Assembly: GCA_018400395.1 (NCBI GenBank)
Contig: JAGYMN010000001.1
Span: 2,354 to 66,353 of the forward strand
Source: Actinomycetota bacterium
GTDB taxonomy: Bacteria > Actinomycetota > Humimicrobiia > Humimicrobiales > Humimicrobiaceae
Reading direction: 5' to 3'
Length of the DNA stretch: 64,000 bases
Shown: positions 1 to 64,000 of the stretch, piece by piece
Numbering within the stretch: the stretch's first letter is position 1
Layout: each line of letters opens with the position of its first letter
Notes under the pieces: generated by a model
Database searches by the model: none
The model's input: the letters and a program-made list of their open reading frames with translations, nothing else
Told to the model about the DNA's origin: nothing
Translations under genes and position numbers: made by a program

Positions 1-1484
1 TTATCAATATATATTATCCCTTTCAATTTATAGTCAGGTCCCATTATTATTTTCTTCCTGCTTAAATCGATAGCCAGTGCAATAAATATCACTCCATTAT
101 TTGAAAGTATCTTCCTGTCCCTTAAAACCATATCTTCTATATTTCCCATACCTATACCGTCAACATAAACGTTTTTAGGCTGTATGTTACCTGATATCCT
201 GCACATATTTATATTCATCTTTACTATATCTCCATTCTGGACAATGAGTATATTATCATTTTTTATTCCCATAGACCTTGCAATTTGTGCATTCTGTATT
301 TTATGTTTGTTTTCACCGTGCACCGGTATAAAATAGGTAGGATTGGCCAGGCTTATCATCATCTTTATTTCTTCTCTGGCAGCATGGCCTGATACGTGGA
401 CGCCTGCTATGGATTCATAAAATACATCAGCCCCCTGTTTTATTAGCATATTTATTGTGTTTGATATTGCTTTTTCATTTCCGGGTATGGGAGATGCTGA
501 TATTATTACCATATCACCTTTCATAATAGTAACCCTTCGATGCTCATCCATTGCCATCTTATTCAATGCTGCAAGCGGTTCTCCCTGGGTTCCGGTTGAT
601 AGAACGACTATTTCATTAATCGGGAAATCGTCTATTCTGCTAATGGGTATTATAATATTTTCTGGTATCTTCAAATAACCCAGTTCGCCTGCTATCTTCA
701 TGCTTTTAAGCATCGATTTGCCTGAAACCGCCACTTTCTTGCCCATTTTTGCTGATACATCCAGTACCTGCTGTATCCTGTGAATATGAGATGAAAAAGT
801 AGCTACTATTATTCTTTTTTCAGCCTTTTCAAATTTATCCATAAGTGTTTTGCCAACATCCCTCTCGGGAAGCGTATATCCTTCTTCTTCAGCATTTGTG
901 CTGTCACATAATAATGCCAGCACTCCTTCTTCTCCCGCTCTTGCTATTTTATGGATCTCTGTGTGGACATTATCTATTGGATAATGATCAAATTTAAAAT
1001 CTCCTGAATGTACTATTGTCCCTATATCTGTTTTAATTATTAGTCCAACCCCATCAGGTATGCTGTGATTTACCCTGAAGAATTCTATAAAAAAACTACC
1101 TATTGATAGACCCCTCGCCGGGTCTATCTCCCTGTATTCAATTTCATCAGAGTCTGCAAGACCGTTAAGTTTTATTTTGGTAAGCCCGAGAGTAAGTTTC
1201 GTCCCATATATTGGTGCCCTGATCTTTTTAAATAAAAATGGCAGCGCTCCTATATGATCTTCGTGCCCGTGTGTTAATATTATTGCTTTAAGTTTTCCTG
1301 AATTTTTTAAAACATAAGAAAAATCAGGTATTAGAAAGTCAATCCCGGGAGTATCTTCATCCGGGAACATCAGACCACAATCTATGACAATCATCTGATT
1401 TTCCTTCTCGACAACAGTCATATTTTTTCCAATTCCGCTGACTCCTCCCAGAGGTATCAGTTTTAGACTCTTCCTTTTTGCCAT
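1..1484 (-). CDS. rnj: Ribonuclease J (metallo-beta-lactamase/beta-CASP RNase); C-terminus runs off window start
   Basis: Own translation of minus strand from ATG at 1484: MAKRKSLKLIPLGGVSGIGKNMTVVEKENQMIVIDCGLMFPDEDTPGIDF...ILTHGHEDHIGALPF... (HxHxDH MBL motif; typical RNase J N-terminus). Absent from ORF track because no stop inside window. Confidence 0.85.
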   Translation of the reverse strand, partial: MAKRKSLKLIPLGGVSGIGKNMTVVEKENQMIVIDCGLMFPDEDTPGIDFLIPDFSYVLKNSGKLKAIILTHGHEDHIGALPFLFKKIRAPIYGTKLTLGLTKIKLNGLADSDEIEYREIDPARGLSIGSFFIEFFRVNHSIPDGVGLIIKTDIGTIVHSGDFKFDHYPIDNVHTEIHKIARAGEEGVLALLCDSTNAEEEGYTLPERDVGKTLMDKFEKAEKRIIVATFSSHIHRIQQVLDVSAKMGKKVAVSGKSMLKSMKIAGELGYLKIPENIIIPISRIDDFPINEIVVLSTGTQGEPLAALNKMAMDEHRRVTIMKGDMVIISASPIPGNEKAISNTINMLIKQGADVFYESIAGVHVSGHAAREEIKMMISLANPTYFIPVHGENKHKIQNAQIARSMGIKNDNILIVQNGDIVKMNINMCRISGNIQPKNVYVDGIGMGNIEDMVLRDRKILSNNGVIFIALAIDLSRKKIIMGPDYKLKGIIYID

Positions 1485-1552
1485 ATTCTTATAGATTTTA
1501 TATTATCTATTAACTTCCCTTACATTATTTACTGATTATAAAAAATTATTTA

Positions 1553-2353
1553 TCACTTTAATTCTATTAGTTTGTCCAATCCGTATGTAAAATTTGACAG
1601 TCTGTCTATATTACTTACTGCCATAATGACTCCAGGATAAAATGATGACCTGTCAATACTGTCATGTCTTATTAAGAGAGTCTGCCCTCTTGCACCAAAT
1701 ATTACACTCTGATGTGCTACCAGGCCGGGAAGTCTTACGCTATGAATATTTATTCCTTCGTAATACCCACCCCTGCTGCCTTCGATATTTTCTTTTTCAT
1801 TACTTTTAAGCCTCTTTTTATTAAATATTATCTTTTTTGAGATAATATCCGCAGTAGCAATGGATGTGCCCGATGGAGAATCCTGCTTTTTATCATGATG
1901 CATCTCAATTATCTCGCAATTATCAAAATAACCTGCAATCATCTCTGATAATTTCATCATTATAACAGCACCAATTGCAAAATTTGGTACAATAAATACT
2001 CTGGAGTTTGATTTAGCAGCCATCTTTTCTATTCTTTTCAGAAAATCTCTCTGAAGGCCCGATGTTCCTACAATAATATCTATACTATTTTCAATTGCCC
2101 ATGTAATGGATTTTGCGGCTATATCTGCTGCAGTAAAATCTATTATTAGATCCGGGTTTTTTTTCTTAATCTCATCATAGGAATCAGTTACACTGAAATC
2201 CGTCTTTTCGATACCCAGGATTTTTCCTGCATTTAGTCCTGTACTGCGCTTATCGAATCCTGCAACAAGTTTTATATCTTCTTCCTTAACCAATTCTTTC
2301 GATATAGCTTTTCCCATTTTACCGCATATTCCAAAAATGGCTATCCTTTTCAT
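1553..2353 (-). CDS. dapB: 4-hydroxy-tetrahydrodipicolinate reductase
   Basis: 266 aa; N-terminal Rossmann motif IFGICGKMGK; EMHHDKKQDSPSGTS motif typical of DapB. Confidence 0.9.
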   Translation of the reverse strand: MKRIAIFGICGKMGKAISKELVKEEDIKLVAGFDKRSTGLNAGKILGIEKTDFSVTDSYDEIKKKNPDLIIDFTAADIAAKSITWAIENSIDIIVGTSGLQRDFLKRIEKMAAKSNSRVFIVPNFAIGAVIMMKLSEMIAGYFDNCEIIEMHHDKKQDSPSGTSIATADIISKKIIFNKKRLKSNEKENIEGSRGGYYEGINIHSVRLPGLVAHQSVIFGARGQTLLIRHDSIDRSSFYPGVIMAVSNIDRLSNFTYGLDKLIELK

Positions 2354-3657
2354 ATTTTTAAGCCTTTCATATTTTTACCAATCATAACTGTATTGAAATT
2401 ATCGGGTAAGAAATATTTTTCAACAACCCTGTTTATGTCAGATACTTTTATCTTATCTATTTTCTTTAATATCTGGTCGATAGTCAAAACCTTTTTATCG
2501 AATAACAAAGACTTCCCGAGCCTGAACATTCTGGAGCTTATATCTTCAACTCCAAGGACTATGTTCCCTTTAATATTTTCCCTTGCTATTTCCATTTCTT
2601 CACTGGATATACCCTTTTTCCTTATATTCTCTATTTCTTCATTTATTAACATAAGAATCTTATTCATATTTCCTGCTGAGGAGGCAGAATAAATAAATAA
2701 GAGACCGGTATCACTGTAATTTACATTATTTGCTGATATGTTATACGCCAGCCCTTCTTCTTCCCGTATTTTCTGAAAAAGCCGGCTGCTCATACTGCCT
2801 CCTAAAAGACTTACGAATAAAGTAAGCGGATAACGGTCGCTATTGCTTCTTCCACATCCCGGACCTCCTATACACATATGCACTGCCTTGCTCTTCCCGT
2901 AATGAATCTTCCTGCTTCCAACGGTCCTTGAAGGCCATTTTATTTCAACCGATTCAATGCCATGACTGTGATATTTTGATTTATCAGAGGCCTCTTTTAC
3001 CATTTTAACAAGGCTGTTATGTTCTACATTCCCTGCTGCAGAAATTACCATGTCATTTAAACCAAATTTTTTAGAAAAATAGGAACTTACTTCTTTTTTA
3101 TTTATTTTTCTCAGAGTTTTTTTTGAACCCATTATAGGCAGTGATAATGAATGCCCATTGAATACCTCAGAAAAAAAATGGTTTAATAGTATTTCCGATG
3201 GGCTATCTTCCATCATTTTTATTTCTTCAGTTATTACTCTTTTTTCAGTTTCAATATGTTCGGAAAAAAAAGATGGATTACATATGATATCAAGAAGGAG
3301 ATCCATGCATCCGGTTAGATTTTCGTCTATAAAATCTGCATATACACAGCAGTATTCTTTATCAGTAAAAGCATTAAATTCAGCACCCATGGCATCAAAT
3401 TCAACAGCAATATCTTTATAACTTCTGTTATTTGTGCCTTTGAATATTAAATGTTCAATCAGATGTGTTATTCCGTTATTTTTACTGTTTTCATCTCTGG
3501 AGCCGGCTTGTACCCAGAAACCAAGCGATATTGATCTAAAATACGGAATGCTTTCACTAATTATCCTTATTCCGTTACTCAGCTCGGTAATCTTATAATT
3601 ATCAAAACTACTGCTTCTTTTTATTGCTATCTTGCTATCAACTCCAAACTGCTTTAT
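2350..3657 (-). CDS. M16 family (insulinase/pitrilysin-like) zinc peptidase; start codon non-canonical/uncertain
   Basis: ORF track gives 2350..3390 (346 aa) from first ATG, but in-frame upstream sequence with no stop encodes NYKITELSNGIRI...GSRDENSKNNGITHLIEHLIFKGT (HxxEH zinc-binding inverted zincin motif). No ATG/GTG/TTG in that stretch; candidate ATA start at 3655-3657. Synteny pnp-M16 peptidase as in Bacillus (pnpA-ylxY-mlpA). Confidence 0.7.
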   Translation of the reverse strand: MKQFGVDSKIAIKRSSSFDNYKITELSNGIRIISESIPYFRSISLGFWVQAGSRDENSKNNGITHLIEHLIFKGTNNRSYKDIAVEFDAMGAEFNAFTDKEYCCVYADFIDENLTGCMDLLLDIICNPSFFSEHIETEKRVITEEIKMMEDSPSEILLNHFFSEVFNGHSLSLPIMGSKKTLRKINKKEVSSYFSKKFGLNDMVISAAGNVEHNSLVKMVKEASDKSKYHSHGIESVEIKWPSRTVGSRKIHYGKSKAVHMCIGGPGCGRSNSDRYPLTLFVSLLGGSMSSRLFQKIREEEGLAYNISANNVNYSDTGLLFIYSASSAGNMNKILMLINEEIENIRKKGISSEEMEIARENIKGNIVLGVEDISSRMFRLGKSLLFDKKVLTIDQILKKIDKIKVSDINRVVEKYFLPDNFNTVMIGKNMKGLKI

Positions 3658-3658
3658 A

Positions 3659-5803
3659 TTACTGGATGTCGGTTCTCTCCAGGCTTATCTTCCTGCTCCT
3701 GGGATCTATGTTTGCTACTCTTACAGAAATCCTGTCCCCCATTTTCAGATAATCCTCAACGCTATTAATCCTTGTTTTTGCAACTTTTGATATATGAAGC
3801 AGTCCATCTGTTCCGGGTATAAGATTTATAAAAGCACCGTAGGATGTTATACCTACTACCGTTCCCAAAAATTCTTCGCCCACCTTTATATCTTCAGGAG
3901 ATTTTATCATGTTTTCTATTTTTTTCCTTGCCATCTTTATAGCTTCGTCATCAGGAGATGTAATTGATATCATGCCTTCACCATTAAAATCCGTAACATC
4001 AATTTCATCAAGATCGAATTCTTCTTTCAAACCTTTTATATTTTTCCCGCCCGGGCCTATAATATCACCAATCTTATCCTTTGGAATCTTAAAGGTAGTA
4101 ATTTTAGGTGCTGCCTGCGAGAGTGAAGGTCTTGGTTCCGATATTGTCTCAAGCATCCTGTTAAGTATGAAGATTCTCCCTTCCCTGGCTTTTTCCAGGG
4201 CTTTTTTCATTATATCAAGGTTTATTCCTTTTATTTTTATATCCATCTGAAGTGCTGTAATACCCTTTGAAGTACCTGCTACCTTAAAATCCATATCTCC
4301 ATAAGAATCTTCAATTCCCTGAATATCTGTTAGTATTTCAAATTTATCTTCCTCTTTTATAAGCCCCATTGCAATACCTGAAACAGGACTCCTAAGAGGC
4401 ACTCCTGCATCCATTAAAGCAAGCGTGCTGCCGCAAACACTGGCCATTGATGTTGAACCGTTTGAACTTAATATCTCTGATACCATTCTTAATGCATATG
4501 GAAAATCTTCTTCATCAGGAATCATCGGCTTAAGTGCTTTTTCGGCCAGTGAACCGTGCCCTATTTCCCTCCTCTTTGGTCCCCTCAGAGGCCAGGTCTC
4601 CCCTGTACTGAATGGAGGGAAGTTGTAATGGTGCATATATCTTTTAAATTCATCTCCGCCAAGACTGTCAAGCCTCTGAACTTCTCTTATGGAACCAAGA
4701 GCAAGAATTGTCAGGGCCTGGGTTTTGCCTCTTGTAAAAAGACCTGTCCCATGAGTAGTCTCAGGGAAAAGGCCTACTTCGCAGGATATCTTTCTTATTT
4801 CCGAAGTTTTCCTTCCATCAGGTCTTATTCCCTTCTTAAGTATCATATCCCTTACAAGTTCTTTTTCAATGATATCAAAACTTATATTTATGCTCTCTCT
4901 TTCATCAGGAAATTCCTTTAACAGCTCTTCCAGTATATCTTCTTTTATCTGCAATGTTCTTTCCTTCAGAAAATCACCCATATCTTCCTGTATGATGTTT
5001 GATTTTCCGGGATCCTTCGATAATTCTTCAACCTCGGCAAGCACTTTCTTCATCCTGTCCAGTGTCAGTACTTCTGTTTTCTTTTTTACCTCTTCATTAA
5101 CCTCAAAACGGAATACCTCGGATTTTTCTTTTCCAACTTCTTTCTTAAATTCTTTCTGGAGTTCCGCAATCCTCTTTATTTCAATATGTGCTTTTTCTAT
5201 TGCTTCAATAACTAATTCCTCAGAAGCTTCTTTACCGGAAGCTTCCACCATCAATATCGCATTATCAGTACCAGCAACTACTATATCCAGTATACTTTTT
5301 TTTAGCTCTTCATATGTAGGATTTACAATCCATTCCCCGTTAATATTCCCCATCCTTACTGCACCTACAGGTTCTTCAAAAGGTATATCTGATATATACA
5401 GCGACATTGAAGCTCCATTTAATACTGAAATATCGTAAAGATTAATCTTATCTACTGAAAGCACGGTTGCAATTATTTGAACCTCATTTCTTATATCCCT
5501 ATCAAAGAGAGGTCTCAACGGTCTGTCCGTAAGTCGCGAGATGAGAATTGCTTTGTCAGAGGCTCTTCCTTCTCTTCTAAAAAACCCGCCGGGTATCTTA
5601 CCGGCTGCATACATTCTTTCCTCTACGTCTACCGTAAGCGGAAAGAAATCAAGGTTTTCTGATGGTTCACGGCTCATTACTGCTGTTACGAGCACACCAT
5701 TGCCTGCATATTTGACAAGAACAGAATTTGCCCTGTTTGCCATTTTACCGGTGGAAAATTCCATATCCTTTCCACCTAAATTTATTTTACATTTAGCTTC
5801 CAT
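3659..5803 (-). CDS. pnp: Polyribonucleotide nucleotidyltransferase (PNPase)
   Basis: 714 aa; two RNase PH domains, KH and S1 C-terminus (…GEEFLGTVVGITSYGAFINL…); preceded by rpsO as in canonical rpsO-pnp operon; SD AAGGAG upstream. Confidence 0.95.
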   Translation of the reverse strand: MEAKCKINLGGKDMEFSTGKMANRANSVLVKYAGNGVLVTAVMSREPSENLDFFPLTVDVEERMYAAGKIPGGFFRREGRASDKAILISRLTDRPLRPLFDRDIRNEVQIIATVLSVDKINLYDISVLNGASMSLYISDIPFEEPVGAVRMGNINGEWIVNPTYEELKKSILDIVVAGTDNAILMVEASGKEASEELVIEAIEKAHIEIKRIAELQKEFKKEVGKEKSEVFRFEVNEEVKKKTEVLTLDRMKKVLAEVEELSKDPGKSNIIQEDMGDFLKERTLQIKEDILEELLKEFPDERESINISFDIIEKELVRDMILKKGIRPDGRKTSEIRKISCEVGLFPETTHGTGLFTRGKTQALTILALGSIREVQRLDSLGGDEFKRYMHHYNFPPFSTGETWPLRGPKRREIGHGSLAEKALKPMIPDEEDFPYALRMVSEILSSNGSTSMASVCGSTLALMDAGVPLRSPVSGIAMGLIKEEDKFEILTDIQGIEDSYGDMDFKVAGTSKGITALQMDIKIKGINLDIMKKALEKAREGRIFILNRMLETISEPRPSLSQAAPKITTFKIPKDKIGDIIGPGGKNIKGLKEEFDLDEIDVTDFNGEGMISITSPDDEAIKMARKKIENMIKSPEDIKVGEEFLGTVVGITSYGAFINLIPGTDGLLHISKVAKTRINSVEDYLKMGDRISVRVANIDPRSRKISLERTDIQ

Positions 5804-5873
5804 ATTACAACATCAAACTCCTTAAATCTTAAATATAAATGAATTGAAAAAATGAAGCCGGAATGAAGAGTGG

Positions 5874-6155
5874 TTATTTCCTTAATCCCAGTTCCTTGAT
5901 AAGCTTTTTATATTTTGAAATCTCACGATTTTTCAAATACTGAAGAAGCCTCTTTCTCTTCCCTACCATCATTACCAGACCCCTTCTTGAATGATTATCT
6001 TTCTTATTAGCCTTCAGATGCTCATTGAGTTTATTTATCCTGCTGGTCAGTATTGCAATCTGGACTTCCGTAGAGCCTGTATCCATTTCATGCGTTTTAA
6101 AATTTTCTATAATCTTCTGTTTTTCTTCTTTTACTAGTGTCAATCCGATATTCAC
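5874..6155 (-). CDS. rpsO: 30S ribosomal protein S15
   Basis: 93 aa; [17 protein letters not shown]…HSRRGL motif; GTG/TTG start adjacent to AGGAGG. Confidence 0.95.
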
Positions 6156-6246
6156 CTCCTTGAATAATCCGTCCTATAATTTATCACAAGTACTTTATAA
6201 TTACAATTGAATCAATTCCGTTTATTTCATAATTGATTATCTTCTA

Positions 6247-7191
6247 CTATGCCCTGAAAAATATTTCTGCATCAGAAATATCCTTTTTTATCTGTTCTAC
6301 CAGCTTCGTACTGTTTTTAAATTTTACTTCTCTTCTCAACTTTTTTAGAAAAGTTACCTTTATTTCCTTATCATATAAACAGCCTTCGAAATCAAGCAGG
6401 TGGCTTTCTACTACTTTTTTCTCCCCTCCAAATGTAGGATTTTTTCCAACATTAATTAATCCTTTAAGGTTCTTAATGCCATCATCTTTAATTGATACTC
6501 TACCAAAATATACACCATCTCCTGGGACTATAAGCTTTTCGGGTAAATCAATATTTGCAGTGGGAAATCCAAGTTTCCTTCCCCTGCCCGTTCCCCTAAC
6601 AACTCTTCCTTTAACATAAGGTTCTCTTCCAAGAAGTTCATTTATCCTTTCAATATTACCTTCCTGATAATACTTCCTGATGACAGTGCTTGATATCACC
6701 TCACCCCTGCTCTTTACCAGGCTTACTTCATTTATAATAGCTCCCTGGCTGCCCATATAATCTTTTAAAAATGCCGTATCTCCTCCGGCATCCTTACCAA
6801 ATCTGAAACCCTGACCTATAAAAAGTCCTTTTATATAAAATAATCCTTTTAATATATCATCACAGAATACTTTTGGGCTAAGATTTAAAAAATCCATTCC
6901 AATTTCTGCAGTTACTATTGCTTCTATTCCCAGTTTTTTTATTATTCTTATTTTTTCCTCATAGGGAAGAATCAACTCTTTATATATTCTGCTTTTAATG
7001 ATATTTATTGGAGGTCTGTCAAATGTAAGTGCCACGCTCGTTCCTCCATTTTCCAATGCTCTTTCACAGCACATTTTTATTATTTTCTGGTGTCCCCTGT
7101 GCACTCCGTCAAAAAAGCCTATCACCATCAGTGTATGGGCATCTTTGAATTGATCTTTTTTTATATCTTTTAATTTAAAAATTCTGGCCAA
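6247..7191 (-). CDS. ribF: Bifunctional riboflavin kinase / FMN adenylyltransferase
   Basis: 314 aa; GFFDGVHRGHQ nucleotidyltransferase motif, C-terminal riboflavin kinase domain (PTAN…, GVY). Confidence 0.9.
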   Translation of the reverse strand: MARIFKLKDIKKDQFKDAHTLMVIGFFDGVHRGHQKIIKMCCERALENGGTSVALTFDRPPINIIKSRIYKELILPYEEKIRIIKKLGIEAIVTAEIGMDFLNLSPKVFCDDILKGLFYIKGLFIGQGFRFGKDAGGDTAFLKDYMGSQGAIINEVSLVKSRGEVISSTVIRKYYQEGNIERINELLGREPYVKGRVVRGTGRGRKLGFPTANIDLPEKLIVPGDGVYFGRVSIKDDGIKNLKGLINVGKNPTFGGEKKVVESHLLDFEGCLYDKEIKVTFLKKLRREVKFKNSTKLVEQIKKDISDAEIFFRA

Positions 7192-7247
7192 AAACTTCCT
7201 TTTTGGATATCTACATAAAATTTAAACTATTTGATTTTAATTAATTA

Positions 7248-8257
7248 TTAAAAAATTACAATATTTTCTGTAAAATTTTTATTAAAACTTTTAGTATCTT
7301 CGATATATAAACCTTTTTTTAATCTGTGCAGCGCAATTATATTACCTTCCAGGGATCTTATTGCTATGACCCTTCCCAGATTATCCTCCGAAACCCTGAG
7401 TTCATTTAAAAAACATGATAATTTCTTACTATCCGTATCAATAATCTCTGTCCTTAACGGGCTGCCATCTATTATTCTTTTCTCATTTTCTTTTCTTACG
7501 TAAACTGACGGGTTTTTATCAAACAGATTTCCCAAACTCATTATTCCTCTTTCATTTACAGGAACCTTATTAAGTTTGGCCATATAAATCATTTCTTTTA
7601 TGCTTCTTGCATGTTCAATTTTAAAATCTCCTATATCTGTCCTTATAAGTCCTGCAAGTGCTGCTCCTGTTCCGTATGTCTCTCCCATATCGTTCGCAAG
7701 AGACCTTATGTAGGTTCCCGCACTGCATTTTATTTTAAGAATCAATAAATTTCTTTCTATCCTCAGGATATCCATATTATAAATCTCTATTTCACGATAA
7801 TTTCTCTTTATCTCTACTCCCATTCTTGCAAATCTATACAGGGGTTTACCCCCGTGCTTGACTGATGAATACATTGGAGGTAATTGCCTTAACCTCCCTT
7901 TAAAGTCTCCCAAAATATTATTTAAAATATTTTTATTAAGTTCTTGAACTTTTTCTTTCCTTATTACTTTCCCATCAAGATCCCATGTATCTGTCTGTAT
8001 TCCGAATTTTAATAAAGCAATATATTCTTTAGGAAGCCCAATAAATTCGCTGGAAATTTTTGTACCCTTATTTATAAGAAGGATCATCAGACCAGAAGCT
8101 GCAGGGTCAAGAGTACCGGTGTGTCCAATTTTTTCTAAAAAAAAACTTTCCTTATTCCTCTTATTACATCATAGGAAGTTATGCCTGATGGTTTATATGC
8201 AAGGATTATACCATTAAAACCCTTTAATAACCCTGAACGCCCGTCTTTTCCAATCAT
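7248..8257 (-). CDS. truB: tRNA pseudouridine(55) synthase TruB, interrupted by a -1 homopolymer frameshift
   Basis: ORF track 7248..8087 lacks N-terminus. Own translation: ATG at 8257 gives MIGKDGRSGLLKGFNGIILAYKPSGITSYDVIRGIRKVFF* (stop 8135); next frame continues LEKIGHTGTLDPAASGLMILLINKG… (catalytic Asp motif GHTGTLDP). Frames join if the A9 run at 8137-8145 (T9 on coding strand) were 10 nt. ATGA overlap with nrnA stop. Confidence 0.85.
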
Positions 8258-9288
8258 ACCGTTCCGTTCCCTATAGCCTCTTTCATCCTTTCAATCACTT
8301 CATTAAGGCTGCCGTCATCCTTATATGCAGAAGCACTGCGGTGCCCTCCGCCACCAAAAATTGAAGCTATTCTTGACAGGTCTATATTACTGTCAGACGT
8401 CCTGAGGCTTACCTTGAATGAATTAACATCTATCTGTTTTATAAGAACAGTTATTTTTGCGCCTTCGGCACTTCTTAAAAGCTCTATTATACCGTCCTGC
8501 GCATAAAAAGGAATTTTTAATCTGGTAAAATCTTCTTTTAATATATAAGAATAAATAAGGCTAAGAGATTTTACGTATTCTATTCTGCTGAAAACCTTCT
8601 GTATAAGCTTGAACCTTCCAAGGGGGTCACTTTCATATATATAACCATAAACATCAGAGGGTTTGATTCCAATCTTTATTAGTTCACTCGCTATCCTGTG
8701 AACATTTGCTGTTGTACTGCTGTACTGAAATCTGCCGGTATCCGTAAGTATTCCCACATAAATACCTATGCCTATATCATAATTTAATTTCTCCCTGTAA
8801 TTTTTGTAAATGAATTCATAAAGCATTTCAGCAGTTGCAGACTTATTTCTATCAACCATATTCATATCGCCAAAGCAGCTATTACTGCTGTGATGGTCCA
8901 CATTTATTACACAGCCTGTTTTTTCCCTTAAATAATCAAAATCAATGCCTGCCCTCTCTGCTTCAGCACAATCGACCATGATACATACGGGCCTGTTTCT
9001 TAAAAGAACTTCTAATTCTGGATGCTTTTTAATTTTATTAAAGTCCGGTAAAAAACTATATTGATACGGAAGATCGCTATTACATATCATAGTTGTTTTT
9101 TTATTCATTGAAGAAATAAGGCTGTTCAAAGCTGTAAGCGATCCAAGGGCATCTCCATCAGGAAATATATGGGTAATTATTAAAAATTCATCATTTCTTT
9201 CTATCTGTCTGGCCATATTCCGGTATAATATATCCCGGTCTTCATTATTAACTACCACTATCTTTTCCTTCTTTGTTAATGGTCTCAA
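8254..9288 (-). CDS. nrnA: DHH/DHHA1 family phosphoesterase (NrnA-like oligoribonuclease/pAp phosphatase)
   Basis: 344 aa; HIFPDGDALGS (DHH motif I), DHH, GGGH (DHHA1). Probable true start at internal Met 9216 (MARQIE…), removing overlap with rbfA. Confidence 0.8.
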   Translation of the reverse strand: MRPLTKKEKIVVVNNEDRDILYRNMARQIERNDEFLIITHIFPDGDALGSLTALNSLISSMNKKTTMICNSDLPYQYSFLPDFNKIKKHPELEVLLRNRPVCIMVDCAEAERAGIDFDYLREKTGCVINVDHHSSNSCFGDMNMVDRNKSATAEMLYEFIYKNYREKLNYDIGIGIYVGILTDTGRFQYSSTTANVHRIASELIKIGIKPSDVYGYIYESDPLGRFKLIQKVFSRIEYVKSLSLIYSYILKEDFTRLKIPFYAQDGIIELLRSAEGAKITVLIKQIDVNSFKVSLRTSDSNIDLSRIASIFGGGGHRSASAYKDDGSLNEVIERMKEAIGNGTV

Positions 9289-9604
9289 GTATTTTAGATA
9301 TTCTCATCCCTCTGTCAATTGAATCATCATATATAAATTTTAAATCGGGTATATTTTTTAATCTGATCCTTCCAGAAATCTTTTTCTTTATAAAGCCGAC
9401 ACATCCCCTTAGGATCTCCAGACTATTTCTCCTGTCCTCTTCTTTTCCCATTATGCTTAAATATATATCAAGATATTTACAGTCTGCTGAGAGCTTTGTA
9501 CCTGTAATAGTAACAAAACCAATCCTTGGATCTTTTAATTCCGTGTTTATTATAAAGCTTATTTCTCTTTTTATATCAATTGTTAACTTCTTTAATCTAT
9601 CCAC
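9248..9604 (-). CDS. rbfA: Ribosome-binding factor A
   Basis: 118 aa; position after infB and similarity to RbfA (…RIGFVTITGTKLSADCKYLDIY…). Confidence 0.85.
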   Translation of the reverse strand: MDRLKKLTIDIKREISFIINTELKDPRIGFVTITGTKLSADCKYLDIYLSIMGKEEDRRNSLEILRGCVGFIKKKISGRIRLKNIPDLKFIYDDSIDRGMRISKILETINKEGKDSGS

Positions 9605-9619
9605 AATCTTTACAATAAA

Positions 9620-12190
9620 TTATATAATTTCAAAAAGTTCCAGTATATCATTTTGCTCTATAGACTGATAATTAACAATTCTTATACCACACTCATATCC
9701 TGCAGCTACATTCTTTACATCTTCCTTGAATCTTTGAAGACTTTCTACTTTACCTTCATAAATAATCGAGCCGTTCCTGATTACACGTACCATATCGCCT
9801 CTCTCAACTGAACCTTCAGTAATGTAGCAGCCGGCTATTTTCCCAATTTTAGAAAACTTAAATATTTCTCTTACTTCAGCTTTTCCTTTTTCAACTATCT
9901 TTTTTTCTGGTTCCAGAAGACCCTCGAAGGCAAGTTTTATATCATCTATAAGTTTATATATTATTGCGTAGGTCCTTATATCCACTTTCTCCCTTAAGTT
10001 TAGAGAAGTTGCTGTAGCTGTTGGGACAACTCCAAAACCTACTATAATCGCACTGGAAGCACTTGCCAGAAGGATATCACTTTCTGTAATGGCACCTATG
10101 CCCTTGTGAATTATTTCTATTTTTATTTCATCCGTTTCAATTTTTTTAAGGGATTTATCTACTGCATCCAATGAACCTTCTGATTCTGCCTTGAGTATCA
10201 ATTTTAATTTTTTTAACTCACCCTGTTGTGACATCTCTGAAAGGTTTTCAAGTGTCAGTATCTTTCTGGAACTGCCCATCTTCATAACTTTTTTATCATA
10301 ATCTCTTTTTGAAAGAAGGTCTTTTCCTACTTTTTCATTTTTAACCACAAAAAGTTTATCCCCTGCCTTTGGAAGAGATGAAAATCCCGTCATTTCTACA
10401 GGACTTGAAAGTGAAGCTTCTTTTAAGTCTATGCCATTTTCATCTCTTATCGTCCTTATTCTGCCGTATGAGTCTCCTGTTACAAATGAGTCTCCTACTT
10501 TTATTTTGCCTCTCTTCACTATTAGGGAACCAATTGGACCCATTCCCTTATCAAGCCTGCTTTCAATTATTATCCCTGTTGCCACAGCATCCGGATTACC
10601 TTTCAGATCCTGCATATCTGCTACAAGAAGGATCATTTCCAATAAATCATCAATATTCTTGTTATTTTTTGCAGAGATCTCAACAACAATGGTATCACCG
10701 CCCCATTCTTCTGTAACCAGCCCGTGTTCGGTAAGCCCCTGTTTTATTCTTTTTGGATCTGAATCTGGCAGATCTATTTTATTTATCGCTACAATTATTG
10801 GAACATCTGCATCTTTTGCATGGTCTATCGCTTCAACAGTCTGCGGCATAATACCATCATCTGCTGCAATTACTATTACTGCTATATCTGTAACTCCTGT
10901 ACCTCTTGCCCTTATAGAAGTGAAAGCTTCATGACCGGGTGTGTCTATGAATGTAATCTTTCTCTTATTATATTCTATCTGATATGCACCAATATGCTGT
11001 GTTATTCCACCGGCTTCACTACTGGCAACTTTAGTTTTCCTTATTGAATCAAGAAGTGTGGTTTTACCATGATCAACATGACCCATTACCGTAACAATAG
11101 GAGCCCTTTTTACCAGTTCTTCCTCGGAATCCTTATAAACTTCCTCCATCTTTTCTTCAAATCCAATTATTCTGTATTTAAAACTATATTCATTTGACAG
11201 AAATTCTAGCAGATCTTTACTCGGTGACTGATTTATTGTAAGTACTTCACCCATTTTAAAAAGTAAGCTTATTATTTCACTTGAAGGTATGTTTACCTTT
11301 TCAGAAAGCTGTTTTATTGTGATACCTTCGTGTACTTCTATGATCTTCTTTATTTCAGGTCTTTTTTTCCTAATTTTTTCAGGTTCCTTTGCCTTGCTCT
11401 GTCCAGAAGGTTTGCTTTCCTTTCCAACTTTAGTGCGCTTTTTCTGCAGGAATTTTGCCTTTAGTCTCCCGCTCTTCTCCTCTTTGTCAAGTTCTTTATC
11501 AAGTACGCTTCTTATACTTTTCTTTTTTTCTTCTTCCCAAACTACTCTTTTATTAGAAACCTTTTTTGTGCTAATAAATTTATCTTCTTCCAGGTCTATT
11601 GAATCTTCTATGCTCTCCCTTATTGCATCCTCTTCTTTAAGAGATTTCTTCCTGTCCCGCACTGCCCTTGCAGCATGTTTCCTTTCAGATTTATCTTCCT
11701 TCTTCTCTTCTTCTTCTTCGATTTTTTTAGCCTCTTCGAGAGCTTTCTTCTCTTCTTCTTTCTTTTTTGCTTCTTCTTCGGCCTTCTTTTTTGCTTCTTC
11801 TTCGGCCTTCTTTTCTGCTTCTTCTTTTCTTTTAGCTTCCTCTTCTGCTTTTCTTGATTCTTCAGCTTTCTTTTTTACTTCCTCTGCTGCCTTTCTTTTT
11901 GCAGCTTCCTTTTCTTTTTTATCCTGCTGTCTTTTTTTCTTCTCGGCTTCTATTGCTTTTTTCTTTTCTTCCTTAGCTCTCTCTTTTTCCCTTGATTTTT
12001 TCTCCAGGGCTTCCTTTTCTTTTCTCTTTGCCTCTTTTTTAATAGCAATATCAATTTTTTTAACCTGTGAATCGTTAAGTACCGACATCTCTCCTTTTAT
12101 GGCAATGCCAAGGCTATCACAGATATAAAAAATATCATTTATATCTAATTTTTTTTCTTTTGCTAAATCAATAACCTTAATATCTATCAC
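9620..12190 (-). CDS. infB: Translation initiation factor IF-2
   Basis: 856 aa; GHVDHGKTTLLD G-domain, K/E-rich low-complexity N-terminal region, conserved C-terminal beta-barrels. Confidence 0.95.
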   Translation of the reverse strand: MIDIKVIDLAKEKKLDINDIFYICDSLGIAIKGEMSVLNDSQVKKIDIAIKKEAKRKEKEALEKKSREKERAKEEKKKAIEAEKKKRQQDKKEKEAAKRKAAEEVKKKAEESRKAEEEAKRKEEAEKKAEEEAKKKAEEEAKKKEEEKKALEEAKKIEEEEEKKEDKSERKHAARAVRDRKKSLKEEDAIRESIEDSIDLEEDKFISTKKVSNKRVVWEEEKKKSIRSVLDKELDKEEKSGRLKAKFLQKKRTKVGKESKPSGQSKAKEPEKIRKKRPEIKKIIEVHEGITIKQLSEKVNIPSSEIISLLFKMGEVLTINQSPSKDLLEFLSNEYSFKYRIIGFEEKMEEVYKDSEEELVKRAPIVTVMGHVDHGKTTLLDSIRKTKVASSEAGGITQHIGAYQIEYNKRKITFIDTPGHEAFTSIRARGTGVTDIAVIVIAADDGIMPQTVEAIDHAKDADVPIIVAINKIDLPDSDPKRIKQGLTEHGLVTEEWGGDTIVVEISAKNNKNIDDLLEMILLVADMQDLKGNPDAVATGIIIESRLDKGMGPIGSLIVKRGKIKVGDSFVTGDSYGRIRTIRDENGIDLKEASLSSPVEMTGFSSLPKAGDKLFVVKNEKVGKDLLSKRDYDKKVMKMGSSRKILTLENLSEMSQQGELKKLKLILKAESEGSLDAVDKSLKKIETDEIKIEIIHKGIGAITESDILLASASSAIIVGFGVVPTATATSLNLREKVDIRTYAIIYKLIDDIKLAFEGLLEPEKKIVEKGKAEVREIFKFSKIGKIAGCYITEGSVERGDMVRVIRNGSIIYEGKVESLQRFKEDVKNVAAGYECGIRIVNYQSIEQNDILELFEII
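11761..11832 (-). repeat. In-frame 24-nt tandem repeat (~3 copies, tcttttttgcttcttcttcggcct on + strand) encoding AEEEAKKK units in the IF-2 N-terminal linker
   Basis: Directly visible: unit at 11761-11784 repeated exactly at 11785-11808 and imperfectly at 11809-11832; protein shows KKAEEEAKKKAEEEAKKKEEE. Confidence 0.8.
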
Positions 12191-12221
12191 TCCTATCTAA
12201 AGATAATAAGTAATACATGTT

Positions 12222-13283
12222 CTAGGACCCTTCTTCTGTTTCTTCAGACTTACCCATTATTCTTTCCTCTCTTGCCTCAGCAAGCTCTTCTTCAAACTGT
12301 TTTTCACTCTTTATGTCTATCTTCCAGCCTGTAAGCCTGGCAGCAAGTCTGGCGTTCTGGCCTTCCCTTCCAATGGCAAGAGAAAGCTGATCATCTGAAA
12401 CCACTATAAGGGAAAATTTATTATCTTCATCTATAAGTACTTTATTCACCCTTGCAGGACTAAGCGAGTTTTTTATATATGCAACTACATCCTGGCTGTA
12501 ATCTACTATATCTATTTTTTCCCCATTAAGCTCATTTACTATCATCTTCACCCTCGAACCTTTCGGCCCCACGCATGCACCTACCGGATCCACATTTTTT
12601 TCGTTAGACCTTACTGCTATTTTCGTTCTGTAACCAGCTTCCCTGGCAATACTCATTATCTCCACAACACCTTCATATATTTCAGGTACTTCAAGCTCGA
12701 ACAACTTTCTTATAAGACCGGTATGTGTCCGTGACACTATTACCTGGGGCCCTTTGGTTGTCTTTCTCACATCAGAGATATAACACTTTATCCGGTCACC
12801 ATGTCTGTATCTTTCTCCGGGTGCCTGTTCATACGGAGGTAAAAGTGCTTCCACTTTTCCAAGATCTACCAGCGTAAAACGTGAATCGCTCTGCTGTATT
12901 ATTCCTGTTACGAGATCGCCCACTCTGTCTTTAAATTCGTCATACATTATCTCTCTCTCAGCTTCTTTGATCCTCTGCTTTATGACCTGCTTTGCAGTCT
13001 GTGCAGCTATTCTCCCAAAGTTGTCGGGTGTAACCTCTATTTCATTATTTTCACTTTCATCTTCGCCTTCATTTTCAATTATTTTAAATACCCTTATATT
13101 ACCGCTTTTATTATCTATATCTATTCTGCAATCATATTCTACCTGGTAGTTTCTTTTGTAGGCTGAAGCAAGCGCTACTTTAAGCGCTTCTATAATGGTA
13201 TCCATTTTTATACCTTTTTCTTTTTCAAGCTCAGCCAGAGCTGATATTAGTTCCTTATTCACTGAAACCACCTGTAAATTCAA
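12222..13283 (-). CDS. nusA: Transcription termination/antitermination factor NusA (short form, no AR repeats)
   Basis: 353 aa; S1 and KH domains, TTG start with AAGGA SD; followed by infB. Confidence 0.9.
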   Translation of the reverse strand: MNLQVVSVNKELISALAELEKEKGIKMDTIIEALKVALASAYKRNYQVEYDCRIDIDNKSGNIRVFKIIENEGEDESENNEIEVTPDNFGRIAAQTAKQVIKQRIKEAEREIMYDEFKDRVGDLVTGIIQQSDSRFTLVDLGKVEALLPPYEQAPGERYRHGDRIKCYISDVRKTTKGPQVIVSRTHTGLIRKLFELEVPEIYEGVVEIMSIAREAGYRTKIAVRSNEKNVDPVGACVGPKGSRVKMIVNELNGEKIDIVDYSQDVVAYIKNSLSPARVNKVLIDEDNKFSLIVVSDDQLSLAIGREGQNARLAARLTGWKIDIKSEKQFEEELAEAREERIMGKSEETEEGS

Positions 13284-13297
13284 ATTTGTCCTTAATC

Positions 13298-13330
13298 AAA
13301 AAAATAGTGGGTTGCTCCCACTATTTTTTT
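13298..13330 (-). terminator. Intrinsic-terminator-like hairpin in nusA leader (A7-TAGTGGGA-gcaa-CCCACTA-T7 on minus strand); candidate attenuator
   Basis: Perfect 8-bp stem with 4-nt loop followed by U7 on the coding (minus) strand, 15 nt upstream of the nusA start and downstream of the promoter-like element; also flanked by A-run (bidirectional geometry). Confidence 0.6.
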
Positions 13331-13353
13331 CAACCTTTTAAAATTTCGTTAAA

Positions 13354-13383
13354 AGTATAGCACAAAAAAAGTAAAAGTTGCAA
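13354..13383 (-). promoter_or_regulatory. Sigma-70-like promoter for nusA-infB operon: -35 TTGCAA (13383..13378), 18-nt spacer, -10 TATACT (13359..13354)
   Basis: Minus-strand sequence TTGCAActtttactttttttgtgcTATACT between recD2-like stop and nusA. Confidence 0.5.
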
Positions 13384-13439
13384 ACATTATTTCGAATTTA
13401 GCCGAACAGGTTAACAGACAGGCGGACGGGACTTCATTA

Positions 13440-15611
13440 TTAAAGATTTTGAAGCATTTCTCTGAGGCCTGTGAATCTTTTTTCTACAACATTTTTATTA
13501 ACCGCCATTCCAATAGCTTTCTTGCTCCCTATTAAAATTGCCAGTTCCCTGGCTCTTGTCAATGCCGTATAAAGAAGATTCCTCTGGAGAAGCATGTAGT
13601 GCGATGTAAGCAGGGGAATAATTACACATCTAAACTCTGAACCCTGGGATTTATGTATAGATATTGCATATGAATGATTAATTTCATCTATTTCATAAAA
13701 ACTGTATTTTATTATCCTTCCATCAAAATTTATGTGCAATTCATTTATTTCATTATCAATTTTATGAATTATTCCTATATCACCGTTATATATTTCTTTT
13801 TCATAATTATTCTTCAGCTGGATGACCCTGTCTCCTGTCCTGAATACCCTGTTTCCATAATATAATCCACCCTCCCCGGGATTAATTGCATCCTGTATTC
13901 TTAAATTCAGGTTTATAACCCCGCATATTCCCTTATTCGTAGGTACAAGTACCTGGACATCTCTTAGAGGATCCATATGTAACCTCGAAGGTATTTTATC
14001 TGTTAAAAGATTGATAATAAGATCAACTGTTTTTTCCGGATCATTTTTTTCTATAAAGTAAAAATCCCCGGCTTCAGAATTTTTTATATAAGGGAATTCC
14101 CCATCCCTTACCCTGTGTGCATTTCTTATAATCTGGCTGCCGCCTTCCTGACGGTATATCCTTTTAAGCTCTGCAACAGGTATTACACCAGAGCGGATCA
14201 GGTCCCCAAGAACATATCCTGGACCAACTGGAGGCAGCTGGTCTATATCTCCCACAAATATGAGATTAGTATTTTCTTTAAAGGCAGACAGGAGATTTTT
14301 TGTAAGTCTTATGTCCAGCATTGAAGCTTCATCTATTATTACGGTGTCCGCTTCAATGGGATTTTTATCATTTTTCAAGAATTTATTCAGTTTAGGATTA
14401 AAATTTAGAAGCCTGTGTATAGTCTTTGATTCCCTTCCTGTTGTTTCAGTCATTCTTTTTGAGGCTCTTCCCGTAGGTGCCGCCATTAGTACTTTTTTAT
14501 TTTCACTTTCAAGAATTTTTATAATAAAATTTAGTATTGTACTTTTTCCTGTTCCCGGACTTCCAGTTATTATTATTATTTTTTCCATAAGGGCATTTAT
14601 TATGGATTCAACCTGTATGTCATCAAGTTCTATATTCTTTAATTTAGCAAGTTCCATTATTATTTTTCTGTAAGAAGATTTATCTCTTTTTGCCTTCCCA
14701 TCACTAAATTTACTATTTATAATTTCCTGTATTTTTTCCCCTACATACTTTTCAGCGATATAAAGGCCTTTCAGATAGACCCTTCTTATATCACCGTCAT
14801 CCATAATAATTATTTTTTCTTCTCTCCCAAGCTCGTCAATAGCATTATTTAATAGCGGTAGCCCCACTCCAAGGAAATCAAGAGAGCTGTCTATTATACT
14901 TTCATATGGAAGGTAGCAGTGCCCTCCATCCTCTGCTCTGCGAAGTATATATATTATTCCGGACTTTACCCTGAAAATCGAATCTCTGGGTATTCCGGCT
15001 CTGCCGGCAATATCATCTGCAATTTTAAAACCTATTCCAAATATATCCTCTGCAAGGCGGTACGGGTTTACCTTAATAACATTCTCAGCATTTTCACCAT
15101 AAGTATTATATATTTTCATAGCATATGTATTTGATATGCCGTAAGATTGCAGGGTCATCATTACATTTCTTGTATTTCTATGTTTCTGCCATGACTGCAT
15201 TATCTGTTTTATTCTTTTTTCCCCTATTCCTTCTATACATGAAAGGCTCTCGGGGTCATTGTCGAGAACATTGATTGTATTTTTTCCAAAATAATCAACT
15301 ATTCTTGAGGCCATGGCCGGCCCTATTCCTTTAATCACTCCAGAGCCGAGGTAATCCTCAATTCCCTTTTCCGTAACAGGAATACTTGCACTTACCGATG
15401 ATACCTCAAATTGTTTTCCATAGGTCCTGTTTACTGTCCATTTTCCCTTTACTTCGAGTTCTTCACCGCACTGGAGCTCAAATACATTACCAACTATAGT
15501 CACATATGTGTTATCTGTCATCCTGAGTTTACCAACCATATAACCACTTTCAGGATTTTTAAACACTATCTTTTCAAGTATCCCATTTATTGTTGATTGA
15601 CGGTTTTCCAT
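13440..15611 (-). CDS. recD2: ATP-dependent RecD-like DNA helicase (RecD2/SF1 family)
   Basis: 723 aa; N-terminal OB/HhH region, Walker A GSPGTGKST, SF1 helicase motifs, C-terminal SH3-like. Confidence 0.85.
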   Translation of the reverse strand: MENRQSTINGILEKIVFKNPESGYMVGKLRMTDNTYVTIVGNVFELQCGEELEVKGKWTVNRTYGKQFEVSSVSASIPVTEKGIEDYLGSGVIKGIGPAMASRIVDYFGKNTINVLDNDPESLSCIEGIGEKRIKQIMQSWQKHRNTRNVMMTLQSYGISNTYAMKIYNTYGENAENVIKVNPYRLAEDIFGIGFKIADDIAGRAGIPRDSIFRVKSGIIYILRRAEDGGHCYLPYESIIDSSLDFLGVGLPLLNNAIDELGREEKIIIMDDGDIRRVYLKGLYIAEKYVGEKIQEIINSKFSDGKAKRDKSSYRKIIMELAKLKNIELDDIQVESIINALMEKIIIITGSPGTGKSTILNFIIKILESENKKVLMAAPTGRASKRMTETTGRESKTIHRLLNFNPKLNKFLKNDKNPIEADTVIIDEASMLDIRLTKNLLSAFKENTNLIFVGDIDQLPPVGPGYVLGDLIRSGVIPVAELKRIYRQEGGSQIIRNAHRVRDGEFPYIKNSEAGDFYFIEKNDPEKTVDLIINLLTDKIPSRLHMDPLRDVQVLVPTNKGICGVINLNLRIQDAINPGEGGLYYGNRVFRTGDRVIQLKNNYEKEIYNGDIGIIHKIDNEINELHINFDGRIIKYSFYEIDEINHSYAISIHKSQGSEFRCVIIPLLTSHYMLLQRNLLYTALTRARELAILIGSKKAIGMAVNKNVVEKRFTGLREMLQNL

Positions 15612-15618
15612 CTGTATA

Positions 15619-17331
15619 TTATTTTTTTATATCGCTTGATATAAAATCTTTTACAAATTTGACTATATCTTTTGGATTTATTTCAAATTGCTTTCCATTT
15701 TTACGCAGCTGTACCTCGATCAACCCTTCATCAAGGTACTTTCTTCCCAGTACAATTTTTAACGGTAGACCAAGCAGATCTGAATCTTTAAATTTTATAC
15801 CGGCACTTACTTCTCTGTCATCGTATAGAACTTCTATTCCGCTGTCTAAAAGTTTTTCATATATTTCTTCTCCGGCACCCACAAGCTGCTCTTCCTTTAA
15901 ACTGGTTATTAAAAGATTAACTGTATAGGGGGCTATTGCGGTAGGCCATATTATACCTTTATCGTCATGCATCTGTTCTATAACCGCAGATAATATTCTG
16001 GTTATCCCCATTCCGTAACAGCCCATTACAAAAGGTTTCAACCTCCCATCCCTTCCGAGGAATCTCGCTTCCATTTTTTCGCTATATTTCTTTCCCAGTT
16101 TGAATATATGACCTATTTCTATTCCCTTGTCGATTTTCAGTTTCGAACCGCATCTTTCACATATATCTCCTTCTACAGGGTACGAAAAATCTCCATATGC
16201 TTTTATATTCACATCTCTTTGGATGTTTACATTTCTAAGATGAAAGTCTTTTTTGTTTGCACCTGTTATAACGCCTTTAACCCCTTTTAGCATCCTGTCT
16301 GCATATATTTCAATTTCCGGATCAAGTCCTACCGGGCCAAGATAACCTATTGGATATCTTTCATCTGAATTTTCGTACAGCCTTAATTCTTTTCCAAGAA
16401 ATTTTTCGGCTTTCGAAATATTAAGCTGTCTGTCACCCATTAATATAAAGGCATATATTTTTTCCTTTTCATCAGTTAACAGTATTGTCTTGACAGTATA
16501 TTTTTTTTCTATCTTCAAAAAATCTGCAAGTCTATCTATATCAGTTATTCCGGGAGTGCTGACCTTTTCTATTTCTCCAGCATTTTTAAAAGTTTCTTCT
16601 TTTTCCATAAGTGGCCTGAACCCTGCCATTTCTATATTTGCAGAGTATCCACATTCAGGACAATATATAATGGTCTCCTCTCCGTCTCCTGCAAGTACCA
16701 TAAATTCATGGGAGGATTTCCCGCCTATTATTCCCGTATCCGCTTCAACGGTCTTATACTTGAGACCCATTCTTTCCATTATCCTTGTATAAGCAGAATG
16801 CATTTTATTATATATTTCATCCAGATCACTGTCATTCTCACAGAAGCTATATGCATCCTTCATTATAAATTCCCTTGCCCTTAAAAGGCCGTATCTCGGC
16901 CTGATCTCATCTCTGAACTTTACCTGGATCTGGTAAAGATTAAGCGGCAGGTCCCTGTAGGATTTTATATCCAGGTATGCAAGATAGGTCATTATTTCTT
17001 CGTGTGTCGGACCGAGGCAGAAAGAACGCCCGTTCCTGTCTTTCAGCCTGAATAGTTCTGGCCCATATTCACCCCAGCGTCCCGATTTTTCCCAGAGGTC
17101 TGAAGGCTGAAGTACTGGCAAAAATAGTTCCAGCGCACCTGTCCTGTCCATTTCTTCCCTTATAATATTTTCAATCTTCTGAATAACCCTCTTGCCAGCA
17201 GGAAGAAAAGCATATATACCAGATGCTATTTTCCTTATTAATCCTGCCCTGACGGTAAGCGCGTGGCTGGATATCTCTGCTTCTCTTGGTTCTTCTTTTA
17301 AAGTTGGTATAAATCCCTGTGAATATCTCAA
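15619..17331 (-). CDS. proS: Proline--tRNA ligase (bacterial type with editing domain)
   Basis: 570 aa; class II aaRS motifs, ProRS N-terminus MRYSQ…TLKE.P…AE..SH.L..RAG. Confidence 0.95.
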   Translation of the reverse strand: MRYSQGFIPTLKEEPREAEISSHALTVRAGLIRKIASGIYAFLPAGKRVIQKIENIIREEMDRTGALELFLPVLQPSDLWEKSGRWGEYGPELFRLKDRNGRSFCLGPTHEEIMTYLAYLDIKSYRDLPLNLYQIQVKFRDEIRPRYGLLRAREFIMKDAYSFCENDSDLDEIYNKMHSAYTRIMERMGLKYKTVEADTGIIGGKSSHEFMVLAGDGEETIIYCPECGYSANIEMAGFRPLMEKEETFKNAGEIEKVSTPGITDIDRLADFLKIEKKYTVKTILLTDEKEKIYAFILMGDRQLNISKAEKFLGKELRLYENSDERYPIGYLGPVGLDPEIEIYADRMLKGVKGVITGANKKDFHLRNVNIQRDVNIKAYGDFSYPVEGDICERCGSKLKIDKGIEIGHIFKLGKKYSEKMEARFLGRDGRLKPFVMGCYGMGITRILSAVIEQMHDDKGIIWPTAIAPYTVNLLITSLKEEQLVGAGEEIYEKLLDSGIEVLYDDREVSAGIKFKDSDLLGLPLKIVLGRKYLDEGLIEVQLRKNGKQFEINPKDIVKFVKDFISSDIKK

Positions 17332-17347
17332 TGCTTCTCCTTATATT

Positions 17348-18412
17348 CTATAATAGCTTTTCTAATTCATTCTTGAATTCTTTCAGCACATTATCCTTTT
17401 TTACTCTTTTTATTACCGATCCCTTTAGAAAAATTGCTGCCCTGTCTTTTCCAAAAGCAATCCCGAGATCTGCATCCTTAGCTTCACCCGGACCATTTAC
17501 TATGCACCCCATCACTGCCAGTTTCAATCCTTTCTTTATGTCACCCGTCATCTCCTCTATCTGTTTTACTATACTCTGAAGGTCCACAGTTGTTCTTCCG
17601 CATGTCGGACAGGAAACTATATTTACCCCTTTATTGCGCAGTCCCAGGCTGTCAAGTATAAGATAGCCTATCTTTACTTCTTCAGAGGATTTATCAGTAA
17701 GAGATACCCTGATTGTATCTCCTATGCCTTCTGCCAGCAGAATGCCAAGTCCAACAGATGATTTTACTGTGCCAGGTATCATTGGGCCTGCTTCTGTGAC
17801 ACCAATATGCAGCGGGTATCTACATTTTTCAGATATTGTTCTGTAAACACTTATAGTATCTATAACAGAAGAAGCCTTGGCAGAAATTTTAAAATTATAA
17901 AAATCAAGGTTTTCAAACAGTTTTATATTTTCAATGGTGCTTTCTATCATCGAATATTTTATATTACCATTATTCTTTCTCAGGATTTTCTTATCTACCG
18001 AACCGGAGTTTATTCCCAACCTGACAGCTATCCCATTTTTTTTTGCATAATCTATGACCTTAGCAGTTCTTTCGCGCCCGCCTATATTACCAGGATTTAT
18101 ACGAATACCGCTTACTCCTGCCTTTATACTGTCTATTGCCAGTGTACAGTCGAAATGAATATCTGCTACAACCGGCACTCTAAAAATTCCTGAATCAATA
18201 AGTTTTTTCAATTCTGAAACTGCAGATTTATCCGGTATTGCTATCCTTATTACTTCACAGCCACACTCAATTAATTCATTTATCTCTGCCCTTATTGCAA
18301 TGCTGTTTAGAATATTTGATTTTGTCATAGATTGTACTGAGATACGGTTACTGCCTCCTATTCCCAGGCTTCCCAGCTTTATCTCCCTGGTTTTTTTTCG
18401 GATAATCTTCAT
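17348..18412 (-). CDS. ispG: 4-hydroxy-3-methylbut-2-en-1-yl diphosphate synthase (GcpE)
   Basis: 354 aa; TIM-barrel N-domain and C-terminal 4Fe-4S cysteines VSCPTCGRT…C. Confidence 0.9.
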   Translation of the reverse strand: MKIIRKKTREIKLGSLGIGGSNRISVQSMTKSNILNSIAIRAEINELIECGCEVIRIAIPDKSAVSELKKLIDSGIFRVPVVADIHFDCTLAIDSIKAGVSGIRINPGNIGGRERTAKVIDYAKKNGIAVRLGINSGSVDKKILRKNNGNIKYSMIESTIENIKLFENLDFYNFKISAKASSVIDTISVYRTISEKCRYPLHIGVTEAGPMIPGTVKSSVGLGILLAEGIGDTIRVSLTDKSSEEVKIGYLILDSLGLRNKGVNIVSCPTCGRTTVDLQSIVKQIEEMTGDIKKGLKLAVMGCIVNGPGEAKDADLGIAFGKDRAAIFLKGSVIKRVKKDNVLKEFKNELEKLL

Positions 18413-18425
18413 AAAAATGTCCTTT

Positions 18426-19478
18426 TTACATTTTAGTCAGGTCAAACGGGCTGATAATATCGTATATAAAACCTACTAGGAGTAATGATACCATTAAAAA
18501 AACCCCAAAATAATTGGCCACTTCCAGTAATTTCCTGGGTACCGGTCTTTTTCTTATTGTCTCCACTACAAGAAGCACAATATTGCCTCCATCCAGAGGA
18601 AGTATGGGGATCAGGTTACCAAACCCTATCAAAATGGACACAAGAGCTATAAAAAGAATAAAATTCTGTATACCCATAGATATGGACTGCTGAAAGATGC
18701 TTACAACGCCAATTGGAGATACAGGTCTTGCCTGTTCAAATGGAATCTGACCCCTGAAAAGCATCCCAAATAATCTAACATATGTAACAATTATATCCCA
18801 CGTCATTCTAAAACTTTCCTTTATTACCCCGGTAAACCCTAATTTTTTCTCAATGTAACCAGGAGATATCCCAAGAAATCCTTTACCGTCCACTACATCC
18901 AGTAGAGCTTCGATCTTTATCTGTCTTCCTTCCCTTTCTACGGTATAGGTCACCTTCTCATTGGGTCTATTCTGGGTCTTTTCGGCAAATTCATCCCATG
19001 TATTTATTTCTTCACCATCTATAGCTATGACGGTATCGCCTATATTAAATCCATATTCCTCTGCAGGACTATCTTCCTGTATATAATCTATTGTAGTTGA
19101 TGGTTGGGTAACACCCATACTCAGAAATATCATAATAAGTATTATCGCGAATAATACGTTAAATCCGGCACCGCCAAATATTGCAAAAAACTTTTTATAG
19201 AAAGGCTTGCTCTGATAAGATTTCCCTTCCCTGCTTTCTGGTATTTCTTCGTTTCTATCCATCCCCAATATTTTTACATAACCGCCCACAGGTATGGCCC
19301 TCAGGCCATATTCAGTTCCAGATTTTGATTTAATTTTAAATATTGGCGGACCAAAGCCTATAAAAAATTCCTGCACATACATTCCTCCTGCTTTGGCAAA
19401 AACAAAATGGCCGAACTCGTGCACTATTATAATCAGTGAAAACCCTATAATTGCAATTATATATTGAAGTATAACCAT
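18426..19478 (-). CDS. rseP: RIP metalloprotease RseP (site-2 protease, M50 family)
   Basis: 350 aa; HEFGHF zinc motif in TM1, PDZ domain, LDGG motif. Confidence 0.9.
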   Translation of the reverse strand: MVILQYIIAIIGFSLIIIVHEFGHFVFAKAGGMYVQEFFIGFGPPIFKIKSKSGTEYGLRAIPVGGYVKILGMDRNEEIPESREGKSYQSKPFYKKFFAIFGGAGFNVLFAIILIMIFLSMGVTQPSTTIDYIQEDSPAEEYGFNIGDTVIAIDGEEINTWDEFAEKTQNRPNEKVTYTVEREGRQIKIEALLDVVDGKGFLGISPGYIEKKLGFTGVIKESFRMTWDIIVTYVRLFGMLFRGQIPFEQARPVSPIGVVSIFQQSISMGIQNFILFIALVSILIGFGNLIPILPLDGGNIVLLVVETIRKRPVPRKLLEVANYFGVFLMVSLLLVGFIYDIISPFDLTKM

Positions 19479-19487
19479 TTACAGATC

Positions 19488-20249
19488 TTAAACCTTTCCA
19501 AATCTTCTTTGCCTTTTCTGGTATTCTTTTATCGCCATTATAAAATATTTTCTTTTAAAATCTGGCCAGAGAACTCTGCTAAAATATAATTCGGTATACG
19601 ATATCTGCCAGAGCAAAAAATTACTCAGCCTGTACTCTCCGCTTGTCCTTATAAGCAGATCGGGGTCAGGAATACCGCCTGTAAAGAGATATTCTGAAAA
19701 AAGGTCTTCGTCCAAATTATCATATTTAAGTTTATTGTTTCCTATATCGCTGCATATTTTCTTAACCGCCTCCATAATCTCCTGTCTTGACCCGTAATTT
19801 AAAGCGATATTGAAATTAAGTTTGCTGTTAGCAGAAGTTTCCATTTCTGCGTCTTCGTATACTTTCAGGACTTCTGGAGGTATTCCCCTTCTATTACCAA
19901 TAAGCCTTAACCTGACGCCATGGTTTTTGAGCAGACCTAATTCATTTTTCAGGGTTTCTACAAAAAGTTTTAATAAGAACCTTACTTCGTTTTCCGGCCT
20001 TTTCCAGTTTTCACTTGATAGTGAAAACACAGTAAGATATTTAATTCCCAGATCTATGCATGCTCTTATAACTTCCCTGAGTGACTCTACCCCTGCTTTA
20101 TGTCCTGCACTCCTCGGCAGGTTCCTTTTTTCAGCCCACCTTCCGTTTCCATCCATTATTATAGCGACATGCAGTGGTATTTTTTTTAGGAATGCTCCCT
20201 CTCTTAATGATTTTCTGTTAGAAGCTAATATTGAAGAAAAAAAGTTCAA
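19488..20249 (-). CDS. uppS: Ditrans,polycis-undecaprenyl-diphosphate synthase
   Basis: 253 aa; HVAIIMDGNGRWA motif. Confidence 0.95.
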   Translation of the reverse strand: MNFFSSILASNRKSLREGAFLKKIPLHVAIIMDGNGRWAEKRNLPRSAGHKAGVESLREVIRACIDLGIKYLTVFSLSSENWKRPENEVRFLLKLFVETLKNELGLLKNHGVRLRLIGNRRGIPPEVLKVYEDAEMETSANSKLNFNIALNYGSRQEIMEAVKKICSDIGNNKLKYDNLDEDLFSEYLFTGGIPDPDLLIRTSGEYRLSNFLLWQISYTELYFSRVLWPDFKRKYFIMAIKEYQKRQRRFGKV

Positions 20250-20260
20250 AGTCCATATAC

Positions 20261-20818
20261 CTACACTTCCATGATTTCGTTTTCCTTCTGCTGGAGGGCA
20301 TTGTTTATTTTATCAATAAATTCATCAGTTAGATCCTGGACTTCTTTTTCCAACTTTAAAAGGTCGTCTTTGGTTATGTCCCCATCAGATTCCATCTTTT
20401 TTAATCTTTCATTTGCATCCCTTCTTATATTTCTGATGGCTACTCTTCCGTCCTCTGCTATTTTTTTTACAAGCTTTACAAGCTCATGCCTTCTTTCCTC
20501 ATTAAGGGGAGGTACGGCCAGTCTTATTACTTTTCCATCATTTGTGGGGTTAATTCCCAGGTCTGATTTGATTATCTGTGTCTCTATCTCTTTTAAAAAC
20601 TTCGGCTCATAAGGAGAAATCAATATTGTTCTGGGTTCAGGTATGCTGATATTTGAAGCATGTTTCAATTGTGTCCTTGTGCCGTAATAATCAATAAAGA
20701 TATTATCGAGAAGTGCTGCAGAGGCCCTGCCTGTTCTTATGGTATTGAATTCATGCCCTGTGCTTTCTACTGATTGCTCCATTTTTTTTCTTGATTCAAT
20801 TAATATCTTATCTTTCAT
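20261..20818 (-). CDS. frr: Ribosome recycling factor
   Basis: 185 aa; synteny pyrH-frr, typical RRF sequence. Confidence 0.95.
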   Translation of the reverse strand: MKDKILIESRKKMEQSVESTGHEFNTIRTGRASAALLDNIFIDYYGTRTQLKHASNISIPEPRTILISPYEPKFLKEIETQIIKSDLGINPTNDGKVIRLAVPPLNEERRHELVKLVKKIAEDGRVAIRNIRRDANERLKKMESDGDITKDDLLKLEKEVQDLTDEFIDKINNALQQKENEIMEV

Positions 20819-20820
20819 GA

Positions 20821-21567
<747 letters not shown>

Positions 21568-22167
21568 TTAATTATACTCGCCAAGTGCATAACGGCAGAA
21601 TCTTTTTACAACTATATTTTCCCCTATTGTAGCTATTTTTTCCTTTATAAGATCACCTATTTTTTTATCGGGATCCCTGATATAAGACTGCTCAAGAAGT
21701 ACATTTTCTTCATAATATTTATTTAACCTTCCTTCGGCTATCTTTTTTGCAATATTTTCAGGTTTTCCCTCATTTTCTGCCTGCTTTATATAAATTTCCT
21801 TTTCTTTTTCCGCAACTTCTGCCGGTACATCTTCTATAGATATGTATAAAGGATTGCTTGCAGCAATATGCAGCGCCAGATCATGGACAAATGATTTAAA
21901 CATCTCATTACGGGCTACAAAATCTGTTTCACAGTTCACTTCAAGAAGTACACCTATTTTTGATCCCTGGTGAATGTAGCTTTCTATTATTCCTTCTTTT
22001 GTTACCCTTGAAGCTTTTTTTAATGCTTTTACCAGACCTTTCTCTCTAAGAATCTCTGCAGCTTTTTCAATATTTCCATTTGCCTCTACAAGGGCTTTTT
22101 TACAGTCCATCATACCTGCCTTGCTTCTTTCCCTTAATTCCCTGACTTGATCAGATTTTATTTCCAT
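21568..22167 (-). CDS. tsf: Elongation factor Ts (short form)
   Basis: 199 aa; N-terminal UBA-like …[26 protein letters not shown]…. Confidence 0.95.
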
Positions 22168-22183
22168 TTTCTATCTCCCTTTT

Positions 22184-22972
22184 TTATACCCAGATATCTT
22201 CATCCGGTTTTTCTTCAAGATCGTCTTCTGATTTTTCTTTTTCAAGCTCTTTTGCTTCCTTTTCTTCAGGGCTCCTCTTCTTCTTTTCCATTTCCAGGAC
22301 TCCTGCCTTGACCCCATCTGCTATTATCCTGGTTATCAAAGCACAGGAACGTATTGCATCGTCATTTCCAGGTATAATAAAATCTATTAGATCAGGGTCA
22401 CAGTTTGTATCTGTAATAGCAATAATTGGTATTCCAAGCTTCCTGGCTTCGTTGACAGCGATTATTTCCTTCCCGGGATCAATAATGTATATAACATCCG
22501 GAAGTTTCTTCATATCCCTTATACCACCTATATTATACATGAGCTTTTCGTATTCCTTCCTTATGCCAAGGACCTCTTTTTTAGGTAATTTGTCAAATAT
22601 ACCGGACTCTTCCATTTTTTCTATCTCTTCAAGCCTCTTCGTTCTTGTACTTATTGTTGAAAAATTAGTTAATGTTCCTCCAAGCCACCTGTTCCTTACA
22701 TAAGGCATACCGCATTCATCAGCAGCATTTTCTATTATGTCCTGAGTTTGTCTTTTCGTGCCGACAAAAAGTATTATTTCTCCCCTGCTGGCCAGTTCCT
22801 TTACATATTCGTGAGCTTCAATAATAAGCCTCATAGTCTCCGTAAGATCAATGATATATATGCCATTTTTTGCAGCATATATATATTTTTTCATCTTTGG
22901 ATTCCACTTCTGGGTCTGGTGACCAAAATGAACTCCTACTTCCAGAAGCTGCTTCATGGTGACGATACTCAA
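22184..22972 (-). CDS. rpsB: 30S ribosomal protein S2
   Basis: 262 aa; GVHFGHQT motif; TTG start 7 nt after AGGAGG; acidic C-terminal tail. Confidence 0.95.
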
Positions 22973-23001
22973 AATATTACCTCCTGATTATGGTTTACCT
23001 C

Positions 23002-23047
23002 CACTGCTTTAACAATACTTATTTACACCATATTCCAGTAAGCAGTG
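23002..23047 (-). promoter_or_regulatory. rpsB 5'-UTR stem-loop (8-bp stem CACTGCTT/AAGCAGTG, 30-nt loop) abutting SD-like GGAGG; candidate S2 autoregulatory leader
   Basis: Inverted repeat seen directly in the ~100-nt leader between predicted promoter and rpsB start. Confidence 0.4.
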
Positions 23048-23075
23048 TTTGTTTTTTTTAAATTCCAAGTCTAAC

Positions 23076-23104
23076 ATAATATATGCTGTCGGGCAAATAA
23101 TCAA
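23076..23104 (-). promoter_or_regulatory. Sigma-70-like promoter for rpsB-tsf: -35 TTGATT (23104..23099), 17-nt spacer, -10 TATTAT (23081..23076)
   Basis: Minus-strand TTGATTatttgcccgacagcataTATTAT. Confidence 0.5.
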
Positions 23105-23113
23105 CTTATTTTT

Positions 23114-24049
23114 TTACCCGGCTCTTGGATGAAATTTCCTGTAATCAGATTTTATCTTCTCAATATCCATATGCGAATATATTTCAGTTGTGGAAATATT
23201 TTCGTGACCCAGAAGCTCCTGTATTTCCCTGATTCCTGCCCCCTCCTGTAAAAGATGCGTGGCAAAGCTATGCCTGATGCTGTGCGGAGTAATATTCTTC
23301 TTTATCCCTGCAAGCCTTACATTCTTTTTTACTATATCCCTTATGCTCCTGGAAGTAAGACCACTTCCCCTGATATTTAAAAAAAGATGGCCGTCTCTGG
23401 AATATGATTTCCTTTTACTATTAAAGCTCAGCTCATTACGGGCATCTTTGATGTACCTGTCCAGCCAGTAAAGTGCAATCTGGTTTACATATACAATCCT
23501 CTCTTTTCTGCCTTTTCCCATGACCTTAATCTCATTATTTTTTAAATTTAAGTCCCCCAGCATCATGTTTTCTATCTCGCTTACCCTTGCACCTGTTGAA
23601 TATAAAAGTTCAAGAATGGTTCTATCCCTTATGTCCAGACTGCTTACCGTCTTCATGCTGTCGAATAATTTTACCATCTCATCCCTTGAAAGAACCGTAT
23701 AATATTTTATTCTCTTCCGGGGTACATTAATAAATTTTGAAATATTACTCTTCATTATCTTATTTTCTTCAAGGAAACGAAAATAATTTATAAAGGCAGA
23801 ATACTTTCGGATAATTGTCCTATTGGAATAATTTTTACAGTCAAGTGATTTTAAAAATTTACGGAATATTACCAGATTAATATCACCAATATTCAATACA
23901 TTGTTATCTTTCAAAAAGCTGTTAAGCTGAATGAGATCTTTTTTATAGGAACTTATGGAATTTTTTGCGAGGTTCCTTTCATACTTTAGATATTCTAAAT
24001 AAAGCTCCAGGCTGCTGTTGCGGTTCATATTATAAATAATCACTTTCAA
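23114..24049 (-). CDS. xerC: Tyrosine recombinase XerC/XerD family
   Basis: 311 aa; C-terminal catalytic R..HxxR..Y: …HSIRHSFATHLLQEGAGIREIQELLGHENISTTEIYSHMD. Confidence 0.85.
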   Translation of the reverse strand: MKVIIYNMNRNSSLELYLEYLKYERNLAKNSISSYKKDLIQLNSFLKDNNVLNIGDINLVIFRKFLKSLDCKNYSNRTIIRKYSAFINYFRFLEENKIMKSNISKFINVPRKRIKYYTVLSRDEMVKLFDSMKTVSSLDIRDRTILELLYSTGARVSEIENMMLGDLNLKNNEIKVMGKGRKERIVYVNQIALYWLDRYIKDARNELSFNSKRKSYSRDGHLFLNIRGSGLTSRSIRDIVKKNVRLAGIKKNITPHSIRHSFATHLLQEGAGIREIQELLGHENISTTEIYSHMDIEKIKSDYRKFHPRAG

Positions 24050-24452
24050 TATCTTTCATTTTTTCTTTCAATTTTTCCCTATCTTCACCTATCTTCTCAG
24101 GACCTTTTAAATCTTTAATACTCCTGAGCTTTTCGCCATCAAAATCATATTCCTTTGCTTTTACGAGATATTTTTTTAAGTCATCTATCATTTTTATTAT
24201 CATATAACGGGTTTTATCAGATCTATAATCAATTTTTAAATTCTCTTTAGATATATCATCAATTATCCCATTAAGTTTATATTCTGATCTTTTAATTATT
24301 GCATCTGTTCTTGAAGGTTTTAACTTCTTATCCGATGAAAGGGCCTTTAGTATTTGGCCAATCTCTTTCTTTAAAATATTATCATATTGAAACAGGGCCA
24401 CCCCCAGGGGATTTTTGGGCCTCTCTACTTTTTTCCTTTTAAATAATGGCAT
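24030..24452 (-). CDS. Hypothetical protein (140 aa, basic/charged, no recognised domain)
   Basis: ORF with plausible SD (AAGGG) 8 nt upstream; occupies the dprA-xerC gap where topA/trmFO sit in Bacillus. Confidence 0.5.
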   Translation of the reverse strand: MPLFKRKKVERPKNPLGVALFQYDNILKKEIGQILKALSSDKKLKPSRTDAIIKRSEYKLNGIIDDISKENLKIDYRSDKTRYMIIKMIDDLKKYLVKAKEYDFDGEKLRSIKDLKGPEKIGEDREKLKEKMKDIESDYL

Positions 24453-24525
24453 ATGTCTACCCTTCTGTAAAAAATTTATACATTTATGTGATTATTTTAA
24501 TAGAAAAGAACTTCTAACACAAAGA

Positions 24526-25689
24526 TTAATCACATCTTTTATAATGATTCGAAGGCCCTTCTGAAATAAGTTTTTCCATCTCCAGGAATGCAAGTGAATT
24601 TAATATCTTTTTTATCGGCATCTGGCATTTTAAACAAAGATTTTCTACGCTCTCAGGCATGTAGCCTATGTTGTCAAATAACTTTTTAGTATCCGGCTCA
24701 AGTAATTTTTCTATTTCTTCGTATCTTTTTTTATGTATAATTCTATATTTTTTATTATCATCATCTTTAAATTTTAACAGATTATCAAACTCCTCCATTA
24801 TATCTTCTATGCATTCTACAAGTTTTGCCCCACTTTTTATAAACATATGACATCCTCTGCTGGCATTGCTGAATATACTTCCGGGAACTGCAAAGACTTC
24901 CCTGTTCTGCCTTAATGCTATTTCACCTGTAATAACTGCTCCGCTTTTTCTGCCGGCTTCTACTATGATAACACCCCTGCATAATCCACTTATTATTCTA
25001 TTCCTAACAGGAAAATTTTTTCTAAGCGGGGGAGTACCGGGTGGAAATTCTGTTATTACTGCTCCGTTTTCCGTTATCTCCCTGAACAGATTCCTGTTCT
25101 CCGGAGGATAAATTATATCAGGCCCGTTCCCAAGAACAGCCGTACTTCCCCCTTTCTCCTTAACTGCTGCAGAGTGAGCAGCACTGTCAATTCCAACTGC
25201 AAGTCCGCTTACTACATTAATGCCCATTGCGGAGATATTTCTGCTTATATACCCGGCAGCCTCAAGCCCATATTTTGTACATTTTCTGCTTCCAACTACA
25301 GCAATATTAAATTCATGTCTTATCCTGTTTCCTTTATAGAAAAGTACCGGTGGTGGTAAAAAAATATTCTTAAGCTGCTCGGGGTAATCATCATCTCCAA
25401 TGCAAAAAGCTTTAAATTCTTCCTTTTCCAGACCATGCAAAATCCTTTTATACTGCCTGTCTGAATTATCCTCAGCGGCTGAACTTTCATTAAACCCTGG
25501 CTGCATGTACTGTTTTTTATGTCCGTTCTTAAGAAAGAATCTGTTTGCAGCTCCTACATCATCATTATTTTTTCTGTAAATATCAATATACTCCGAAGAG
25601 CTTATTTTTAGATAGTACATTATATATAGAAGATTTTTTAGATTTCTATCCATAGATTCTTTCAGCCCTGTAGCTTGCAGATTCAACAA
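24526..25689 (-). CDS. dprA: DNA processing protein DprA (Smf)
   Basis: 387 aa; Rossmann-like DprA core …GLAVGIDSAAHSAAV…VLGNGPD.IYP.EN; C-terminal winged-helix-like region. Confidence 0.9.
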   Translation of the reverse strand: MLNLQATGLKESMDRNLKNLLYIMYYLKISSSEYIDIYRKNNDDVGAANRFFLKNGHKKQYMQPGFNESSAAEDNSDRQYKRILHGLEKEEFKAFCIGDDDYPEQLKNIFLPPPVLFYKGNRIRHEFNIAVVGSRKCTKYGLEAAGYISRNISAMGINVVSGLAVGIDSAAHSAAVKEKGGSTAVLGNGPDIIYPPENRNLFREITENGAVITEFPPGTPPLRKNFPVRNRIISGLCRGVIIVEAGRKSGAVITGEIALRQNREVFAVPGSIFSNASRGCHMFIKSGAKLVECIEDIMEEFDNLLKFKDDDNKKYRIIHKKRYEEIEKLLEPDTKKLFDNIGYMPESVENLCLKCQMPIKKILNSLAFLEMEKLISEGPSNHYKRCD

Positions 25690-27169
25690 TATGCCAGTCT
25701 TCTATATTTTCACTGCTGTCAAGATCTGCAATTGTCCTTGCTACTTTTATTATTCCCGATATCCCTCTGGCAGATAAACTGTACCTTTTGCCTATATTTA
25801 TTATTGTTTCTGCTTTAACTTTTTTCTCCCTTATCCATCTGTTGATCAAATTCTGCCCAATTTCTGAATTATAATTAATGTTTCTGTTCCCTTTAAATCT
25901 TTTATTTTGAATTTCAATTGCATTTTTTACCCTCTTTTTTATTTGTGCTGAACTTTCTTCACTGGAATCTTTTATGTAGCTTTCCTCTGTAAGCCTGCTT
26001 ACAAAAACTCTCATATCTATCCTGTCCATTATTGGTCCTGATAAATTACTCCAGTATCTTTTAAGCTCCCTTTCTGTACATTTACAGACATTACTGCTGT
26101 CCCCCCAGAATCCACATTTGCATGGATTTGTAGCAGCAACCAGCATAAAACTGCATGGAAAACAATATGAATACTGGTTTCTTGTAATAACAATTTCCCT
26201 GTTTTCTAATGGCTGCCTTAGATCCTCTATAAGGGTGGAAGGAAACTGTGAAAGTTCATCAAGAAACAATACTCCCCTGTGGGCCAGGCTAATAGCGCCG
26301 GGCCTCGGGTTAATTCCTCCGCCTATAAGTCCTGCCCTGCTTATGGTATGATGTGGGTTTATGAATGGTCTTCTGGATACAAGACCTTTAATTTTCTCGT
26401 TGCAAAGACTGTGTATCCTTGTAACTTCTATCCTCTGATTCATCTCCATATCAGGCATTATAGAGATAATCCTTCCTGCAAGCATCGTCTTTCCGCTTCC
26501 AGGCGGTCCCACCAGAAGAATATTGTGCATGCCCGCTGCAGCTATCTCCAGTGCCCTCTTTGCCCTGTATTGTCCTTTTACCTCTGAAAAATCAGGAACA
26601 AAATCATTTTTTTCAATTCCTTCAATTTTTTCCTTCTTTAATATAACATCCTCTATATCGTCTTTTACTATAAAACCTGCAGTTTCTTTTAGCGTTTTGC
26701 ATGGCACTATACCAATTCTTGTGTGGTACCCGGCCAAATTTGCTATCCCGGCAGGTACAAAAAAATATTTTTTATTATTTTTCACAGCTGTTTCAGCCAT
26801 TGATATAAGCCCTCTTACAGGATTAATATTCCCGTCGAGTGAGAGCTCGCCAATAAAACAACTTTCATCAAATCTCTTATCTTTTATCTGGCCGCTCGCT
26901 GCCAGTATTGCAATAGCTATGGGAAGATCATAGAGTGAACCTTCCTTTTTGATATCGGCCGGGGAAAGATTTATTATTATTTTTTTTACAGGAAAATCAA
27001 AACCACTGTTAATTATAGCAGATCTGACTCTCTGTCTTGATTCATTTACTGCCTTGCCCGGAAGCCCGACTATGTGAAGACCTGGAAGTCCTCTGGATAT
27101 ATGCACTTCAACAGATACTTTTATAGCTTCTATACCCAGTAGGGCAAAGCTGTCAAGTTTAAAAAACAT
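25646..27169 (-). CDS. comM: YifB/ComM family Mg-chelatase-like AAA+ ATPase
   Basis: 507 aa; Lon-like N-domain, Walker A GPPGSGKT, ChlI-type AAA+, C-terminal Mg_chelatase_C. Confidence 0.9.
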   Translation of the reverse strand: MFFKLDSFALLGIEAIKVSVEVHISRGLPGLHIVGLPGKAVNESRQRVRSAIINSGFDFPVKKIIINLSPADIKKEGSLYDLPIAIAILAASGQIKDKRFDESCFIGELSLDGNINPVRGLISMAETAVKNNKKYFFVPAGIANLAGYHTRIGIVPCKTLKETAGFIVKDDIEDVILKKEKIEGIEKNDFVPDFSEVKGQYRAKRALEIAAAGMHNILLVGPPGSGKTMLAGRIISIMPDMEMNQRIEVTRIHSLCNEKIKGLVSRRPFINPHHTISRAGLIGGGINPRPGAISLAHRGVLFLDELSQFPSTLIEDLRQPLENREIVITRNQYSYCFPCSFMLVAATNPCKCGFWGDSSNVCKCTERELKRYWSNLSGPIMDRIDMRVFVSRLTEESYIKDSSEESSAQIKKRVKNAIEIQNKRFKGNRNINYNSEIGQNLINRWIREKKVKAETIINIGKRYSLSARGISGIIKVARTIADLDSSENIEDWHIVESASYRAERIYG

Positions 27170-27287
27170 GCATCAATTATATATTCAATTATGCATTTAA
27201 GCAATAGCATATAAGGATTGCAAGCCATTAATTGAAAAAACTTTTTAAACCCTGAATCATTCACCACTGCACTGCCTTCCAGGGCTT

Positions 27288-27872
27288 CTAATATTTATCA
27301 GCTTTTTTATTTCTTATTTTTGCTGATTTCTTTCTAAATAATTTGATAATAACAACAGCAGTTATCAATATCAGCAAACATGCAGCAATAACCGGCACAA
27401 CTATAGAAAGAACAGAGGCGGTTGTTGAGGTTATATCTTCAGCAATACTAACCGGAACATTTCCAGCTCCACCGGTAGTAGCAGTGACAGCAGGACGTAT
27501 CACAAGTGATTTAACCGAACTTACACTTCCTGCAACGAACAGGCCGGCAAGAATGGCAAGAACTGCATTCACATGTGTAATACTGGATGCACTTGCAGCA
27601 AAAACAATCGCTCCTGCAGTGGGTCTAACAAAGCTCTGCACAACGTCATTTACATGGTTAACCTCTGGTATTTTATCTGCCAGTACTTCAATAATAAGTA
27701 GAAAGATAAGTGTACCGATTATCCACCAGGAGGTCATTGCATCCCAGGGCGCATTAAGTTTAATTAGATCTGTAAACTTTGCCAGAAGCGAGATAACCAG
27801 TAATGGAATGTATGCATTCAACCCCGCACTTGCCGAAAGTCCGAAAGCTGAAACAATATTAAAGATCTCCAT
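27288..27872 (-). CDS. Integral membrane protein, DUF4126-like (4-5 TM helices)
   Basis: 194 aa, highly hydrophobic; family assignment from memory of pattern, moderate. Confidence 0.55.
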   Translation of the reverse strand: MEIFNIVSAFGLSASAGLNAYIPLLVISLLAKFTDLIKLNAPWDAMTSWWIIGTLIFLLIIEVLADKIPEVNHVNDVVQSFVRPTAGAIVFAASASSITHVNAVLAILAGLFVAGSVSSVKSLVIRPAVTATTGGAGNVPVSIAEDITSTTASVLSIVVPVIAACLLILITAVVIIKLFRKKSAKIRNKKADKY

Positions 27873-27883
27873 ACTATCTTTTT

Positions 27884-28741
27884 TTATAGGTCATCGGTAT
27901 TAAAAGTATCACCATCTTCTATGGATCCTGACTCAAATCCCTTAAAAAACCATCTCTGCCTCTGCTCTGAAGTACCGTGAGTAAAGCTATCAGGCACAAC
28001 ATATCCCTGATATTGTTTTTGAATACGGTCATCCCCAACAGCACTTGCTGCATTCAGGGCTTCTTCCAGATCCCCTTCTTCAAGAAGATTCAATCTTTCC
28101 ATGTAATGTGCTACCACACCTGCGAAGTAATCTGCCTGCAGTTCAAGGCGTACATTATATTCATTGGCCTCAACCTCGCTTACCTGCGACTGCATGTACT
28201 GTACATCATCCATAATTCCCAGAAGAGTCTGCACGTGGTGGCCGACCTCATGTGCAATCACATAAGCTATCGCAAAATCCCCGGGCGCCTGGAACCTTTG
28301 ATGCAGTTCTTCAAAAAAGCTTAAGTCTATATATACTTTTTGGTCTGCAGGACAATAAAATGGGCCTGTCGCAGAACCTGCCATTCCACATGCAGATTCA
28401 ACATATTCTGTATACAAAACCAGTCCAGGTTCAATATAATCCATGCCTTCCCTGGCAAATAACTCGGTCCATACATCTTCAGTCTCTGCCAGTACAACCG
28501 ATACAAACCGGGCAAGTTCATCTTCCTGCTCTGTTGACTGATAGGTATCAGAGGCTGCCTGAGAATCAAGGCCAACATTAAATATTTGCGAAAGATCTCC
28601 ACCCCCGCAGAGTGTCAGGATAACTACGACAATTATTATTAATATCCCTCCGCCTATTCCGCCACCAATAGTAGTTCTCCTGACCCTGGCGCTCCTTCGG
28701 TCTTCTACATTAGAACTCTGCCTTCTATCCTGCCATTTCAT
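27884..28741 (-). CDS. ypfJ: Putative neutral zinc metallopeptidase (YpfJ/Zn_peptidase family) with N-terminal membrane anchor
   Basis: 285 aa; Gly-rich TM anchor GGGIGGGILIIIVVVIL, HEVGHHVQ (HExxH) and downstream E (…ELQADYFAG…), typical of the YpfJ family. Confidence 0.7.
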   Translation of the reverse strand: MKWQDRRQSSNVEDRRSARVRRTTIGGGIGGGILIIIVVVILTLCGGGDLSQIFNVGLDSQAASDTYQSTEQEDELARFVSVVLAETEDVWTELFAREGMDYIEPGLVLYTEYVESACGMAGSATGPFYCPADQKVYIDLSFFEELHQRFQAPGDFAIAYVIAHEVGHHVQTLLGIMDDVQYMQSQVSEVEANEYNVRLELQADYFAGVVAHYMERLNLLEEGDLEEALNAASAVGDDRIQKQYQGYVVPDSFTHGTSEQRQRWFFKGFESGSIEDGDTFNTDDL

Positions 28742-28763
28742 AGTATTTTCTCTTTAAATAAAT

Positions 28764-28777
28764 TGACAATCTTGTCA
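28764..28777. promoter_or_regulatory. Inverted repeat TGACAA-tc-TTGTCA in the divergent intergenic region upstream of ypfJ-like gene
   Basis: Directly visible 6-bp arms with 2-bp spacer; could be an operator or simply a -35-like TTGACA. Confidence 0.25.
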
Positions 28778-28886
28778 CCAGACCGTAATCAATCCTCCAT
28801 AAAATATTATATCAGAAAATTATAATAAAGAATTCATTGTAAACCTGATTATTATAATAATAATTTTACTTTCTTTTTTACTAAAG

Positions 28887-28895
28887 TGATATAAT
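28887..28895 (+). promoter_or_regulatory. Extended -10 element TGaTATAAT upstream of plus-strand ORF 28938..29366
   Basis: Sequence match only; no good -35 and no SD before the ATG. Confidence 0.25.
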
Positions 28896-28937
28896 TTTAT
28901 ACCGATAATTATATTTTAATCACTATCATAATATACA

Positions 28938-29366
28938 ATGTTTATAACAGTAACAAAAATAGAAACCGAGAACTGCCTTAGAGAGATTTTAAAAAAAGAA
29001 GGCTATTCGCTTAATAATAAAAAGGGTCTGGCCAGACTCGGTCCTGATATTAAGGCTGTAAGGGATAAAGAAGATTGGTATATCGAAGTAACTGGTTCTG
29101 AAAAATCAGGCCGCAGGCGGGTTGAGGATTTCTACCATGCATTTTTCAGATCCATATCAAGACTTAACAATAAAGAATGTAAACATATTGTAATAGCCGT
29201 TCCCGAGATTTTAAGAAAAATCTTACCAATCAGGGCAAGGGTATACAAAATTGCATGGAAAAGAATTGCAGAAGCTTTCCCTGAACTTGAAATCTGGCTT
29301 GTTGATACTGCCAATAAAAAATATCAGACTACTTCCTGGAGTTACTGGCTCAAACAGGGTGAATAA
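28938..29366 (+). CDS. Hypothetical protein (142 aa), one of only two plus-strand genes in the window; possible PD-(D/E)xK nuclease-like fold
   Basis: Intact ORF in an AT-rich intergenic-like patch; segment GPDIKAV…DWYIEVTGSEK resembles the PD…(D/E)xK core seen e.g. in YraN; no SD, so expression uncertain. Confidence 0.4.
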   Translation: MFITVTKIETENCLREILKKEGYSLNNKKGLARLGPDIKAVRDKEDWYIEVTGSEKSGRRRVEDFYHAFFRSISRLNNKECKHIVIAVPEILRKILPIRARVYKIAWKRIAEAFPELEIWLVDTANKKYQTTSWSYWLKQGE

Positions 29367-29469
29367 TTATTTTATTGAATTGAAAATGCTGACTCATTAC
29401 CTGTTCTAAACCTTTATAACCCGGGCTTTTTAATTATAATAACCAAAAAATTTTTTATATTCAAAATGG

Positions 29470-29759
29470 CTATTTCTTTTTTAGTTCAGGAGGCAGTTCG
29501 GAAATATTAAAAACCTGTCCGGGATTGATTAGATTTACATCTTTTATTTCATCCTTATTAGCACTCTGTATCAGTTCATAGTATTTTTTTGCTATAGCAC
29601 TTAAAGTATCACTTTTTTTACAGTGTGTTTTGCAATTATTCCCGGCTCTTTTTTAACACCATAAACCCCCGGGGCCGATCCTGCTCTTCTTGCGCTTGTC
29701 CTTAACCGGGATGATGCAGCCCCAAGTCTCAACTTCTTATCTGCTTCCATTTTTTCCAT
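29470..29759 (-). pseudogene. LysM-domain protein gene interrupted by a single-base frameshift at an A7/T7 homopolymer
   Basis: Own translation: MEKMEADKKLRLGAASSRLRTSARRAGSAPGVYGVKKEPGIIAKHTVKK|V I L* then next frame …SDTLSAIAKKYYELIQSANKDEIKDVNLINPGQVFNISELPPELKKK* (LysM consensus Y.VKKGDTLS.IA…N.I.PGQ). One extra base in the T7 run at 29613-29619 restores a ~96-aa ORF. Confidence 0.6.
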
Positions 29760-30073
29760 TTTCTTCCTGGATGCCTCGGCGCGTGCCTTTGCAATTTTTG
29801 CCTGTCAAATATACCCATTTTCCCTCCTATCTTGAAGTAACTTAGGCTCCCGTCATGATCCTTTTCAAGGGCATTTGATATCGCCCTGGCTTACTGCTCA
29901 TTAGAAGCATTTTTATCATTTTAGTAAAAACACGGGATATTTGATTCATAAAATAATGCGGCAAACAAATAATAGACCTGTAAAAATAAATTTAATTTAC
30001 TCCAGTGTAGCCCGGAATCATAATTACACAAATAATCTTTTTGCCATTTATTTTCTTTCTAAAATTTCCTGTT

Positions 30074-30098
30074 TTAAAAAGCATTTTTCATATGCTTT
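30074..30098 (-). terminator. Weak intrinsic terminator overlapping yraN stop (AAAGCAT-atgaaaa-ATGCTTTTT on minus strand)
   Basis: 7-bp AT-rich stem plus U5; directly visible. Confidence 0.35.
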
Positions 30099-30499
30099 AT
30101 GCTGCAGAATTTTTCTGGATTTAAAGCAAGTTTTTTCAAGTTCCCGAAACCCCTATAATATTTTTCCAATTCTTTCCTGTTTATCTGTATGGATATAACA
30201 TCAAATCTTGCATTAATTTTATAACAATTATTCTCAGCAAGAAATATCTCTGCAACCTTTCTTATTCTCCTGCTCCTCGCAGGGACTATGCTTTCTTCCG
30301 GTAAGCCAAAATATTTCGAAGTCCTCGTCTTAACCTCTAAAAATATCAGTGTATTATCTTTCTCTGCTATAATGTCTATCTCTCCTGCCGGAATGAGATA
30401 ATTTTTCTCAATTATATGGTGTCCCGTTTTTTTCAGATGTTCCCCTGCTATCAACTCGCCTATGGTCCCAATCTGTTTTTTATTCCACAAAAGGTCCAT
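30074..30499 (-). CDS. yraN: YraN family (UPF0102) predicted endonuclease
   Basis: 141 aa; GEIDII…LIFLEVKTR PD-(D/E)xK core; canonical position after rnhB. Confidence 0.85.
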   Translation of the reverse strand: MDLLWNKKQIGTIGELIAGEHLKKTGHHIIEKNYLIPAGEIDIIAEKDNTLIFLEVKTRTSKYFGLPEESIVPARSRRIRKVAEIFLAENNCYKINARFDVISIQINRKELEKYYRGFGNLKKLALNPEKFCSIKHMKNAF

Positions 30500-31154
30500 C
30501 CCTGAAATCTTTTACCCCCTTAAAGCTCATCCTGTGTACGCTTGTAGGACCATATTTTTTTATGGACAAAAGATGCTCCCTGGTTCCGTATCCCATATTA
30601 TGATCAAAACCGTACTCCGGAAATAAAAGGGCCATTTTTTTCATCATCCTGTCCCTTGTTACCTTCGCCATTATTGAAGCTGCTGCAATAGAAATACTTC
30701 TCTGGTCCCCTTCCAGGATAGGTATAAATCCTGTCTTGCTCGATGAGGTCAGCATGTCGCTGCTTATGTTTATAAAATCTGATATTATTATATCCGGTTT
30801 AACCTTTAGACCTGTAGCAGCCATATCAAAAGCCATTATATTTGCTTTTGTTATTTTGTTCTTATCTATTTCTTCCGGGCTTATTTCCGCTACAGACCAT
30901 GATATGCATGAATCTTTTATCTTTTCAAAAAGCCCTTCTCTTTCAGCGGGAGAAATTTTTTTAGAATCATCAATTCTCTCTATCAACAGCTTTTTCCGGT
31001 CAAGTATAACTGCTGCTGCAACCAGCGGGCCTGCCAGAGAGCCTCTTCCGACTTCATCAACCCCTGCTACAAGATCATAGCCCATACAGTATAGCTCATC
31101 CTCACAAAAGCAGAGATTGTTTAGTCTTTTAATTTCAGAAAAATCCATTTTCAC
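30480..31154 (-). CDS. rnhB: Ribonuclease HII
   Basis: 224 aa; GVDEVGRGSLAGPLVAAAV motif. Confidence 0.95.
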   Translation of the reverse strand: MKMDFSEIKRLNNLCFCEDELYCMGYDLVAGVDEVGRGSLAGPLVAAAVILDRKKLLIERIDDSKKISPAEREGLFEKIKDSCISWSVAEISPEEIDKNKITKANIMAFDMAATGLKVKPDIIISDFINISSDMLTSSSKTGFIPILEGDQRSISIAAASIMAKVTRDRMMKKMALLFPEYGFDHNMGYGTREHLLSIKKYGPTSVHRMSFKGVKDFRDGPFVE

Positions 31155-31165
31155 AGATTAAAACA

Positions 31166-31708
31166 TTACCACCTCGAAGGCGGCCAGTATACTATAAGAA
31201 ATTCCCCAAATATATTTTCCTCAGGAATCATACCAAAATATCTGCTGTCAAAACTATTATTCCTGTTATCTCCCATCACGAATATTTCATTTTCACCAAC
31301 TGCAAATGTCTTATTAAGGTATTCTATGCTCTGTCCGGACATTATATAATTTTCCATCATTTTTTCACCGTTTACGAATATATTTCCCTCACCGGTGAGC
31401 ATTATTTCGTCACCTTCTATTCCTATTACCCTTTTTACCAGGTCTTTATCCTCTTCTATAGTAGAATGAAAACCTACTATATCCCCTCTCTCAATGCTTC
31501 CTAATTTATATGATAGTTTATTTATTATTACCCTGTCTCCTACCATAAGGGTAGGTTCCATAGAAGGAGTTGGGACAATGAATGGTTCAAATATGAATAT
31601 TCTTATAAGGATGGCCAATATAACTGCACCTATAACAGCAATAAGATAGCCCAGTGCTTCATGTATCGCTTCACTGGTTTTACTGCCATTTTTTTTAAAA
31701 TCAGGCAT
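31166..31708 (-). CDS. lepB: Signal peptidase I
   Basis: 180 aa; N-terminal TM, catalytic PSMEPTL (Ser) and box with K; GDNR…S box E. Confidence 0.9.
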   Translation of the reverse strand: MPDFKKNGSKTSEAIHEALGYLIAVIGAVILAILIRIFIFEPFIVPTPSMEPTLMVGDRVIINKLSYKLGSIERGDIVGFHSTIEEDKDLVKRVIGIEGDEIMLTGEGNIFVNGEKMMENYIMSGQSIEYLNKTFAVGENEIFVMGDNRNNSFDSRYFGMIPEENIFGEFLIVYWPPSRW

Positions 31709-31724
31709 TAGATTACATAACTGC

Positions 31725-32069
31725 TTACTTTTTTATTTTTACTTTTGCCTTTTTTCCAACCATGCCTCTCAGGTAATACAATTTTGCCCTTCTGACTATA
31801 CCTTCATCTATTCTCTCTATTGACTGTATTACCGGGGAATGCAAAAGAAAGGTCCTTTCGACACCTATGTTATTAAAAGAAATCTTCCTCACGGTAAAAG
31901 TCTTATTAATGCCTGAACCCTGTTTCTTTATAACTCTTCCCTCAAATGCCTGAATGCGGTCTTTGTTTTCCTCGCTTATCTTTATGCTGACTCTCACTCT
32001 ATCACCGGGTTTGAAGCCTGTGATGTCTTCCTTTAAATATTTATTTTCAAGCTTGTCTATTTTATTCAT
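31725..32069 (-). CDS. rplS: 50S ribosomal protein L19
   Basis: 114 aa; typical L19 sequence and trmD-rplS synteny. Confidence 0.95.
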   Translation of the reverse strand: MNKIDKLENKYLKEDITGFKPGDRVRVSIKISEENKDRIQAFEGRVIKKQGSGINKTFTVRKISFNNIGVERTFLLHSPVIQSIERIDEGIVRRAKLYYLRGMVGKKAKVKIKK

Positions 32070-32124
32070 GTCTTCACTCCAGAATCAATAATTAAATGGA
32101 TAAAACCTATAAAATATAATTAAT

Positions 32125-32823
32125 TTAGTGATTTTTGTCAAACAAATCCGGTCTTCTTTTTTTTGTTATCTCAATTGATTTTTTTATTCTCCACTTTTTA
32201 ATCTCTCCATGATCTCCGCTGAGCAGTACTTCAGGAACTTCTATCCCCCTGTATTCAGGGGGTCTTGTATACTGGGGCCAGTCCAGAAGGCCAGTCTCAA
32301 AAGATTCTGAATCTATTGATTCTTTTTTACCTAAAACCCCCGGGATCAGCCTTATTATCCCATCAAGTATTACCATTGCCGGCAGTTCACCCCCTGTAAG
32401 CACATAATCCCCAATTGATATCTCCATGTCTACTGACAGGTCTGTAAATCTCTGGTCTACACCCTCGTATCTACCGCATATAAGAATAATATTTTCCAGC
32501 AATGACATTTTTTTTAAGATTTTCTGATTAAGTTTTTTGCCTGCAGGACTGAGCATAACAGTTTTTTGAAGTTTACTTTTACTGATACAATTTACTTTCT
32601 TTATATGATTTACGGCCCTGTCCAGAGGGCCTGCCTTCATTACCATTCCCGGCCCTCCGCCATAAGGCCTGTCATCTATTTTCCCGTGTTTATCTATCGA
32701 AAAATCCCTGAGATTGTATATATTAAGAGTGCATAAACCTTTTTTAAAAGCTTCCTTTATTACTCCATATTCAACAATATTTTTAAATATTTCAGGAAAA
32801 ATTGTAATAATATCAAAAATCAT
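32125..32823 (-). CDS. trmD: tRNA (guanine37-N1)-methyltransferase
   Basis: 232 aa; SPOUT trefoil-knot motifs (…LICGRYEGVDQR…GGELPAMV…). Confidence 0.95.
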   Translation of the reverse strand: MIFDIITIFPEIFKNIVEYGVIKEAFKKGLCTLNIYNLRDFSIDKHGKIDDRPYGGGPGMVMKAGPLDRAVNHIKKVNCISKSKLQKTVMLSPAGKKLNQKILKKMSLLENIILICGRYEGVDQRFTDLSVDMEISIGDYVLTGGELPAMVILDGIIRLIPGVLGKKESIDSESFETGLLDWPQYTRPPEYRGIEVPEVLLSGDHGEIKKWRIKKSIEITKKRRPDLFDKNH

Positions 32824-32855
32824 TATTTTTTTTACAGGATAATATTATTGGAAAA

Positions 32856-33413
32856 TCAAATATATTCAGGGATTTTTTTAATTATAATTATCTTTCTGGC
32901 AATATCTATTTCTTCTATATAATCCTTTACAAAAGGTATATAAAAAACTTTGGGAGAAGCAGCTTTCTTTTTATCTTTATCTTTTTTTTCCGGCCTGACC
33001 ATAAGAATCTCATTGGCAGGCAGTACATCCACTCTTTCTACTTTTCCCAGAGCATTTCCAGTTTTAAGGATTACCCTGCATCCTTCCAGATCGTCTATCC
33101 AGAACTCATTATATCCGGGAGACGGTGCGTCTCCTGATAATCTATATAATTCTTCTCCACTTATCCTGCGAGCATCTTCCCTGCTGTCGATTCCCTTAAA
33201 TTTAATAATCGCTTCTCTGGTACTTTTTGTTTTCTTAAAATATATACTTTCTATTATTGCTATTCTTGAACATTCCCTGTCAAGATATAATACCTGGCCC
33301 TCAGAAATAGAATCAGGATAGTCCGTAAGCAGCATAACACTTGATTCGCCCTTTATGCCATGCGGCTTTTTGACTATCCCGATCAACCTAGCATCTGCAT
33401 ATTCCTGCGACAT
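32856..33413 (-). CDS. rimM: Ribosome maturation factor RimM
   Basis: 185 aa; RimM N-domain + PRC barrel; position between KH protein and trmD. Confidence 0.9.
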   Translation of the reverse strand: MSQEYADARLIGIVKKPHGIKGESSVMLLTDYPDSISEGQVLYLDRECSRIAIIESIYFKKTKSTREAIIKFKGIDSREDARRISGEELYRLSGDAPSPGYNEFWIDDLEGCRVILKTGNALGKVERVDVLPANEILMVRPEKKDKDKKKAASPKVFYIPFVKDYIEEIDIARKIIIIKKIPEYI

Positions 33414-33444
33414 TTATTTTTTTTCAAAGATAAAATAAATAGTG

Positions 33445-33684
33445 TCAGTCAATTATCTTAACTATTGAAGATTTTCCTCTTTTGGCAGAGGCAGCTCTCA
33501 TAATAATCCTTAAAGCATTTGCAGTGCGTCCCTTTTTCCCTATTACCTTTCCCAGATCATCTTCTGCGACCTTGAGCTTGAAAATTATGGTTTTTTCGTC
33601 TTCTTCCTCCTCTTCAATCTCTACATTATCTGGATTGTCAACCAGCTCCTTAACCATGTACTCTAGTAGTTCTTTCACTTCCAT
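33445..33684 (-). CDS. khpA: KH-domain RNA-binding protein (KhpA/YlqC, UPF0109)
   Basis: 79 aa; VIGKKGRTANALR GxxG KH motif. Confidence 0.85.
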   Translation of the reverse strand: MEVKELLEYMVKELVDNPDNVEIEEEEEDEKTIIFKLKVAEDDLGKVIGKKGRTANALRIIMRAASAKRGKSSIVKIID

Positions 33685-33706
33685 ACCTCCAAGTTTAATT
33701 GTTTAA

Positions 33707-33952
33707 CTACACCTTTAGGTCTACTATTTTAAATATCTTTTCCACTGTGTTTGAGGGTTTCGCCCCTTTCTTGATCCATTCCACAGCTCTTTCTTTATCA
33801 AGGACAACAGTAGAAGGATCTGTTTTTGGATCATATGTTCCAATCTTTTCTATAAATTTCCCATCCCGCGGTGACCTGCTGTCTGTCACTACAATCCGGT
33901 AATAGGGTTGCTTTTTTGCACCAATCCTGGTCAATCTTATCTTTACACTCAA
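33707..33952 (-). CDS. rpsP: 30S ribosomal protein S16
   Basis: 81 aa; [25 protein letters not shown] start after GGAGG. Confidence 0.95.
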
Positions 33953-33995
33953 TCCGATATACCTCCAACTCTAAAAAATATCTTATGACTTTATA

Positions 33996-34023
33996 ATTAT
34001 ATAGTTTTATTTTTAACTTGCAA
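33996..34023 (-). promoter_or_regulatory. Sigma-70-like promoter for rpsP operon: -35 TTGCAA (34023..34018), 16-nt spacer, -10 TATAAT (34001..33996)
   Basis: Minus-strand TTGCAAgttaaaaataaaactaTATAAT in the ffh-rpsP spacer. Confidence 0.5.
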
Positions 34024-34030
34024 AATATTT

Positions 34031-35368
34031 TTAAAGCTTCAGTTCGCCTCCAAAAGGCAGGTTAAACTTACCTTTGAGCCCGGAAAGTTGCTTCATCATC
34101 TGTTTTGTCTTTGAGAATTGTGTCAGCAGCCTGTTAACTTCGTTAACAGAGCTCCCGCTTCCCCCTGCTATCCTTTTTTTTCTGCTTCCATTTATAACAG
34201 ATGGTCTTCTTCTTTCTTCTACTGTCATGGAATTTATTATTGCCTCCATGCGGTCTATATGCGTCTGATCAAATTTCATTTTCTTAAGGGTTTTATTTGC
34301 ACCCGGTATTGGAAGCATGGATAATATTTTATCAAAAGATCCCATCTTTTTTATACTTTTAATCTGAGTGATAAAATCCTCAAAATTGACCTCCTGTTTT
34401 TCTATTCTCCTGTAAAACTCTTCTGCTTTTTTCTCATCTATAACTTTTTCAGCTTTCTCTATTAACGTCAGGACATCACCTTTTCCAAGTATCCTGGAGG
34501 CTATCCTTTCCGGGTGAAAAATATCAAAGTCTTCAATCTTTTCTCCGCTGGATATAAATTTTATAGGTTTTCCTACAACATAGTATACTGACAGTGCTGC
34601 ACCTCCTCTGGTATCACTGTCAAGTTTTGTCAGTATTATTCCGTCACATTCTACAGCCGCGTTGAAAGTAGATGCTATATTTACAGCTTCCTGCCCTGTC
34701 ATTGCATCCAGAACCAGAAAAACCTGATGGGGTTTTACGGTATTTTTTATTCTTTTAACTTCATCCATCATCTTTTCATCTATTTGAAGCCGTCCCGCTG
34801 TATCAATTATTATTACATCGCTTCCCGACCTGGTTAATTTTTGTACCCCCTGTCTTGAGATTTCTACAGGATCAGAGCCTTTTGCAGAATAAACCTCAAC
34901 GTCTACCATTTCTGCCATATCCTGAAGTTGAAGCACTGCTGCCGGCCTGTATATATCAGCAGCAATAACAGATACTCTTTTTTGATTCTTCGTTTTAAAA
35001 TAATTAGCAAGTTTGATAACAGAAGATGTTTTCCCTGTTCCCTGAAGACCTACCATCATTACAACCGTTGGCCCATTCTGGGCAAAATTTACATTACCGC
35101 TGGTTGAGCCCAGCATTTTTACCATCTCATCATTTACTATCTTTATGATCTGCTGTGCAGGAGTCAGGCTTTCCATTACTTCCTTTCCAATAGCTTTCTG
35201 CTTTAAATTGGATAGAAATTCTTTAACTACCTTAAAATTTACATCTGCCTCCAGAAGTGCAAGCTTTATCTCTCTTAAGGCCTTTTCCAGATCACCGGTA
35301 CTTAATTTTCCTTTATTTCTAATTTTGTAAAAAAGGTCCTCAAATTTTGAGGTTAATTGTTCAAACAT
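34031..35368 (-). CDS. ffh: Signal recognition particle protein Ffh
   Basis: 445 aa; NG domain GLQGTGKTS, M-domain Met-rich C-terminus. Confidence 0.95.
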   Translation of the reverse strand: MFEQLTSKFEDLFYKIRNKGKLSTGDLEKALREIKLALLEADVNFKVVKEFLSNLKQKAIGKEVMESLTPAQQIIKIVNDEMVKMLGSTSGNVNFAQNGPTVVMMVGLQGTGKTSSVIKLANYFKTKNQKRVSVIAADIYRPAAVLQLQDMAEMVDVEVYSAKGSDPVEISRQGVQKLTRSGSDVIIIDTAGRLQIDEKMMDEVKRIKNTVKPHQVFLVLDAMTGQEAVNIASTFNAAVECDGIILTKLDSDTRGGAALSVYYVVGKPIKFISSGEKIEDFDIFHPERIASRILGKGDVLTLIEKAEKVIDEKKAEEFYRRIEKQEVNFEDFITQIKSIKKMGSFDKILSMLPIPGANKTLKKMKFDQTHIDRMEAIINSMTVEERRRPSVINGSRKKRIAGGSGSSVNEVNRLLTQFSKTKQMMKQLSGLKGKFNLPFGGELKL

Positions 35369-35418
35369 CTGTATATACCTTTAAAACTATTAATATTTAT
35401 TAAATCTGATAATTAATA

Positions 35419-36291
35419 TCATGAAAACATCATATCAGCAAAACTGCCTGCATCAAAATAATATATATCTTCGAGTTTCTCTCCGTCTGTTATTATCCTG
35501 ACCGGTATTTTAAGATCATTTTTTATTGTAATAATTATTCCTCCTCTTGAAGTGCTGTCTACCTTCGTAAGTATTATTCCAGTTACATCAACCGATTCTG
35601 CAAATTTTTCTGCCTGATTCCTCGCATTCTGACCCGTTGTTGAATCTATAGTAAGAAGGACCTCGTCCGGCCCCCTGCCCAGCTTTTTTCTTACAACCAT
35701 TTTTATCTTTTTAAGCTCTTCCATAAGGTTATATGATGTCTGCATCCTTCCCGCTGTATCTATAATTACGATATCTGCCCTCCTGGCTACTGCTTTCTCC
35801 AGGCTGTCATATACAACTGCTCCAGGATCAGAATTCCTCTGATGACTTACCATGTCAATACCCAGTATTTCTGCAAAGTGTCCGAGCTGCTCTACTGCTG
35901 CAGCCCGGAATGTATCTGCTGCAGCAATTATTATCTTTTTACCCTGTTTTTTAAACATATTTGCAATCTTTGCAATCGAAGAAGTCTTGCCTGTACCATT
36001 TACCCCAACAACCATATATACTGTCGGAGGTTCATCTGAATATTTAAGCTCCCTTTTCCCACCTGTACCCAGTATGTCTGCTATCTCTTCCTTCAATAAA
36101 TTCCGCAGACCCTCCGGACCGCTGATTTTTTCCTGATATGATTTTCTTTTCATATCACTTATTATCTTCTCTGCTGTATTGATGCTCACATCTGAGGTAA
36201 TCAGCTGTTCTTCCAGGTCATCCCAGAACTTATCGTCTATTTTTTTAAACTTCTGCCATATAAAATTTATTTTCTCAAATACTTTTTTCAT
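35419..36291 (-). CDS. ftsY: SRP receptor FtsY (NG domain only, short form)
   Basis: 290 aa; GVNGTGKTS, DTAGR, TKVD motifs. Confidence 0.9.
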   Translation of the reverse strand: MKKVFEKINFIWQKFKKIDDKFWDDLEEQLITSDVSINTAEKIISDMKRKSYQEKISGPEGLRNLLKEEIADILGTGGKRELKYSDEPPTVYMVVGVNGTGKTSSIAKIANMFKKQGKKIIIAAADTFRAAAVEQLGHFAEILGIDMVSHQRNSDPGAVVYDSLEKAVARRADIVIIDTAGRMQTSYNLMEELKKIKMVVRKKLGRGPDEVLLTIDSTTGQNARNQAEKFAESVDVTGIILTKVDSTSRGGIIITIKNDLKIPVRIITDGEKLEDIYYFDAGSFADMMFS

Positions 36292-36293
36292 TT

Positions 36294-38636
36294 TTATTTA
36301 TCCATTATTCCAGCTGCATCTTTTTTATCTATTTTTTCAGATACCACCTTTGATATTCCATCGGACTGCATGGTAACCCCGTATATTTTGTCAGCTATCT
36401 CCATTGTCTTTTTCTGATGGGTTATTATTATTATCTGCTGCTTTTCAGAAAATTTCTTAACAAGGCTCAAAAACCTTGCGATATTCGCATCATCAAGAGC
36501 TGCGTCAACCTCATCAAAAACATAAAAAGGAGCAGTGTTTATAGAAAAAACAGAAAATTGAAAAGCCAGAGATACCAGTGATTTTTCTCCCCCGCTTAAA
36601 AGTGAAAGCGACACCAGTTTATTATTTCCTATATCAACCTTTAGATCCACCCCCATGTCTTCATCCTCTGACCCTCCGTTTTCATAGCTTTCGAGAATCA
36701 TTTCACCCTCTCCGTGAGGAAAGAGTATTTTAAAATACTTCTGGAAGGATTCATTTATTTTTTCAAACTTTTCAAGAAAGATACTGCTTATTTTTTCATT
36801 TATTTCCTTAATCAGTTCCTTAAGCTGATTTCCGGCTTCAACCAGGTCTTTTCTCTGTTCATCAAGGAAATCATACCTTTTCTTTATCTTAGAAAATTCA
36901 ATAGCAGCATTTGGATTGACGTTTCCAAAATTTTTCATCCTGGACTTAAGTCTTTTTACCCTTGCTTCTGATTCCTGTGTATTTCCGGAAGGTTTAAAGT
37001 TTTTTGAGGCATATTCTATTGAAACATTATAATCATCTACCATTGCTGATGTTATGGATTTTACCTTTTCCTTCACCTGCTCTTTTCTTAAATCTATTTT
37101 ATATATTTCATTCTCAAACCTGTTTACGTCTAATTTTAAATCACTGATCTTTCTATCGTATCCGTTTATTTTATCCCGGTCATTTGAGATTAATTCTTTA
37201 TGCCTTTCAAATTCAGGGTATAACCTCTCTTTTATTATTTCTGATGAGGTTCCGAAACTTTCAAGCACTGCTAACATCCTGTCAGCCCTCTCGAGATTTA
37301 CCCTGCATACCTCTTTTATATCCTGGATCTTTCTTATTTTCTTATCTATCGACATGTCCTGGACTTTCTTTTCTCTATCCGGGCTTCTTTCAGATTTTTT
37401 TGATTTTGGAAAAGAACCAGCCGCCTTTATATCCTCGATTATGCTTCCCAGCCCCTCTATAATCCTATTCCCTTCACCGATTACAGTTTCTGCATCATGT
37501 TCTACTTTTAACTGGACTCTAATACTTTCCAGAAAATCCCTCATTCTATTTTCTAATTTCTCTAATCTTTTTTTAACCTTTTCCAGAAATGATAAATCAA
37601 CATAAGCCCCATCCTGTTTGCCGGGAACAATCTTTTTTACAGTCTTATGTGGTAAAACACCATTTTCAAGCTCCATTTCAAACATACTGTAAAGTGTAGA
37701 AAATACATTTTTTTTGCTTTTTACAAGGGCTATACTGTTTGAAAGAATCCCCAGACTGCTGTCAAATGATTCAATCCTTGCCCTTAAATTTTCATATTCA
37801 GCCTGTTCAGACCCAATGTTACTGAAAAGGTCATTTTTTTCTTTTTCTATTTTTAATATCCTGTTGTCTGTTCCCCTTATGCTCTCCCTTAATTTTTTAC
37901 TCCGTCCTTCTATCTCGTCCCATAGAATGTTATACCTTTTGAGATCCGAAAGAAAAAGGGATATCTCTTCTTTTTTAAGCTCATTTGCCATATCAGCATA
38001 TTCTCTTGCCCTTTTTGATTCTATTTCAAGTGGATCCATAGTCCTTTTTATTTCTATCATCAAATCATCCAGCCTGCCGATATCGCTTTTTACCTTATCA
38101 ATTTTATCAATGGATTTCTTTCTCCTATTTTTATGTTTTGACAGTCCAATCATCTCATCTATTACAAGTTTTCTCTCAGCAGGTTTTAAAATCGCTATTT
38201 CATTTACCTGGCCCTGATTAATTATAATATGAAGGCCTTTTCCTATACCTGAATCACCTGTCATTTCCTGGATATCCATAAGCCTGCATGGGGACGAATT
38301 TATGAAATAATCACTTCCGCCCCGGCTAAAAACATGCCTTGTTATTTTCACATCCCTGAAATCTACATCGAATATTCTGTCCCTGTTGTCAAACAACAGT
38401 GAGACTTCTGCAATTCCCATTTCCTGATCCTTGCTCCTGAATATCACGTCTCCCATCGAGCTTCCCCTCAGGGATTTTGGGCTCTGTTCTCCAAGTACCC
38501 ATGAAATAGCATCTGCTACATTGCTCTTTCCGCTGCCGTTTGGCCCAACTATTACGCTTATTCCATGCTCAAAATCAAGGCTGCTTTTATTTGCAAACGA
38601 TTTAAAACCCCTGAGTGTTATATTTTTGAGGTACAA
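36294..38636 (-). CDS. smc: SMC-family chromosome segregation ATPase, unusually short (780 aa), hinge not recognisable
   Basis: N-terminal FKSFA…VVGPNGSGKSNVADAISWVLGEQS…LRG, C-terminal LSGGEKSLVSLAFQFSVF…FYVFDEVDAALD; canonical rnc-smc-ftsY synteny; ~400 aa shorter than typical bacterial SMC. Confidence 0.8.
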   Translation of the reverse strand: MYLKNITLRGFKSFANKSSLDFEHGISVIVGPNGSGKSNVADAISWVLGEQSPKSLRGSSMGDVIFRSKDQEMGIAEVSLLFDNRDRIFDVDFRDVKITRHVFSRGGSDYFINSSPCRLMDIQEMTGDSGIGKGLHIIINQGQVNEIAILKPAERKLVIDEMIGLSKHKNRRKKSIDKIDKVKSDIGRLDDLMIEIKRTMDPLEIESKRAREYADMANELKKEEISLFLSDLKRYNILWDEIEGRSKKLRESIRGTDNRILKIEKEKNDLFSNIGSEQAEYENLRARIESFDSSLGILSNSIALVKSKKNVFSTLYSMFEMELENGVLPHKTVKKIVPGKQDGAYVDLSFLEKVKKRLEKLENRMRDFLESIRVQLKVEHDAETVIGEGNRIIEGLGSIIEDIKAAGSFPKSKKSERSPDREKKVQDMSIDKKIRKIQDIKEVCRVNLERADRMLAVLESFGTSSEIIKERLYPEFERHKELISNDRDKINGYDRKISDLKLDVNRFENEIYKIDLRKEQVKEKVKSITSAMVDDYNVSIEYASKNFKPSGNTQESEARVKRLKSRMKNFGNVNPNAAIEFSKIKKRYDFLDEQRKDLVEAGNQLKELIKEINEKISSIFLEKFEKINESFQKYFKILFPHGEGEMILESYENGGSEDEDMGVDLKVDIGNNKLVSLSLLSGGEKSLVSLAFQFSVFSINTAPFYVFDEVDAALDDANIARFLSLVKKFSEKQQIIIITHQKKTMEIADKIYGVTMQSDGISKVVSEKIDKKDAAGIMDK

Positions 38637-38660
38637 TACTTATTCTCCGTATAATGGGTG

Positions 38661-39380
38661 CTATTGTAGATCTAAATTATATAATGAAATTAATGAATTT
38701 TTAGCAGCATTCTGTTCCGATTCCTTCTTGCTTGTTCCGGTACCTCTTCCCAGTATCTTCCTGTCCAGTAAAACCGCAGAATGAAATATCTTATCATGGT
38801 CAGGTCCTTCAGTCCCTGTCAACTTATATTTTACAAGCTTTGAAAAATCTGCCTGTACAGCTTCCTGAAGATATGTCTTGTAATCAGTGATATTGGGGGT
38901 ATTAATCATGTTTTCGATACGATTTTCATATATCTGTATAAGCCAGCTTTTAATAAACTTTATACCGCTGTCTATATATATAGCTCCTATCAATGCTTCC
39001 AGAGCATCTGCCAGTATTGATTCTTTTTTACGTCCCCTGGATAATTCTTCGTTTTCGCTTAACAGTATCTGCTGGTCTATCTTTGTCCTGAAGGCTATTT
39101 TTGAAAGAGTCTTCTTATTAACAAGAATAGCCCTGATTTTTGCAAGTCTTCCTTCAGAAAAATAGCTGTAATTATCAAAAAGGTAAGAAGTTATCACAAA
39201 TGAAAGTATGCTATCCCCAAGAAATTCAAGCTGTTCATTTCCTCTTGACTGTACATTTATCTGTCGGGCAAAAGACCTGTGGGTAAGAGCCTGTATATAT
39301 ATTTTAAGATCTCCGGGCTTTATTCCCAGACCTTCGAGCCAATCTCTGACTTTTTTTCTTAAAACTCCTTCATTGTCCAT
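38661..39380 (-). CDS. rnc: Ribonuclease III
   Basis: 239 aa; ERLEFLGDSIL signature, C-terminal dsRBD. Confidence 0.95.
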   Translation of the reverse strand: MDNEGVLRKKVRDWLEGLGIKPGDLKIYIQALTHRSFARQINVQSRGNEQLEFLGDSILSFVITSYLFDNYSYFSEGRLAKIRAILVNKKTLSKIAFRTKIDQQILLSENEELSRGRKKESILADALEALIGAIYIDSGIKFIKSWLIQIYENRIENMINTPNITDYKTYLQEAVQADFSKLVKYKLTGTEGPDHDKIFHSAVLLDRKILGRGTGTSKKESEQNAAKNSLISLYNLDLQ

Positions 39381-39412
39381 TTATCATTTTCCAATGCTTG
39401 AATAATCAAGAA

Positions 39413-39643
39413 CTACTGCTTCGAAACTATATAGTCAAGAACATCCTTTATTGTTACCATCTTTTCTGCTTCTTCATCACTGATCTCTATCCCGAATTTA
39501 TCTTCAAAAGCCATTATAAGCTCAACCAGATCCAGAGAATCGGCGCCCAGGTCGTCAACAAATTTACTCTCAGGCTTAATGTCACTTTCATTTACTCCAA
39601 GAACATCAACCAGGATCTCTTTCAGTTTGTCAAAATTTTCCAT
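39413..39643 (-). CDS. acpP: Acyl carrier protein
   Basis: 76 aa; LGADSLD phosphopantetheine attachment motif. Confidence 0.95.
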
Positions 39644-39730
39644 ACCTTGCTCCTTTTACCTTTAATTTTCTTATTATAAACAATGTAAAAATAATTTCAC
39701 TAATTTTGACAATATTTTTTAACAAAAGTT

Positions 39731-40750
39731 TTAATTAATTGCTGATCCTATCCCTGCAGCTATCTTTTCTACCAGATCTGTTTTAAGGCTTTCTCCTGCA
39801 ACCCTTATTGCATTTTTAATAGCTTTTGCCTTTGAGCTTCCATGGGATATTATTACCGGGGCATTCAGCCCCAGAAGCTGTGCACCGCCGTATGTCTCGT
39901 AGTCAAATTTGTCTTTCATTGCCCCCAGCGGCTTTTTAAGGAAAAGGGCAGCCATTTTCGATACTATTGAAGAAGTCAGGACATCCCTTACCTGCTTAAA
40001 AAACATTCTGGCCAGTCCTTCTACTGATTTTAATATTACATTACCTGTAAAACCATCGGTTACTACTACATCTGCCATACCTTCAAATATTTCACGCCCT
40101 TCTATATTCCCCATGAAATTAATGCCTTTGATTTCCTTTATTAGCCTGTATGCTTCAACAGCCAGCTCGCTTCCCTTCTTCTCCTCTTCACCTATATTTA
40201 CCAGTCCAACTTTCGGGTTATCTATCCCGAGTATATTCTCGGCATAAGTTTTTCCCATTATTGCAAATTGTGCCAGATACACCGGCTTACAGTCCGCATT
40301 TGCACCCCCGTCAACAAGTACGAATTTTGAATCCCCAAGCGGTATCACAACTGCAATTACCGGACGTATGACCCCTTTTATCCTTTTAATGTTAAAAAGC
40401 GAACATGCCATTACGGCCCCGGTATTTCCGGCAGATAGGAATGCTGAGCCCCTGCCCTCCTGAACAGCTCTGGAACCTATATAAATGGAAGAATCTTTTT
40501 TGTTCCTTAAAACATCGGAAGGGGATTCCCCCATACCTACCTCGCTGCTGCTGCTAATTATTTCAAGACCTGATATATCAATATTATTTTCTTCTGCGAA
40601 TGAATTTATCCTCTCAACATTACCTGTAAGAACAGGTTTTATACTGAACTGTTTCTCAGCTGCAACAGCACCTCTTATTACTTCACCGGGTGCAAAATCA
40701 CCGCCCATTGCATCAACCACAATAGAATATTTTTTATATTTATCTTCCAC
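39731..40750 (-). CDS. plsX: Phosphate acyltransferase PlsX
   Basis: 339 aa; N-terminal IVVDAMGGD…P motif typical of PlsX. Confidence 0.9.
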   Translation of the reverse strand: MEDKYKKYSIVVDAMGGDFAPGEVIRGAVAAEKQFSIKPVLTGNVERINSFAEENNIDISGLEIISSSSEVGMGESPSDVLRNKKDSSIYIGSRAVQEGRGSAFLSAGNTGAVMACSLFNIKRIKGVIRPVIAVVIPLGDSKFVLVDGGANADCKPVYLAQFAIMGKTYAENILGIDNPKVGLVNIGEEEKKGSELAVEAYRLIKEIKGINFMGNIEGREIFEGMADVVVTDGFTGNVILKSVEGLARMFFKQVRDVLTSSIVSKMAALFLKKPLGAMKDKFDYETYGGAQLLGLNAPVIISHGSSKAKAIKNAIRVAGESLKTDLVEKIAAGIGSAIN

Positions 40751-40770
40751 TTAAACTCCCCAGGCAATAC

Positions 40771-41835
40771 TTATTTTTTGGATAATTCAAGAATTTTTTC
40801 TGTATCTATGTATTCCCTTACCACCTCTACTATTTTATCTATCTTCTTTAATTCATGGAATCTAACGTGTCCGATTATCTCACCGACCTTCTCTACGGCT
40901 GTAAGTGTATCATAATTAACTAAGATCATCGGTACCCCCAGCTCTTCTGCCCTTCCAAGAACTACTGTTGAAGGCTGGAAATTACCTGTCAGTATAAGAC
41001 ACTTTGTATGTGTCTCCAGCGCAGCTAGCTGTACATCTGCTCTGTCACCACCGGTGATAACTGCCTTATTTGCCTTCCTCCGGAAAAATTTAAGAGCCTG
41101 TTCCTGCCCCATAGCTCCTACCATGAATGTTTCAACCAGTTCATCTGACTTTTCTTCTGCGCATATTATCTGTCCATTAAGAAAGTCTGCCATCTCCCTG
41201 ACACTCACCGATGAAAGAATTCTGTCGGAGAGGACATATCCAAAAGTCTCAACTCCCCTGTTTTCCAGATACGGTAATACAAGTTCTTCAAGGTAATTCA
41301 CCTGGCTTCTGGGTACCAAGTTTATTATAATCCCGCCAAAATAATCCCCAAGTATCTTCCTTGAGAAAAGTATTTCATCGACCATATTATTATCATATTT
41401 AAATACCATTATAGTTTTTGCATTCAGCCTTTCTGTTATTTTAACAGCAGATATTCCCATAAAACATCCATCTTCTATACTCTTTGCGCCTTCAAGCACA
41501 ACAATATCTTTATTTTTCTTAATGTTATTATAAGATTTCTCTATTTTATTAATAAATTCTTTTGAGGAGTTCTCGTCTTTTAATCCGTCCCTGCAGCACT
41601 GCTGGGTTAACACTACAGGGCATATATCTTCAAGCTTTTCTTCAAGCTTAAGAATATTGGAGATATACTGTGCATCTTCATCAGTGGTAATACCTCCAAC
41701 CCTTGTTGGAAGGGTCCCTACAGGTTTCATATACCCTACCTTTAAACCTTTTTCGGTAAATATTTTGCTGACTCCTACGCATATAGAACTTTTCCCGGAA
41801 AACGGCTGATTTGAAATAAAAAATAACGGGACCAT
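40771..41835 (-). CDS. Standalone BioD-like P-loop + DRTGG domain protein (resembles N-terminal regulatory half of phosphotransacetylase Pta; no PTA catalytic domain)
   Basis: 354 aa; N-terminus FFISNQPFSGKSSICVGVSKIFTEKGLKVGYMKP resembles Pta N-domain/CobQ-MinD P-loop; C-terminal …VITGGDRADVQLAALETHTKCLILTGN… matches DRTGG domain pattern. Confidence 0.65.
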   Translation of the reverse strand: MVPLFFISNQPFSGKSSICVGVSKIFTEKGLKVGYMKPVGTLPTRVGGITTDEDAQYISNILKLEEKLEDICPVVLTQQCCRDGLKDENSSKEFINKIEKSYNNIKKNKDIVVLEGAKSIEDGCFMGISAVKITERLNAKTIMVFKYDNNMVDEILFSRKILGDYFGGIIINLVPRSQVNYLEELVLPYLENRGVETFGYVLSDRILSSVSVREMADFLNGQIICAEEKSDELVETFMVGAMGQEQALKFFRRKANKAVITGGDRADVQLAALETHTKCLILTGNFQPSTVVLGRAEELGVPMILVNYDTLTAVEKVGEIIGHVRFHELKKIDKIVEVVREYIDTEKILELSKK

Positions 41836-41838
41836 TAT

Positions 41839-43941
41839 TTAACCTCCTATTCTTATTCTTGCATCTCCAGCAATGGAGCCTTTTCCCTTTCTCTTTACAA
41901 ATAAAGGATTAATATCCATCTCTATTATTTCAGGAAAATCTGTTACCAGTTGTGATGTCCTGAGAAGTATATCAATTATACTCTCTATATCTGACGGTTC
42001 TTCCCCCCTGGTGCCTTCTAAGAGTCTTATGGTTTTAATCTCCGATACCATCTCTTTTGCCATCTTTCTGTTTATCGGAACTATTCTGAAAGCCACATCC
42101 TTTAAGACTTCTACATATATCCCGCCAAGCCCAAACATTATAACATGTCCAAACTGGGGATCCTCGCTTATTCCTATTATTGTCTCCTTCTTATCCCTTA
42201 CCATCTCCTGTACAAGTACGCCCGAAATGTTTGCCTCCGGCATATATCTTTTTACATTTATCATTATCTGATCGAAGCTTTCTTCAAGCTCTTTTTCATC
42301 GTTTACACCTATTTTTATACCACCGACATCTGTTTTATGCAAAATATTTGGCGATACTATCTTGAGCACCACGGGATATCCGATCCTTTCCGCCTCTTCT
42401 TTTGCTTCTGCAATATCTTCTGCCACTTCAGCCCTGGGAACAGGGATTCTATAGGCTTCCAGTATTTTCCTTGCTTCCAGTTCACAAAGTTCCAGTCTTC
42501 CCGCGTCTATACATCTGCCAAATACTTTCTTTACTTTTTCTTCGTCAACATCAAATTCAACAACCGGCTGAAATTTTTCCAGTTTCCATTCATAATAATC
42601 CATCATTACGCTTAAAGTCTCTATTGCATCTTCGGGAATTTCAAAATTAGGTATTTTCTTCTTTGTAAGATAGTCTATTCCTTTCCTGACTTCATTGATT
42701 CCCATGAAACTTGTCATTACAGGTACTTTATTCCCGTTTTTCTCTACTACTTCAGCAATCGCTTTTGCAGTTTCAAGATCTTCTGTCATTGCCTGCGGTG
42801 TTAAAAGGACCAGTACAGCATCAACATTTTTATCTGCCATTACTGTCTCAAGCGCTTTTTTATATCTTTCTGAAAGCGCATCTCCCAGCACATCTACCGG
42901 GTTATAAATATTTGCAGCAGCCGGTAGAAATCCTTTTAATCTATCGATTGTCTCTACAGTAAAGCCTGCAAGCCTGATGCCTCTGTTTTCACACTCGTCA
43001 GTGGCCATAATGCCAGGCCCACCGGCATTTGTTATTACTGCTATATTTCTGCCCCTGGGAAGCGGCTGATATGAAAATGCTATGCTGTAATTAAAAAGTT
43101 CTTTTATATCTTTAGCCCTTATGATCCCTGTCTGCTTAAAAGCTGCATCATATGCCTTATTTGATCCTGCAAGTGTCCCCGTATGAGAAGAAACTGCCCT
43201 GGCTCCTGCGTCTGTGTTCCCGGATTTTATTATTATTACTGGTTTTTCTTTGGAAACTCTTGATGCAGCCCTTATAAAGTCCTTTCCAGCGGTGATACCT
43301 TCTATATATGCAGTTATTACATCCGTATTCTCATCATCGATCCATGCTTCAAAAAGATCATTTTCGGATATATCTGACTTATTACCAAGGGATACTACCT
43401 TTGAAAAGCCTATTTTTGATGCTCCTGCCCAGTCCAGTACTGATGTTAGAAGTGCACCAGATTGTGATATGAAACTAATCCTGCCCCTAAAAGGCATATT
43501 TGAAGAAAAAGTTGCATTTACCGGACAACCGGTATCCATCATTCCAAGGCAATTGGGCCCAAGTATCCTGATATTGCAGTATTTAGCCTTCTCTATAATC
43601 CCTTTTTCTCTCCTGGCTCCTTCTACTCCTGTTTCCTTGAATCCTGATGAGATAATTATTATAAATTCCACACCTTTTTCCGCACACTCTTCAAGGGCTT
43701 CCGGGATATATTCTGCCGGTATGACTATAACTGCAAGCTGTATGTTTTGGTCAATATCAAGTATTGAAGAATAGCACCTGTGGCCTCCAATATCACCTGC
43801 TTTTGGATTAACGGGGAATACCCTGCCTCTGTAGCCTGAATCTATAATGTTATCGAAAATTGTACGTCCCACTTTACCTTTATATCTGGCAGCACCTATT
43901 ACAGCTATAGAATCAGGACAAAAAAACTTCTTAAAACTCAA
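41839..43941 (-). CDS. acd: Acetate--CoA ligase (ADP-forming), fused alpha/beta (NDP-forming acyl-CoA synthetase superfamily)
   Basis: 700 aa; N-terminal CoA-binding Rossmann (IAVIGAARYKGKVG), succinyl-CoA-synthetase-like ligase-CoA domain with His loop (…SSHTGTLAGS…), C-terminal ATP-grasp; TTG start 7 nt after GGAGGG. Confidence 0.8.
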   Translation of the reverse strand: MSFKKFFCPDSIAVIGAARYKGKVGRTIFDNIIDSGYRGRVFPVNPKAGDIGGHRCYSSILDIDQNIQLAVIVIPAEYIPEALEECAEKGVEFIIIISSGFKETGVEGARREKGIIEKAKYCNIRILGPNCLGMMDTGCPVNATFSSNMPFRGRISFISQSGALLTSVLDWAGASKIGFSKVVSLGNKSDISENDLFEAWIDDENTDVITAYIEGITAGKDFIRAASRVSKEKPVIIIKSGNTDAGARAVSSHTGTLAGSNKAYDAAFKQTGIIRAKDIKELFNYSIAFSYQPLPRGRNIAVITNAGGPGIMATDECENRGIRLAGFTVETIDRLKGFLPAAANIYNPVDVLGDALSERYKKALETVMADKNVDAVLVLLTPQAMTEDLETAKAIAEVVEKNGNKVPVMTSFMGINEVRKGIDYLTKKKIPNFEIPEDAIETLSVMMDYYEWKLEKFQPVVEFDVDEEKVKKVFGRCIDAGRLELCELEARKILEAYRIPVPRAEVAEDIAEAKEEAERIGYPVVLKIVSPNILHKTDVGGIKIGVNDEKELEESFDQIMINVKRYMPEANISGVLVQEMVRDKKETIIGISEDPQFGHVIMFGLGGIYVEVLKDVAFRIVPINRKMAKEMVSEIKTIRLLEGTRGEEPSDIESIIDILLRTSQLVTDFPEIIEMDINPLFVKRKGKGSIAGDARIRIGG

Positions 43942-43992
43942 AAACTTACCCTCCGCTTAGATAAAATAAAGCAGGACCGGATCTACTTTTTA

Positions 43993-44214
43993 TTAACGGG
44001 TTCTGGCATCCGCGGCTTTTTCCTTCTCCTTTTTATCTTTCTCCTGTGGGATAAATTCATTATTCTTATAATATCCGCAATTGATGCATACATGATGTGC
44101 TATTTTTTTGCTGTGGCATCTTGGACATTCAGTTATATTTAATAGCTTTACTATATCGTGTGTTCGCCTTTTATTCCTGTTGGCTCTTGATGTTTTTCTC
44201 TTCGGAACAGCCAC
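43993..44214 (-). CDS. rpmF: 50S ribosomal protein L32
   Basis: 73 aa; MAVPKRKTSRANRNKRR…CPRC…C zinc ribbon; GTG start after AAAGGGG. Confidence 0.9.
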   Translation of the reverse strand: MAVPKRKTSRANRNKRRTHDIVKLLNITECPRCHSKKIAHHVCINCGYYKNNEFIPQEKDKKEKEKAADARTR

Positions 44215-44329
44215 TTTACCCCTTTCTAAAATGTTACAATCTTGTTATAAACTTGACAGACAACATAATATATCATAAAAATTATAAAAATTAAACATGG
44301 AATTAACACATTTTGCACCCCGCCTGATT

Positions 44330-44788
44330 CTATTGACCGGTAGAAATAGTATTTTTAAACTGCTCTCTGCCCTTTTCAATTGAATTTAGAAGTTTATGAA
44401 GAACAGCTTCAAGATTTGCCAGTTTTTCATCTGCATAATCTTCCGCTTCAAGCCGTATGGTCCTTGCCCGTGCCTCAATACCTGCCATCAGCTCTTCTGA
44501 TTTCCTCCTGGCTCTTTTCATAACCTCGGTCTCGTTTACCAGTTCGTTTGCCCTTTCTCCGGCATCCCTTATTATTTTTTCAGCCTGCTTCCTTGCCTCT
44601 TCTATCATGTTTTCTCGCTCTTTTACTATCCAGCGCGATTGCTTGAATTCTTCCGGCATCTCATTTCTGAGTTCATCAATAAGATCATATATTTCATCTC
44701 CGTTTACCATAACATTAGCTGAAAAAGGTATTCTCCTGCCGCCGTCTATAATTTCTTCTATCCTGTCAATAATCTCCAAAGCCTTCAT
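44330..44788 (-). CDS. Hypothetical coiled-coil protein (152 aa)
   Basis: All-helical charged sequence; sits where YceD/DUF177 usually precedes rpmF but lacks Cys motifs. Confidence 0.5.
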   Translation of the reverse strand: MKALEIIDRIEEIIDGGRRIPFSANVMVNGDEIYDLIDELRNEMPEEFKQSRWIVKERENMIEEARKQAEKIIRDAGERANELVNETEVMKRARRKSEELMAGIEARARTIRLEAEDYADEKLANLEAVLHKLLNSIEKGREQFKNTISTGQ

Positions 44789-44825
44789 GATATTCTCTTT
44801 CTATTAAAAATTTTTTTATTTTACC

Positions 44826-45320
44826 TCATTCAAACTCCATATTTCTGAAGCTTTTTACTATATCTTCTTCTATTTCTCCCGGTACAAGACCTGTGATACA
44901 ACCTCCAAATCTTGCTACTTCCTTTACTGCACTGGAGCTTAGATATGCATATTTTGGATTTGTAACAAGGAACATGGTCTCGAGTTCAGGTTTTAATTTT
45001 TTGTTTATCTGCGCCATCTGGAACTCGTTTTCAAAATCAGATATTGCCCTCAGGCCTTTTACAATAACCTCCGCACATGTTTCTTCAGCCAGGTCCACAA
45101 GTAGACCCTCAAATGGTATTACTTCTATATTTTTTATGCTTGAAAGTGACCGCCTTGCAAAATCCATTCTTCTTTCTATGCTGTACAGCGGCTTTTTTTT
45201 GGTACTTTTAGATATGGCTACTATTACTTTTTCGAATACTTTTGAGCATCTTATAATTACATCCCTGTGTCCCTCTGTAAGAGGATCATATGTGCCTGGA
45301 CATATAGCAATTTTTTCCAT
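44826..45320 (-). CDS. coaD: Phosphopantetheine adenylyltransferase
   Basis: 164 aa; ICPGTYDPLTEGHRD (T/HxGH) motif. Confidence 0.95.
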   Translation of the reverse strand: MEKIAICPGTYDPLTEGHRDVIIRCSKVFEKVIVAISKSTKKKPLYSIERRMDFARRSLSSIKNIEVIPFEGLLVDLAEETCAEVIVKGLRAISDFENEFQMAQINKKLKPELETMFLVTNPKYAYLSSSAVKEVARFGGCITGLVPGEIEEDIVKSFRNMEFE

Positions 45321-45333
45321 CAGATCTCCTTCA

Positions 45334-45903
45334 TCAGTCTTTTTTCAGATATGCAACTTCCTTATCCCCAAAAAAAGACCTCTTTACAACTTTTAGCTTT
45401 TCAATCTCTGTTTCAATCCTTCTTTTGAAAAAAAACTCGTATATAATAATTGTATTACAATCAGCAGCACCTTTTGCTGCAATACAGTCAAAAATATCTC
45501 TCATGACATCTCCGCTTATCCTGTAAGGCGGATCTATAAAGATTATATCCCACTTTTTATCATTGCAAAACCTTAAATATTGCCGTACATCCTTTTTTAC
45601 TATTCTAAATTCTCCAGTATCTTTTTGCCCTGTGGCAATTTTATCTGTATTATACCTTATTAGATTGATTGATTGGATATTATTGTCAATAAAATATACG
45701 AGGCTGCAGCCCCTGCTCAGGCTCTCGAGTCCAAGAGAACCGGTACCAGAAAACAGGTCAAGCACTTCTGCATCTATTATCCTTTCTCCCAGTACATTGA
45801 ATATGCTTTCTTTTACGCGGTCCAGTGTAGGCCTGATATCAAGGCCGGCAGGAGCCTTGAGCTTTCTTCCTCTGAATTTTCCTGAGATTATTCTTATGGG
45901 CAA
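45334..45903 (-). CDS. rsmD: 16S rRNA (guanine966-N2)-methyltransferase RsmD
   Basis: 189 aa; DLFSGTGSLGLE SAM motif and DPPY catalytic motif; rsmD-coaD pair. Confidence 0.9.
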   Translation of the reverse strand: MPIRIISGKFRGRKLKAPAGLDIRPTLDRVKESIFNVLGERIIDAEVLDLFSGTGSLGLESLSRGCSLVYFIDNNIQSINLIRYNTDKIATGQKDTGEFRIVKKDVRQYLRFCNDKKWDIIFIDPPYRISGDVMRDIFDCIAAKGAADCNTIIIYEFFFKRRIETEIEKLKVVKRSFFGDKEVAYLKKD

Positions 45904-45916
45904 TCACCAGCCGGAG

Positions 45917-47659
45917 CTATTCTATTGAAAAAATAAATGGGTACAGGGGCTGTCCTCCGCTGTGTATTTCTATATCTATATCAGGACACAACTCCTTTAT
46001 CTTTTTCTTTATATCCTTTATATCGGTACTTTCAGCTTCTATTCCAGTATATAAAGTTATTACTTCTTCACTGCCTTCCATCATGTCCCTTATAAGATCT
46101 ATGGTGGCACCTGTCATGCTGTCGGAGACAACTCTTACCTGTCCGTTGTTGAGTCCTATATATGCCCCCTTCTTTATCTCACCGACATATAGCCTTGCAT
46201 CCCTTACGGCTTTCGTTACCTCTCCGCATTTACTTTTTTTTATAGACTGCTCCATGTTATAGAGGTTTTCTTCCATACCAATATCCGGATTATATGTAAG
46301 GACAGCAGTCATGCCCTCGGGTATTGTTCTGGTCGGCACTACTGTGACCGTCTTATTCTTTACAAGTTTCTTTGCCTGATTTGCAGTCAGTATAATATTT
46401 TTATTGTTAGGGAAAATAATTATTTCACTTGCATCAAGATTATTTATTGACCTTACAATATCATAAGTCGAAGGATTCATGGTCTGTCCCCCCCTTATTA
46501 TCTCATCTACACCTATACTCTTAAATATCTGTTCCAGGCCTTCACCGTTTGCAACAACTACGATTGCTCTTCTTAAGGCAGGCTCTGCCTCCTCCTTATG
46601 CTTATAGTCATGGGCACCCGCCGCTTCCTCTCTCTGGTCTTTCATATTGCCTATGGATATCTCGTGAAGCGTGCCTTCCCTTATTGCCCTGGCCATTACT
46701 CTTTGAGGCGAATTTGTGTGGACATGTATCTTGACCAGATTTTCATTACCTACAATCATTGCACTGTCTCCATAGCTTTCTATTTTCTCCCTCAATCTCT
46801 CTACATTTATCCTGCTGCCTTTTACTATCATCTCGGTACAATATGTATATTTTATCTCTGACTTTAATTTGACTTCCTGGAGCTCCATATTTTCCTTTGA
46901 TTCAGACTCGGGAACATTTATCATAATAATATCTTCCTGCTTTTCTTTTTCTGATTCTTTTTTATTTGAATCACTAAGTGATACGGATTTACCTTTTACC
47001 AGCTTCATATTCATATTCTCATTTATTCTGTCTATATTTAAAAAAGCATATTTTATACCTACCAGTATGTCCAGTATGCCCCTCGCTCCTGCATCTACCA
47101 CATTGGCCTGCTTTAGAACTGGCAGAAGAAATGTGGTCCTTTCTACAGATTTTTCTGTCTCTTCTATGATGCTGTCAAGAAGTTTCTCCAGCTTTATACC
47201 GTCATTTTTTTCATATATCTTTTCCACATGGCGGTGTAAGTCCTTAATAAGGGTAAGCATGGTACCCTCTGTAGGATTTTGTACGGACCCATAGGCTACA
47301 TCTCTTGATGATTTCAATGCTTCCTTTATTATGTCCAGGTTAAAATCACTACTTCTTATCAGGATATCAAAAAACCCCTTGACTATCTGTGAAAGTATTA
47401 CTCCGGAATTACCCCTTGCCCCCATAAGCGCGCCCATAGAGGCATTCTCAAGCACCGATTTAAGTGTTGGGTTATTTATCTTAAGTATTTCCTCCCTGAT
47501 CGATTTGAGAGTCAGAAGCATATTGGTCCCCGTATCTCCATCCGGTACGGGAAATACATTCATATCATTAATTTTTGCTTCATTTTCTTTAAAATTGTCT
47601 ATAACGGTATCAATTATTTCTTCAACAATTTTCTTCTCAACATTTTTTATCATCACCAT
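45917..47659 (-). CDS. fakA: DAK2-domain fatty acid kinase subunit A-like protein (YloV/FakA family)
   Basis: 580 aa; DAK2 N-domain with DGDTGTNM motif; divergent from rpmB as in Bacillus yloU-yloV locus. Confidence 0.8.
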   Translation of the reverse strand: MVMIKNVEKKIVEEIIDTVIDNFKENEAKINDMNVFPVPDGDTGTNMLLTLKSIREEILKINNPTLKSVLENASMGALMGARGNSGVILSQIVKGFFDILIRSSDFNLDIIKEALKSSRDVAYGSVQNPTEGTMLTLIKDLHRHVEKIYEKNDGIKLEKLLDSIIEETEKSVERTTFLLPVLKQANVVDAGARGILDILVGIKYAFLNIDRINENMNMKLVKGKSVSLSDSNKKESEKEKQEDIIMINVPESESKENMELQEVKLKSEIKYTYCTEMIVKGSRINVERLREKIESYGDSAMIVGNENLVKIHVHTNSPQRVMARAIREGTLHEISIGNMKDQREEAAGAHDYKHKEEAEPALRRAIVVVANGEGLEQIFKSIGVDEIIRGGQTMNPSTYDIVRSINNLDASEIIIFPNNKNIILTANQAKKLVKNKTVTVVPTRTIPEGMTAVLTYNPDIGMEENLYNMEQSIKKSKCGEVTKAVRDARLYVGEIKKGAYIGLNNGQVRVVSDSMTGATIDLIRDMMEGSEEVITLYTGIEAESTDIKDIKKKIKELCPDIDIEIHSGGQPLYPFIFSIE

Positions 47660-47945
47660 ATATAACCAGCCGCCTTACCTTTTTTGATTGACTTAGATAT
47701 TATAACAAAAAACAATTTTTTACACTTATATTTGACTTAATACTTTATTAATAGTTTCGTTTCCTTAAAATCATTTATTTTTTTTATACCGGGCGACCAG
47801 GGTTTTTGCCAATTTACCGGTGTTTTTTTTTAGATTTTATTGAAAATAATAAAATAAAGTGATAATATTCCCAGAGTTTATTATTAATATTTGAAAAATA
47901 CAGTATTTAGGGCATCAAAAGCCTTATCTGAAAAGAGTGATATAG

Positions 47946-48137
47946 ATGGCCAGAGTTTGTGACATATGCGGTAAAAAGACTTCAACAGGTAATAATGTGA
48001 GTCATTCACATAAAAAAACAAAAAGGGTTTTTAAACCAAATATTCAAAAAGCAAAAGTAGAAATAAACGGAACGATAAAAACTATTAATATCTGCACAAG
48101 CTGCCTTAAGGCCAATAAAGTAAAAAAGGTAGTATGA
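47946..48137 (+). CDS. rpmB: 50S ribosomal protein L28
   Basis: 63 aa; [11 protein letters not shown]…[15 protein letters not shown] motif. Confidence 0.95.
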
Positions 48138-48150
48138 GCATTAGCTGCCT

Positions 48151-49656
48151 TTAAACTTTTTCCAGGGTGCATACATACCCTCCCTCGCTTTTCAGGTAAT
48201 ACGGCATGATTTCAACCTCCATTGCTTTTTTAGTACCTGTTGTATCTTCAGATTCAGCTATCCTGTAATTTCCGTCCATAGATTCCAGGAAGCGCCTGAC
48301 AGCAAGGCCGTTCTCCAGGGGGGAAATAGTGCATGTATAAAATACCATCCTTCCTCCGGTCCTGAGATATGGATGACATGCTGACATCATATCTGTTGCA
48401 AGCATTGAAAGTCTTTCGATATCCTCCATTTTCCTGTTGTATTTTATCTCCGGATTTTTTGCGATTGTCCCTAGCGCACTGCATGGCGCATCAATTAGTA
48501 TGCGGTCAAAATAATTTATATAATTTCCTTTGATATGATTAAGAAACCCCGGTTTTGATGAATCAGAGATAACCACGGTTACATTATCCGATCCTGTCCT
48601 TTTGAGGTTATCTGAAAGTGTTCTGACCCTATCATCATTTTTATCTACTGCCAGTACCCTCCCGCTGTTACCCATTAGCTGTGATATAAAGGAAGTCTTG
48701 CCTCCGGGAGCTGCACAGCAGTCAAGTATTTTCTCGCCCTGTTCGGGCCCCAGAAAATACTTGACACCCATCTGCGAGGACAGGTCCTGAACAGATATAA
48801 TGCCTTCATCGTAGAGTTTTTCATTTTCTATTCCCATAGCAGATGATATAGCTGCAGCTTCTTCAAATACATTATCGCCCGTTCCAGGTTTTTTTAACGC
48901 AACAGGCCCAAAAACTTTTCTGAAATCCCTGTCCAGTTTATTTATTTCCTCTGCCTTTAATTCTACAGGCTTTGCTTTTATATATTTAAGCTGTTCCATT
49001 ATGCGTGTAAGGATATTATCATCCGTAATATCGCTGTCTTTATTCTTTTCTTTATATCTTATTTTATTTATCCTTATATAGAACCCTGGAATTTTGTTAA
49101 GATATCTGCATATCTTTTTGGTTTTTTTTATTCCGTAATATTTCCCCCAGTATTTTATTACCCATTCCGGAAATGAATGGATTACAGAAATGGCCCTATC
49201 TTCTCCTTCATTACTTTCTTTAAGTATGTCAAGTATATATTCTTCATAATCCTTTATTTCTGATGCTTTTCTGAGAACCGCATTTACAAAACCTGCGGCA
49301 TTATTTTTTCTCTTCTTTGCAAGTTTTACGCTTTCGTCTACCACAGAATATGCCGGGACCCTGTCCATAAACTGTAATTGATATATCCCCATCCGGAGTA
49401 TGTTTAGTATAACCGGGGTAATACCTGAAATCTTTCTCTCCGAAAGAGAGGATATTATAAAATCAGACCTTATAAGATACCTGACTGTCCCTTTTACAAT
49501 ATTGAATATAAATCTACGGTCTAAACTTTTAATATTTTTTGATTCAAAGCTTTCTGACAGCAGCCCTTTTAGCGGGGTTCCGCTATTAAAATGACTGTCA
49601 AGGATTTCAAGGGCTATATTTCGAGGTTTTTCTGCTTTTCCGCCCATTTCATTCAT
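48151..49656 (-). CDS. rsmB: 16S rRNA (cytosine967-C5)-methyltransferase RsmB (NusB-like N-domain + RsmB/Nop2 MTase)
   Basis: 501 aa; LDCCAAPGGKT SAM motif, catalytic Cys region PCS/TC; def-fmt-rsmB synteny. Confidence 0.9.
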   Translation of the reverse strand: MNEMGGKAEKPRNIALEILDSHFNSGTPLKGLLSESFESKNIKSLDRRFIFNIVKGTVRYLIRSDFIISSLSERKISGITPVILNILRMGIYQLQFMDRVPAYSVVDESVKLAKKRKNNAAGFVNAVLRKASEIKDYEEYILDILKESNEGEDRAISVIHSFPEWVIKYWGKYYGIKKTKKICRYLNKIPGFYIRINKIRYKEKNKDSDITDDNILTRIMEQLKYIKAKPVELKAEEINKLDRDFRKVFGPVALKKPGTGDNVFEEAAAISSAMGIENEKLYDEGIISVQDLSSQMGVKYFLGPEQGEKILDCCAAPGGKTSFISQLMGNSGRVLAVDKNDDRVRTLSDNLKRTGSDNVTVVISDSSKPGFLNHIKGNYINYFDRILIDAPCSALGTIAKNPEIKYNRKMEDIERLSMLATDMMSACHPYLRTGGRMVFYTCTISPLENGLAVRRFLESMDGNYRIAESEDTTGTKKAMEVEIMPYYLKSEGGYVCTLEKV

Positions 49657-50587
49657 TCCCCAGGAAAGACCCGGCTTGGGGGCTGTAACCGTTTATAAAA
49701 CTTCTAGAATCCATCACTTTCCTGCCAGCTGGTTGAATTTTCTCAATTTTTACTGCCCCTTCTCCACAATTTACGACAAGACCTTCCCTGCTCACGGCAC
49801 AGATTATCTTTCCTGCTCCGTCATTACCTTTTACTTTTTGAAAAACCGATGCCCTCAATATTTTTATTCTAAGACCTCTGTAGAAAGTATATGCTCCCGG
49901 CGAGGGTGAAAAAGCCCTTATTTTGTTTACTATTTTACCGGATTCTTTTTTCCAGTCTATTCTCAGATCATCTGCCGTTATTTTTCTTGTATATGTTACA
50001 CCCCTATTTTTCTGGGGCCCAGGCTTATAATCTTTGTTCTCTATAAGGTCAAGCACGCTTAAAAGAAGGGGACGGCCAAACATTACTGCCTTTTTTCCCA
50101 CATCTTCAAAATTGTCATACTCTGATATATTAAAGCATGTCTGTGCGTAAATATCCCCCTCATCTATTCCGCTTACAACATCATTTATTGTAACCCCTGT
50201 GCTTTTTGCACCATCAATCAGGGCTCCTGTTATAGGTGATGAGCCCCTGTATGCCGGCAGTATTGATGGGTGTACATTAAGCCATATTCCGGGCCACCTT
50301 TCAAATAATTCATGGGGGAATATCATGCCGAAAGATACAACGACCCCGCGGTCAAATTCAGCATATTCCAGCTCCTTAATAAGATCGCTTCCACTTTTTG
50401 AAATCTCATGTACGGCAAGTCCCCTTCCCAGTGCACACTTTTTTACAGGACAGGGTACAGGTTTCCTGCCCCTTCCCTTCCTTGTGTCCCTGAATGTAAA
50501 AACTGCTGTCACAACATGATGGGAATCATCTATCTCTTCAAGAAAAGGTACAGAGAAATCAGATGAACCGAAGTATATTATTCGCAA
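49649..50587 (-). CDS. fmt: Methionyl-tRNA formyltransferase
   Basis: 312 aa; N-terminal formyltransferase fold (…NVHPSILPAYRG… SLLP motif equivalent). Confidence 0.9.
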   Translation of the reverse strand: MRIIYFGSSDFSVPFLEEIDDSHHVVTAVFTFRDTRKGRGRKPVPCPVKKCALGRGLAVHEISKSGSDLIKELEYAEFDRGVVVSFGMIFPHELFERWPGIWLNVHPSILPAYRGSSPITGALIDGAKSTGVTINDVVSGIDEGDIYAQTCFNISEYDNFEDVGKKAVMFGRPLLLSVLDLIENKDYKPGPQKNRGVTYTRKITADDLRIDWKKESGKIVNKIRAFSPSPGAYTFYRGLRIKILRASVFQKVKGNDGAGKIICAVSREGLVVNCGEGAVKIEKIQPAGRKVMDSRSFINGYSPQAGSFLGNE

Positions 50588-50619
50588 AACATCATCTCCT
50601 TACAAGGAAAGCACATTTT

Positions 50620-51111
50620 TCAGGATTTGAACTCGTTTACCCTGTCCAGAAGTTCCATCCTGGAAGTCGGGTCAAGATGATCTATAAACATCTTTCCTTT
50701 CAGATGGTCTATTTCATGCTGGAATATTATAGCAAGAAGCCCTTCTGCTGTCACCTCCAATGGTTTGCCCTTAAGGTTTTTGGCCCTAACTCTTACCTTT
50801 TTGTATCTGTCTACTGTAAATCCCTGGATGGAATATATCGACAGGCATCCTTCATCGCTTTTGGTCATGTTATCATCCAAAACTTCCAGCTCAGGATTTA
50901 TGAAAGTGTCGATCCTGTCCCCGTATCTGACAATTATTATCCTCTTTGATATGCCTATCTGTGGAGCAGCAAGACCCAACCCGCCTTCCTCTTTCATGGT
51001 ATCAATCATGTCTTTTACAATATCTTTGATACTTCTGTCTATTTTATCCACTTTATTTGCAATTTCCCTCAGAACCGGGTCACCTATCTTTCTTATCTTT
51101 CTTATTGCCAT
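50620..51111 (-). CDS. def: Peptide deformylase
   Basis: 163 aa; GLAAPQIG, EGCLS, HEIDHL motifs. Confidence 0.95.
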   Translation of the reverse strand: MAIRKIRKIGDPVLREIANKVDKIDRSIKDIVKDMIDTMKEEGGLGLAAPQIGISKRIIIVRYGDRIDTFINPELEVLDDNMTKSDEGCLSIYSIQGFTVDRYKKVRVRAKNLKGKPLEVTAEGLLAIIFQHEIDHLKGKMFIDHLDPTSRMELLDRVNEFKS

Positions 51112-51126
51112 TCCAACTCCTCCATA

Positions 51127-53382
51127 CTATAGTATCCAGGCCGGATCTACATCTATTATAATCTTTGTGTCACTGCTTTTTCTGTACTTTTTCATTAACT
51201 GTCCCAGCATCTCAGTAAGAACACCTATTTCCTTTGTCTTAAGCAGTATATGCTGACGGTAGAATCTGTTTATCCTGTAAAAAGGTGCTGGAGCAGGCCC
51301 CAGAACATCAATATTTATTTTAATGTCTTTTTTTATTTTATCCAGCATTTTTTTAGACTCTTCTATTACAATGGCCTCATCAAGCCCTGATATTATTATA
51401 TTTACAAGATTAGAAAACGGAGGATAGGAAAGCTCTTTCCTGTTTTTAATCTCTTCCATATAGAAACTCAGGTAATCTTCATCATCAAGGTGCTTAATAA
51501 CATAGGAATCAGGCCTGTATGTCTGAATTATTACCCTTCCCGGCTTTTCTTTTCTTCCAGCCCTTCCTGAAACCTGGGTTACAAGCTGGTATACCCTCTC
51601 ATTCATATGATAATCAGGAAGAGACAACATACCATCACAGTTTATCACCCCAACAAGAGTGACATCAGGAATATCAAGCCCTTTTGCCACCATCTGCGTA
51701 CCCACTAAAATCGATCTTCCGGGAGCGGAAAAATTTTTAATTATCCTGTAGTGCGACTGCTTCCCGGAGGTTGCATCGGAATCCATCCTGAAAACAGGTA
51801 CATCGTTAAACCTTGTCCTTATCTTGGCTTCCACTCTCTGTATGCCGCTTCCTGCAAGAAATAGGCTGTGCTTTCCGCACATTCTGCAGACTCCTGTATA
51901 TTTTTCTTCCCTTCCGCAGTGGTGGCATACAAGTTTCCCGATGTCGCGGTGATAGTTGTACGGCAGGTCACAGGCGGGGCAGCGTGGTATGTTACCGCAT
52001 TCTGTGCATACTACAAAATTAGAAAATCCCCTTCGGTTTATAAAGATTATTACCTTGTTGTCTTTTTCAAGCTCTTCATGCATTGCCCTGTAAAGAGCTG
52101 ATGTTATGAACTCGTCTTCTTTTGACCGGTCTATCTTCCTTAGGTCAACTATCTTCCTTTCGACTTTCTTCGAGTTCTGGGCTTTTACAGGCATCTCCAG
52201 AATTGAATAATCCTTTCTGTTCAAAGCCGTATATCTGGTGCTTATTGAAGGAGTGGCACTTCCCATAACCAGAGGGATCTTTTTTATCTCTGAAAGCTTT
52301 GATGCAACATCACGTGTATTATATCTTGCCAGTGAATTTTCCTTATAGGAAGGGTCGTGCTCTTCATCCATTATTATAACACCGGTATCCTTCATTGGTG
52401 TAAAGAGAGCTGACCTTGTTCCTATCAGAAGGTCCACATTACCCTCAAGTATTTCCATCCACCTGTCATATCTCTCGCCGTCACTCATGCGTGAATGATA
52501 TACTGCAAGCCTCCTCCCGAACATCTTCTCAAATCTTGAAAAAAGCTGGGGGGTAAGTGATATCTCGGGTACAAGAACAAGGCCTTTCCTGCCCATATCT
52601 ATAACCCTTTTGCATATGTTCATGTAAACCTCTGTCTTGCCGCTTCCGGTTACCCCATGTATAAGAAATTTCCTGCTTTCCCCACGGGCGGCAGAGCCCC
52701 ACACAGCTTCCACGCATTTCTTCTGATAATGGTTTAGAATTACCGGCCTGCTTTCTTCCTGTAAAATGCTGCCGTAACGGTAATCCCTTATTTGCCTTTT
52801 GCTGTACTTTTTTACTAGACCCGCCTCCAGAAGCCTCTTTAAAGAATCATAGCTGCTTTTCGTTCTTTTAAGCAGCAGGCTCCGTTCCATTTCCTTATTT
52901 TTGTCCTGAAGAAGTAGCTGAAGAATCCTGTTCTGTGCTTTTTTCCTCTGCCATCCCCTGTCATCTTTTAATTTTCCATAAACTCCATTATCAAGACGGA
53001 TCACGGTCATATATTTTGACGGTGAGGCTGAACCATAAATAGTCTTTTTACTTTTTCTACCAGGGGGAAGCAACAATCTCAGAACACCGGAAAGGGGATA
53101 TACATAATATGAGCTCATCCATAATGCAAGTTTTAACATATCATCATCAAAAACAGGCGAAATATCTGCCAGTCCGGATATTTTTTTCAGATCCTGAGGT
53201 TTTACCGGTGTCTCGTCTTTTATACCCACAACATATCCTATTTCTTTTCTCTGGTTTACAGGTATCAGCACAACACTGCCTGTTTTTATATAAGGCTCAA
53301 TATCCGGGGGTATAATATAATCAAAGGGGTGGTCCATACCCGGTGATTTTATATCAATATATACTTCAGCATATCTTTTCAT
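51127..53382 (-). CDS. priA: Primosomal protein N' (replication restart helicase PriA)
   Basis: 751 aa; GVTGSGKT Walker A, DEEH, Cys-rich zinc-binding insert (CTECGNIPRCPACD…CHHCG). Confidence 0.95.
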   Translation of the reverse strand: MKRYAEVYIDIKSPGMDHPFDYIIPPDIEPYIKTGSVVLIPVNQRKEIGYVVGIKDETPVKPQDLKKISGLADISPVFDDDMLKLALWMSSYYVYPLSGVLRLLLPPGRKSKKTIYGSASPSKYMTVIRLDNGVYGKLKDDRGWQRKKAQNRILQLLLQDKNKEMERSLLLKRTKSSYDSLKRLLEAGLVKKYSKRQIRDYRYGSILQEESRPVILNHYQKKCVEAVWGSAARGESRKFLIHGVTGSGKTEVYMNICKRVIDMGRKGLVLVPEISLTPQLFSRFEKMFGRRLAVYHSRMSDGERYDRWMEILEGNVDLLIGTRSALFTPMKDTGVIIMDEEHDPSYKENSLARYNTRDVASKLSEIKKIPLVMGSATPSISTRYTALNRKDYSILEMPVKAQNSKKVERKIVDLRKIDRSKEDEFITSALYRAMHEELEKDNKVIIFINRRGFSNFVVCTECGNIPRCPACDLPYNYHRDIGKLVCHHCGREEKYTGVCRMCGKHSLFLAGSGIQRVEAKIRTRFNDVPVFRMDSDATSGKQSHYRIIKNFSAPGRSILVGTQMVAKGLDIPDVTLVGVINCDGMLSLPDYHMNERVYQLVTQVSGRAGRKEKPGRVIIQTYRPDSYVIKHLDDEDYLSFYMEEIKNRKELSYPPFSNLVNIIISGLDEAIVIEESKKMLDKIKKDIKINIDVLGPAPAPFYRINRFYRQHILLKTKEIGVLTEMLGQLMKKYRKSSDTKIIIDVDPAWIL

Positions 53383-53459
53383 TTACAATGATTTTAATCC
53401 GGGTTAAATCCATTAAAAGTTTACTTTAACAAAACTATGCAGCAGCTATTACAGAGAGA

Positions 53460-54677
53460 CTACTTCAATCCCAGAAAATCTTTTATGGCATCTACCTTAT
53501 CCAGCTTTTCCCATGTAAAATCCCTGTCGCGTCTTCCAAAGTGACCGTATGCTGCTGTTTTTCTGTAAATAGGTCTCAAAAGGTCTAAATCCCTTATTAT
53601 GGCACCCGGCCGCAGGTCAAAGATTTCCTTTATGGCTTCTTCTATCTTTTCCGTACCTACCTTTTCCGTCCCAAATGTTTCTACCATAACCGAAACAGGG
53701 TGTGAAACTCCTATAGCATACGAAACCTGGATCTCAAGCCTTTCAGCTGCACCTGCTGCAACCATGTTCTTTGCCACATACCTTGCAGCATAGGTCGCCG
53801 AGCGGTCTACTTTTGAAGGATCCTTGCCCGAGAAAGCCCCTCCGCCATGTCTTGCACTCCCGCCGTATGTATCAACTATTATCTTTCTGCCTGTTACTCC
53901 TGCATCACCCATGGGGCCGCCTATCGTGAACTCTCCGGTAGGGTTTACAAATAACCTTATATCCTTTGAAAGATATTCTTCCGGAATAATAGGCTTGACC
54001 ACAAATTCTTTTATGTCAGGCAATATCTGTGTATCGATGTCTATATTTGGTGCATGCTGGGACGATACTACTATCGTATCTATTCTTACAGGCCTTCCAT
54101 CTTCATATCTTACACTGACCTGTGTCTTTCCGTCAGGTCTTAGATATGGCAGTATTCCTGCTTTTCTTACCTCGGAAAGCCTGTGGGCAAGATTATGCGC
54201 CATCATTATCGGCAGCGGCATAAATTCAGGGGTCTCATTACAGGCAAAACCGAACATCATCCCCTGGTCTCCGGCTCCCTGCAGATCTATTTCATCTTCA
54301 TAACCGTTCCCAACTCTAGATTCAAAAGCCTTCTCAACACCAAGAGCAATATTCGGTGACTGCCTGCCTATTGACACCATAATCCCGCATGTCTCATAGT
54401 CAAAACCGTATTTTGCCCTTGTATAACCTATACTTTTTATTACATCTCTTACTATTGAAGGTATCTCAACATATGTATTTGTAGTCACCTCTCCTGCTAC
54501 GACCACTATCCCAGTCTTCACAAGAGTTTCTATGGCAACCCTCGCCTTTTTGTCGTCATTTATAATAGCGTCAAGTATGGCATCCGATATCTGGTCTGCC
54601 ATCTTATCAGGATGACCCTCAGTTACTGATTCTGAGGTAAATAAATAGTTCTTTTTCTTTGGCATTAAGTCTCCCAT
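53460..54677 (-). CDS. metK: S-adenosylmethionine synthase
   Basis: 405 aa; [20 protein letters not shown] motifs. Confidence 0.95.
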
Positions 54678-54700
54678 CTAGTACCTAATTATCAATAGTT

Positions 54701-55912
54701 TCATATTTGCTTTATTATCTCATCCCAGATACCTGCTGCTACAATCCGCTTTATATTCCTCGGTATCCTTACAGGCTCTCTTCCCGGTATTATTACATCT
54801 ACCTGGTTGTAGTCACTGCCAATACCTGTATCTGTACCCGAAATGTCATTGCCTACTATCATATCTATGTTTCTTCCAGAGAATTTCCTGGCCACCTTAG
54901 AAATATTATAGCCACTTTCAGCAGCAAATCCTATTAAAAATTGATCCTTCTTTTTGTTCTTTGCCAGGATATCAAGTATATTCTCGTTCAGTTTAAACCC
55001 CATAGAAGAAATAAGACTCTTTTTTGGTATTTTCTTATCAGTCCTTTTAACCGGAACTATATCACTGACAGCTGCGGCCATTATTATAATATCTGCATCA
55101 TTTAAATTATCCATTACTGCTTCCTTCATGCCGGAAGTATCTTCTACATGAACAACCTCTGCCCCGTATGGCAGCAGTCTCTTCCCTGCAGCACTTACCA
55201 GGATTACTTTTTCTGCTCCCCTGAAATATGCCTCTTCTGCCAGTGCAAAACCCATTTTTCCGCTGGAAGCATTGGATATAAACCTGACTTTATCTATATA
55301 TTCCCTGGTACCCCCTGCCGTTATAAGAACCTTCTTGCCCCTGAGGGCGCTGGAGACAGTAAGAAGCCCGGCCAGACTGTCTATTATCTTATCCTCCTCC
55401 TCCATCCTCCCGGGACCTTTTTCACCACATGCAAGATCTCCTTCTGCAGGTCCTATAATCCTGTACTTTCCATGCCTGGCAAGTATTTCTATGCTCTCCC
55501 TTACAGCCCCGTCAAGGTACATTCCTGTATTCATTGCCGGAGCGATCAGGGTCGGGCATTTCGCTGCCATCGCAGCAGTTGTAAGAAAATCATCGCATAT
55601 ACCCCGGGCAAGCTTACATATAACATCTGCACTTGCAGGTGCTATAAGAAATGCATCTGCCCTGCGTGCAAGTGTTATATGATATATATCACCACTATTT
55701 TTAAACTGTCCGGTTATTGTCTCATTGCCCGAAAGTGAGCTGAAAGTTATGGGGTTTATGAAATTTTCGGCACGCGCTGTCATAACTGGAATGACGCTGG
55801 CACCTGATTTTACCAGCCTGCTGCATATATAGGCTGCCTTATAGGCAGCAATGGAGGCGGTTATTCCCAGTACAATCTTTTTATCTAAAAAAATTGAACT
55901 GCTATCACTCAA
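54701..55912 (-). CDS. coaBC: Bifunctional phosphopantothenoylcysteine decarboxylase/synthetase
   Basis: 403 aa; N-terminal flavoprotein domain and C-terminal DFP domain (…NASSGKMG…). Confidence 0.9.
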   Translation of the reverse strand: MSDSSSIFLDKKIVLGITASIAAYKAAYICSRLVKSGASVIPVMTARAENFINPITFSSLSGNETITGQFKNSGDIYHITLARRADAFLIAPASADVICKLARGICDDFLTTAAMAAKCPTLIAPAMNTGMYLDGAVRESIEILARHGKYRIIGPAEGDLACGEKGPGRMEEEDKIIDSLAGLLTVSSALRGKKVLITAGGTREYIDKVRFISNASSGKMGFALAEEAYFRGAEKVILVSAAGKRLLPYGAEVVHVEDTSGMKEAVMDNLNDADIIIMAAAVSDIVPVKRTDKKIPKKSLISSMGFKLNENILDILAKNKKKDQFLIGFAAESGYNISKVARKFSGRNIDMIVGNDISGTDTGIGSDYNQVDVIIPGREPVRIPRNIKRIVAAGIWDEIIKQI

Positions 55913-55914
55913 GA

Positions 55915-56157
55915 TTATTTTTCTTCCTCTTCTTTAATATCCAATCCTACCTTTTTTTCCTTTATCTCCTGAAAGGCTATTTCAAGTGGATCCGAAGACT
56001 CAATATCCACAAGAGGCTTGACTATATTTACCCTTTCCATATTCCTTGCGGCCGCAAGATATTCCCCAAGTTCTCTTGCCCGCATGGAAACAACTATGCA
56101 CAATTTATATTTACTTTTTATACTTTTTTCATATTCATCAAGAAAATGCATTTTCAT
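55915..56157 (-). CDS. rpoZ: DNA-directed RNA polymerase subunit omega
   Basis: 80 aa; …YKLCIVVSMRAREL… motif; gmk-rpoZ synteny. Confidence 0.85.
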   Translation of the reverse strand: MKMHFLDEYEKSIKSKYKLCIVVSMRARELGEYLAAARNMERVNIVKPLVDIESSDPLEIAFQEIKEKKVGLDIKEEEEK

Positions 56158-56729
56158 TTACTTACCTTTCCATCGGCTTCTATAAGAACGCTTTTTAGAT
56201 TTTTTAAAGCTTCATTATAGTTATTATTGACGATTATGCAATCATAATATTTCTTATACTTTTGTTCCTTCTCTGCTATCTCCAGCCTTTTTTCAATCTC
56301 TTCAATACTGTCTGTTCCCCTCTTTATCAGTCTTTCCCTTAACTGGCCCGGTATTGTCGTTGTAATAAAAATAAAATAAGCATCATCTATCTTTTTCATT
56401 ATCTGCATTGCTCCCTGTACTTCTATCTCCAGGATCATATTTATTCCGATAGAGAGCTTTTCCATCACAAAATTTTCCGGAGTACCATAGTAATATCCTG
56501 CATACACTGCCCACTCCAGAAAACTTCCCCTGTCAATCATTTCCCTGAACTCTTCAGGTGAAACAAAATAATAATTCCTGCCATGTATTTCTCCGCTTCT
56601 TTTTGGCCTTGTGGTGGCAGATATGGACTTTTCAAAATTATCCATGCTTTTAATGACATCTGAGATTAGGCTGCTTTTACCTGAACCGGATGGGCCTGAA
56701 ATTACAAATAATCTTGCTCTGTCGATCAT
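56154..56729 (-). CDS. gmk: Guanylate kinase
   Basis: 191 aa; GPSGSGKSS P-loop, SATTR motif. Confidence 0.95.
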   Translation of the reverse strand: MIDRARLFVISGPSGSGKSSLISDVIKSMDNFEKSISATTRPKRSGEIHGRNYYFVSPEEFREMIDRGSFLEWAVYAGYYYGTPENFVMEKLSIGINMILEIEVQGAMQIMKKIDDAYFIFITTTIPGQLRERLIKRGTDSIEEIEKRLEIAEKEQKYKKYYDCIIVNNNYNEALKNLKSVLIEADGKVSK

Positions 56730-56739
56730 CTATAATAAG

Positions 56740-57117
56740 TCAAGACTCTGTTATATTGAAATGCTTATAAAAGCTGGCTTTCTGGTTTTTACCCAGTCCG
56801 CCTATTTTCTTGTGGGGGCTTATCCTTAATTTTTCAAGTGTCTTTATGGCATTTACCCTTCCATTGCCGGGAAGCGAGCTAATAATGTTTAATACCTTCA
56901 TCCCTGCAATATACTCTTCGAAAATTTCCTGGTCATTAAAAAGCTCATTAATGCTGATCCTTCCGTTCTTTAACTTTTCCTTGATCTCGGCTCTATTCCT
57001 TCGGACCAGTTTTGCTTTTTCAAGACCCTTTTTTCTTGCTTCTTCACTCAAGCTTTCTGATATCATCAAAGCTCCTTTTGAAAATGACTGGACAGATAAT
57101 TTAGAGTATACAAACAT
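56740..57117 (-). CDS. mihF: Integration host factor, actinobacterial-type (mIHF/sIHF-like HhH DNA-binding protein)
   Basis: 125 aa (true start probably internal Met, ~105 aa); …SEEARKKGLEKAKLVRRNRAEIKEKLKNG…MKVLNIISSLPGNGRVNAIKTLEKLRISPHKKIGGLG… aligns by eye with Mycobacterium mIHF; position upstream of gmk as in Actinobacteria. Confidence 0.7.
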   Translation of the reverse strand: MFVYSKLSVQSFSKGALMISESLSEEARKKGLEKAKLVRRNRAEIKEKLKNGRISINELFNDQEIFEEYIAGMKVLNIISSLPGNGRVNAIKTLEKLRISPHKKIGGLGKNQKASFYKHFNITES

Positions 57118-57195
57118 ATATATACTTTTTCAACATAATTATTCAATGAATTTATATAAAAACGGATTTTTAGAAAAATCAATCAGTCATATTAT

Positions 57196-57795
57196 TTATT
57201 TTCTGCTCCCGGGATATACCAGGGGCTCCCCCTTTTCACATAAAGGGCACTTATCCGGAGCAAACTTTTTGGCATCTATCTTTACCATGCTGTAATAAGG
57301 GTATCCAAAATCAACACCGGAATTTCTATCTACCATTGCAGCCACGGCCTTTATATCCGCTCCTTCCCTTCTGCATATTTTGATTACTTCAGATACCGAT
57401 CCCCCGGTTGTTATTACATCTTCCGCTATTATTACTTTCTCTCCCCTTACTATATTAAAGCCCCTTCTCAGCATCATTTTATTTTCTTTTCTCTCGGTAA
57501 ATATCATCCTGCAGCCTATCCTGCATGCAAGAATATATCCCCACAGAATACCTCCTATCGCCGGGGCTATTACTGTATCTATTTTACCCGGGTCCATCCT
57601 GCCTTTCAGGATATTGAATGCTTCACCGGCCAGTACGCCGGCTCTTTCAGGATACTGCAGAAGAGCAGCACACTGTATATAGACATCACTGTGGTAGCCT
57701 GACGTAAGCCTGAAATGCCCTTCCAGTATAGCTCCGGATTCGGTAAAAAGATTTAATATACCTTTCTCCCCTGCCTGCTCCATTACTTTCACCAT
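57196..57795 (-). CDS. pyrE: Orotate phosphoribosyltransferase
   Basis: 199 aa; PRTase motif VIIAEDVITTGGS; pyrF-pyrE pair. Confidence 0.9.
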   Translation of the reverse strand: MVKVMEQAGEKGILNLFTESGAILEGHFRLTSGYHSDVYIQCAALLQYPERAGVLAGEAFNILKGRMDPGKIDTVIAPAIGGILWGYILACRIGCRMIFTERKENKMMLRRGFNIVRGEKVIIAEDVITTGGSVSEVIKICRREGADIKAVAAMVDRNSGVDFGYPYYSMVKIDAKKFAPDKCPLCEKGEPLVYPGSRK

Positions 57796-58544
57796 ATCAT
57801 ATTTTCCTTTCCCAGTGCATTGCCTATCCTTCCCAGTATAAAATCCACTGCACCTGCCATATCTTCTTTACCTGTTATTGAACGTCCTGCTATCAATATA
57901 TCAGAGCCTGATTGTATAGCTTTTTCAGGGGTACTGAACCGTTTCTGGTCTCCAGGGCTGTCCTCTTCCAGCCTTATCCCGGGCGTTGCTATAAAAAAAT
58001 CTTCACCATACTCCTTTCTCAGGATTCCGGCTTCCCCCGGTGAGCATATTATTCCATCTGCACCTGCATCCAGGGCAATACCTGCAAGCTTTTTTACAGT
58101 ACCAATATAACCTCCACTGAAACCCATTTCCTCAAGGTCCCTATCATCAAGACTTGTAAGCACGGTAACCCCGAATAAAAGAGGTTTTATGGAAAGTTCT
58201 TTCTTTGACTGCTCTTCAAGGGCTCTTTGTGAATCTTCTATCATCCTTCTGCCTCCCAGGGCATGTATGGTAATTATTGAAGGCTTTAATTTTGCAATAG
58301 CAGAGGATGCCCTGCCCGCAGTGTTTGGTATATCCATAATTTTTGCATCAAGCATTACATCATAACCTGATCTCTTTGTGATATCAACAACACCTATCCC
58401 GGCACTATATATCATCTCCAGACCCAGTTTTACAGTTGATACCTTTCCTGATATACGGGAAAGTATTTTCAGGAGCCTGCCTTTACTGTCAACATCTATT
58501 ACAACTACAAGACGGTCCCTTAACCTCAGCTTTCTTTTTTTCAA
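57789..58544 (-). CDS. pyrF: Orotidine 5'-phosphate decarboxylase
   Basis: 251 aa; DxKxxD-type motif (…LDAKIMDIPNT…), TIM barrel. Confidence 0.9.
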   Translation of the reverse strand: MKKRKLRLRDRLVVVIDVDSKGRLLKILSRISGKVSTVKLGLEMIYSAGIGVVDITKRSGYDVMLDAKIMDIPNTAGRASSAIAKLKPSIITIHALGGRRMIEDSQRALEEQSKKELSIKPLLFGVTVLTSLDDRDLEEMGFSGGYIGTVKKLAGIALDAGADGIICSPGEAGILRKEYGEDFFIATPGIRLEEDSPGDQKRFSTPEKAIQSGSDILIAGRSITGKEDMAGAVDFILGRIGNALGKENMIW

Positions 58545-59527
58545 ATCCTGATCCTCCCTGTAAAATGCCTGATGTTATTTATATTTTTCTTTACAAGATA
58601 ATCCTCAAGGTCAAGAAGTATTTTTTCTCCTGCATCGTATTCTATAAGATTAACGGTGCCGAGGCCTACTGCCGATGCGCCCGCTATCATAAACTCCAGA
58701 ACATCCCTGTAATCAAAGATGCCCCCCATGCCTATTACAGGAAGTATATTCTCCCGGGCCAGTATATATGTCTTTGCAAGCGCAATGGGCTTTATTGCCG
58801 GGCCCGAGAGCCCGCCTGTTATATTTCCCAGAAGCGGCCTGTATGTCTCTACATCAACAGCCATGCCCACGGCTGTATTTATAAGGGAGATAGCTTCTGC
58901 GCCTGCCTGCTTTGCTGCCTCTGCTGACTGTATTATATTATCATGATTTGGAGAAAGCTTTGCTATCACAGGGATGTCCAGCATTGATACGACTGCATCT
59001 ACCACCTTCTTTACTTCCTCCGGGAATGCACAGAAGGATGTTCCGTCTTTTTCCACATTGGGGCAGGAGAGGTTTAGTTCAACTGCTATTATATCTGCTT
59101 TTACATCAAGTATCCTGAGGGCTACTTTTTTGAATTCCTCTGAATCCTTGCCGAAGATGCTGAGTATTATGCCCGCACCGTCTTTTTTCATCTGTGCAAG
59201 ATGAGATTTTATAAATACGTCAATCCCGTCATTCTGCAGACCTATTGAGTTTAGCATGCCGGCAGGTGTCTCGCAGATTCTGGGAGGCGGATTACCTTTT
59301 CTTGGCTTCAGCGAATAGCTTTTGGTTGTTACCGCACCAAGTACCGATATATCATAAAAATTACTGTGTTCCTCTCCATGGGAAAACGTTCCCGAACATG
59401 CAACCAGAGGGTTTTTAAGCCCGATCCTGCCTATTTCCACAGACATGTCCGGTTTCCTGCTGCTGCGCTCTTCACCGGGAACATCTTTTTCATTCTCTTT
59501 TTCCCATTTAAAAAGCCTGTCAGTCAA
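58541..59527 (-). CDS. pyrD: Dihydroorotate dehydrogenase, class 1B catalytic subunit
   Basis: 328 aa; …NPLVACSGTF…, GLQNDG, FMN-binding C-terminus (GMGGI…GASAV). Confidence 0.9.
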   Translation of the reverse strand: MTDRLFKWEKENEKDVPGEERSSRKPDMSVEIGRIGLKNPLVACSGTFSHGEEHSNFYDISVLGAVTTKSYSLKPRKGNPPPRICETPAGMLNSIGLQNDGIDVFIKSHLAQMKKDGAGIILSIFGKDSEEFKKVALRILDVKADIIAVELNLSCPNVEKDGTSFCAFPEEVKKVVDAVVSMLDIPVIAKLSPNHDNIIQSAEAAKQAGAEAISLINTAVGMAVDVETYRPLLGNITGGLSGPAIKPIALAKTYILARENILPVIGMGGIFDYRDVLEFMIAGASAVGLGTVNLIEYDAGEKILLDLEDYLVKKNINNIRHFTGRIRI

Positions 59528-60314
59528 AAATTACCTCCGATAGCTCAAAAGCAGGTCCTTCCCTGCAGACTCTTAAATAATCGATTCCGTCTTTCTTTTT
59601 TACTTTTACGACACATCCATTACACACGCCGATGCCGCATCCCATTTTCTCTTCCAGTATGGCAGTTGCCCTTATGTCTTCCCTTTCCAGCTCCCTCTGG
59701 AGAACTTTTAACATTTCAACAGGACCGCAGCAGAATATGTCATGATCCCTTAAAACCTTCGGTTCATCCAGTATATGGTCGCATACCAGGCCCTGCTGCC
59801 CCCAGCTTCCATCTTCTGAAAACATCCTGTATTTAACACCCATCCGCATCAGATCCCTTTCCCACATCAAAAGACTGCTGTCCTTAAAGCCTGCAAGTAC
59901 AGAGACTTTCTTTCCTTCATCAGCTGCGATTCTTGATATCAGGTTAAGCGGGGCAATTCCCATCCCTCCGCCAATCAAAAGTAAATTACCTTTTAAAGAT
60001 ACAGGTTCTACCGGTTTCCCCAGGGGACCTGCCATGTTTACGGTATCGCCCTTTTTAAGTTCGGACATGTACCTGGTACCCTTGCCCCTGACCCTATAGA
60101 GTATTGAAAAAACATTGAACTTCTTTTCAACATCGAAAACTGAAAACGGCCTTCTCAGAAGAGGATCCCGTTTATCAGGAGAGCAGCATCTGATATTAAC
60201 AAACTGCCCGGCGCCTACATTCTTTACTATATGAGGTGCAAATATCTCCATTTTATAGATATCGGGACCATATCTTTCGTTGGACAGTATTTCGCTGTTT
60301 AATATCTTCATCAA
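59520..60314 (-). CDS. pyrK: Dihydroorotate dehydrogenase electron transfer subunit
   Basis: 264 aa; FAD/NAD ferredoxin-reductase fold, C-terminal 2Fe-2S Cys cluster (CGIGVCNGC). Confidence 0.9.
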
Positions 60315-63300
60315 TATTCCTGTATGGGTTTAACCTTTACTTCAGAATTTTTTTTCATTCCCTCTATTCCCTGCAGAAGAGCCCTCGCAGCAGAAAGTGT
60401 TGTAATAGACGGCACGTTATGGAGTACCGCAGCTGTCCTCATATAATAACCGTCACTTCTTGCCCTGCTGCCTTCAGGAGTATTTATTATCAGATCTATT
60501 TCCCTGTTTTTTATCATATCTATTATATTGGGTCTTCCTTCCCTGATTTTTAGGATCCTGTCTGTCTTTATACCGTTTCCTGACAGTATCTCTGCTGTCC
60601 CGCTTGTCGATATAATTTTAAAATCCATTTCTGAAAGCTTCCTTGCAATTTCAACTATAAGGTCTTTATCCCTGTCACTTACCGATATGAACACTGAGCC
60701 GGAAGTGGGGAATACCTGATTTATTGAAATCTGGGTCTTTGCAAAAGCTATGCCGAAATCCGGGTCTATTCCCATGACCTCACCCGTGGACTTCATCTCC
60801 GGTCCCAGTATGGTGTCCACCCCGGGGAACCGGTTGAATGGAAGTACCGCCTCTTTTATGCTGAAATAACCCAGCCTGGTTGAATCCACGCGTTTAAAAT
60901 CCTGCTGGCTCAGCTTCATTCCTGCCAGGACCCTGGAAGCTATCTTGGCCAGGGGAACTCCTATAGATTTGCTTATAAAAGGTACTGTTCTCGATGCCCT
61001 GGGGTTTGCTTCCAGGACATAGACCATTCCATCCTTTACTGCGTATTGTATGTTTATCAGTCCTACGACCCTGAGCTCTTCTGCTATTTTATATGTATAA
61101 TCCCTTATAATATCAATAATTTCCCTGCTGAGAGTAAATGGCGGTATGACACATGCACTATCGCCTGAATGTATGCCTGCTTCCTCTATATGTTCCATTA
61201 TACCGCCGATGAAAAGTTCTTCTCCGTCGTATATTGCATCTACATCCACCTCAATTGCCCTCTCCAGGAATCTGTCTATAAGTATGGGCCGGTCATTTGA
61301 TACAACAGCTGCATTCTTTACATAGTCCCTCAGGCTATCCCTGTCATATACAATATTCATAGCCCTGCCGCCAAGGACATATGAAGGTCTTACAAGCACC
61401 GGATAACCTATTCTTTCTGCTATATCTACAGCTTCGCTCTCATTAAGAGCAGTTCCGTTTTCCGGCTGGGGAATCCCCAGTTTTTTCAACATGTTTCCAA
61501 ATCTTTTCCTGTCTTCTGCAAGGTCTATGGAATCAGGGGATGTACCCAGTATGTTTACACCTGCTTTCTGCAGGGGAATAGCAAGCTTTAATGGTGTCTG
61601 GCCCCCAAATTGTATTATCACCCCTGATGGTTTCTCTGCTTCTATTATATTCATAACATCCTCAAAGGTCAGGGGCTCAAAATACAGTCTGTCAGAAGTG
61701 TCGTAATCTGTACTTACAGTCTCGGGATTGCAGTTTACCATTATTGTCTCATAGCCCATATCATGAAGGGCATAGGATGAATGTACGCAGCAGTAATCAA
61801 ATTCTATCCCCTGGCCAATCCTGTTGGGTCCGCTTCCCAGTATTACTATTTTCTCCCTGCTTGTAGGAAGTATCTCGTCCTCACTTTCATATGTAGAATA
61901 ATAATATGACGTGTAAGCTTCAAACTCGGCAGCGCATGTATCAACGGTCTTAAATGTCGTAACAATTCCCATCTTTTTTCTTAAATTCCTTATATCTATC
62001 TCTTTACATCTGCAGAGGTGTGCAAGCTGAATGTCGGAGTAGCCATTCCTTTTGGCCTCCATGAGCATATCCCGGTCAAGGTTTTTAAGACTGGTATCCT
62101 TAAATTTTTTTTCAAACTCAACAAGCTGCGCTATATTGCTCAAAAACCAGGGGTCTATTTTAGTTAATTTATAAATCTCATCTATGCTTTTACCCTTTTC
62201 AATCGCAATTTTTATATAAAATACCCTGTCCTGGTTTGGTACTGTAAGCCTGTCGTATATTAGTTCATCCCTGACATTGCATACCCCGTCAGCTCCGAGT
62301 CCGTAGCGGTCTATCTCAAGGGACCTTATGGATTTCTGCAGGGCCTCCTTAAATGTCCTTCCTATAGCCATTACCTCACCGACGGACTTCATCCTTGTTG
62401 TAAGTGAGGTGTCCGTACCTGCAAATTTTTCAAACGCCCATCTTGGAAACTTCACAACTACATAGTCTATTGACGGCTCAAAACAGGCAGTTGTCTTTTT
62501 TGTAATATCGTTGGGTATCTCATCAAGCGTATAGCCCACAGCGAGTTTTGTAGCTATCTTTGCTATTGGAAAACCTGTTGCCTTTGAGGCAAGGGCGCTG
62601 CTCCTTGATACCCTGGGGTTCATCTCTATAACAGCCATTTTCCCATTTTCCGGATCAACTGCAAACTGTATATTTGAACCGCCGGTTTCCACGCCTATCT
62701 TCCTTATAATATCAATAGCCGCATCTCTCATATTTATATATTCCTTATCCGTGAGTGTCTGTGCCGGGGCCACTGTTATGCTGTCTCCTGTATGGACTCC
62801 CATAGGATCAAAATTCTCGATGGAACATACTATGACCACATTATCTGCCCTGTCCCTCATAACCTCCAGTTCGAATTCCTTCCACCCTGCAACAGACTTC
62901 TCTACAAGTACCTCAGATGCCGGCGAGAGGTCCAGGCCCCTGGTGACTATCTCTGTGAATTCCTCCCTGTTAAAGGCTACCCCGCCTCCGAGGCCGCCAA
63001 GTGTAAAACTTGGCCTTACAACAAGCGGATATTTTAGCTTATCTGCAAAATCCAGTGCTTCCAGAAGGCTGTGTGCATATCCGCTTGGCGGAACATAAAG
63101 CCCTATCGAGCTCATTGCTTCCTTGAATTCCTCCCTGTCCTCTGCCCTCGTTATCACGTCTACATCTGCTCCGATAAGTTCTACTCCGTAAGTTTTTAGT
63201 ACTCCCTCACGGGCAAGCATTACCGCCATGTTAAGCCCCGTCTGGCCTCCAAGAGTCGGAAGGATTGCATCGGGCCTTTCCCTTTCTATTATCTTTTCCA

Positions 63301-63520
63301 CAAATTCCGTGGAAAGGGGCTCGATATATGTCTTATCTGCAAATTCAGGATCGGTCATTATGGTGGCAGGGTTGGAGTTTACCAGCACGACCTGGTAACC
63401 CTCTTCACGCAACACCTTGCATGCCTGGGCGCCTGAATAATCAAACTCGCAGGCCTGCCCGATTATTATCGGACCAGACCCTATTATCATTATTTTCTTT
63501 AAGTCTTTTCTCTTTGGCAT
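60311..63520 (-). CDS. carB: Carbamoyl-phosphate synthase large subunit
   Basis: 1069 aa; duplicated ATP-grasp halves, MGS-like C-terminus. Confidence 0.95.
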
Positions 63521-63529
63521 TTATTCTCC

Positions 63530-64000
63530 TTAACCGTCCCTGCCATTCTTACCAAAATCATCAATAAGCCCAGCAAATCTTTTAAAAATATATCTTGAAT
63601 CATGGGGACCGGGTCCTGCCTCCGGATGATGCTGCACTGTAATAGAATACATCCCCGGGTAATAAAGGCCCTCTATTGTATTGTCGTTAAGGTTTATATG
63701 TGTTATCCGGTATGGTACCCCTATGCTGTCAAGTGAATCTATATCAACAGAAAATCCGTGATTCTGCGTTGTTATTTCAATCCGCCCGCTTTCAGTATTT
63801 TTTACCGGATGATTTGAACCGTGATGGCCGAATTTTAACTTATAAGTTCTGGCTCCCAGTGCAAGGGCAAGCAATTGATGGCCAAGACAGACCCCGAATA
63901 TGGGTATTTTTCCGATAAGGCTTTTTATATTTTCAACAGCATACTTAACGGCAGCCGGGTCACCGGGCCCATTTGACAGGATTACCCCGTCAAACTCTCC
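63530..64000 (-). CDS. carA: Carbamoyl-phosphate synthase small subunit (C-terminal glutamine amidotransferase part; 5' end beyond window)
   Basis: ORF open to window end; own translation upstream of track ORF gives …[17 protein letters not shown]… (GATase Cys-His motif). Confidence 0.9.

What the first reader, a model, noticed from the sequence alone, without database searches (positions are those of the whole stretch)
8131..8260. truB split by a -1 frameshift at an A9 homopolymer (8137-8145)
Directly readable: the TruB N-terminus (MIGKDGRSGLLKGFNGIILAYKPSGITSYDVIRGIRKVFF*) and the catalytic GHTGTLDP motif lie in different frames. They join seamlessly (…RKVFFLEKIGHTGTLDP…) if the T9 run on the coding strand were T10. 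This is either a homopolymer undercall in the assembly, a genuine inactivating mutation in a conserved tRNA-modification gene, or a slippery site rescued by transcriptional/ribosomal slippage, as described for poly(A) tracts in AT-rich reduced genomes. The LysM gene at 29613-29619 shows the same error class (one base missing from an A/T homopolymer). Repeating in a second gene raises the odds of a systematic sequencing artefact, but slippage-prone tracts are also characteristic of such genomes.
Basis: seen in the sequence. Interest (0 to 1): 0.55.

Follow-up and report, generated by a model that had tools for sequence, protein, structure and literature searches.

The report
Conserved slippery T9 recoding site in truB
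The one-base "break" in this tRNA-modification gene is not an error or a dead gene: the same nine-T run sits at the same spot across a whole class of uncultured Actinomycetota, so the enzyme can only be made when the polymerase (or, less likely, the ribosome) slips by one base there.

Summary
On the minus strand, truB reads ATG…RKVFF-TAG (8257–8135). The catalytic GHTGTLDP motif follows in the −1 frame, and one extra T in the T9 run (A9 at + 8137–8145) gives a complete 336-aa TruB.

It is not an assembly artefact, pseudogene or phase switch:
- The same break occurs in 35 species-representative MAGs of a low-GC Actinomycetota clade (Ca. Humimicrobiia), in 42 further metagenome contigs, and in three other assemblies of this species.
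- Both halves are under equal purifying selection (dN/dS 0.17 and 0.21).
- Flanking codons vary freely, while GTT TTT TTT TTA does not.
- The catalytic frame has no start codon of its own in 68 of 68 contexts.
- Variants keep the length: one lineage is broken at an A9, another at a re-phased T9.
- The clade has no A/T run of 10 nt or more in 613 kb.
- No conserved RNA stimulator flanks the site, and bare heptamers are common in its genes.

Best reading: obligatory programmed transcriptional slippage (T9→U10, as in Shigella mxiE). −1 ribosomal frameshifting is the main rival.

The parts
8135..8257 (-). truB segment 1 (frame 0): ATG 8257-8255 through RKVFF to stop TAG 8137-8135. It encodes 40 aa, including the conserved N-terminal strand and the G-I-T-S-Y-D motif.
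   Evidence: Purifying selection on this segment, dN/dS 0.17. Aligns to residues 10-37 of E. coli TruB.
8137..8145 (-). The slippery run: T9 on the coding strand (A9 on +). This is the recoding site, where one extra U in the mRNA (or a -1 ribosomal shift) joins the two segments.
   Evidence: Exactly 9 nt in 33 of 35 broken genome loci as G-T9-TAR; the other two have a re-phased T9 and an A9. Exactly 9 nt in 42 of 42 metagenome truB hits when T7-T11 were allowed. GTT TTT TTT TTA is invariant in 41 of 43 distinct CDS, although P is about 0.06 per lineage from codon usage.
8135..8137 (-). Frame-0 stop codon TAG, which overlaps the last T of the run.
   Evidence: It is TAA in 52 and TAG in 16 of 68 distinct contexts, and lies two codons further downstream in L071 and L054.
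7248..8138 (-). truB segment 2 (-1 frame): from codon TTA (8138-8136) through LEKIGHTGTLDP to stop 7250-7248. It holds the rest of the catalytic domain plus a C-terminal extension.
   Evidence: dN/dS 0.21. No ATG/GTG/TTG in this frame upstream of GH in 68 of 68 contexts.
8103..8126 (-). Catalytic motif GHTGTLDP (catalytic Asp codon GAC at 8108-8106). It lies downstream of the frame-0 stop and upstream of the first possible start (ATG 8087-8085) in its own frame.
8254..9288 (-). Upstream DHH/DHHA1 (nrnA-like) gene. Its TGA stop overlaps the truB ATG (ATGA, 8257-8254), which is the usual arrangement for translational coupling into frame 0.
   Evidence: The operon order infB-rbfA-DHH-truB-ribF-rpsO-pnp is the same in relatives.
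6247..7191 (-). Downstream ribF (FAD synthetase/riboflavin kinase), the next gene of the operon.

Best explanation
truB in this organism, and throughout its clade of low-GC Actinomycetota (class Candidatus Humimicrobiia), is a recoded gene. The DNA always carries a nine-base homopolymer that leaves the N-terminal 40 codons and the catalytic remainder one base out of register. Full-length TruB is made only from the fraction of expression events in which one extra base is effectively added at the run. The most likely route is programmed transcriptional slippage. RNA polymerase transcribing the dA9 template slips back on the weak rU:dA hybrid, whose length is about 9 bp, and adds a tenth U. Ordinary translation of that mRNA then reads ...RKVFFLEKIGHTGTLDP.... 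Unedited transcripts terminate at the TAG/TAA that overlaps the run and give only a 40-aa peptide. Shown here: the anatomy, conservation across the clade, selection on both halves, invariance of the run length, absence of an independent start, and genome-wide avoidance of longer runs. Inferred: that the slipping machine is RNA polymerase rather than the ribosome, and the yield. I put about 0.9 on 'conserved programmed recoding by either route' and about 0.6 on transcription being the main route. A plausible reason for persistence is a ratchet. Interrupting the run would abolish TruB, and lengthening it to an in-frame T10 would create a run of a length this clade never tolerates.
For: (1) The same break occurs in independent assemblies: three other metagenomes of the same species, relatives at 76%, 75%, about 52% and 38% identity, 35 of 35 clade loci among GTDB species representatives while 37 outgroup loci are intact, and 42 of 42 truB hits in a metagenome pattern scan that allowed T7-T11.
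(2) Both halves are protein-coding: dN/dS 0.17 for the N-terminal 37 codons and 0.21 for the rest, pooled over 158 pairs.
(3) The constraint is at the nucleotide level. Flanking codons vary synonymously, but GTT TTT TTT TTA is invariant in 41 of 43 distinct CDS, with expected frequency 0.061 per lineage.
(4) The catalytic frame has no start codon upstream of GH in 68 of 68 contexts, so the catalytic Asp can only be reached by recoding.
(5) Length, not sequence, is what is kept. L054 is broken at an A9 a few codons upstream. L071 has T9 in another codon phase with no adjacent stop. Both still need one extra nucleotide.
(6) The clade shows the signature of slippage-prone runs: in 613 kb there are 356 runs of 8 nt, only 22 non-truB runs of 9 nt (about 114 expected) and 0 runs of 10 nt or more (about 83 expected). 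Baranov et al. 2005 (PMC1088944) report such a threshold at 9 nt in many genomes.
(7) No conserved RNA structure lies 5' or 3' of the run, and no terminator-like hairpin. Bare X_XXY_YYZ-phase A7/T7 heptamers are common in the clade's genes (227 in about 80,000 codons), so an unstimulated heptamer cannot be an efficient ribosomal shift site here.
(8) Precedent: bacterial RNAP slips efficiently in vivo on runs of 9 A or T, and T. thermophilus dnaX uses such a run (PMC5009743). Shigella mxiE needs one non-templated U at a U-run to fuse two ORFs (PMC1088944).
Against: There are no RNA data, so U10 transcripts have not been seen. U_UUU_UUU in the correct phase followed by a stop codon is also a legitimate -1 ribosomal shift site, and both routes give the identical protein. 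In the main G-T9-TAR form, eight of the nine Ts could also be explained by a heptamer plus the stop codon; only the first T and the two variants (L054, L071) argue specifically for length 9. Depletion of long runs could reflect replication slippage as well as transcriptional slippage, a caveat Baranov et al. also raise. Some in-frame A9 runs exist in other genes of the clade, so 9-nt runs are not absolutely forbidden. The class assignment of the window's own organism rests on TruB similarity and record titles, not on a phylogenomic placement.
Confidence: 0.6

Rival explanations
1. Programmed -1 ribosomal frameshifting. The mRNA carries U9. Ribosomes decoding GUU UUU UUU UAG slip one base back on U_UUU_UUU, either by tandem slippage or by P-site slippage while the stop codon sits in the A site. 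They then read UUA GAA AAA... and produce the same full-length TruB.
For: The heptamer is in the correct X_XXY_YYZ phase in every broken lineage, including the A_AAA_AAA of L054 and the re-phased T9 of L071. In 68 of 68 main-type contexts a stop codon immediately follows; by general knowledge of recoding, a slow-to-decode A-site codon can promote shifting. Some bacteria use ribosomal frameshifting where others use transcriptional slippage for the same gene, as with dnaX (PMC1088944).
Against: There is no conserved downstream hairpin or pseudoknot and no conserved upstream SD-like element. Bare slippery-phase heptamers are frequent in this clade's genes, which is hard to reconcile with efficient unstimulated shifting. 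The conserved quantity across variants is a run of 9, not 7, and the adjacent stop is dispensable (L071 and L054). The clade's sharp cut-off at 9-10 nt points to a length-dependent process, which fits a polymerase better.
Confidence: 0.27
2. DNA-level phase variation. The run is a contingency locus that toggles between T9 (off) and T10 (on) by replication slippage, so TruB is made only in a T10 subpopulation.
For: Homopolymers of this length are hypermutable (general knowledge; discussed in PMC1088944). Assemblies report only the majority allele.
Against: No T10 or T8 allele appears in any of more than 80 assemblies from many environments and lineages, although the same scan recovered T9/T10 polymorphism at an unrelated locus (L186 against L193). 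No full-length in-frame protein of this clade exists in the 5.8-billion-protein collection. A housekeeping tRNA-modification enzyme is an unusual target for phase variation.
Confidence: 0.04
3. Assembly or sequencing artefact: the true genome has T10, undercalled to T9.
For: Homopolymer indels are a known error class for some platforms. The window contains another broken gene (LysM).
Against: An identical T9 appears in assemblies from different projects whose contig names (k99_/k141_, NODE_, scaffold_) look like different short-read assemblers; that reading of the names is my inference. It also appears across lineages whose flanks differ at many positions. T10 runs are assembled elsewhere in the same collection. 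The LysM break is a multi-lesion pseudogene, not the same error class. Only 1 of 32 A/T runs of 8 nt or more in the window interrupts a gene on the coding strand.
Confidence: 0.01
4. Pseudogene, or a split gene whose two pieces are translated separately.
For: Gene callers annotate a 40-aa ORF plus a 245-279-aa 'TruB' in every relative.
Against: dN/dS is about 0.2 on both sides. The GH[TSA]GTLDP motif is strictly conserved, yet lies in a stretch with no start codon in 68 of 68 contexts, and the first possible downstream start varies from 5 to 150 codons after it. Retention across a class-level clade is incompatible with decay. For contrast, the window's LysM gene shows what real decay looks like.
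Confidence: 0.02

Closest known systems
Shigella flexneri mxiE (programmed transcriptional slippage; described in PMC1088944 and PMC5009743)
   Same: There are two overlapping ORFs and a run of Ts in the coding strand. Insertion of one non-templated U in a fraction of the mRNAs fuses them, so slippage is required for the longer, functional product.
   Different: mxiE is a plasmid-borne virulence regulator in one genus. Here the gene is a chromosomal housekeeping tRNA pseudouridine synthase, and the site is fixed across a class-level clade. Slippage has been shown experimentally for mxiE but not here.
Thermus thermophilus dnaX (9-nt homopolymer, transcriptional slippage; PMC1088944, PMC5009743)
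   Same: A 9-nt homopolymer inside a chromosomal housekeeping gene gives a heterogeneous mRNA population.
   Different: In dnaX the templated mRNA gives the full-length product and slippage gives the shorter one, so two useful products result. In truB the templated mRNA gives only a 40-aa peptide and slippage is obligatory for the enzyme.
Poly(A)-tract rescue of frameshifted genes in Buchnera and Blochmannia (cited in PMC5009743 as ref. B244)
   Same: Frameshifted housekeeping genes in AT-rich genomes are 'corrected' in 12-50% of transcripts by polymerase slippage at a homopolymer.
   Different: Those cases occur in degenerating endosymbiont genomes. Here the hosts are environmental MAGs from sediments, groundwater and lakes with compact, otherwise intact operons, and a single site has been conserved through deep divergence (TruB identity down to about 38%).
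E. coli dnaX / IS3-family -1 programmed ribosomal frameshifting
   Same: There is an X_XXY_YYZ heptamer in phase, a -1 shift, and an overlapping stop close by.
   Different: The canonical sites have a 3' stem-loop or pseudoknot, and often a 5' SD-like stimulator. Neither is conserved here.

Membership tests
TruB, tRNA pseudouridine(55) synthase (NCBIfam TIGR00431 / Pfam PF01509) | Whole-protein score above the curated equivalog cutoff, covering the full model | tested here: met
   The repaired 336-aa protein scores 218.8 bits against a cutoff of 151.45 and covers model positions 2-208 of 210. Pfam TruB_N covers 1-149 of 149, E 2.7e-48. The 279-aa fragment alone covers only model positions 45-208.
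TruB, tRNA pseudouridine(55) synthase (NCBIfam TIGR00431 / Pfam PF01509) | Catalytic Asp in the GH(T/S/A)G(T/A)LDP motif, correctly spaced from the N-terminal strand | tested here: met
   GHTGTLDP lies at 8126-8103. The alignment across the junction to E. coli TruB 1R3F/1K8W (RIYNANRAGHTGALDP) has no gap.
TruB, tRNA pseudouridine(55) synthase (NCBIfam TIGR00431 / Pfam PF01509) | Pseudouridine-55 synthase activity on tRNA | not testable with these tools
   This needs biochemistry, or tRNA modification mapping in these uncultured organisms.
Programmed transcriptional slippage site (mxiE / T. thermophilus dnaX type) | Homopolymeric A or T run of about 9 nt or more inside the coding sequence | tested here: met
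   T9 at 8145-8137. The run is 9 nt in every clade member, and is A9 in L054.
Programmed transcriptional slippage site (mxiE / T. thermophilus dnaX type) | The run is conserved at the nucleotide level beyond what coding requires, and the frame relation is conserved | tested here: met
   The run is invariant amid synonymous variation, and every broken locus needs one extra nucleotide.
Programmed transcriptional slippage site (mxiE / T. thermophilus dnaX type) | The host genome avoids runs of the slippage-prone length elsewhere (criterion of Baranov et al. 2005) | tested here: met
   Zero runs of 10 nt or more (about 83 expected) and 22 non-truB runs of 9 nt (about 114 expected) in 613 kb. Runs of 8 nt are not depleted.
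Programmed transcriptional slippage site (mxiE / T. thermophilus dnaX type) | The mRNA population is heterogeneous in run length, with U10 present | not testable with these tools
   No transcript reads are available. This is the decisive missing test.
-1 programmed ribosomal frameshift site (dnaX / IS3 type) | X_XXY_YYZ heptamer in the zero-frame phase | tested here: met
   GU U_UUU_UUU UAG. The phase also holds in L054 and L071.
-1 programmed ribosomal frameshift site (dnaX / IS3 type) | Conserved 3' stimulatory structure and/or 5' SD-like element | tested here: not met
   RNAalifold on 68 contexts gives an energy of about 0, no better than column shuffles, for -60..+9, 0..+80, +9..+110 and -60..+100. 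The upstream consensus is A-rich with no SD-like element.
Phase-variable contingency locus | Run-length polymorphism among strains or populations | tested here: not met
   All truB sites have 9 nt in more than 80 assemblies, in a scan that allowed T7-T11.
Pseudogene | Relaxed selection (dN/dS near 1), accumulating lesions, patchy phylogenetic distribution | tested here: not met
   dN/dS is 0.17 and 0.21. There is a single lesion at the same spot throughout the clade.

The most novel reading that the evidence does not exclude
The slippery run may be more than a frozen accident and act as a regulatory device. Two forms are possible. (a) Slippage frequency at the U-run may depend on nucleotide pools, temperature or elongation rate, and so set the TruB level and translation of the rest of the ribF-rpsO-pnp operon. 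(b) If part of the shift is ribosomal, there could be an autoregulatory loop in which tRNAs lacking the TruB-made pseudouridine-55 slip more on U_UUU_UUU and so restore TruB synthesis. The conserved 40-aa termination product could also have a role of its own. None of this is excluded by the data, and none is directly supported.
Probability: 0.12. Interest if true: 0.85.

Novelty: new member of a known kind. Interest (0 to 1): 0.62.

Why it matters
Obligatory recoding of a chromosomal housekeeping gene, fixed across a whole bacterial class, is rare. The known bacterial cases of productive transcriptional slippage are mostly mobile elements, a virulence plasmid, one dnaX lineage and decaying endosymbionts.

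This case offers more than 80 natural 'replicates', with informative variants (A9, re-phased T9, in-frame T9). These allow tests of how long a homopolymer must be, how such dependence becomes locked in (a ratchet), and whether slippage is used for regulation.

Practically, truB is annotated as a 40-aa orphan ORF plus an N-terminally truncated enzyme lacking its catalytic Asp in every public genome of this clade examined here. Annotation pipelines and metabolic or completeness inferences for these MAGs should treat it as one recoded gene.

I found no description of this in the searchable literature. That library covers open-access papers only.

Tried and rejected
(1) A mechanical scan for homopolymers whose ±1 change fuses ORFs mostly flagged ordinary neighbouring or overlapping genes. 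On the coding strand, only truB is broken at a run of 8 nt or more.
(2) I looked for a terminator or attenuator hairpin before the T9 and found none.
(3) I looked for a conserved RNA structure or SD-like element around the site and found none. Rfam gave no hit anywhere in the window.
(4) I checked whether full-length hits of about 336 aa in the protein database (P0047, P0082, P0096) were in-frame alleles of this clade. They are unrelated TruBs.
(5) I tested the idea that the LysM break is a second recoding site or the same artefact class. It is rejected: relatives are intact and the window copy has at least three lesions.
(6) I tried to fetch same-species contigs covering LysM through its 52-aa ORF and through the neighbouring 141-aa gene. 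Neither exact product is on record, so reproducibility of the LysM lesions in other assemblies is untested.
(7) Literature searches for truB or pseudouridine synthase together with slippage, frameshift or GeneTack found nothing relevant.
(8) One script ran into an endless loop and was rerun.
The correct number is 35: 33 with G-T9-TAR, plus L071 and L054.
Full report
**Observation.** The window has 38% GC, and nearly all its genes lie on the minus strand. On that strand the operon runs infB (9620-12190), rbfA (9248-9604), a DHH/DHHA1 nrnA-like gene (8254-9288), truB, ribF (6247-7191) and rpsO (5874-6155). truB starts at ATG 8257-8255, which overlaps the TGA of the upstream gene (ATGA). It reads 40 codons to ...AGG AAA GTT TTT TTT TAG. 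The nine Ts are 8145-8137 (A9 on the + strand, the only A9 on that strand), and the TAG is 8137-8135. The following sequence, TTA GAA AAA ATT GGA CAC ACC GGT ACT CTT GAC CCT (LEKIGHTGTLDP), is in the -1 frame and stays open to 7248. One added T gives a 336-aa protein with these properties:
- It matches Pfam TruB_N end to end.
- It scores 218.8 bits on the TruB equivalog TIGR00431, whose cutoff is 151.45.
- It aligns without a gap across the junction to E. coli TruB structures.

**The break is clade-wide, not an error.** Their DNA shows the same arrangement every time: the same operon, a 39-43-codon mini-ORF ending ...K(K/R)VFF-stop, exactly nine Ts, then L(E/D/K)KIGH(T/S)GTLDP in the -1 frame. 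This holds for three other metagenome assemblies of the same species, which differ from the window by an amino-acid change and, in one of them, an indel in the neighbouring gene. It also holds for lineages with many flanking substitutions.

A scan of one genome per GTDB species gave 80 loci:
- 35 loci were broken. By record title they are Actinomycetota MAGs or unnamed bacteria, and they include Candidatus Hydromicrobium and Candidatus Humimicrobiaceae (class Ca. Humimicrobiia).
- Of those 35, 33 have G-T9-TA(A/G).
- 37 loci from other phyla are intact and have no long run.
- 8 loci did not match my motif expression and were left unclassified.

Of these, 42 are genuine truB sites and all 42 have T9. 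One more, L105, has the same T9 junction but is cut by the contig end. The 77 chance matches range from T7 to T10 and include a T9/T10 polymorphic pair at an unrelated locus, so other lengths would have been seen had they existed.

**The gene is alive, and the run itself is under selection.** In a codon alignment of 43 distinct repaired genes, the flanking codons show abundant synonymous variation, while GTT TTT TTT TTA is unchanged in 41. From the clade's own codon usage, that spelling of V-F-F-L is expected in only 6% of independent lineages. Pooled Nei-Gojobori estimates over 158 pairs give dN/dS 0.17 for the 37 codons before the run and 0.21 for the part after it. Both pieces are therefore translated and constrained, each in its own frame. 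In 68 distinct sequence contexts there is no ATG, GTG or TTG in the catalytic frame between its upstream stop and the GH motif, and the first possible start downstream varies from 5 to 150 codons. The conserved catalytic Asp can thus be reached only by ribosomes that began at the upstream ATG. This excludes a pseudogene and a two-polypeptide enzyme.

Both a tenth U added by RNA polymerase and a -1 ribosomal shift on U_UUU_UUU give ...VFFLEK.... Five observations favour the polymerase.

1. The conserved quantity is a length of nine, not the particular sequence:
   - L054 has no T-run but is broken at an A9 a few codons upstream (TTA AAA AAA AAT TCT TAG against AAA AAA AAA TTC TTA ... RIGHAGTLDP).
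   - L071 keeps T9 in a different codon phase, with the stop two codons away.
   - L046 (Ca. Calidifonticultor, same order) has T9 in frame.
   - On a rough TruB NJ tree these three form a sub-branch nested among G-T9-TAR lineages, which suggests repeated remodelling around a run that is always nine long.
2. The clade's DNA shows a sharp length threshold:

   | A/T run length | Observed in 613 kb | Expected (5th-order Markov) |
   |---|---|---|
   | 8 nt | 356 | about 275 |
   | 9 nt, outside truB | 22 | about 114 |
   | 10 nt or more | 0 | about 83 |

   Baranov et al. used this kind of depletion to infer the slippage-prone length, which was 9 nt in many genomes (PMC1088944).
3. There is no conserved RNA structure or SD-like element on either side, and no terminator-like hairpin.
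4. Bare slippery-phase heptamers inside 7-8-nt runs are common in the clade's genes: 181 A-type and 46 T-type in about 80,000 codons. An unstimulated heptamer therefore cannot be an efficient ribosomal shift site in these organisms.
5. There is direct precedent. Bacterial RNAP slips efficiently in vivo on 9 A or T, and T. thermophilus dnaX uses such a run (PMC5009743; PMC1088944). Shigella mxiE needs one non-templated U in a U-run to fuse two ORFs (PMC1088944).

None of this is direct evidence, because no transcript data were available. I therefore give about 0.6 to transcription as the main route and about 0.27 to the ribosome. The two may act together.

**Why it persists (inference).** Once the gene depends on the run, any substitution that interrupts the run abolishes TruB. 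The simplest repair, T10 in frame, creates a run of a length that this clade never retains. That gives a ratchet that needs no regulatory benefit. A regulatory role is possible but untested. Candidates are a slippage rate that responds to nucleotide pools or growth, or, if ribosomal, feedback through the modification state of tRNA.

**The LysM gene.** The break at 29613-29619 is real but differs in kind. Homologues at 50-67% identity are intact proteins of 144-155 aa reading ...HTVKKGDTLSAIAKKYYGSGAKKYYELIQ.... The window copy has three lesions:
- It lacks about 33 residues near the N-terminus, with a frame change.
- It has lost one base at KK(G)DTL, most simply a G of the Gly codon rather than an A of the run.
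- It lacks eight residues between the AKKYY repeats.

It is a decaying, lineage-specific pseudogene, and it lends no support to a systematic homopolymer artefact.

**Known or new.** The mechanism class is established: programmed transcriptional slippage, or -1 frameshifting. I found no report of recoding in truB or in Humimicrobiia in the searchable literature, including the 2016 Atkins et al. review and Baranov et al. 2005. I file it as a new member of a known kind. It is unusual in being obligatory, in a housekeeping gene, and fixed across a class-level clade.

**Limits.**
- Taxonomic placement of the window rests on TruB similarity and record titles.
- The tree is single-gene NJ.
- Short-read origin of the assemblies is inferred from contig names.
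- The yield and route of recoding are inferred, not measured.

Noticed in passing
window 29440-29830 (minus strand): A small LysM/YgaU-like gene is a multi-lesion pseudogene. It has an N-terminal deletion of about 33 aa with a frame change, a 1-nt loss at KK(G)DTL, and an 8-aa in-frame deletion between AKKYY repeats. Homologues (P0121-P0133) are intact at 144-155 aa.
   Followed up: partly
window 18036-18044 (T9 on +, A9 on the coding strand) inside ORF 17348..18412 (-): This is an in-frame A9 (…TAT GCA AAA AAA AAT GGG…) in an otherwise intact 354-aa gene. If the polymerase slips at 9-nt runs, a fraction of this gene's transcripts would be out of frame.
   Followed up: no
window 47823-47831: The third 9-nt run of the window (T9 on +) lies in a 490-nt non-coding spacer, just upstream of a small + strand ORF that I read by eye as ribosomal protein L28 (about 47937-48130). 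It is one of the very few + strand genes in the window.
   Followed up: no
L022, L025, L027, L035, L116, L118, L140, L210 (about 1130 nt upstream of truB); L008, L009, L012, L015, L016 (within the truB C-terminal part): There are two further conserved in-frame A9 runs in sub-groups of the clade. One is in rbfA (GGC TTT ATA AAA AAA AAT TTG, Hydromicrobium group) and one is in truB itself (TCT GAA AAA AAA ATA TTG, 'SEKKILNG'). They recur across species although 9-nt runs are otherwise strongly depleted.
   Followed up: no
613 kb of clade DNA (window plus 83 loci): There is no A/T homopolymer of 10 nt or longer at all (0 observed, about 83 expected), while 8-nt runs are not depleted. This is an unusually sharp cut-off for genomes of 30-45% GC.
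   Followed up: yes
L186 against L193 (metagenome scan, non-truB locus): The same unrelated locus was assembled with T9 in one sample and T10 in another (…CCCCCTG-T9/T10-AAAAAAAATTGGTCACCAGC…). It is a natural homopolymer length polymorphism, and it served as a positive control for the scan.
   Followed up: no
window 1-64000: Almost every ORF of 110 aa or more that looks like a gene is on the minus strand across all 64 kb. ARAGORN finds no tRNA, and there is no Rfam hit at gathering threshold.
   Followed up: no

What the first reader, a model, noticed from the sequence alone, without database searches (positions are those of the whole stretch)
13284..13439. nusA-infB operon leader: strong promoter followed by an intrinsic terminator hairpin 15 nt before the nusA start - candidate attenuator/autoregulatory element
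Seen: TTGCAA-18-TATACT promoter right after the recD2-like stop, then on the transcribed strand A7-TAGTGGGA-gcaa-CCCACTA-U7 (perfect 8-bp stem plus U-tract), then SD and the TTG start of nusA. There is no room for a promoter between hairpin and start codon. Every nusA-infB-rbfA-truB-ribF-rpsO-pnp transcript must therefore read through a canonical terminator. In E. coli the equivalent operon is autoregulated by NusA at leader termination sites; a comparable mechanism is plausible here. rimP, normally between promoter and nusA, is absent.
Basis: partly seen in the sequence, partly recalled or inferred. Interest (0 to 1): 0.5.

Follow-up and report, generated by a model that had tools for sequence, protein, structure and literature searches.

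The report
Conserved leader terminator before nusA
The hairpin in front of nusA is a real, strongly conserved early transcription stop signal of an already described kind (the "rimP-leader" attenuator found before this operon in many bacterial phyla), here sitting directly before nusA because this uncultured actinobacterial lineage has no rimP gene in the operon.

Summary
On the minus strand there is TTGCAA-18-TGnTATACT (13383-13354). About 24 nt after the predicted start site comes a hairpin TAGTGGG/AGCAA/CCCACTA (13323-13305) flanked by A7 and U7. The stem is 7 bp with a 5-nt loop, not 8 bp with 4 nt. The nusA start is GTG 13262 (SD AGGTGG), 35 nt after the U-tract, not TTG 13283.

The element is not novel in kind. 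It is the "rimP-leader" attenuator of Naville & Gautheret 2010: a short G-rich/C-rich GGG...CCC terminator stem plus U-tract, with no antiterminator, in front of rimP-nusA-infB.

- A covariance model built only from 30 published examples hits the 64-kb window at this site alone.
- In 49 related Humimicrobiia-like genomes the extended -10, GTGGG, CCCACT and five Ts of the U-run are invariant, while loop and spacers drift.
- The unit stays with nusA when the upstream gene changes (recD2, hydrogenase genes, a divergent ORF, polC, dnaN).
- rimP is missing from the window and from 52 related loci.

The most likely function is NusA-stimulated premature termination, that is, negative autoregulation as shown in B. 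subtilis. This is inferred here, not demonstrated. It is a new member of a known kind and of modest interest.

The parts
13378..13383 (-). -35 hexamer TTGCAA
   Evidence: The aligned position in relatives is mostly TTGAAT or TTGTAT.
13354..13362 (-). Extended -10, TG-C-TATACT
   Evidence: the only promoter-like site in 11500-16500 with a TG extension. T, TG and TATA are invariant in 49 related leaders.
13338..13347 (-). Predicted transcription start (G 13347, 7 nt after the -10) and conserved box GAAATTTTAA at about +1 to +10
   Evidence: The start position is inferred from the -10. Three Ts and one A of the box are at least 90% conserved in 49 relatives. The box is absent from Clostridia and Vulcanimicrobiota leaders. 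Its function is unexplained.
13324..13330 (-). A7 tract that can pair with the U-tract
   Evidence: It is not conserved in relatives, so the apparent two-way symmetry in this genome is not a family feature.
13317..13323 (-). 5' arm TAGTGGG (G-rich arm)
   Evidence: GTGGG is invariant in 49/49 relatives. It matches the published rimP-leader consensus.
13312..13316 (-). Loop AGCAA
   Evidence: Mean column identity is 0.43 across relatives, and loop length varies from 4 to 7 nt.
13305..13311 (-). 3' arm CCCACTA (C-rich arm)
   Evidence: CCCACT is invariant in 49/49 relatives.
13298..13304 (-). U-tract (T7). A terminated RNA would be about 50 nt.
   Evidence: Five Ts of the U-run are invariant in 49 relatives. 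The length is counted from the predicted start at 13347.
13268..13273 (-). Shine-Dalgarno AGGTGG of nusA
   Evidence: AGGTGA/AGGTGG is conserved 5-7 nt before the start codon in relatives.
12222..13262 (-). nusA (346 aa from GTG 13262): NusA_N, S1, KH, KH
   Evidence: Pfam. Relatives at 72-96% identity align from this codon.
9620..12190 (-). infB, the next gene of the controlled operon, 31 nt after nusA
   Evidence: infB lies downstream of nusA in the relatives whose loci reach that far.

Best explanation
This is a rimP-leader-type transcription attenuator placed directly before nusA.

Proposed mechanism: RNA polymerase starts at a conserved extended -10 promoter (about position 13347). It transcribes roughly 25 nt and then the short hairpin UAGUGGG-AGCAA-CCCACUA followed by U7. 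A fraction of polymerases terminate there, releasing an RNA of about 50 nt. The rest read through into nusA-infB-rbfA and the genes beyond. No alternative (antiterminator) fold or leader peptide is available, so the terminated fraction must be set by a trans-acting factor.

The most likely factor is NusA itself. NusA stimulates termination at weak hairpins, which would give negative feedback on the operon that encodes it. The stem is short, its base is A-U rich, and its GUGGG/CCCAC core is held constant in sequence. This suggests a deliberately sub-optimal, specifically recognised terminator.

Shown here: anatomy, conservation, position inside the transcribed leader, linkage to nusA, and family membership. 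Inferred: actual termination, NusA dependence, and the recognition mode.
For: Anatomy and folding. No alternative structure is predicted for the 49-nt leader (13346-13298).

Family match:
- The published description is a conserved GGGc...gCCC terminator stem plus U stretch, 4-130 nt before the first gene of rimP-nusA-infB, with no antiterminator and NusA proposed as the effector (PMC2965389).
- Published instances such as GGAAGTGGGTTAATGCCCACTTTTTTT and AGAGTGGGTTTTCCCACTCTTT appear.
- Model R1, built only from 30 published instances of other phyla, hits the window only at 13298-13330 (27.9 and 23.9 bits, E 7e-4 and 6e-3; next best 15.6 bits).
- Across 80 loci R1 hits only the single leader site of L001-L063.

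Structure across phyla: 6 of 9 pairs show compensatory changes, and 0/500 shuffles reach the observed covariation score.

Conservation within the lineage:
- 49 distinct leaders have an invariant TG-n-TATA, GTGGG, CCCACT and five Ts of the U-run.
- Loop identity is 0.43 and spacer identity 0.58.

Linkage to nusA: the same promoter-hairpin unit sits before nusA when the upstream gene is recD2, a hypA/hydrogenase cluster or a divergent ORF. It sits before rimP-nusA after polC (Clostridia) or dnaN (Vulcanimicrobiota).

[quoted passage not shown] E. coli operon autoregulation is cited in PMC2965389.
Against: - There are no transcript data for this organism, so termination and read-through are not observed.
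- The U-tract here is perfect (U7) and the hairpin can extend to 14 bp with the A-tract. It could therefore be a strong, factor-independent terminator, unlike the weak-hairpin or interrupted-U class reported as NusA-dependent in B. subtilis.
- Within the lineage the core pairs never vary, so they give no covariation support. Structural support comes only from the cross-phylum set.
- Sequence-level conservation of the stem shows that something reads the sequence, but not that it is NusA.
- I could not read the primary B. subtilis paper. That evidence is second-hand.
Confidence: 0.7

Rival explanations
1. The hairpin is simply the terminator of the upstream proS-recD2 transcription unit, and nusA is expressed from elsewhere.
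For: No other terminator-like hairpin lies between the recD2 stop (13440) and the hairpin. Read-through from recD2 would therefore also meet it, and it may serve this role as a side effect.
Against: - The conserved promoter lies between recD2 and the hairpin.
- The hairpin is retained before nusA where recD2 is not the neighbour: L033, L037, L043-L048 and L053-L063. In L049 the upstream ORF is divergent.
- It matches the operon-specific rimP-leader model.
Confidence: 0.04
2. The promoter plus hairpin is an independent small-RNA gene (about 50 nt) with its own trans-acting function, and nusA is expressed only by leakage through its terminator.
For: - The promoter-to-hairpin spacing is tight (32-42 nt from the -10), while the hairpin-to-nusA distance ranges from 35 to 189 nt.
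- The 5' end of the RNA carries a conserved box.
Against: - The unit is always in the same orientation, immediately before nusA or rimP, across several phyla.
- No Rfam family matches. The SpF25 hit at 26.8 bits, against a 48-bit threshold, rests mainly on a poly-A/hairpin/poly-U match.
- Outside the hairpin the RNA is not conserved between phyla.
Confidence: 0.08
3. It is a constitutive, factor-independent partial terminator that only sets a fixed low read-through level, or insulates the operon from upstream transcription, with no feedback.
For: It has a perfect U7 and a stable hairpin. No sensing structure is present.
Against: A purely structural terminator should drift by compensatory change. 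Here GTGGG/CCCACT is invariant in 49 species whose loops and spacers diverge, and it is shared across phyla. This argues for sequence-specific recognition. Feedback on this operon is documented in B. subtilis and reported for E. coli in work cited by PMC2965389.
Confidence: 0.13
4. Another operon product such as IF2 or RbfA, or RimP encoded elsewhere, binds the conserved stem and controls termination or mRNA stability.
For: RimP feedback was raised as a possibility in PMC2965389. Stem sequence conservation fits any specific RNA-binding protein.
Against: rimP is absent from the operon, from the 64-kb window and from 52 related loci, while positive controls score E 1e-60 to 2e-8, yet the stem is invariant. 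No evidence points to IF2 or RbfA.
Confidence: 0.05

Closest known systems
rimP-leader attenuator (Naville & Gautheret 2010, Genome Biol 11:R97; PMC2965389)
   Same: - A short terminator hairpin with a G-rich 5' arm and C-rich 3' arm (GGG...CCC core) followed by a U stretch.
- It lies in the 5' leader of the operon containing nusA-infB, a few tens of nt before the first gene.
- No antiterminator is present.
- The stem is conserved in sequence.
- The window hairpin is the only hit of a model built from published members.
   Different: - The first gene here is nusA, not rimP.
- The closing c-g pair of the published GGGc...gCCC is replaced by unpaired A/A in this genome. Most relatives have GGGC on the 5' side but no pairing partner.
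- The host lineage (class Ca. Humimicrobiia, low-GC Actinomycetota) does not appear in the parts of the published list I read (parts 1-2 of 4). The only actinobacterial entry there was Rubrobacter.
B. subtilis nusA autoregulation by NusA-stimulated termination in its 5' leader (Mondal et al. 2016, as cited in PMC12288461)
   Same: An intrinsic terminator sits in the leader of the nusA operon, with no antiterminator. It is the likely functional model for this element.
   Different: That case was shown experimentally, and the operon starts with rimP (ylxS). Bacillaceae leaders appear longer and may carry a second, downstream terminator (the Geobacillus entry suggests this). Here there is a single hairpin about 25 nt after the start site, and NusA dependence is untested.
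E. coli metY-rimP-nusA-infB leader terminators
   Same: The same operon is autoregulated by NusA. The hairpin CTGGGCTTTAGGCCC-T7 before rimP belongs to the same motif family.
   Different: E. coli has an upstream tRNA gene and a tandem terminator with an antiterminator-like structure. None of that is present here.

Membership tests
rimP-leader attenuator | Located in the 5' leader of the rimP-nusA-infB operon, same strand, downstream of the promoter | tested here: met
   A conserved extended -10 promoter lies upstream and nusA-infB downstream. rimP itself is missing, so the element precedes nusA.
rimP-leader attenuator | Hairpin with a G-rich 5' arm and C-rich 3' arm carrying the conserved GGG(c)...(g)CCC core | tested here: met
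   UAGUGGG/CCCACUA. This is the only significant hit of model R1, built from 30 published members (27.9/23.9 bits against 15.6 for the next hit). The inner c-g pair is not formed in this genome.
rimP-leader attenuator | U stretch immediately after the stem | tested here: met
   T7 at 13304-13298. Five Ts of the U-run are invariant in 49 relatives.
rimP-leader attenuator | Distance of 4-130 nt to the start of the first gene | tested here: met
   35 nt to GTG 13262 (14 nt to the non-conserved TTG). In relatives the range is 35-189 nt from the end of CCCAC; counted the same way the window is 44 nt.
rimP-leader attenuator | No antiterminator or ligand-sensing structure, and no leader peptide | tested here: met
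   The leader folds only into the hairpin. No ORF spanning the hairpin is conserved: none in 26 of 49 relatives, and mixed frames in the rest.
rimP-leader attenuator | Stem is a true RNA helix (covariation) | tested here: met
   In the cross-phylum set, 6 of 9 pairs show double changes and 0/500 shuffles reach the observed score. Within the lineage the core is invariant, which is uninformative.
NusA-autoregulated leader terminator (B. subtilis type) | Termination efficiency at the leader hairpin rises with NusA concentration | not testable with these tools
   This needs in vitro transcription with and without NusA, or NusA depletion. Only the literature precedent is available.
NusA-autoregulated leader terminator (B. 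subtilis type) | Sub-optimal terminator (weak hairpin and/or interrupted distal U-tract) | tested here: inconclusive
   The stem is short (7 bp, -9.2 kcal/mol) with an A-U base, but the U7 tract is uninterrupted and the A7 extension brings it to -15.7 kcal/mol.
Any curated Rfam family | Score at or above the family gathering threshold | tested here: not met
   There are no hits at gathering threshold in the window or in 10 rimP-containing loci. The best sub-threshold hit is SpF25, 26.8 bits against 48.

The most novel reading that the evidence does not exclude
The rimP-less Humimicrobiia may act as a natural experiment. A whole class keeps the GUGGG/CCCAC stem letter-perfect with no rimP in the operon. 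That would point away from RimP and towards NusA, or RNA polymerase itself, reading the stem sequence. The element may also be bipartite in this lineage: a conserved 5'-terminal GAAAUUUUAA box could act as a second recognition or pause site, giving a variant mechanism not described for the rimP-leader.
Probability: 0.2. Interest if true: 0.5.

Novelty: new member of a known kind. Interest (0 to 1): 0.25.

Why it matters
The finding extends the most widespread known bacterial attenuator to an uncultured, deep-branching low-GC actinobacterial class. It also shows that the element is tied to nusA rather than to rimP, since it persists unchanged where rimP is gone from the operon. That modestly strengthens the long-standing but only partly tested idea that NusA senses its own leader. 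It offers a compact template of about 50 nt for testing why the GUGGG/CCCAC sequence, and not just a hairpin, is required. For annotating this genome, it fixes the operon's promoter, leader and the true nusA start codon.

Tried and rejected
- **Rfam:** searched the window at gathering threshold, the intergenic region at E<=10, 10 rimP-containing loci, and the Serpentinicella leader. No family matched. The SpF25 sRNA hit (E 0.01-0.02, 26.8 bits against 48) rests mainly on an A-run/hairpin/U-run match. A literature search for SpF25 was uninformative.
- **Built-in terminator scan:** it did not list the hairpin, probably an artefact of extending the stem through A7/T7.
- **Leader-peptide attenuation:** rejected, because no conserved ORF spans the hairpin.
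- **Antiterminator:** none is predicted.
- **recD2-terminator reading:** rejected by the variable upstream neighbours.
- **Within-lineage covariation:** uninformative, because the core never varies.
- **rimP search:** tblastn with 9 RimP queries and a RimP HMM found nothing in the window or in 52 loci. Whole-genome absence could not be tested.
- **High-GC Actinomycetes (Frankia and others):** no motif upstream of rimP-nusA.
- **Source look-up:** an exact-protein look-up of RecD2 found no source contig.
- **Primary literature:** the Mondal 2016 paper is not held.

Full report
**What is in the sequence**

All genes around the finding are on the minus strand: proS (15619-17331), a RecD2-type helicase (13440-15611), the gap up to the TTG-started nusA ORF (13284-13439), nusA, infB (9620-12190), rbfA, a DHH/DHHA1 protein, truB, ribF, rpsO and pnp.

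Read on the minus strand, the gap contains these features:
- -35 TTGCAA at 13383-13378
- an 18-nt spacer ending in TG (13362-13361)
- -10 TATACT at 13359-13354
- A7 at 13330-13324
- TAGTGGG at 13323-13317
- AGCAA at 13316-13312
- CCCACTA at 13311-13305
- T7 at 13304-13298

Two details need correcting.

1. The core stem is 7 bp with a 5-nt loop. It extends to 14 bp if A7 pairs with U7.
2. The nusA start is GTG 13262, not TTG 13283.
   - Pfam NusA_N begins at residue 11 of the TTG-started ORF.
   - A strong SD (AGGTGG, 13273-13268) lies 5 nt before GTG 13262.
   - In about 50 relatives the aligned codon is GTG or TTG behind AGGTGA/AGGTGG, usually with an in-frame stop inside the SD that forbids any upstream extension.
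   - So the U-tract ends 35 nt before nusA, not 15 nt.

**Is it more than chance?**

- The core hairpin folds at -9.2 kcal/mol (z -3.8). With the A/U arms it folds at -15.7 kcal/mol (z -6.3; 0 of 200 shuffles do as well).
- AGTGGG-N3-9-CCCACT occurs once in 64 kb, against 0.00 expected.
- The promoter hexamers alone are not significant in this AT-rich DNA: 22 sites were found against 14.9 +/- 4.0 expected. This is the only site with a TG extension, and conservation settles the question (see below).
- The built-in terminator scan did not report the hairpin. It probably extends the stem through A7/T7 and then finds no T tail.

**Relatives**

A scan of one genome per species with the NusA protein returned 52 loci from uncultured Actinomycetota at 72-96% NusA identity. 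Some are named Ca. Humimicrobiaceae or Ca. Hydromicrobium. It also returned Clostridia, Vulcanimicrobiota and high-GC Actinomycetes at about 50% identity.

Every Humimicrobiia-like locus whose upstream DNA is held and readable has the same hairpin before nusA. L039 is masked by Ns there, and L052 holds no upstream DNA.

An alignment of 49 distinct leaders shows:
- invariant columns at T-TG-n-TATA (the extended -10), GTGGG, CCCACT and five Ts of the U-run
- mean identity of 0.96 for each arm, against 0.43 for the loop and 0.58 for the spacer between the -10 and the hairpin
- an upstream A-tract that is not conserved, so the element is directional (nusA sense) even though it looks symmetric in this genome

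The promoter is conserved and lies upstream of the hairpin (32-42 nt from the -10 to GTGGG). The hairpin is therefore inside the transcribed leader. Only 35-45 nt, mostly SD, separate it from nusA in most species.

**Not the recD2 terminator**

The upstream neighbour is recD2 in most loci, but it varies:
- a hypA/[NiFe]-hydrogenase cluster in L037, L043-L045 and L048 (hypA after other genes in L047)
- a divergently oriented ORF in L049
- polC in Clostridia
- dnaN in Vulcanimicrobiota

The promoter-hairpin unit is always there, immediately before nusA, or before rimP-nusA in the other phyla. The element travels with nusA.

**What it is**

The same AGTGGG...CCCACT hairpin turned up 470-630 nt upstream of nusA in the Clostridia and Vulcanimicrobiota loci, in front of rimP. 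That led to the literature.

[quoted passage not shown] Its features are:
- a short terminator whose stem carries an unusually conserved GGGc...gCCC motif, G-rich on the 5' arm and C-rich on the 3' arm
- a following U stretch
- a position 4-130 nt before the first gene of rimP-nusA-infB
- no visible antiterminator
- a motif seen at no other terminator
- proposed recognition by a protein, most probably NusA

Their supplementary lists include, among others:
- GGAAGTGGGTTAATGCCCACTTTTTTT (Nostoc)
- GAAAGTGGGGGATCCCCACTTTTTT (Chlorobium)
- AGAGTGGGTTTTCCCACTCTTT (Carboxydothermus)
- GAGTGAGC...GCTCACTC (lactobacilli)
- GATGGGC...GCCCATTTTTT (beta- and gamma-proteobacteria)

**Formal membership test**

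I aligned 30 published hairpins from other phyla, none from this lineage, and did three things with them.
- The proposed helix shows compensatory changes in 6 of 9 pairs, and 0 of 500 shuffles reach the observed covariation score.
- I built a covariance model, R1, from them and searched the whole window with filters off. The only significant hits are 13298-13330, at 27.9 bits on the + strand and 23.9 bits on the - strand (E 7e-4 and 6e-3). The hairpin is palindromic, so both strands score. The next hit is 15.6 bits (E 0.47).
- Over 80 loci (0.6 Mb), all 95 hits with E<=1 fall on the one leader hairpin of L001-L063. There are none elsewhere and none in the high-GC Actinomycetes.

No Rfam family covers the element. 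The sub-threshold SpF25 hit rests mainly on a poly-A/hairpin/poly-U match.

**rimP**

Typical RimP ORFs lie between the hairpin and nusA in the Clostridia loci. Shorter RimP-like ORFs do so in Vulcanimicrobiota.

tblastn with nine RimP queries found nothing in the window or the 52 related loci. A RimP HMM gave a best E of 0.12 there, and that hit was to NusA itself. Held-out positive controls scored 1e-60 to 2e-8.

So in this lineage the "rimP-leader" sits directly before nusA. Whether rimP exists elsewhere in these genomes could not be tested.

**How it most likely works**

Shown here:
- a conserved promoter
- a leader of about 50 nt that folds only into the hairpin
- an invariant stem and U-tract
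- no conserved leader peptide
- no alternative structure

Inferred: part of the polymerases terminate at the U-tract, and the fraction is set by a trans-acting factor. The best candidate is NusA, giving negative autoregulation of nusA-infB. Three lines of evidence support this.
[quoted passage not shown] 2016). The primary paper was not available.
- NusA represses the E. coli operon, according to references cited in PMC2965389.
- Conservation of the stem letters, rather than only its pairing, over 49 species and several phyla implies sequence-specific reading.

The persistence of the invariant stem without an operon-encoded RimP argues mildly against the alternative RimP-feedback idea raised in the 2010 paper.

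One caveat: with a perfect U7 and an extendable stem, this copy may be a strong terminator on its own. How enough read-through is achieved for essential genes is not explained by sequence alone.

**Unexplained**

A box GAAATTTTAA at the predicted +1 to +10 (13347-13338) is conserved in this lineage but not in Clostridia or Vulcanimicrobiota leaders. It could be an initial-transcribed-region signal, a second protein contact or a DNA operator. I have no test for it.

**Verdict**

The element belongs to a known and widespread attenuator family. It is a new member, in a new lineage and in a rimP-less arrangement, not a new kind of element. Interest is modest.

Noticed in passing
window 8087-8256, minus strand (T9 run at about 8137-8145): truB appears split by a frameshift at a run of nine Ts. 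The N-terminal part starts at ATG 8256 and ends '...IRGIRKVFF' followed by TAG. The catalytic-motif part ('FFLEKIGHTGTLDP...') continues in another frame into the listed ORF 7248-8087. One extra T would give a single intact ORF. This could be an assembly indel, a pseudogene, or slippage on the T-run.
   Followed up: partly
window 3391-3658, minus strand (upstream of ORF 2350-3390): The conserved N-terminus of the M16 peptidase, including the HLIEH zinc motif, is in frame upstream of the first ATG/GTG/TTG. That stretch has no canonical start codon back to the pnp stop. A non-canonical start (ATA, ATT or CTG) is therefore likely.
   Followed up: partly
window 13338-13347, minus strand; aligned columns in A1: A box GAAATTTTAA at the predicted +1 to +10 of the nusA leader is conserved across 49 Humimicrobiia-like leaders. 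It is absent from the Clostridia and Vulcanimicrobiota leaders that share the hairpin. Its function is unknown.
   Followed up: partly
L064-L080 (Frankia, Parafrankia, Dermatophilus, Actinopolymorpha), 1 kb upstream of nusA: High-GC Actinomycetes, several with a RimP ORF directly before nusA, show no rimP-leader hairpin by regex or by model R1. Within Actinomycetota the element therefore seems confined to deep, low-GC branches, apart from the published Rubrobacter case.
   Followed up: partly
L058-L063 (Vulcanimicrobiota / Ca. Xenobia), ORFs between hairpin and nusA: The RimP-like ORFs here are short (about 107-142 aa as open frames) with acidic tails. They match the RimP HMM only at E 1e-8 to 1e-11, so they may be truncated RimP variants.
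   Followed up: no
window 12191-12221: nusA and infB are separated by only 31 nt. The ylxR/ylxQ-type small genes that sit between them in many Firmicutes are absent (the comparison rests on general knowledge).
   Followed up: no

What the first reader, a model, noticed from the sequence alone, without database searches (positions are those of the whole stretch)
36294..38636. SMC only 780 aa long with no recognisable hinge domain
Head N- and C-terminal halves are unmistakably SMC and the gene sits in the canonical rnc-smc-ftsY slot, yet it is ~400 aa shorter than bacterial SMC (~1150-1200 aa). By eye the central region has no glycine-rich hinge motifs, only charged coiled-coil sequence. A hinge-less or mini-hinge SMC would dimerise differently (MukB/RecN-like?) and would be an unusual condensin architecture. 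The ORF is uninterrupted, so this is not a frameshift artefact.
Basis: partly seen in the sequence, partly recalled or inferred. Interest (0 to 1): 0.5.

Follow-up and report, generated by a model that had tools for sequence, protein, structure and literature searches.

The report
Naturally hinge-less short bacterial SMC
This is a genuine chromosome-condensin (Smc) gene of an uncultured anaerobic actinobacterial class whose dimerising "hinge" and outer arms are replaced by a short all-helical tip; it is a real and conserved oddity, but hinge-less actinobacterial SMCs were already reported in 2025.

Summary
ORF 36294-38636 (-) encodes a 780-aa protein with intact SMC ATPase head halves, sitting between rnc and ftsY. 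No hinge is detectable by Pfam, by profile-profile comparison (with positive controls) or by AlphaFold2, which predicts no beta structure in the middle.

Homology to canonical Smc covers only aa 1-~305 and ~471-780. About 560 aa of distal arms plus hinge are replaced by a ~165-aa helical module.

The form is lineage-wide. More than 200 sequence clusters and about 30 species-level genomes of class Ca. Humimicrobiia carry it (739-816 aa), always in the same gene neighbourhood. The head-proximal arm segments are invariant in length (142 and 133 aa), and all indels fall in two apex loops.

Related classes keep a normal ~1140-1180-aa Smc with a hinge. Other lineages show independent, precise hinge excisions, several with a mid-point Cys pair.

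A 2025 paper already described "hinge-less SMCs" in marine Actinobacteria, so this is a new member of a known but barely studied kind.

The mechanism is inferred, not shown: a short-armed (~24 nm) Smc-ScpAB-type condensin that dimerises through its helical tip and/or arm-arm contacts. ScpAB presence and dimerisation could not be tested.

The parts
36294..38636 (-). smc ORF, 780 aa plus TAA stop, TTG start
38645..38648 (-). Shine-Dalgarno-like GGAG, 8 nt upstream of the TTG start
   Evidence: read directly from the sequence
38142..38636 (-). N-terminal half of the ABC ATPase head (aa 1-165). Walker A GPNGSGKS is aa 31-38 (38523-38546); arginine finger R57; Q-loop Q141.
   Evidence: Alignment to the B. 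subtilis Smc head; motifs invariant in the family; coordinates
37662..38141 (-). N-terminal arm helix (aa 166-325). aa 166-306 is collinear with canonical Smc and is always 142 aa in 210 family members (measured as aa 165-306).
   Evidence: AF2 helix 166-325; hhalign collinearity Q1-302 = T1-320; length invariance
37680..37718 (-). Conserved arm-tip motif SKKNVFSTLYSMF (aa 307-319). S307, K308 and F312 are 91% conserved (weighted), T314 87%, M318 83%.
37596..37661 (-). Apex loop 1 (aa 326-347): low pLDDT, 19-66 aa across the family
37512..37595 (-). Apex helix alpha-A (aa 348-375): heptad-patterned, net positive in 87% of members
37419..37502 (-). Apex helix alpha-B (aa 379-406): net negative in 97% of members; probably forms a hairpin with alpha-A
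   Evidence: weak covariation support
37359..37418 (-). Apex loop 2 (aa 407-426): K/R-rich, low pLDDT. Family length range 7-41 aa and K+R fraction measured on the wider segment aa 407/408-432.
36837..37358 (-). C-terminal arm (aa 427-600). aa 472-604 is collinear with canonical Smc and always 133 aa. It contains the joint-like breaks at 537-539, 547-552 and 570-576. aa 433-471 is net basic in 99% of members.
37305..37307 (-). C444: the best-conserved residue of the distal C-arm (199 of 210 sequences) and the only Cys near the apex
37209..37223 (-). LYPEF motif (aa 472-476) at the point where homology to canonical Smc resumes. Strict in the window's subclade, degenerate in the wider family.
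36297..36836 (-). C-terminal half of the ATPase head (aa 601-780). Signature LSGGEK is aa 680-685 (36582-36599); Walker B FYVFDE is aa 704-709 (36510-36527); D-loop aa 711-715; H-loop H740.
38661..39380 (-). rnc (RNase III): upstream neighbour, conserved synteny
35419..36291 (-). ftsY: downstream neighbour, conserved synteny

Best explanation
This is the orthologous Smc (condensin ATPase) of class Candidatus Humimicrobiia (Actinomycetota). An ancestral full-length Smc lost its hinge domain and the distal half of both coiled-coil strands.

Shown here:
- The ATPase head is complete, with every catalytic motif invariant.
- The head-proximal neck, joint and arm are homologous to canonical Smc and fixed in length.
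- The remaining ~165 aa form an all-helical apex: a conserved arm tip (S307-F319 and C444), two ~28-aa helices and two loops of variable length.
- The gene sits in the canonical slot throughout the class.

Inferred, not shown:
- The two long helices (166-325 and 427-~600) pair over ~160 residues, giving an arm of ~24 nm, about half the normal length.
- Helices alpha-A and alpha-B form an extra hairpin tethered by flexible loops.
- The protein still works as a Smc-ScpAB-type DNA-loop-extruding and chromosome-segregating complex. Its two subunits would be held together at the far end by the helical tip (hairpins packing with each other or onto the partner's conserved arm tip), assisted by lateral arm-arm contacts.
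- Heads would be bridged by a kleisin and engaged by ATP as in other Smc proteins.
For: Identity as Smc: TIGR02168 scores above its cutoff. The B. subtilis Smc head matches at E 3e-103. The best Foldseek hits are prokaryotic Smc head, coiled-coil and joint structures.

Hinge absent.

Homology boundaries: Q1-302 = T1-320 and Q471-775 = T879-1178 of a 1179-aa Smc.

Strong purifying constraint: Walker A and B, R-finger, Q-loop, signature and H-loop are invariant across 58 diverse members. Proximal arm segments have zero indels in 210 sequences. Neck conservation is 0.77-0.91, against ~0.5 in mid-arm.

Ortholog, not a detected paralog: identical synteny acs-DRTGG-plsX-(acpP)-rnc-smc-ftsY-ffh in all ~30 species-level genomes.

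Geometry: the N-arm helix of 160 aa matches the helical length of the C-arm, leaving the 28+28-aa helices over. Alpha-A and alpha-B carry opposite net charge and show the highest block covariation, peaking at the hairpin register (weak).

Plausibility from experiments: the B. subtilis Smc hinge can be swapped for the unrelated Rad50 zinc hook and remains functional, and shortened arms of certain lengths work (PMC5344682). Arm-arm contacts contribute to dimerising hinge-less Smc (PMC5526789). Natural arm-length modes include a minor one at 163 aa.
Against:
- The AF2 output gives no coordinates, so packing of the apex helices is inferred from lengths only.
- pTM is only 0.46.
- Apex helices are weakly conserved (~0.5) and both loops are hypervariable, which is unusual for a constitutive interface.
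- Covariation was too weak (Neff ~35, z<2.2) to fix any register.
- ScpA, ScpB and ParB were not found in the window and could not be searched for in the rest of the genome.
- A second, canonical smc elsewhere in these genomes cannot be excluded.
Confidence: 0.55

Rival explanations
1. There is no tip dimerisation at all. The helical apex is just a cap, and the two subunits are joined only by lateral arm-arm contacts, the kleisin bridge and ATP-driven head engagement. This would give an open-ended clamp rather than a closed tripartite ring.
For: Apex helices and loops are poorly conserved and variable in length. Arm-arm contacts are reported to contribute to dimerising hinge-less B. subtilis Smc (PMC5526789). 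Other hinge-less lineages replace the hinge with only ~52 aa.
Against: The arm tip (S307-F319, C444) is the best-conserved part of the distal half, which suggests a specific contact there. Five other hinge-less lineages have evolved a mid-point Cys pair, which suggests that a tip linkage is under selection. Engineered Smc needed a dimerisation domain (hinge or zinc hook) in the functional constructs.
Confidence: 0.25
2. A RecN-like or Rad50-like end-to-end dimer that tethers or repairs DNA rather than extruding loops. On this view the gene has changed function.
For: The overall layout (head, ~160-aa antiparallel coiled coil, no hinge) resembles RecN or Rad50. RecN and Rad50 models give weak hits. 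The 2025 paper raised a Rad50- or MukBEF-like shift for its marine clade.
Against: TIGR00634 (recN) scores 71.6 bits against a cutoff of 407.85, and Rad50 models score at most 76 bits against cutoffs of 700-1087. There is no CxxC hook. The heads, neck and joint are Smc-type and strongly conserved. The gene keeps the housekeeping smc locus in every genome.
Confidence: 0.08
3. The hinge function is supplied in trans, either by a separate hinge-containing protein or by a second canonical SMC, MksB or MukB encoded elsewhere in the genome. The short protein would then be a specialised paralog-like partner.
Against: There is no extra ORF between rnc, smc and ftsY. Each Humimicrobiia assembly returned a single locus in the genome scan (a weak test). 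The short gene occupies the ortholog's position. The marine hinge-less clade was not found together with a regular SMC in single-cell genomes (PMC12153180).
Confidence: 0.1
4. Artefact or decaying gene: mis-assembly, internal deletion in one MAG, or a pseudogene.
For: The source is metagenome-assembled.
Against: More than 200 non-identical clusters from NCBI, JGI, ENA and Logan share the architecture. All catalytic motifs are invariant. Proximal arm lengths are invariant.
Confidence: 0.02

Closest known systems
Bacterial Smc of the Smc-ScpAB condensin (B. subtilis Smc, TIGR02168)
   Same: ATPase head halves (45% identity to the B. subtilis N-terminal head half in 5h67_A) and all catalytic motifs. 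Neck, joint and proximal ~140 aa of each arm are collinear. Same rnc-smc-ftsY locus.
   Different: No hinge (PF06470). About 560 aa of a 1179-aa Smc are replaced by ~165 aa. Arm length is ~160 aa instead of ~340 aa. The all-helical apex has two hypervariable loops.
'Hinge-less SMC' clade of uncultured marine Actinobacteria (Environ Microbiome 2025, PMC12153180)
   Same: Actinobacterial, SMC-type head, antiparallel coiled coil ending without a hinge, no CxxC. That clade was not seen together with a regular SMC, and here no second smc was detected either (not excluded).
   Different: That clade comes from surface-ocean catalogues and was annotated as class Actinomycetes. This one belongs to Ca. 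Humimicrobiia, and the record titles of the related genomes (oil-associated name, hot-spring isolate, fen, deep lake cast) point to non-marine habitats. My data show that hinge loss arose several times, so independent origin is likely.
Engineered Mini-Smc and Smc(zinc-hook) chimeras of B. subtilis (Burmann et al. 2017, PMC5344682)
   Same: Shortened arms and replacement of the hinge by an unrelated dimerisation element, with head, neck and joint retained. The natural arm length falls near the reported minor mode of 163 aa.
   Different: Natural rather than engineered. The apex is a helical module and not a zinc hook. The arm is shorter than the functional Mini-Smc constructs discussed in that paper.
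RecN / Rad50-SbcC
   Same: SMC-superfamily head plus a shorter antiparallel coiled coil without an SMC hinge.
   Different: Family HMMs score far below their cutoffs. No zinc hook. Head, neck and joint are Smc-type. The gene is in a housekeeping locus.

Membership tests
Bacterial Smc (TIGR02168 / Smc-ScpAB) | N- and C-terminal ABC ATPase halves with Walker A, Q-loop, signature motif, Walker B, D-loop and H-loop | tested here: met
   The motifs are invariant in 58 diverse members.
Bacterial Smc (TIGR02168 / Smc-ScpAB) | Whole-protein score above the curated equivalog cutoff | tested here: met
   610.6 bits against a cutoff of 567.35. The match is in two stretches, and the first covers aa 2-408 = profile positions 1-417.
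Bacterial Smc (TIGR02168 / Smc-ScpAB) | Central hinge dimerisation domain (PF06470) | tested here: not met
   No Pfam hit at E<=10. hhalign probability 0.15%, with controls at 98-99.9%. AF2 predicts no beta structure in the middle.
Bacterial Smc (TIGR02168 / Smc-ScpAB) | Long coiled-coil arms of ~340 aa (~47-50 nm) | tested here: not met
   The arm helices are ~160 aa. Only the proximal 142 and 133 aa are collinear with canonical arms.
Bacterial Smc (TIGR02168 / Smc-ScpAB) | Conserved rnc-smc-ftsY gene neighbourhood | tested here: met
Bacterial Smc (TIGR02168 / Smc-ScpAB) | Kleisin ScpA and kite ScpB partners encoded in the genome | not testable with these tools
   Not in the 64-kb window among the ~45 ORFs scanned or read.
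Hinge-less actinobacterial SMC (PMC12153180) | SMC-type head with an antiparallel coiled coil, no hinge and no CxxC, in Actinobacteria | tested here: met
Hinge-less actinobacterial SMC (PMC12153180) | Membership of the same monophyletic marine clade | not testable with these tools
   The paper's sequences are not held. Habitat and class annotation differ.
RecN | TIGR00634 / PRK10869 score above cutoff | tested here: not met
   71.6 bits against 407.85; 56.5 bits against 418.
Rad50 / SbcC | CxxC zinc hook at the coiled-coil apex, and family HMM above cutoff | tested here: not met
   No CxxC; the only cysteines are C117 and C444. Rad50 models score at most 76.5 bits against cutoffs of 700-1087.
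Defence-system SMC-like ATPases (Wadjet JetC, Lamassu LmuB, MADS mad3) | Strong full-length match and a defence-island context | tested here: not met
   Only head-level matches: mad3 215 bits over the head halves, LmuB 77 bits, JetC 45 bits. The neighbours are housekeeping genes.

The most novel reading that the evidence does not exclude
The 780-aa protein is the only condensin of Humimicrobiia. It performs chromosome loading and loop extrusion with ~24-nm arms and no hinge, using a previously undescribed helical-hairpin tip. The tip may be domain-swapped onto the partner's conserved S307-F319/C444 arm tip, and it would act as the constitutive dimerisation element. Together with the independent hinge excisions seen in other lineages, some of which carry a mid-point Cys pair that looks like a metal hook, this would show that the SMC hinge fold is evolutionarily dispensable and repeatedly replaced in nature.
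Probability: 0.3. Interest if true: 0.65.

Novelty: new member of a known kind. Interest (0 to 1): 0.45.

Why it matters
The role of the hinge in DNA entry, DNA binding and dimerisation, and the reason for the strict ~50-nm arm length, are long-running questions in SMC mechanism. A natural, strongly conserved Smc that lacks the hinge and has half-length arms would be a compact subject (780 aa) for cryo-EM and single-molecule work. It is also a natural counterpart to the engineered Mini-Smc and zinc-hook chimeras. The repeated independent hinge losses seen here suggest the hinge fold is less essential in bacteria than textbooks imply. The significance is tempered because hinge-less actinobacterial SMCs were already reported in 2025, and because nothing about function has been tested experimentally.

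Tried and rejected
1. Pfam scan of the middle 226 aa alone. Only a sub-threshold LXG hit (20.9 bits against a cutoff of 26.5) and a lipoprotein hit, both judged to be coiled-coil noise.
2. APC-corrected mutual information on 210 family sequences, to find which helices pair. The controls recovered plausible registers (i+j ~774 near the head, ~760 mid-arm) only at z~2. The distal-module signals (z<2.2) were mutually inconsistent, so the result is inconclusive.
3. Linker-fused pseudo-dimer of aa 290-492 for AlphaFold2.
4. Foldseek against the AlphaFold database. The library was unavailable.
5. Foldseek against the PDB. It only confirms the Smc head, arm and joint, with nothing specific for the apex.
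6. The look-up of encoding contigs for the window protein and for P0001. Neither is on record.
7. ScpA, ScpB and ParB in the window. None found.
8. Zinc-hook idea for this protein. Rejected because there is no CxxC and only a single apex Cys.
9. Divergent-hinge idea. Rejected by hhalign with positive controls.
10. Defence-system SMC idea. Rejected on scores and genomic context.
Full report
**Observation**

ORF 36294-38636 on the minus strand is an uninterrupted 780-codon frame with a TTG start. A GGAG lies 8 nt upstream of the start. rnc ends 24 nt upstream and ftsY begins 2 nt downstream. The maximal ORF begins exactly at SMC position 1 (MYLKNITLRGFKSF).

Pfam SMC_N spans aa 2-762. The bacterial Smc equivalog TIGR02168 scores 610.6 bits, above its 567.35 cutoff, while RecN, Rad50, SbcC and archaeal SMC-related models fall far below theirs. 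The best solved-structure matches are the B. subtilis Smc head constructs 5xg3 and 3zgx (E ~3e-103). Both aligned stretches cover the head halves and adjoining coiled coil: aa 1-215 and aa 563-771. Walker A (aa 31-38), R57, Q141, signature LSGGEK (aa 680-685), Walker B/E709, the D-loop and H740 are all present. They are invariant across 58 diverse relatives.

**Is there a hinge?**

No. PF06470 is not reported even at E<=10, either for the whole protein or for the central 226 aa alone. A profile of the family's middle region (aa 300-480 or 320-470), compared by hhalign with a hinge profile built from 45 full-length SMCs, gives a probability of 0.15%. The same hinge profile detects the hinge at 98-99.9% probability in every hinge-bearing control, including short SMCs of 822-987 aa.

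Two AlphaFold2 runs were made. The first used 27 sequences (mean pLDDT 63). The second used 58 sequences at 43-86% identity (mean pLDDT 75.9). Both predict no beta strand between aa 166 and 638. The predicted helices are 166-325, 348-375, 379-406, 427-536, 540-546, 553-569 and 577-638. The two intervening loops, 325-345 and 408-428, have pLDDT below 50. Foldseek of the better model finds prokaryotic Smc head, coiled-coil and joint structures first: 5xei, 5xns and 3zgx.

**Anatomy of the middle**

Profile-profile alignment of the family to full-length Smc is confidently collinear only for aa 1-~302 (= 1-320 of a 1179-aa Smc) and aa 471-775 (= 879-1178). About 560 residues of distal N-arm, hinge and distal C-arm are therefore replaced by ~165 residues.

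In 210 family members, segment 165-306 is always 142 aa and segment 472-604 is always 133 aa. All length variation is confined to two loops: 325-348 (19-66 aa) and 408-432 (7-41 aa).

Conservation peaks locally at the arm tip. In the motif S307-K-K-N-V-F-S-T-L-x-x-M-F319, weighted conservation is 91% for S307, K308 and F312, 87% for T314 and 83% for M318. C444 is present in 199 of 210 sequences. LYPEF (aa 472-476) is strict only in the window's subclade.

The N-arm helix (160 aa) equals the helical length of the C-arm (aa 427 to ~600, less ~16 loop residues). The simplest reading is a ~160-residue antiparallel coiled coil. At ~0.15 nm per residue (established coiled-coil geometry) this is ~24 nm, against the ~47 nm quoted for Smc arms. 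Helices alpha-A and alpha-B (28 aa each) would then be an extra hairpin tethered by two ~20-aa flexible loops. This packing is an inference.

Weak support comes from two observations. Alpha-A is net positive in 87% of members and alpha-B net negative in 97%. The alpha-A by alpha-B block has the highest mean covariation, peaking at the hairpin register. The distal C-arm (aa 433-471) is net basic in 99% of sequences.

**Distribution**

The first homolog search returned 120 clusters, all 771-788 aa, at 57-100% identity. None has a precomputed hinge domain, and some are named Ca. Hydromicrobium. A profile of divergent members added 89 more clusters of 751-816 aa.

A scan of species-representative genomes found the form in ~30 assemblies at 40-86% identity and 739-816 aa. 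These include Ca. Humimicrobium oleiphilum UBA1414, Ca. Humimicrobiaceae, Ca. Humimicrobiales and Ca. Calidifonticultor daggyaiensis. That covers two families of class Ca. Humimicrobiia. The record titles name a hot-spring isolate, a fen, a deep lake cast and an oil-associated species.

All of these loci show the same gene order: acs-DRTGG-plsX-(acpP)-rnc-smc-ftsY-ffh-rpsP-rimM. In the exhaustive 50%-identity library, the family is a single cluster set apart from everything else: 1071 bits for its own representative, against at most 437 bits for the next protein.

**Relatives with and without hinges**

The nearest outgroup proteins are ordinary Smc of ~1140-1200 aa with hinges. Two of them come from other classes of the phylum: Ca. 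Aquicultor secundus (class Aquicultoria) and Ca. Anoxymicrobiaceae (class Geothermincolia).

Eleven other short representatives (838-1003 aa) also lack a hinge. Their heads are 49-78% identical to their nearest hinge-bearing SMC, and at least 67% in seven of the eleven. They are only 45-49% identical to the Humimicrobiia family, and they scatter among full-length SMCs in a head-domain tree.

Two cases show clean excisions. P0139 (858 aa) aligns to the 1141-aa Anoxymicrobiaceae-type Smc P0129 with residues 437-766 replaced by ~52 aa. P0207 (1003 aa) aligns to P0156 with residues 478-687 replaced by ~53 aa. Hinge loss is therefore recurrent and independent. The Humimicrobiia event is the deepest and the most remodelled.

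**Literature**

A 2025 paper (PMC12153180; preprint 2024) reported a monophyletic, abundant clade of "hinge-less" SMC in uncultured marine Actinobacteria. The proteins have SMC-type heads, an antiparallel coiled coil and no CxxC, and they did not co-occur with a regular SMC. No mechanism was proposed. No other paper in the searchable library describes natural hinge-less bacterial Smc.

Burmann et al. 2017 showed three relevant things. B. subtilis Smc tolerates replacement of the hinge by the Rad50 zinc hook. Only certain arm lengths function. Natural arm lengths are multimodal, with modes at 238, 341 and 515 aa and minor modes at 163 and 423 aa. Their survey was seeded with hinge alignments, so it could not have seen hinge-less proteins. 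Diebold-Durand et al. 2017 note that arm-arm contacts contribute to dimerisation of hinge-less Smc.

**Mechanism**

Shown: an intact ATPase head; conserved neck and joint; proximal arms of fixed length; no hinge; a helical apex; orthologous genomic position.

Inferred: a short-armed Smc-ScpAB-type condensin whose distal closure is provided by the helical tip and/or arm-arm contacts.

The rivals are (a) no tip closure at all, (b) a RecN/Rad50-like functional shift, and (c) a hinge supplied in trans or a second SMC. The first cannot be excluded. The others are disfavoured by HMM scores, synteny and conservation. An artefact is excluded.

**Limits**

Three limits apply. The structure tool returns no coordinates and accepts no multimers, so the dimer interface is untested. 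Covariation power was too low to fix any register.

**Verdict**

This is a real, conserved, class-wide hinge-less Smc with half-length arms. It is interesting for SMC mechanism, but it is a new member of a kind already flagged in 2025. Interest 0.45.

Noticed in passing
Related proteins P0207, P0124, P0125, P0155 and P0180 (not in the window): Five of eleven other hinge-less SMC representatives carry a Cys pair exactly at the protein mid-point, where the hinge was: CVLTSGGC, CAAIADGC, CLLKGIKC, CDYNC and CPVESC. Where other cluster members were held (P0207, P0124, P0125), the pair is identical in them. Overall Cys frequency is only 0.54%. This looks like a hook-like metal or disulfide apex, analogous to the Rad50 zinc hook but with C-x3-6-C spacing.
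   Followed up: partly
Related proteins P0139 vs P0129 and P0207 vs P0156: Precise, independent hinge excisions. About 330 aa and about 210 aa, each centred on the hinge, are replaced by ~52-53 aa. Flanking arms remain 55-61% identical to a hinge-bearing relative, one of which is from Ca. Anoxymicrobiaceae (class Geothermincolia).
   Followed up: partly
window 38634-38636, and loci L001-L033: The smc start codon is TTG in the window. The first codon translates as Leu (a non-ATG start) in nearly all related genomes, so a weak start codon appears to be conserved for this gene.
   Followed up: no
window 37242-37358 (aa 427-465, extending to aa 471): The distal C-arm segment aa 433-471 is net basic in 99% of 210 family members (median +5), and apex loop 2 is about 31% Lys/Arg. 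This could be a replacement DNA-binding surface near the tip.
   Followed up: no
window 40771-43941: An ADP-forming acetyl-CoA synthetase-like protein (700 aa: CoA-binding, Succ_CoA_lig and ATP-grasp_5 domains) and a DRTGG/AAA_26 protein (354 aa) lie immediately upstream of plsX-rnc-smc. This linkage is conserved in most Humimicrobiia loci.
   Followed up: partly
window 13440-15611, 23114-24049, 24526-25689, 51127-53382: Other DNA-transaction genes are in the window: a RecD2-type helicase, a XerC/D-like tyrosine recombinase, DprA and PriA. No ScpA, ScpB, ParA/B, RecN or FtsK was detected.
   Followed up: yes
whole window: Every ORF assigned a function here lies on the minus strand, and GC skew is negative in every 2-kb bin (-0.15 to -0.34). 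This is consistent with one replichore in which genes are co-oriented with replication.
   Followed up: no

What the first reader, a model, noticed from the sequence alone, without database searches (positions are those of the whole stretch)
40771..43941. Pta-N-terminal-like BioD/DRTGG protein encoded as a standalone gene immediately downstream of an ADP-forming acetyl-CoA synthetase, inserted between rpmF and plsX
In E. coli-type phosphotransacetylase the BioD-like + DRTGG N-terminal half is the allosteric (pyruvate/NADH-sensing) module fused to the PTA catalytic domain. Here that module exists alone (354 aa, no PTA domain) and is operonic (3-nt gap) with an ACD-type acetate--CoA ligase (fused alpha/beta, 700 aa). 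This suggests a modular regulatory domain re-used to control one-step acetyl-CoA <-> acetate + ATP conversion. I am not aware of this being characterised; it could also be a scaffold. The pair breaks the otherwise conserved rpmF-plsX linkage, consistent with insertion.
Basis: partly seen in the sequence, partly recalled or inferred. Interest (0 to 1): 0.55.

Follow-up and report, generated by a model that had tools for sequence, protein, structure and literature searches.

The report
Conserved partner gene of acetate-forming ACD
A stand-alone copy of the regulatory front half of phosphotransacetylase sits directly behind an ATP-yielding acetyl-CoA synthetase (ACD), and the same uncharacterised gene pair recurs in many bacterial phyla and in Archaeoglobus, pointing to an unstudied accessory subunit of a central fermentation enzyme.

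Summary
Window 41835..40771 (-) encodes a 354-aa BioD-like (AAA_26) + DRTGG protein. It matches only the N-terminal half of class-II phosphotransacetylase and has no PTA catalytic domain. [quoted passage not shown]

The pairing is not a local oddity. In 72 of 75 informative species-level genomes an ACD gene lies directly upstream on the same strand. These span Actinomycetota, Chloroflexota, Planctomycetota/Brocadia, Clostridia, Elusimicrobia, Armatimonadota, Poribacteria and a deltaproteobacterium. The same holds for an Archaeoglobus-type contig whose partner is 100% identical to the PDB orphan AF1212 (2IOJ).

More distant members sit beside PduL+AckA, pyruvate kinase or NuoF-like genes. In Desulfovibrio a stand-alone copy sits beside pta-ackA. 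The stand-alone family keeps the Walker-A lysine and the other BioD nucleotide-site positions, whereas E. coli Pta has Leu at that lysine.

My best reading is a nucleotide- or metabolite-sensing accessory or scaffolding subunit for the acetyl-CoA to acetate + ATP step. This is inferred, not shown.

The rpmF-ACD-PtaN-plsX order is old: it is shared with Coriobacteriia and shows no GC anomaly. I found no paper treating the pair as a unit. I rate it a new variant of a known kind, of moderate interest.

The parts
43993..44214 (-). rpmF (ribosomal protein L32), upstream flank; 51-nt gap to the ACD start
   Evidence: Pfam Ribosomal_L32p 80.2 bits; ORF
41839..43941 (-). [quoted passage not shown]
   Evidence: CoA_binding_2, Succ_CoA_lig, Ligase_CoA_2 and ATP-grasp_5 domains. 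TIGR02717 595.9 > 567.15. S251-S-H253-T-G phosphohistidine loop and H535-K-x-D are conserved in >=96% of 72 partner-linked ACDs.
43183..43185 (-). codon of His253 in the SSHTGTLAG loop (predicted phosphohistidine)
   Evidence: conserved in >=96% of 72 ACDs; assignment as the phosphohistidine rests on knowledge of ACD/succinyl-CoA synthetase
41843..41848 (-). Shine-Dalgarno AGGAGG for the PtaN gene, embedded in the last ACD codons; 3-nt intergenic gap
   Evidence: sequence read
40771..41835 (-). stand-alone PtaN protein (BioD-like P-loop domain + DRTGG domain), 354 aa
   Evidence: Pfam and NCBIfam hits. AF2 model pLDDT 91.6. Fold matches to 2IOJ, BioD and 7T85.
41236..41835 (-). BioD-like (AAA_26) domain, residues ~1-200, with S8, G14-K15-S16, K37-P38, D52/D54, E115-G116, N172
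   Evidence: alignments A1 and A5 and residue counts in 72 sequences; phmmer hit to the E. coli Pta N-domain 7T85
40840..41220 (-). DRTGG domain, residues 206-332, with T261-G-G-D-R-x-D267 and T283-G284
   Evidence: phmmer E 2.9e-28 to PDB 2IOJ (AF1212); Foldseek TM 0.83 normalised to the target
39731..40750 (-). plsX (phosphate acyltransferase), downstream flank; 20-nt gap, SD GGGGAG
   Evidence: Pfam FA_synthesis 354.8 bits; sequence

Best explanation
The 354-aa protein (here 'PtaN') and the ACD form a conserved two-gene functional unit. PtaN is not a phosphotransacetylase. It is the BioD-like P-loop + DRTGG module that in class-II Pta is fused in front of the catalytic domain, and here it is supplied in trans. 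It is translated in step with ACD from a 3-nt junction. I infer that it binds the ACD oligomer and acts as a ligand-sensing and/or oligomerising accessory subunit. This subunit would tune the one-step reaction acetyl-CoA + ADP + Pi <-> acetate + ATP + CoA to the cell's energy and carbon state. The intact nucleotide-type pocket in the BioD-like domain is the likely sensor, and the DRTGG domain the likely docking or oligomerisation part. Shown: domain identity, fold, conserved pocket residues, and conserved co-directional adjacency across phyla and in Archaea. Inferred: physical binding, the ligand, and the regulatory effect.
For: (1) Identity and fold. Pfam AAA_26 + DRTGG, and the N-half of the Pta model only. 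AF2 model pLDDT 91.6. Best PDB fold matches are 2IOJ (AF1212 DRTGG), dethiobiotin synthetases and the E. coli Pta N-domain 7T85 (sequence level). (2) Linkage. 72 of 80 species-level genome loci have an ACD gene directly upstream on the same strand. Five of the eight without it have <300 bp of upstream DNA, giving 72/75 informative. The gap is <=60 nt in 53 loci and <=300 nt in 70. The record labels span Actinomycetota, Chloroflexota, Planctomycetota/Brocadia, Clostridia, Elusimicrobia, Armatimonadota, Poribacteria and Deltaproteobacteria. (3) The pair persists at 31-36% PtaN identity (P0217, P0196, P0161, P0187). It also occurs in Archaeoglobus-type contigs: in L086 a 685-aa ACD ends at 5394 and a 352-aa PtaN starts at 5395, and the PtaN is 100% identical to the AF1212 crystal sequence over the 127 residues tested. 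(4) The same module accompanies other enzymes of the same metabolic step. It is fused to PTA in E. coli, adjacent to pta-ackA in D. vulgaris (DVU3031), and adjacent to PduL + AckA in L036. (5) The regulatory precedent is documented. The N-terminal domain of class-II Pta is needed for maximal activity and oligomerisation, and a DRTGG-region variant changes pyruvate activation (PMC12724200). (6) Pocket residues in 72 ACD-linked PtaNs: K15 69/72, S/T16 62/72, K37 72/72, D54 71/72, N172 72/72, but E115 only 55/72. This fits binding better than obligatory catalysis. [quoted passage not shown] (8) Related actinobacterial clades lack pta/ack and rely on acd (PMC7325909). (9) Partner ACDs keep the catalytic His loop.
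Against: There is no direct evidence of a PtaN-ACD complex, and no interface prediction was possible with these tools. From my own knowledge, not verified here, recombinant ACDs including the A. fulgidus enzyme are active without any partner, so PtaN is at most accessory. PtaN also occurs away from ACD: L017 (rpmF-PtaN-plsX without ACD), L055 (full upstream flank searched, no ACD; tandem PtaN copies) and L061 (tandem copies, but only 133 bp of upstream DNA), L100 (pyruvate kinase), L101 (NuoE/F-like), L107 (plsY cluster), and the archaeal-type loci with full flanks (L090, L092, L093, L095, L096), where the divergent upstream genes look pdxS/pdxT-like by size. The 80 genome loci are the best-scoring of >=590 matches, so the 96% figure describes the clade nearest the query, not the whole family. 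In Kuenenia the pair is weakly expressed, with 1 and 0 peptides detected. The correlated divergence of the two proteins (r = 0.89) would also arise from shared species history.
Confidence: 0.5

Rival explanations
1. PtaN is a purely structural scaffold or assembly factor: a SIMIBI-type P-loop protein that organises ACD, and elsewhere Pta/AckA, into a higher-order complex without allosteric sensing.
For: The N-terminal domain of class-II Pta is involved in oligomerisation. The BioD-like fold groups with the MinD, HypB and ArsA ATPases in the fold search. The tight translational coupling suits stoichiometric assembly.
Against: The invariant pocket residues (K37, D54, N172; K15 in 69/72) argue for a bound ligand rather than a passive scaffold. 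ACD has no metal centre or cofactor that would need a maturation ATPase (knowledge).
Confidence: 0.15
2. PtaN is an independent nucleotide-dependent enzyme or sensor acting on a metabolite of the pyruvate/acetyl-CoA/acetate node. It is co-transcribed with ACD but does not bind it.
For: The BioD catalytic positions are largely retained. Contexts other than ACD include pyruvate kinase, enolase, PduL+AckA and NuoF-like genes. L017 keeps PtaN without ACD.
Against: The Glu115 equivalent is lost in 17 of 72 members. The protein fails the BioD model (39.1 bits vs cut-off 83.3). The same module is covalently fused to its client in class-II Pta, which is the classic sign of physical cooperation.
Confidence: 0.2
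3. In this lineage PtaN works with PlsX, the next gene and a phosphate acyltransferase with Pta-like chemistry. This would re-create a split 'class-II' phosphate acyltransferase, with ACD as an incidental neighbour.
For: plsX follows PtaN by 20 nt in the window and in about 30 Actinomycetota loci. These include L017, where ACD is absent but PtaN stays next to plsX. A distant PtaN sits beside plsY.
Against: More than 40 ACD-PtaN loci outside Actinomycetota have no plsX nearby. rpmF-plsX is an ancestral operon (knowledge), so placing the pair inside it creates the plsX adjacency automatically. Archaeal ACD-PtaN pairs occur where I found no plsX.
Confidence: 0.07
4. PtaN is a decaying remnant of a pta gene that lost its catalytic half, or a meaningless neighbour.
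For: Some sources name such proteins 'Phosphate acetyltransferase'.
Against: There are 1,796 clusters at 50% identity with E <= 1e-3, and nearly all of the best 150 are full-length proteins of about 320-370 aa. Motifs are conserved. The AF2 model is confident. Linkage is conserved across phyla. DVU3031 has a fitness phenotype.
Confidence: 0.02

Closest known systems
N-terminal regulatory region of class-IIa phosphotransacetylase (E. coli / Salmonella Pta; N-domain structure PDB 7T85)
   Same: Same two domains in the same order (BioD-like P-loop + DRTGG). The window protein aligns colinearly to positions 5-369 of the Pta model and shows fold and sequence matches to 7T85. Both accompany an enzyme that converts acetyl-CoA + Pi towards acetate and ATP.
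   Different: It is not fused to a PTA_PTB catalytic domain and is encoded as its own gene. Its client is an ACD, which is unrelated in fold to PTA. The Walker-A Lys is kept, whereas E. coli Pta has Leu at that position. Allosteric effectors are known for Pta and unknown here.
AF1212 of Archaeoglobus fulgidus (PDB 2IOJ, structural-genomics orphan, 'Pfam DRTGG')
   Same: It is the closest solved relative of the DRTGG half (E 2.9e-28; TM 0.83 to the target). On the contig carrying the identical sequence, the gene follows a 685-aa ACD with no gap.
   Different: The crystal covers only 139 residues. The ORF on L086 is 352 aa and includes the BioD-like half. Overall identity to the window protein is only about 32%. 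No function is assigned in the PDB title.
DVU3031 of Desulfovibrio vulgaris Hildenborough (stand-alone AAA + DRTGG protein in the luo operon)
   Same: It is a stand-alone AAA + DRTGG protein without a PTA domain, encoded with acetate/ATP-forming genes. [quoted passage not shown]
   Different: Its neighbours are a full class-II pta and ackA, not an ACD. I did not compare its sequence with the window protein.
DRTGG insert of CBS-domain family II pyrophosphatases (PDB 3L2B/3L31)
   Same: It has a homologous DRTGG domain (E about 4e-5) in a nucleotide-regulated enzyme.
   Different: There the DRTGG domain is flanked by CBS domains, which bind the nucleotides. The window protein has no CBS domain and has a BioD-like domain instead.
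Dethiobiotin synthetase BioD
   Same: The N-domain has the same fold (TM about 0.70-0.73 to the target). K15, S/T16, K37, D54, E115 and N172 align with BioD residues that I recall as its P-loop, Mg and substrate residues.
   Different: It scores 39.1 bits against a cut-off of 83.3 for TIGR00347. It has an extra DRTGG domain, no biotin genes nearby, and has lost the Glu115 equivalent in a quarter of members.

Membership tests
Phosphate acetyltransferase, class II (NF004167 / PRK05632) | PTA_PTB catalytic domain (C-terminal ~330 aa) | tested here: not met
   No PTA_PTB hit in Pfam. The protein ends at model position 369 of 708 and scores 118.9 bits against a cut-off of 418. tblastn with the E. 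coli Pta catalytic half finds nothing in the window or in any locus.
Pta N-terminal module / 'phosphotransacetylase family protein' (AAA_26 + DRTGG, stand-alone) | BioD-like AAA_26 domain followed by a DRTGG domain, about 350 aa, colinear with the Pta N-half | tested here: met
   AAA_26 68.8 bits (residues 8-177) and DRTGG 104.6 bits (215-317). Nearly all of the 150 best cluster representatives are 320-370 aa. NCBI names close homologues 'phosphotransacetylase family protein'.
Pta N-terminal module | Allosteric response to pyruvate/PEP/NADH/ATP and a role in oligomerisation, as described for E. coli and Salmonella Pta | not testable with these tools
   Only literature precedent (PMC12724200). 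This needs enzymology.
NDP-forming acyl-CoA synthetase (ACD), acetate-type | Five-domain alpha+beta architecture and a score above the TIGR02717 cut-off | tested here: met
   CoA_binding_2, Succ_CoA_lig, Ligase_CoA_2 and ATP-grasp_5 domains. TIGR02717 595.9 vs 567.15.
NDP-forming acyl-CoA synthetase (ACD), acetate-type | Catalytic phosphohistidine loop (SHTG) and the second His in the ATP-grasp part | tested here: met
   S251-S252-H253-T254-G255 and H535-K536-x-D538 are conserved in >=96% of 72 ACDs. Their assignment to catalytic roles is from knowledge of the family.
NDP-forming acyl-CoA synthetase (ACD), acetate-type | Substrate is acetate/acetyl-CoA rather than another acyl group | not testable with these tools
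   It scores below the cut-offs of the 4-hydroxybutyrate, 3-hydroxypropionate and Archaeoglobus-type equivalogs. Specificity needs an assay.
Dethiobiotin synthetase (BioD, TIGR00347) | Score above the equivalog cut-off; single-domain protein in a biotin context | tested here: not met
   39.1 bits vs 83.3. It has an extra DRTGG domain, and its neighbours are rpmF, acd and plsX.
CBS-DRTGG regulatory region (CBS-PPase, SpxR) | CBS domain pair flanking the DRTGG domain | tested here: not met
   No CBS hit in Pfam. Only the DRTGG part aligns to these models.

The most novel reading that the evidence does not exclude
The stand-alone BioD-like + DRTGG protein is a portable, ligand-sensing regulatory subunit for the acetyl-CoA -> acetate + ATP step. 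It docks onto three unrelated catalysts of that step: the PTA domain (by fusion, or in trans as with DVU3031), PduL/AckA, and ACD. This would make it a convergently recruited 'overflow valve' controller used from Archaeoglobus to anammox bacteria. It would also mean that every ACD characterised so far was studied without its physiological partner.
Probability: 0.3. Interest if true: 0.75.

Novelty: new variant of a known kind. Interest (0 to 1): 0.58.

Why it matters
ACD is the sole ATP-yielding acetate-forming enzyme in many anaerobes, fermenting archaea and candidate acetogens, including relatives of this organism that lack pta/ack. How it is controlled is unknown. A conserved partner gives a concrete hypothesis that is easy to test, and a tractable stand-alone system for the long-unexplained DRTGG/Pta-N module.

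It also assigns a likely context to a 2006 structural-genomics orphan (2IOJ).

Finally, it flags an annotation trap. Some sources name these proteins 'phosphate acetyltransferase', which can create a false Pta-AckA pathway in MAG metabolic reconstructions.

Tried and rejected
(1) The locus search with the diverse 29-sequence alignment failed because no conserved stretch was found. I repeated it with 11 sequences.

(2) A protein search with the AF1212 fragment gave only 9 short or fragmentary hits and not AF1212 itself. Two of those contigs showed split or short DRTGG genes without ACD and were uninformative. The metagenome scan then recovered the identical sequence.

(3) I could not read Musfeldt & Schonheit 2002, which is not held. 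The identity of the L086 ACD with AF1211 therefore rests on locus-tag order and my memory. It does not pass NF045494 (589 vs 1200), a model with beta-alpha order.

(4) Literature searches for any paper linking DRTGG/Pta-N proteins with ACD found none. The only trace is a Kuenenia table listing kuste3169 and kuste3170 side by side without comment. Several of these searches were swamped by unrelated word matches.

(5) The mirror-tree correlation of ACD and PtaN distances was r = 0.89 with Mantel p about 0.001. I reject it as specific evidence because shared species history gives the same result.

(6) The promoter and terminator scan was uninformative. No minus-strand terminator-like site falls in the rpmF-acd, acd-PtaN or PtaN-plsX gaps.

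(7) A search for a Pta catalytic domain or AckA in the window was negative. It covers only 64 kb and says nothing about the whole genome.

(8) A recent horizontal insertion is rejected. GC is 0.38-0.40 across the pair against 0.36-0.40 in the flanks, and the gene order is conserved across classes.

(9) The afdb50 fold library was unavailable.

(10) I considered complex modelling with a linked chain and dropped it. The tool returns no inter-domain error or contacts, so an interface could not be judged.

(11) I did not search for natural ACD-PtaN fusions. None appears among the 80 + 13 loci or among the 150 best representatives.
Full report
**1. Observation**

A 700-aa ORF lies at 43941..41839 (-) and a 354-aa ORF at 41835..40771 (-). 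L32 (44214..43993) lies upstream and PlsX (40750..39731) downstream.

The junction reads AGA ATA GGA GGT TAA ATA ATG. This is a 3-nt gap, both genes are in the same frame, and an AGGAGG ribosome-binding site sits inside the last ACD codons. The ACD (TTG) and plsX (GTG) starts also have good Shine-Dalgarno sequences. No terminator-like site on the minus strand falls in the gaps between these genes.

The 354-aa protein hits Pfam AAA_26 (residues 8-177) and DRTGG (215-317), both well above cut-off, and has no PTA_PTB domain. It aligns colinearly to positions 5-369 of the 708-position class-II Pta model, far below that model's full-length cut-off. It is therefore the N-terminal half only; I call it PtaN.

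The 700-aa protein has the full ACD domain set and passes TIGR02717. GC content shows no step across the pair. The window matches metagenome contigs (samples 3300077563 and 3300001533), and close homologues are labelled Actinomycetota, Candidatus Humimicrobiaceae or Candidatus Hydromicrobium.

**2. The stand-alone family is large and full-length**

A search of 1.84 billion cluster representatives gives 1,796 clusters at E <= 1e-3 and 457 at E <= 1e-30. Nearly all of the best 150 are full-length proteins of about 320-370 aa, down to 31% identity; the shorter entries are partial. NCBI calls close homologues 'phosphotransacetylase family protein', and some sources call them 'Phosphate acetyltransferase' or 'AAA family ATPase'. 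A pseudogene or remnant explanation is excluded.

**3. Linkage to ACD**

A scan of one genome per species found at least 590 genomes with a relative, and the best 80 loci were kept.

- tblastn with the window proteins finds an ACD gene upstream on the same strand in 72 loci.
- Five of the other eight loci have fewer than 300 bp of upstream DNA, so 72 of 75 informative loci carry the pair.
- The gap is <=60 nt in 53 loci, 60-300 nt in 17 and larger in 2.
- Record labels span Actinomycetota (Humimicrobiaceae, Hydromicrobium, Solincola, Coriobacteriia, Anaerosomatales), Chloroflexota (Anaerolineae, Caldilineae), Planctomycetota (four Candidatus Brocadia), Clostridia, Elusimicrobia, Armatimonadota, Poribacteria and a deltaproteobacterium.
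- Representatives at only 31-36% identity also have an ACD directly upstream: P0217 (4 nt), P0196 (10 nt), P0161 (yceD-rpmF-ACD-PtaN) and P0187 (ACD-PtaN ... enolase-pyruvate kinase).

**4. Archaea and a structural-genomics orphan**

The DRTGG half matches PDB 2IOJ, 'protein AF1212 from Archaeoglobus fulgidus', at E 2.9e-28. A metagenome scan with that sequence found contig L086 with a 100% identical stretch. On L086 the gene is an intact 352-aa BioD-like + DRTGG ORF (5395-6453). It begins immediately after a 685-aa ACD (3337-5394) that passes TIGR02717. L085 and L087 show the same arrangement.

By locus-tag order and my recollection of Musfeldt & Schonheit (2002), that ACD should be AF1211, a biochemically characterised enzyme. 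I could not retrieve the paper, so this step is inference. Among the other archaeal-type loci, those with full flanks (L090, L092, L093, L095, L096) have PtaN without ACD. The divergent upstream genes look pdxS/pdxT-like by size, by analogy with L083.

**5. Other contexts point to the same metabolic node**

| Locus | Context of PtaN |
|---|---|
| L036 (Chloroflexia) | PduL-type phosphotransacylase, AckA, a small ORF, PtaN, enolase |
| L100 | PtaN overlaps the start of pyruvate kinase |
| L101, L055 | PtaN beside NuoE/NuoF-like and Fe-S genes; tandem PtaN in L055 |
| L107 | PtaN follows plsY |
| L017 | rpmF-PtaN-plsX without ACD |

The module therefore accompanies three non-homologous ways of turning acetyl-CoA into acetate and ATP: PTA (by fusion or adjacency), PduL + AckA, and ACD. 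ACD is by far the commonest partner in the clade around the query. Related actinobacterial clades are reported to lack pta and ack and to carry acd.

**6. Anatomy of PtaN**

The AF2 model is confident: pLDDT 91.6 and pTM 0.81. Its best PDB matches are 2IOJ (TM 0.83 to the target), dethiobiotin synthetases (TM about 0.70-0.73), the CBS-PPase DRTGG region, and the E. coli Pta N-domain 7T85 (TM 0.68).

In an alignment with E. coli BioD and E. coli Pta, window residues G14-K15-S16, K37-P38, D54, E115 and N172 fall on BioD positions that I recall as its P-loop, Mg and substrate residues. E. coli Pta has Leu at the Walker-A lysine position.

Counts among 72 ACD-linked PtaNs:

| Position | Conserved |
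|---|---|
| K15 | 69/72 |
| S/T16 | 62/72 |
| K37 | 72/72 |
| D54 | 71/72 |
| N172 | 72/72 |
| E115 | 55/72 |

The DRTGG core (T261-G-G-D-R-x-D267 and T283-G284) is essentially invariant. An intact binding pocket combined with a dispensable catalytic Glu fits a ligand sensor better than an obligatory enzyme. Partner ACDs keep the SSHTG phosphohistidine loop and a second invariant His (H535), so they are active enzymes.

**7. Mechanism**

The best-supported reading is that PtaN is an accessory subunit. It is made in step with ACD, binds it, and tunes or organises the acetyl-CoA <-> acetate + ATP reaction according to a bound nucleotide or metabolite. The precedent is class-II Pta. There the same module is required for maximal activity and oligomerisation, and a DRTGG-region substitution alters pyruvate activation.

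Conserved adjacency, tight coupling and the fusion precedent are shown. Binding, the ligand and the effect are inferred (confidence about 0.5). The rivals are:

- a pure scaffold or assembly factor (0.15);
- an independent nucleotide-dependent enzyme or sensor of the same node (0.2);
- a partner of PlsX (0.07). This rival is favoured by the plsX adjacency in Actinomycetota and by L017, but contradicted by more than 40 pairs without plsX;
- a remnant or chance neighbour (0.02).

**8. The 'insertion' claim**

The pair does sit inside the classical rpmF-plsX linkage. However, the same order is found in Humimicrobiia-like, Coriobacteriia and Anaerosomatales MAGs and in a more distant yceD-rpmF-ACD-PtaN contig. 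There is no composition signal. This is an old, stable arrangement in this part of Actinomycetota. In other phyla the pair lies elsewhere.

**9. Novelty**

The protein family and its domains are known and annotated, and the Pta N-domain's regulatory role is known. Within the literature I could search, the following are not described:

- the near-universal pairing with ACD;
- its extension to Archaeoglobus and to the orphan structure 2IOJ;
- its recurrence beside PduL/AckA.

I rate it a new variant of a known kind, with interest about 0.58. There are three caveats. The literature library is open-access only. Neighbourhood databases may already display this link. The 96% figure applies to the 80 best-scoring loci, not to the whole family.

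Noticed in passing
L036:3483-8958: A Chloroflexia MAG has PduL-type phosphotransacylase (PF06130), AckA, a 115-aa ORF, PtaN (393 aa) and enolase in one direction. This links PtaN to a third, non-homologous acetyl-phosphate-forming enzyme.
   Followed up: partly
L055:6001-8269 and L061:134-2547: Two tandem PtaN paralogues (about 40% identical to the window protein), with no ACD found. In L055, where the upstream flank is complete, they are flanked by Fe-S, NAD-binding and NuoF-like genes. L061 has only 133 bp of upstream DNA. L101 has PtaN followed by NuoE/NuoF-like genes.
   Followed up: partly
L100:5001-7632; L112:2835-9672: A distant PtaN overlaps the start of a pyruvate kinase gene. In another contig ACD-PtaN is followed by an NTase/HEPN pair, enolase and pyruvate kinase. 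Lower-glycolysis neighbours recur.
   Followed up: no
L017:5384-8327: An Actinomycetota MAG keeps an intact 354-aa PtaN between rpmF and plsX but has no ACD within 6 kb. This suggests PtaN can persist without ACD.
   Followed up: no
L086:5395-6453 (PDB 2IOJ): The crystallised 'AF1212' is only the 139-aa DRTGG half. The contig carrying the identical sequence encodes a 352-aa protein with the BioD-like half. The deposited or annotated protein therefore appears to be a truncated gene model or a domain construct.
   Followed up: partly
window 44330-44788 (-): A 152-aa predicted coiled-coil protein with no Pfam family above cut-off (weak DivIVA and ATP-synt_B hits) sits between coaD and rpmF, where yceD usually precedes rpmF. 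It is conserved in the Humimicrobiia-like and Coriobacteriia loci.
   Followed up: no
L107:3079-6056: A distant PtaN lies directly after CDP-alcohol phosphatidyltransferase, plsY and queC-like genes. Together with the plsX adjacency in Actinomycetota, this is a second acyl-phosphate/lipid neighbour.
   Followed up: no
P0029 and other hits: Some public sources name the stand-alone protein 'Phosphate acetyltransferase'. Metabolic reconstructions could wrongly infer a Pta-AckA pathway from it.
   Followed up: no
window 30000-52000: GC skew is strongly and uniformly negative (about -0.15 to -0.33), and nearly all genes lie on the minus strand. This is consistent with one replichore with co-oriented genes.
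   Followed up: no
L083:1790-2908: In one metagenome contig the module appears split into three ORFs: AAA_26 (114 aa), a 94-aa ORF and DRTGG (160 aa), next to divergent pdxS/pdxT. This may be a genuine split gene or may reflect frameshifts.
   Followed up: no
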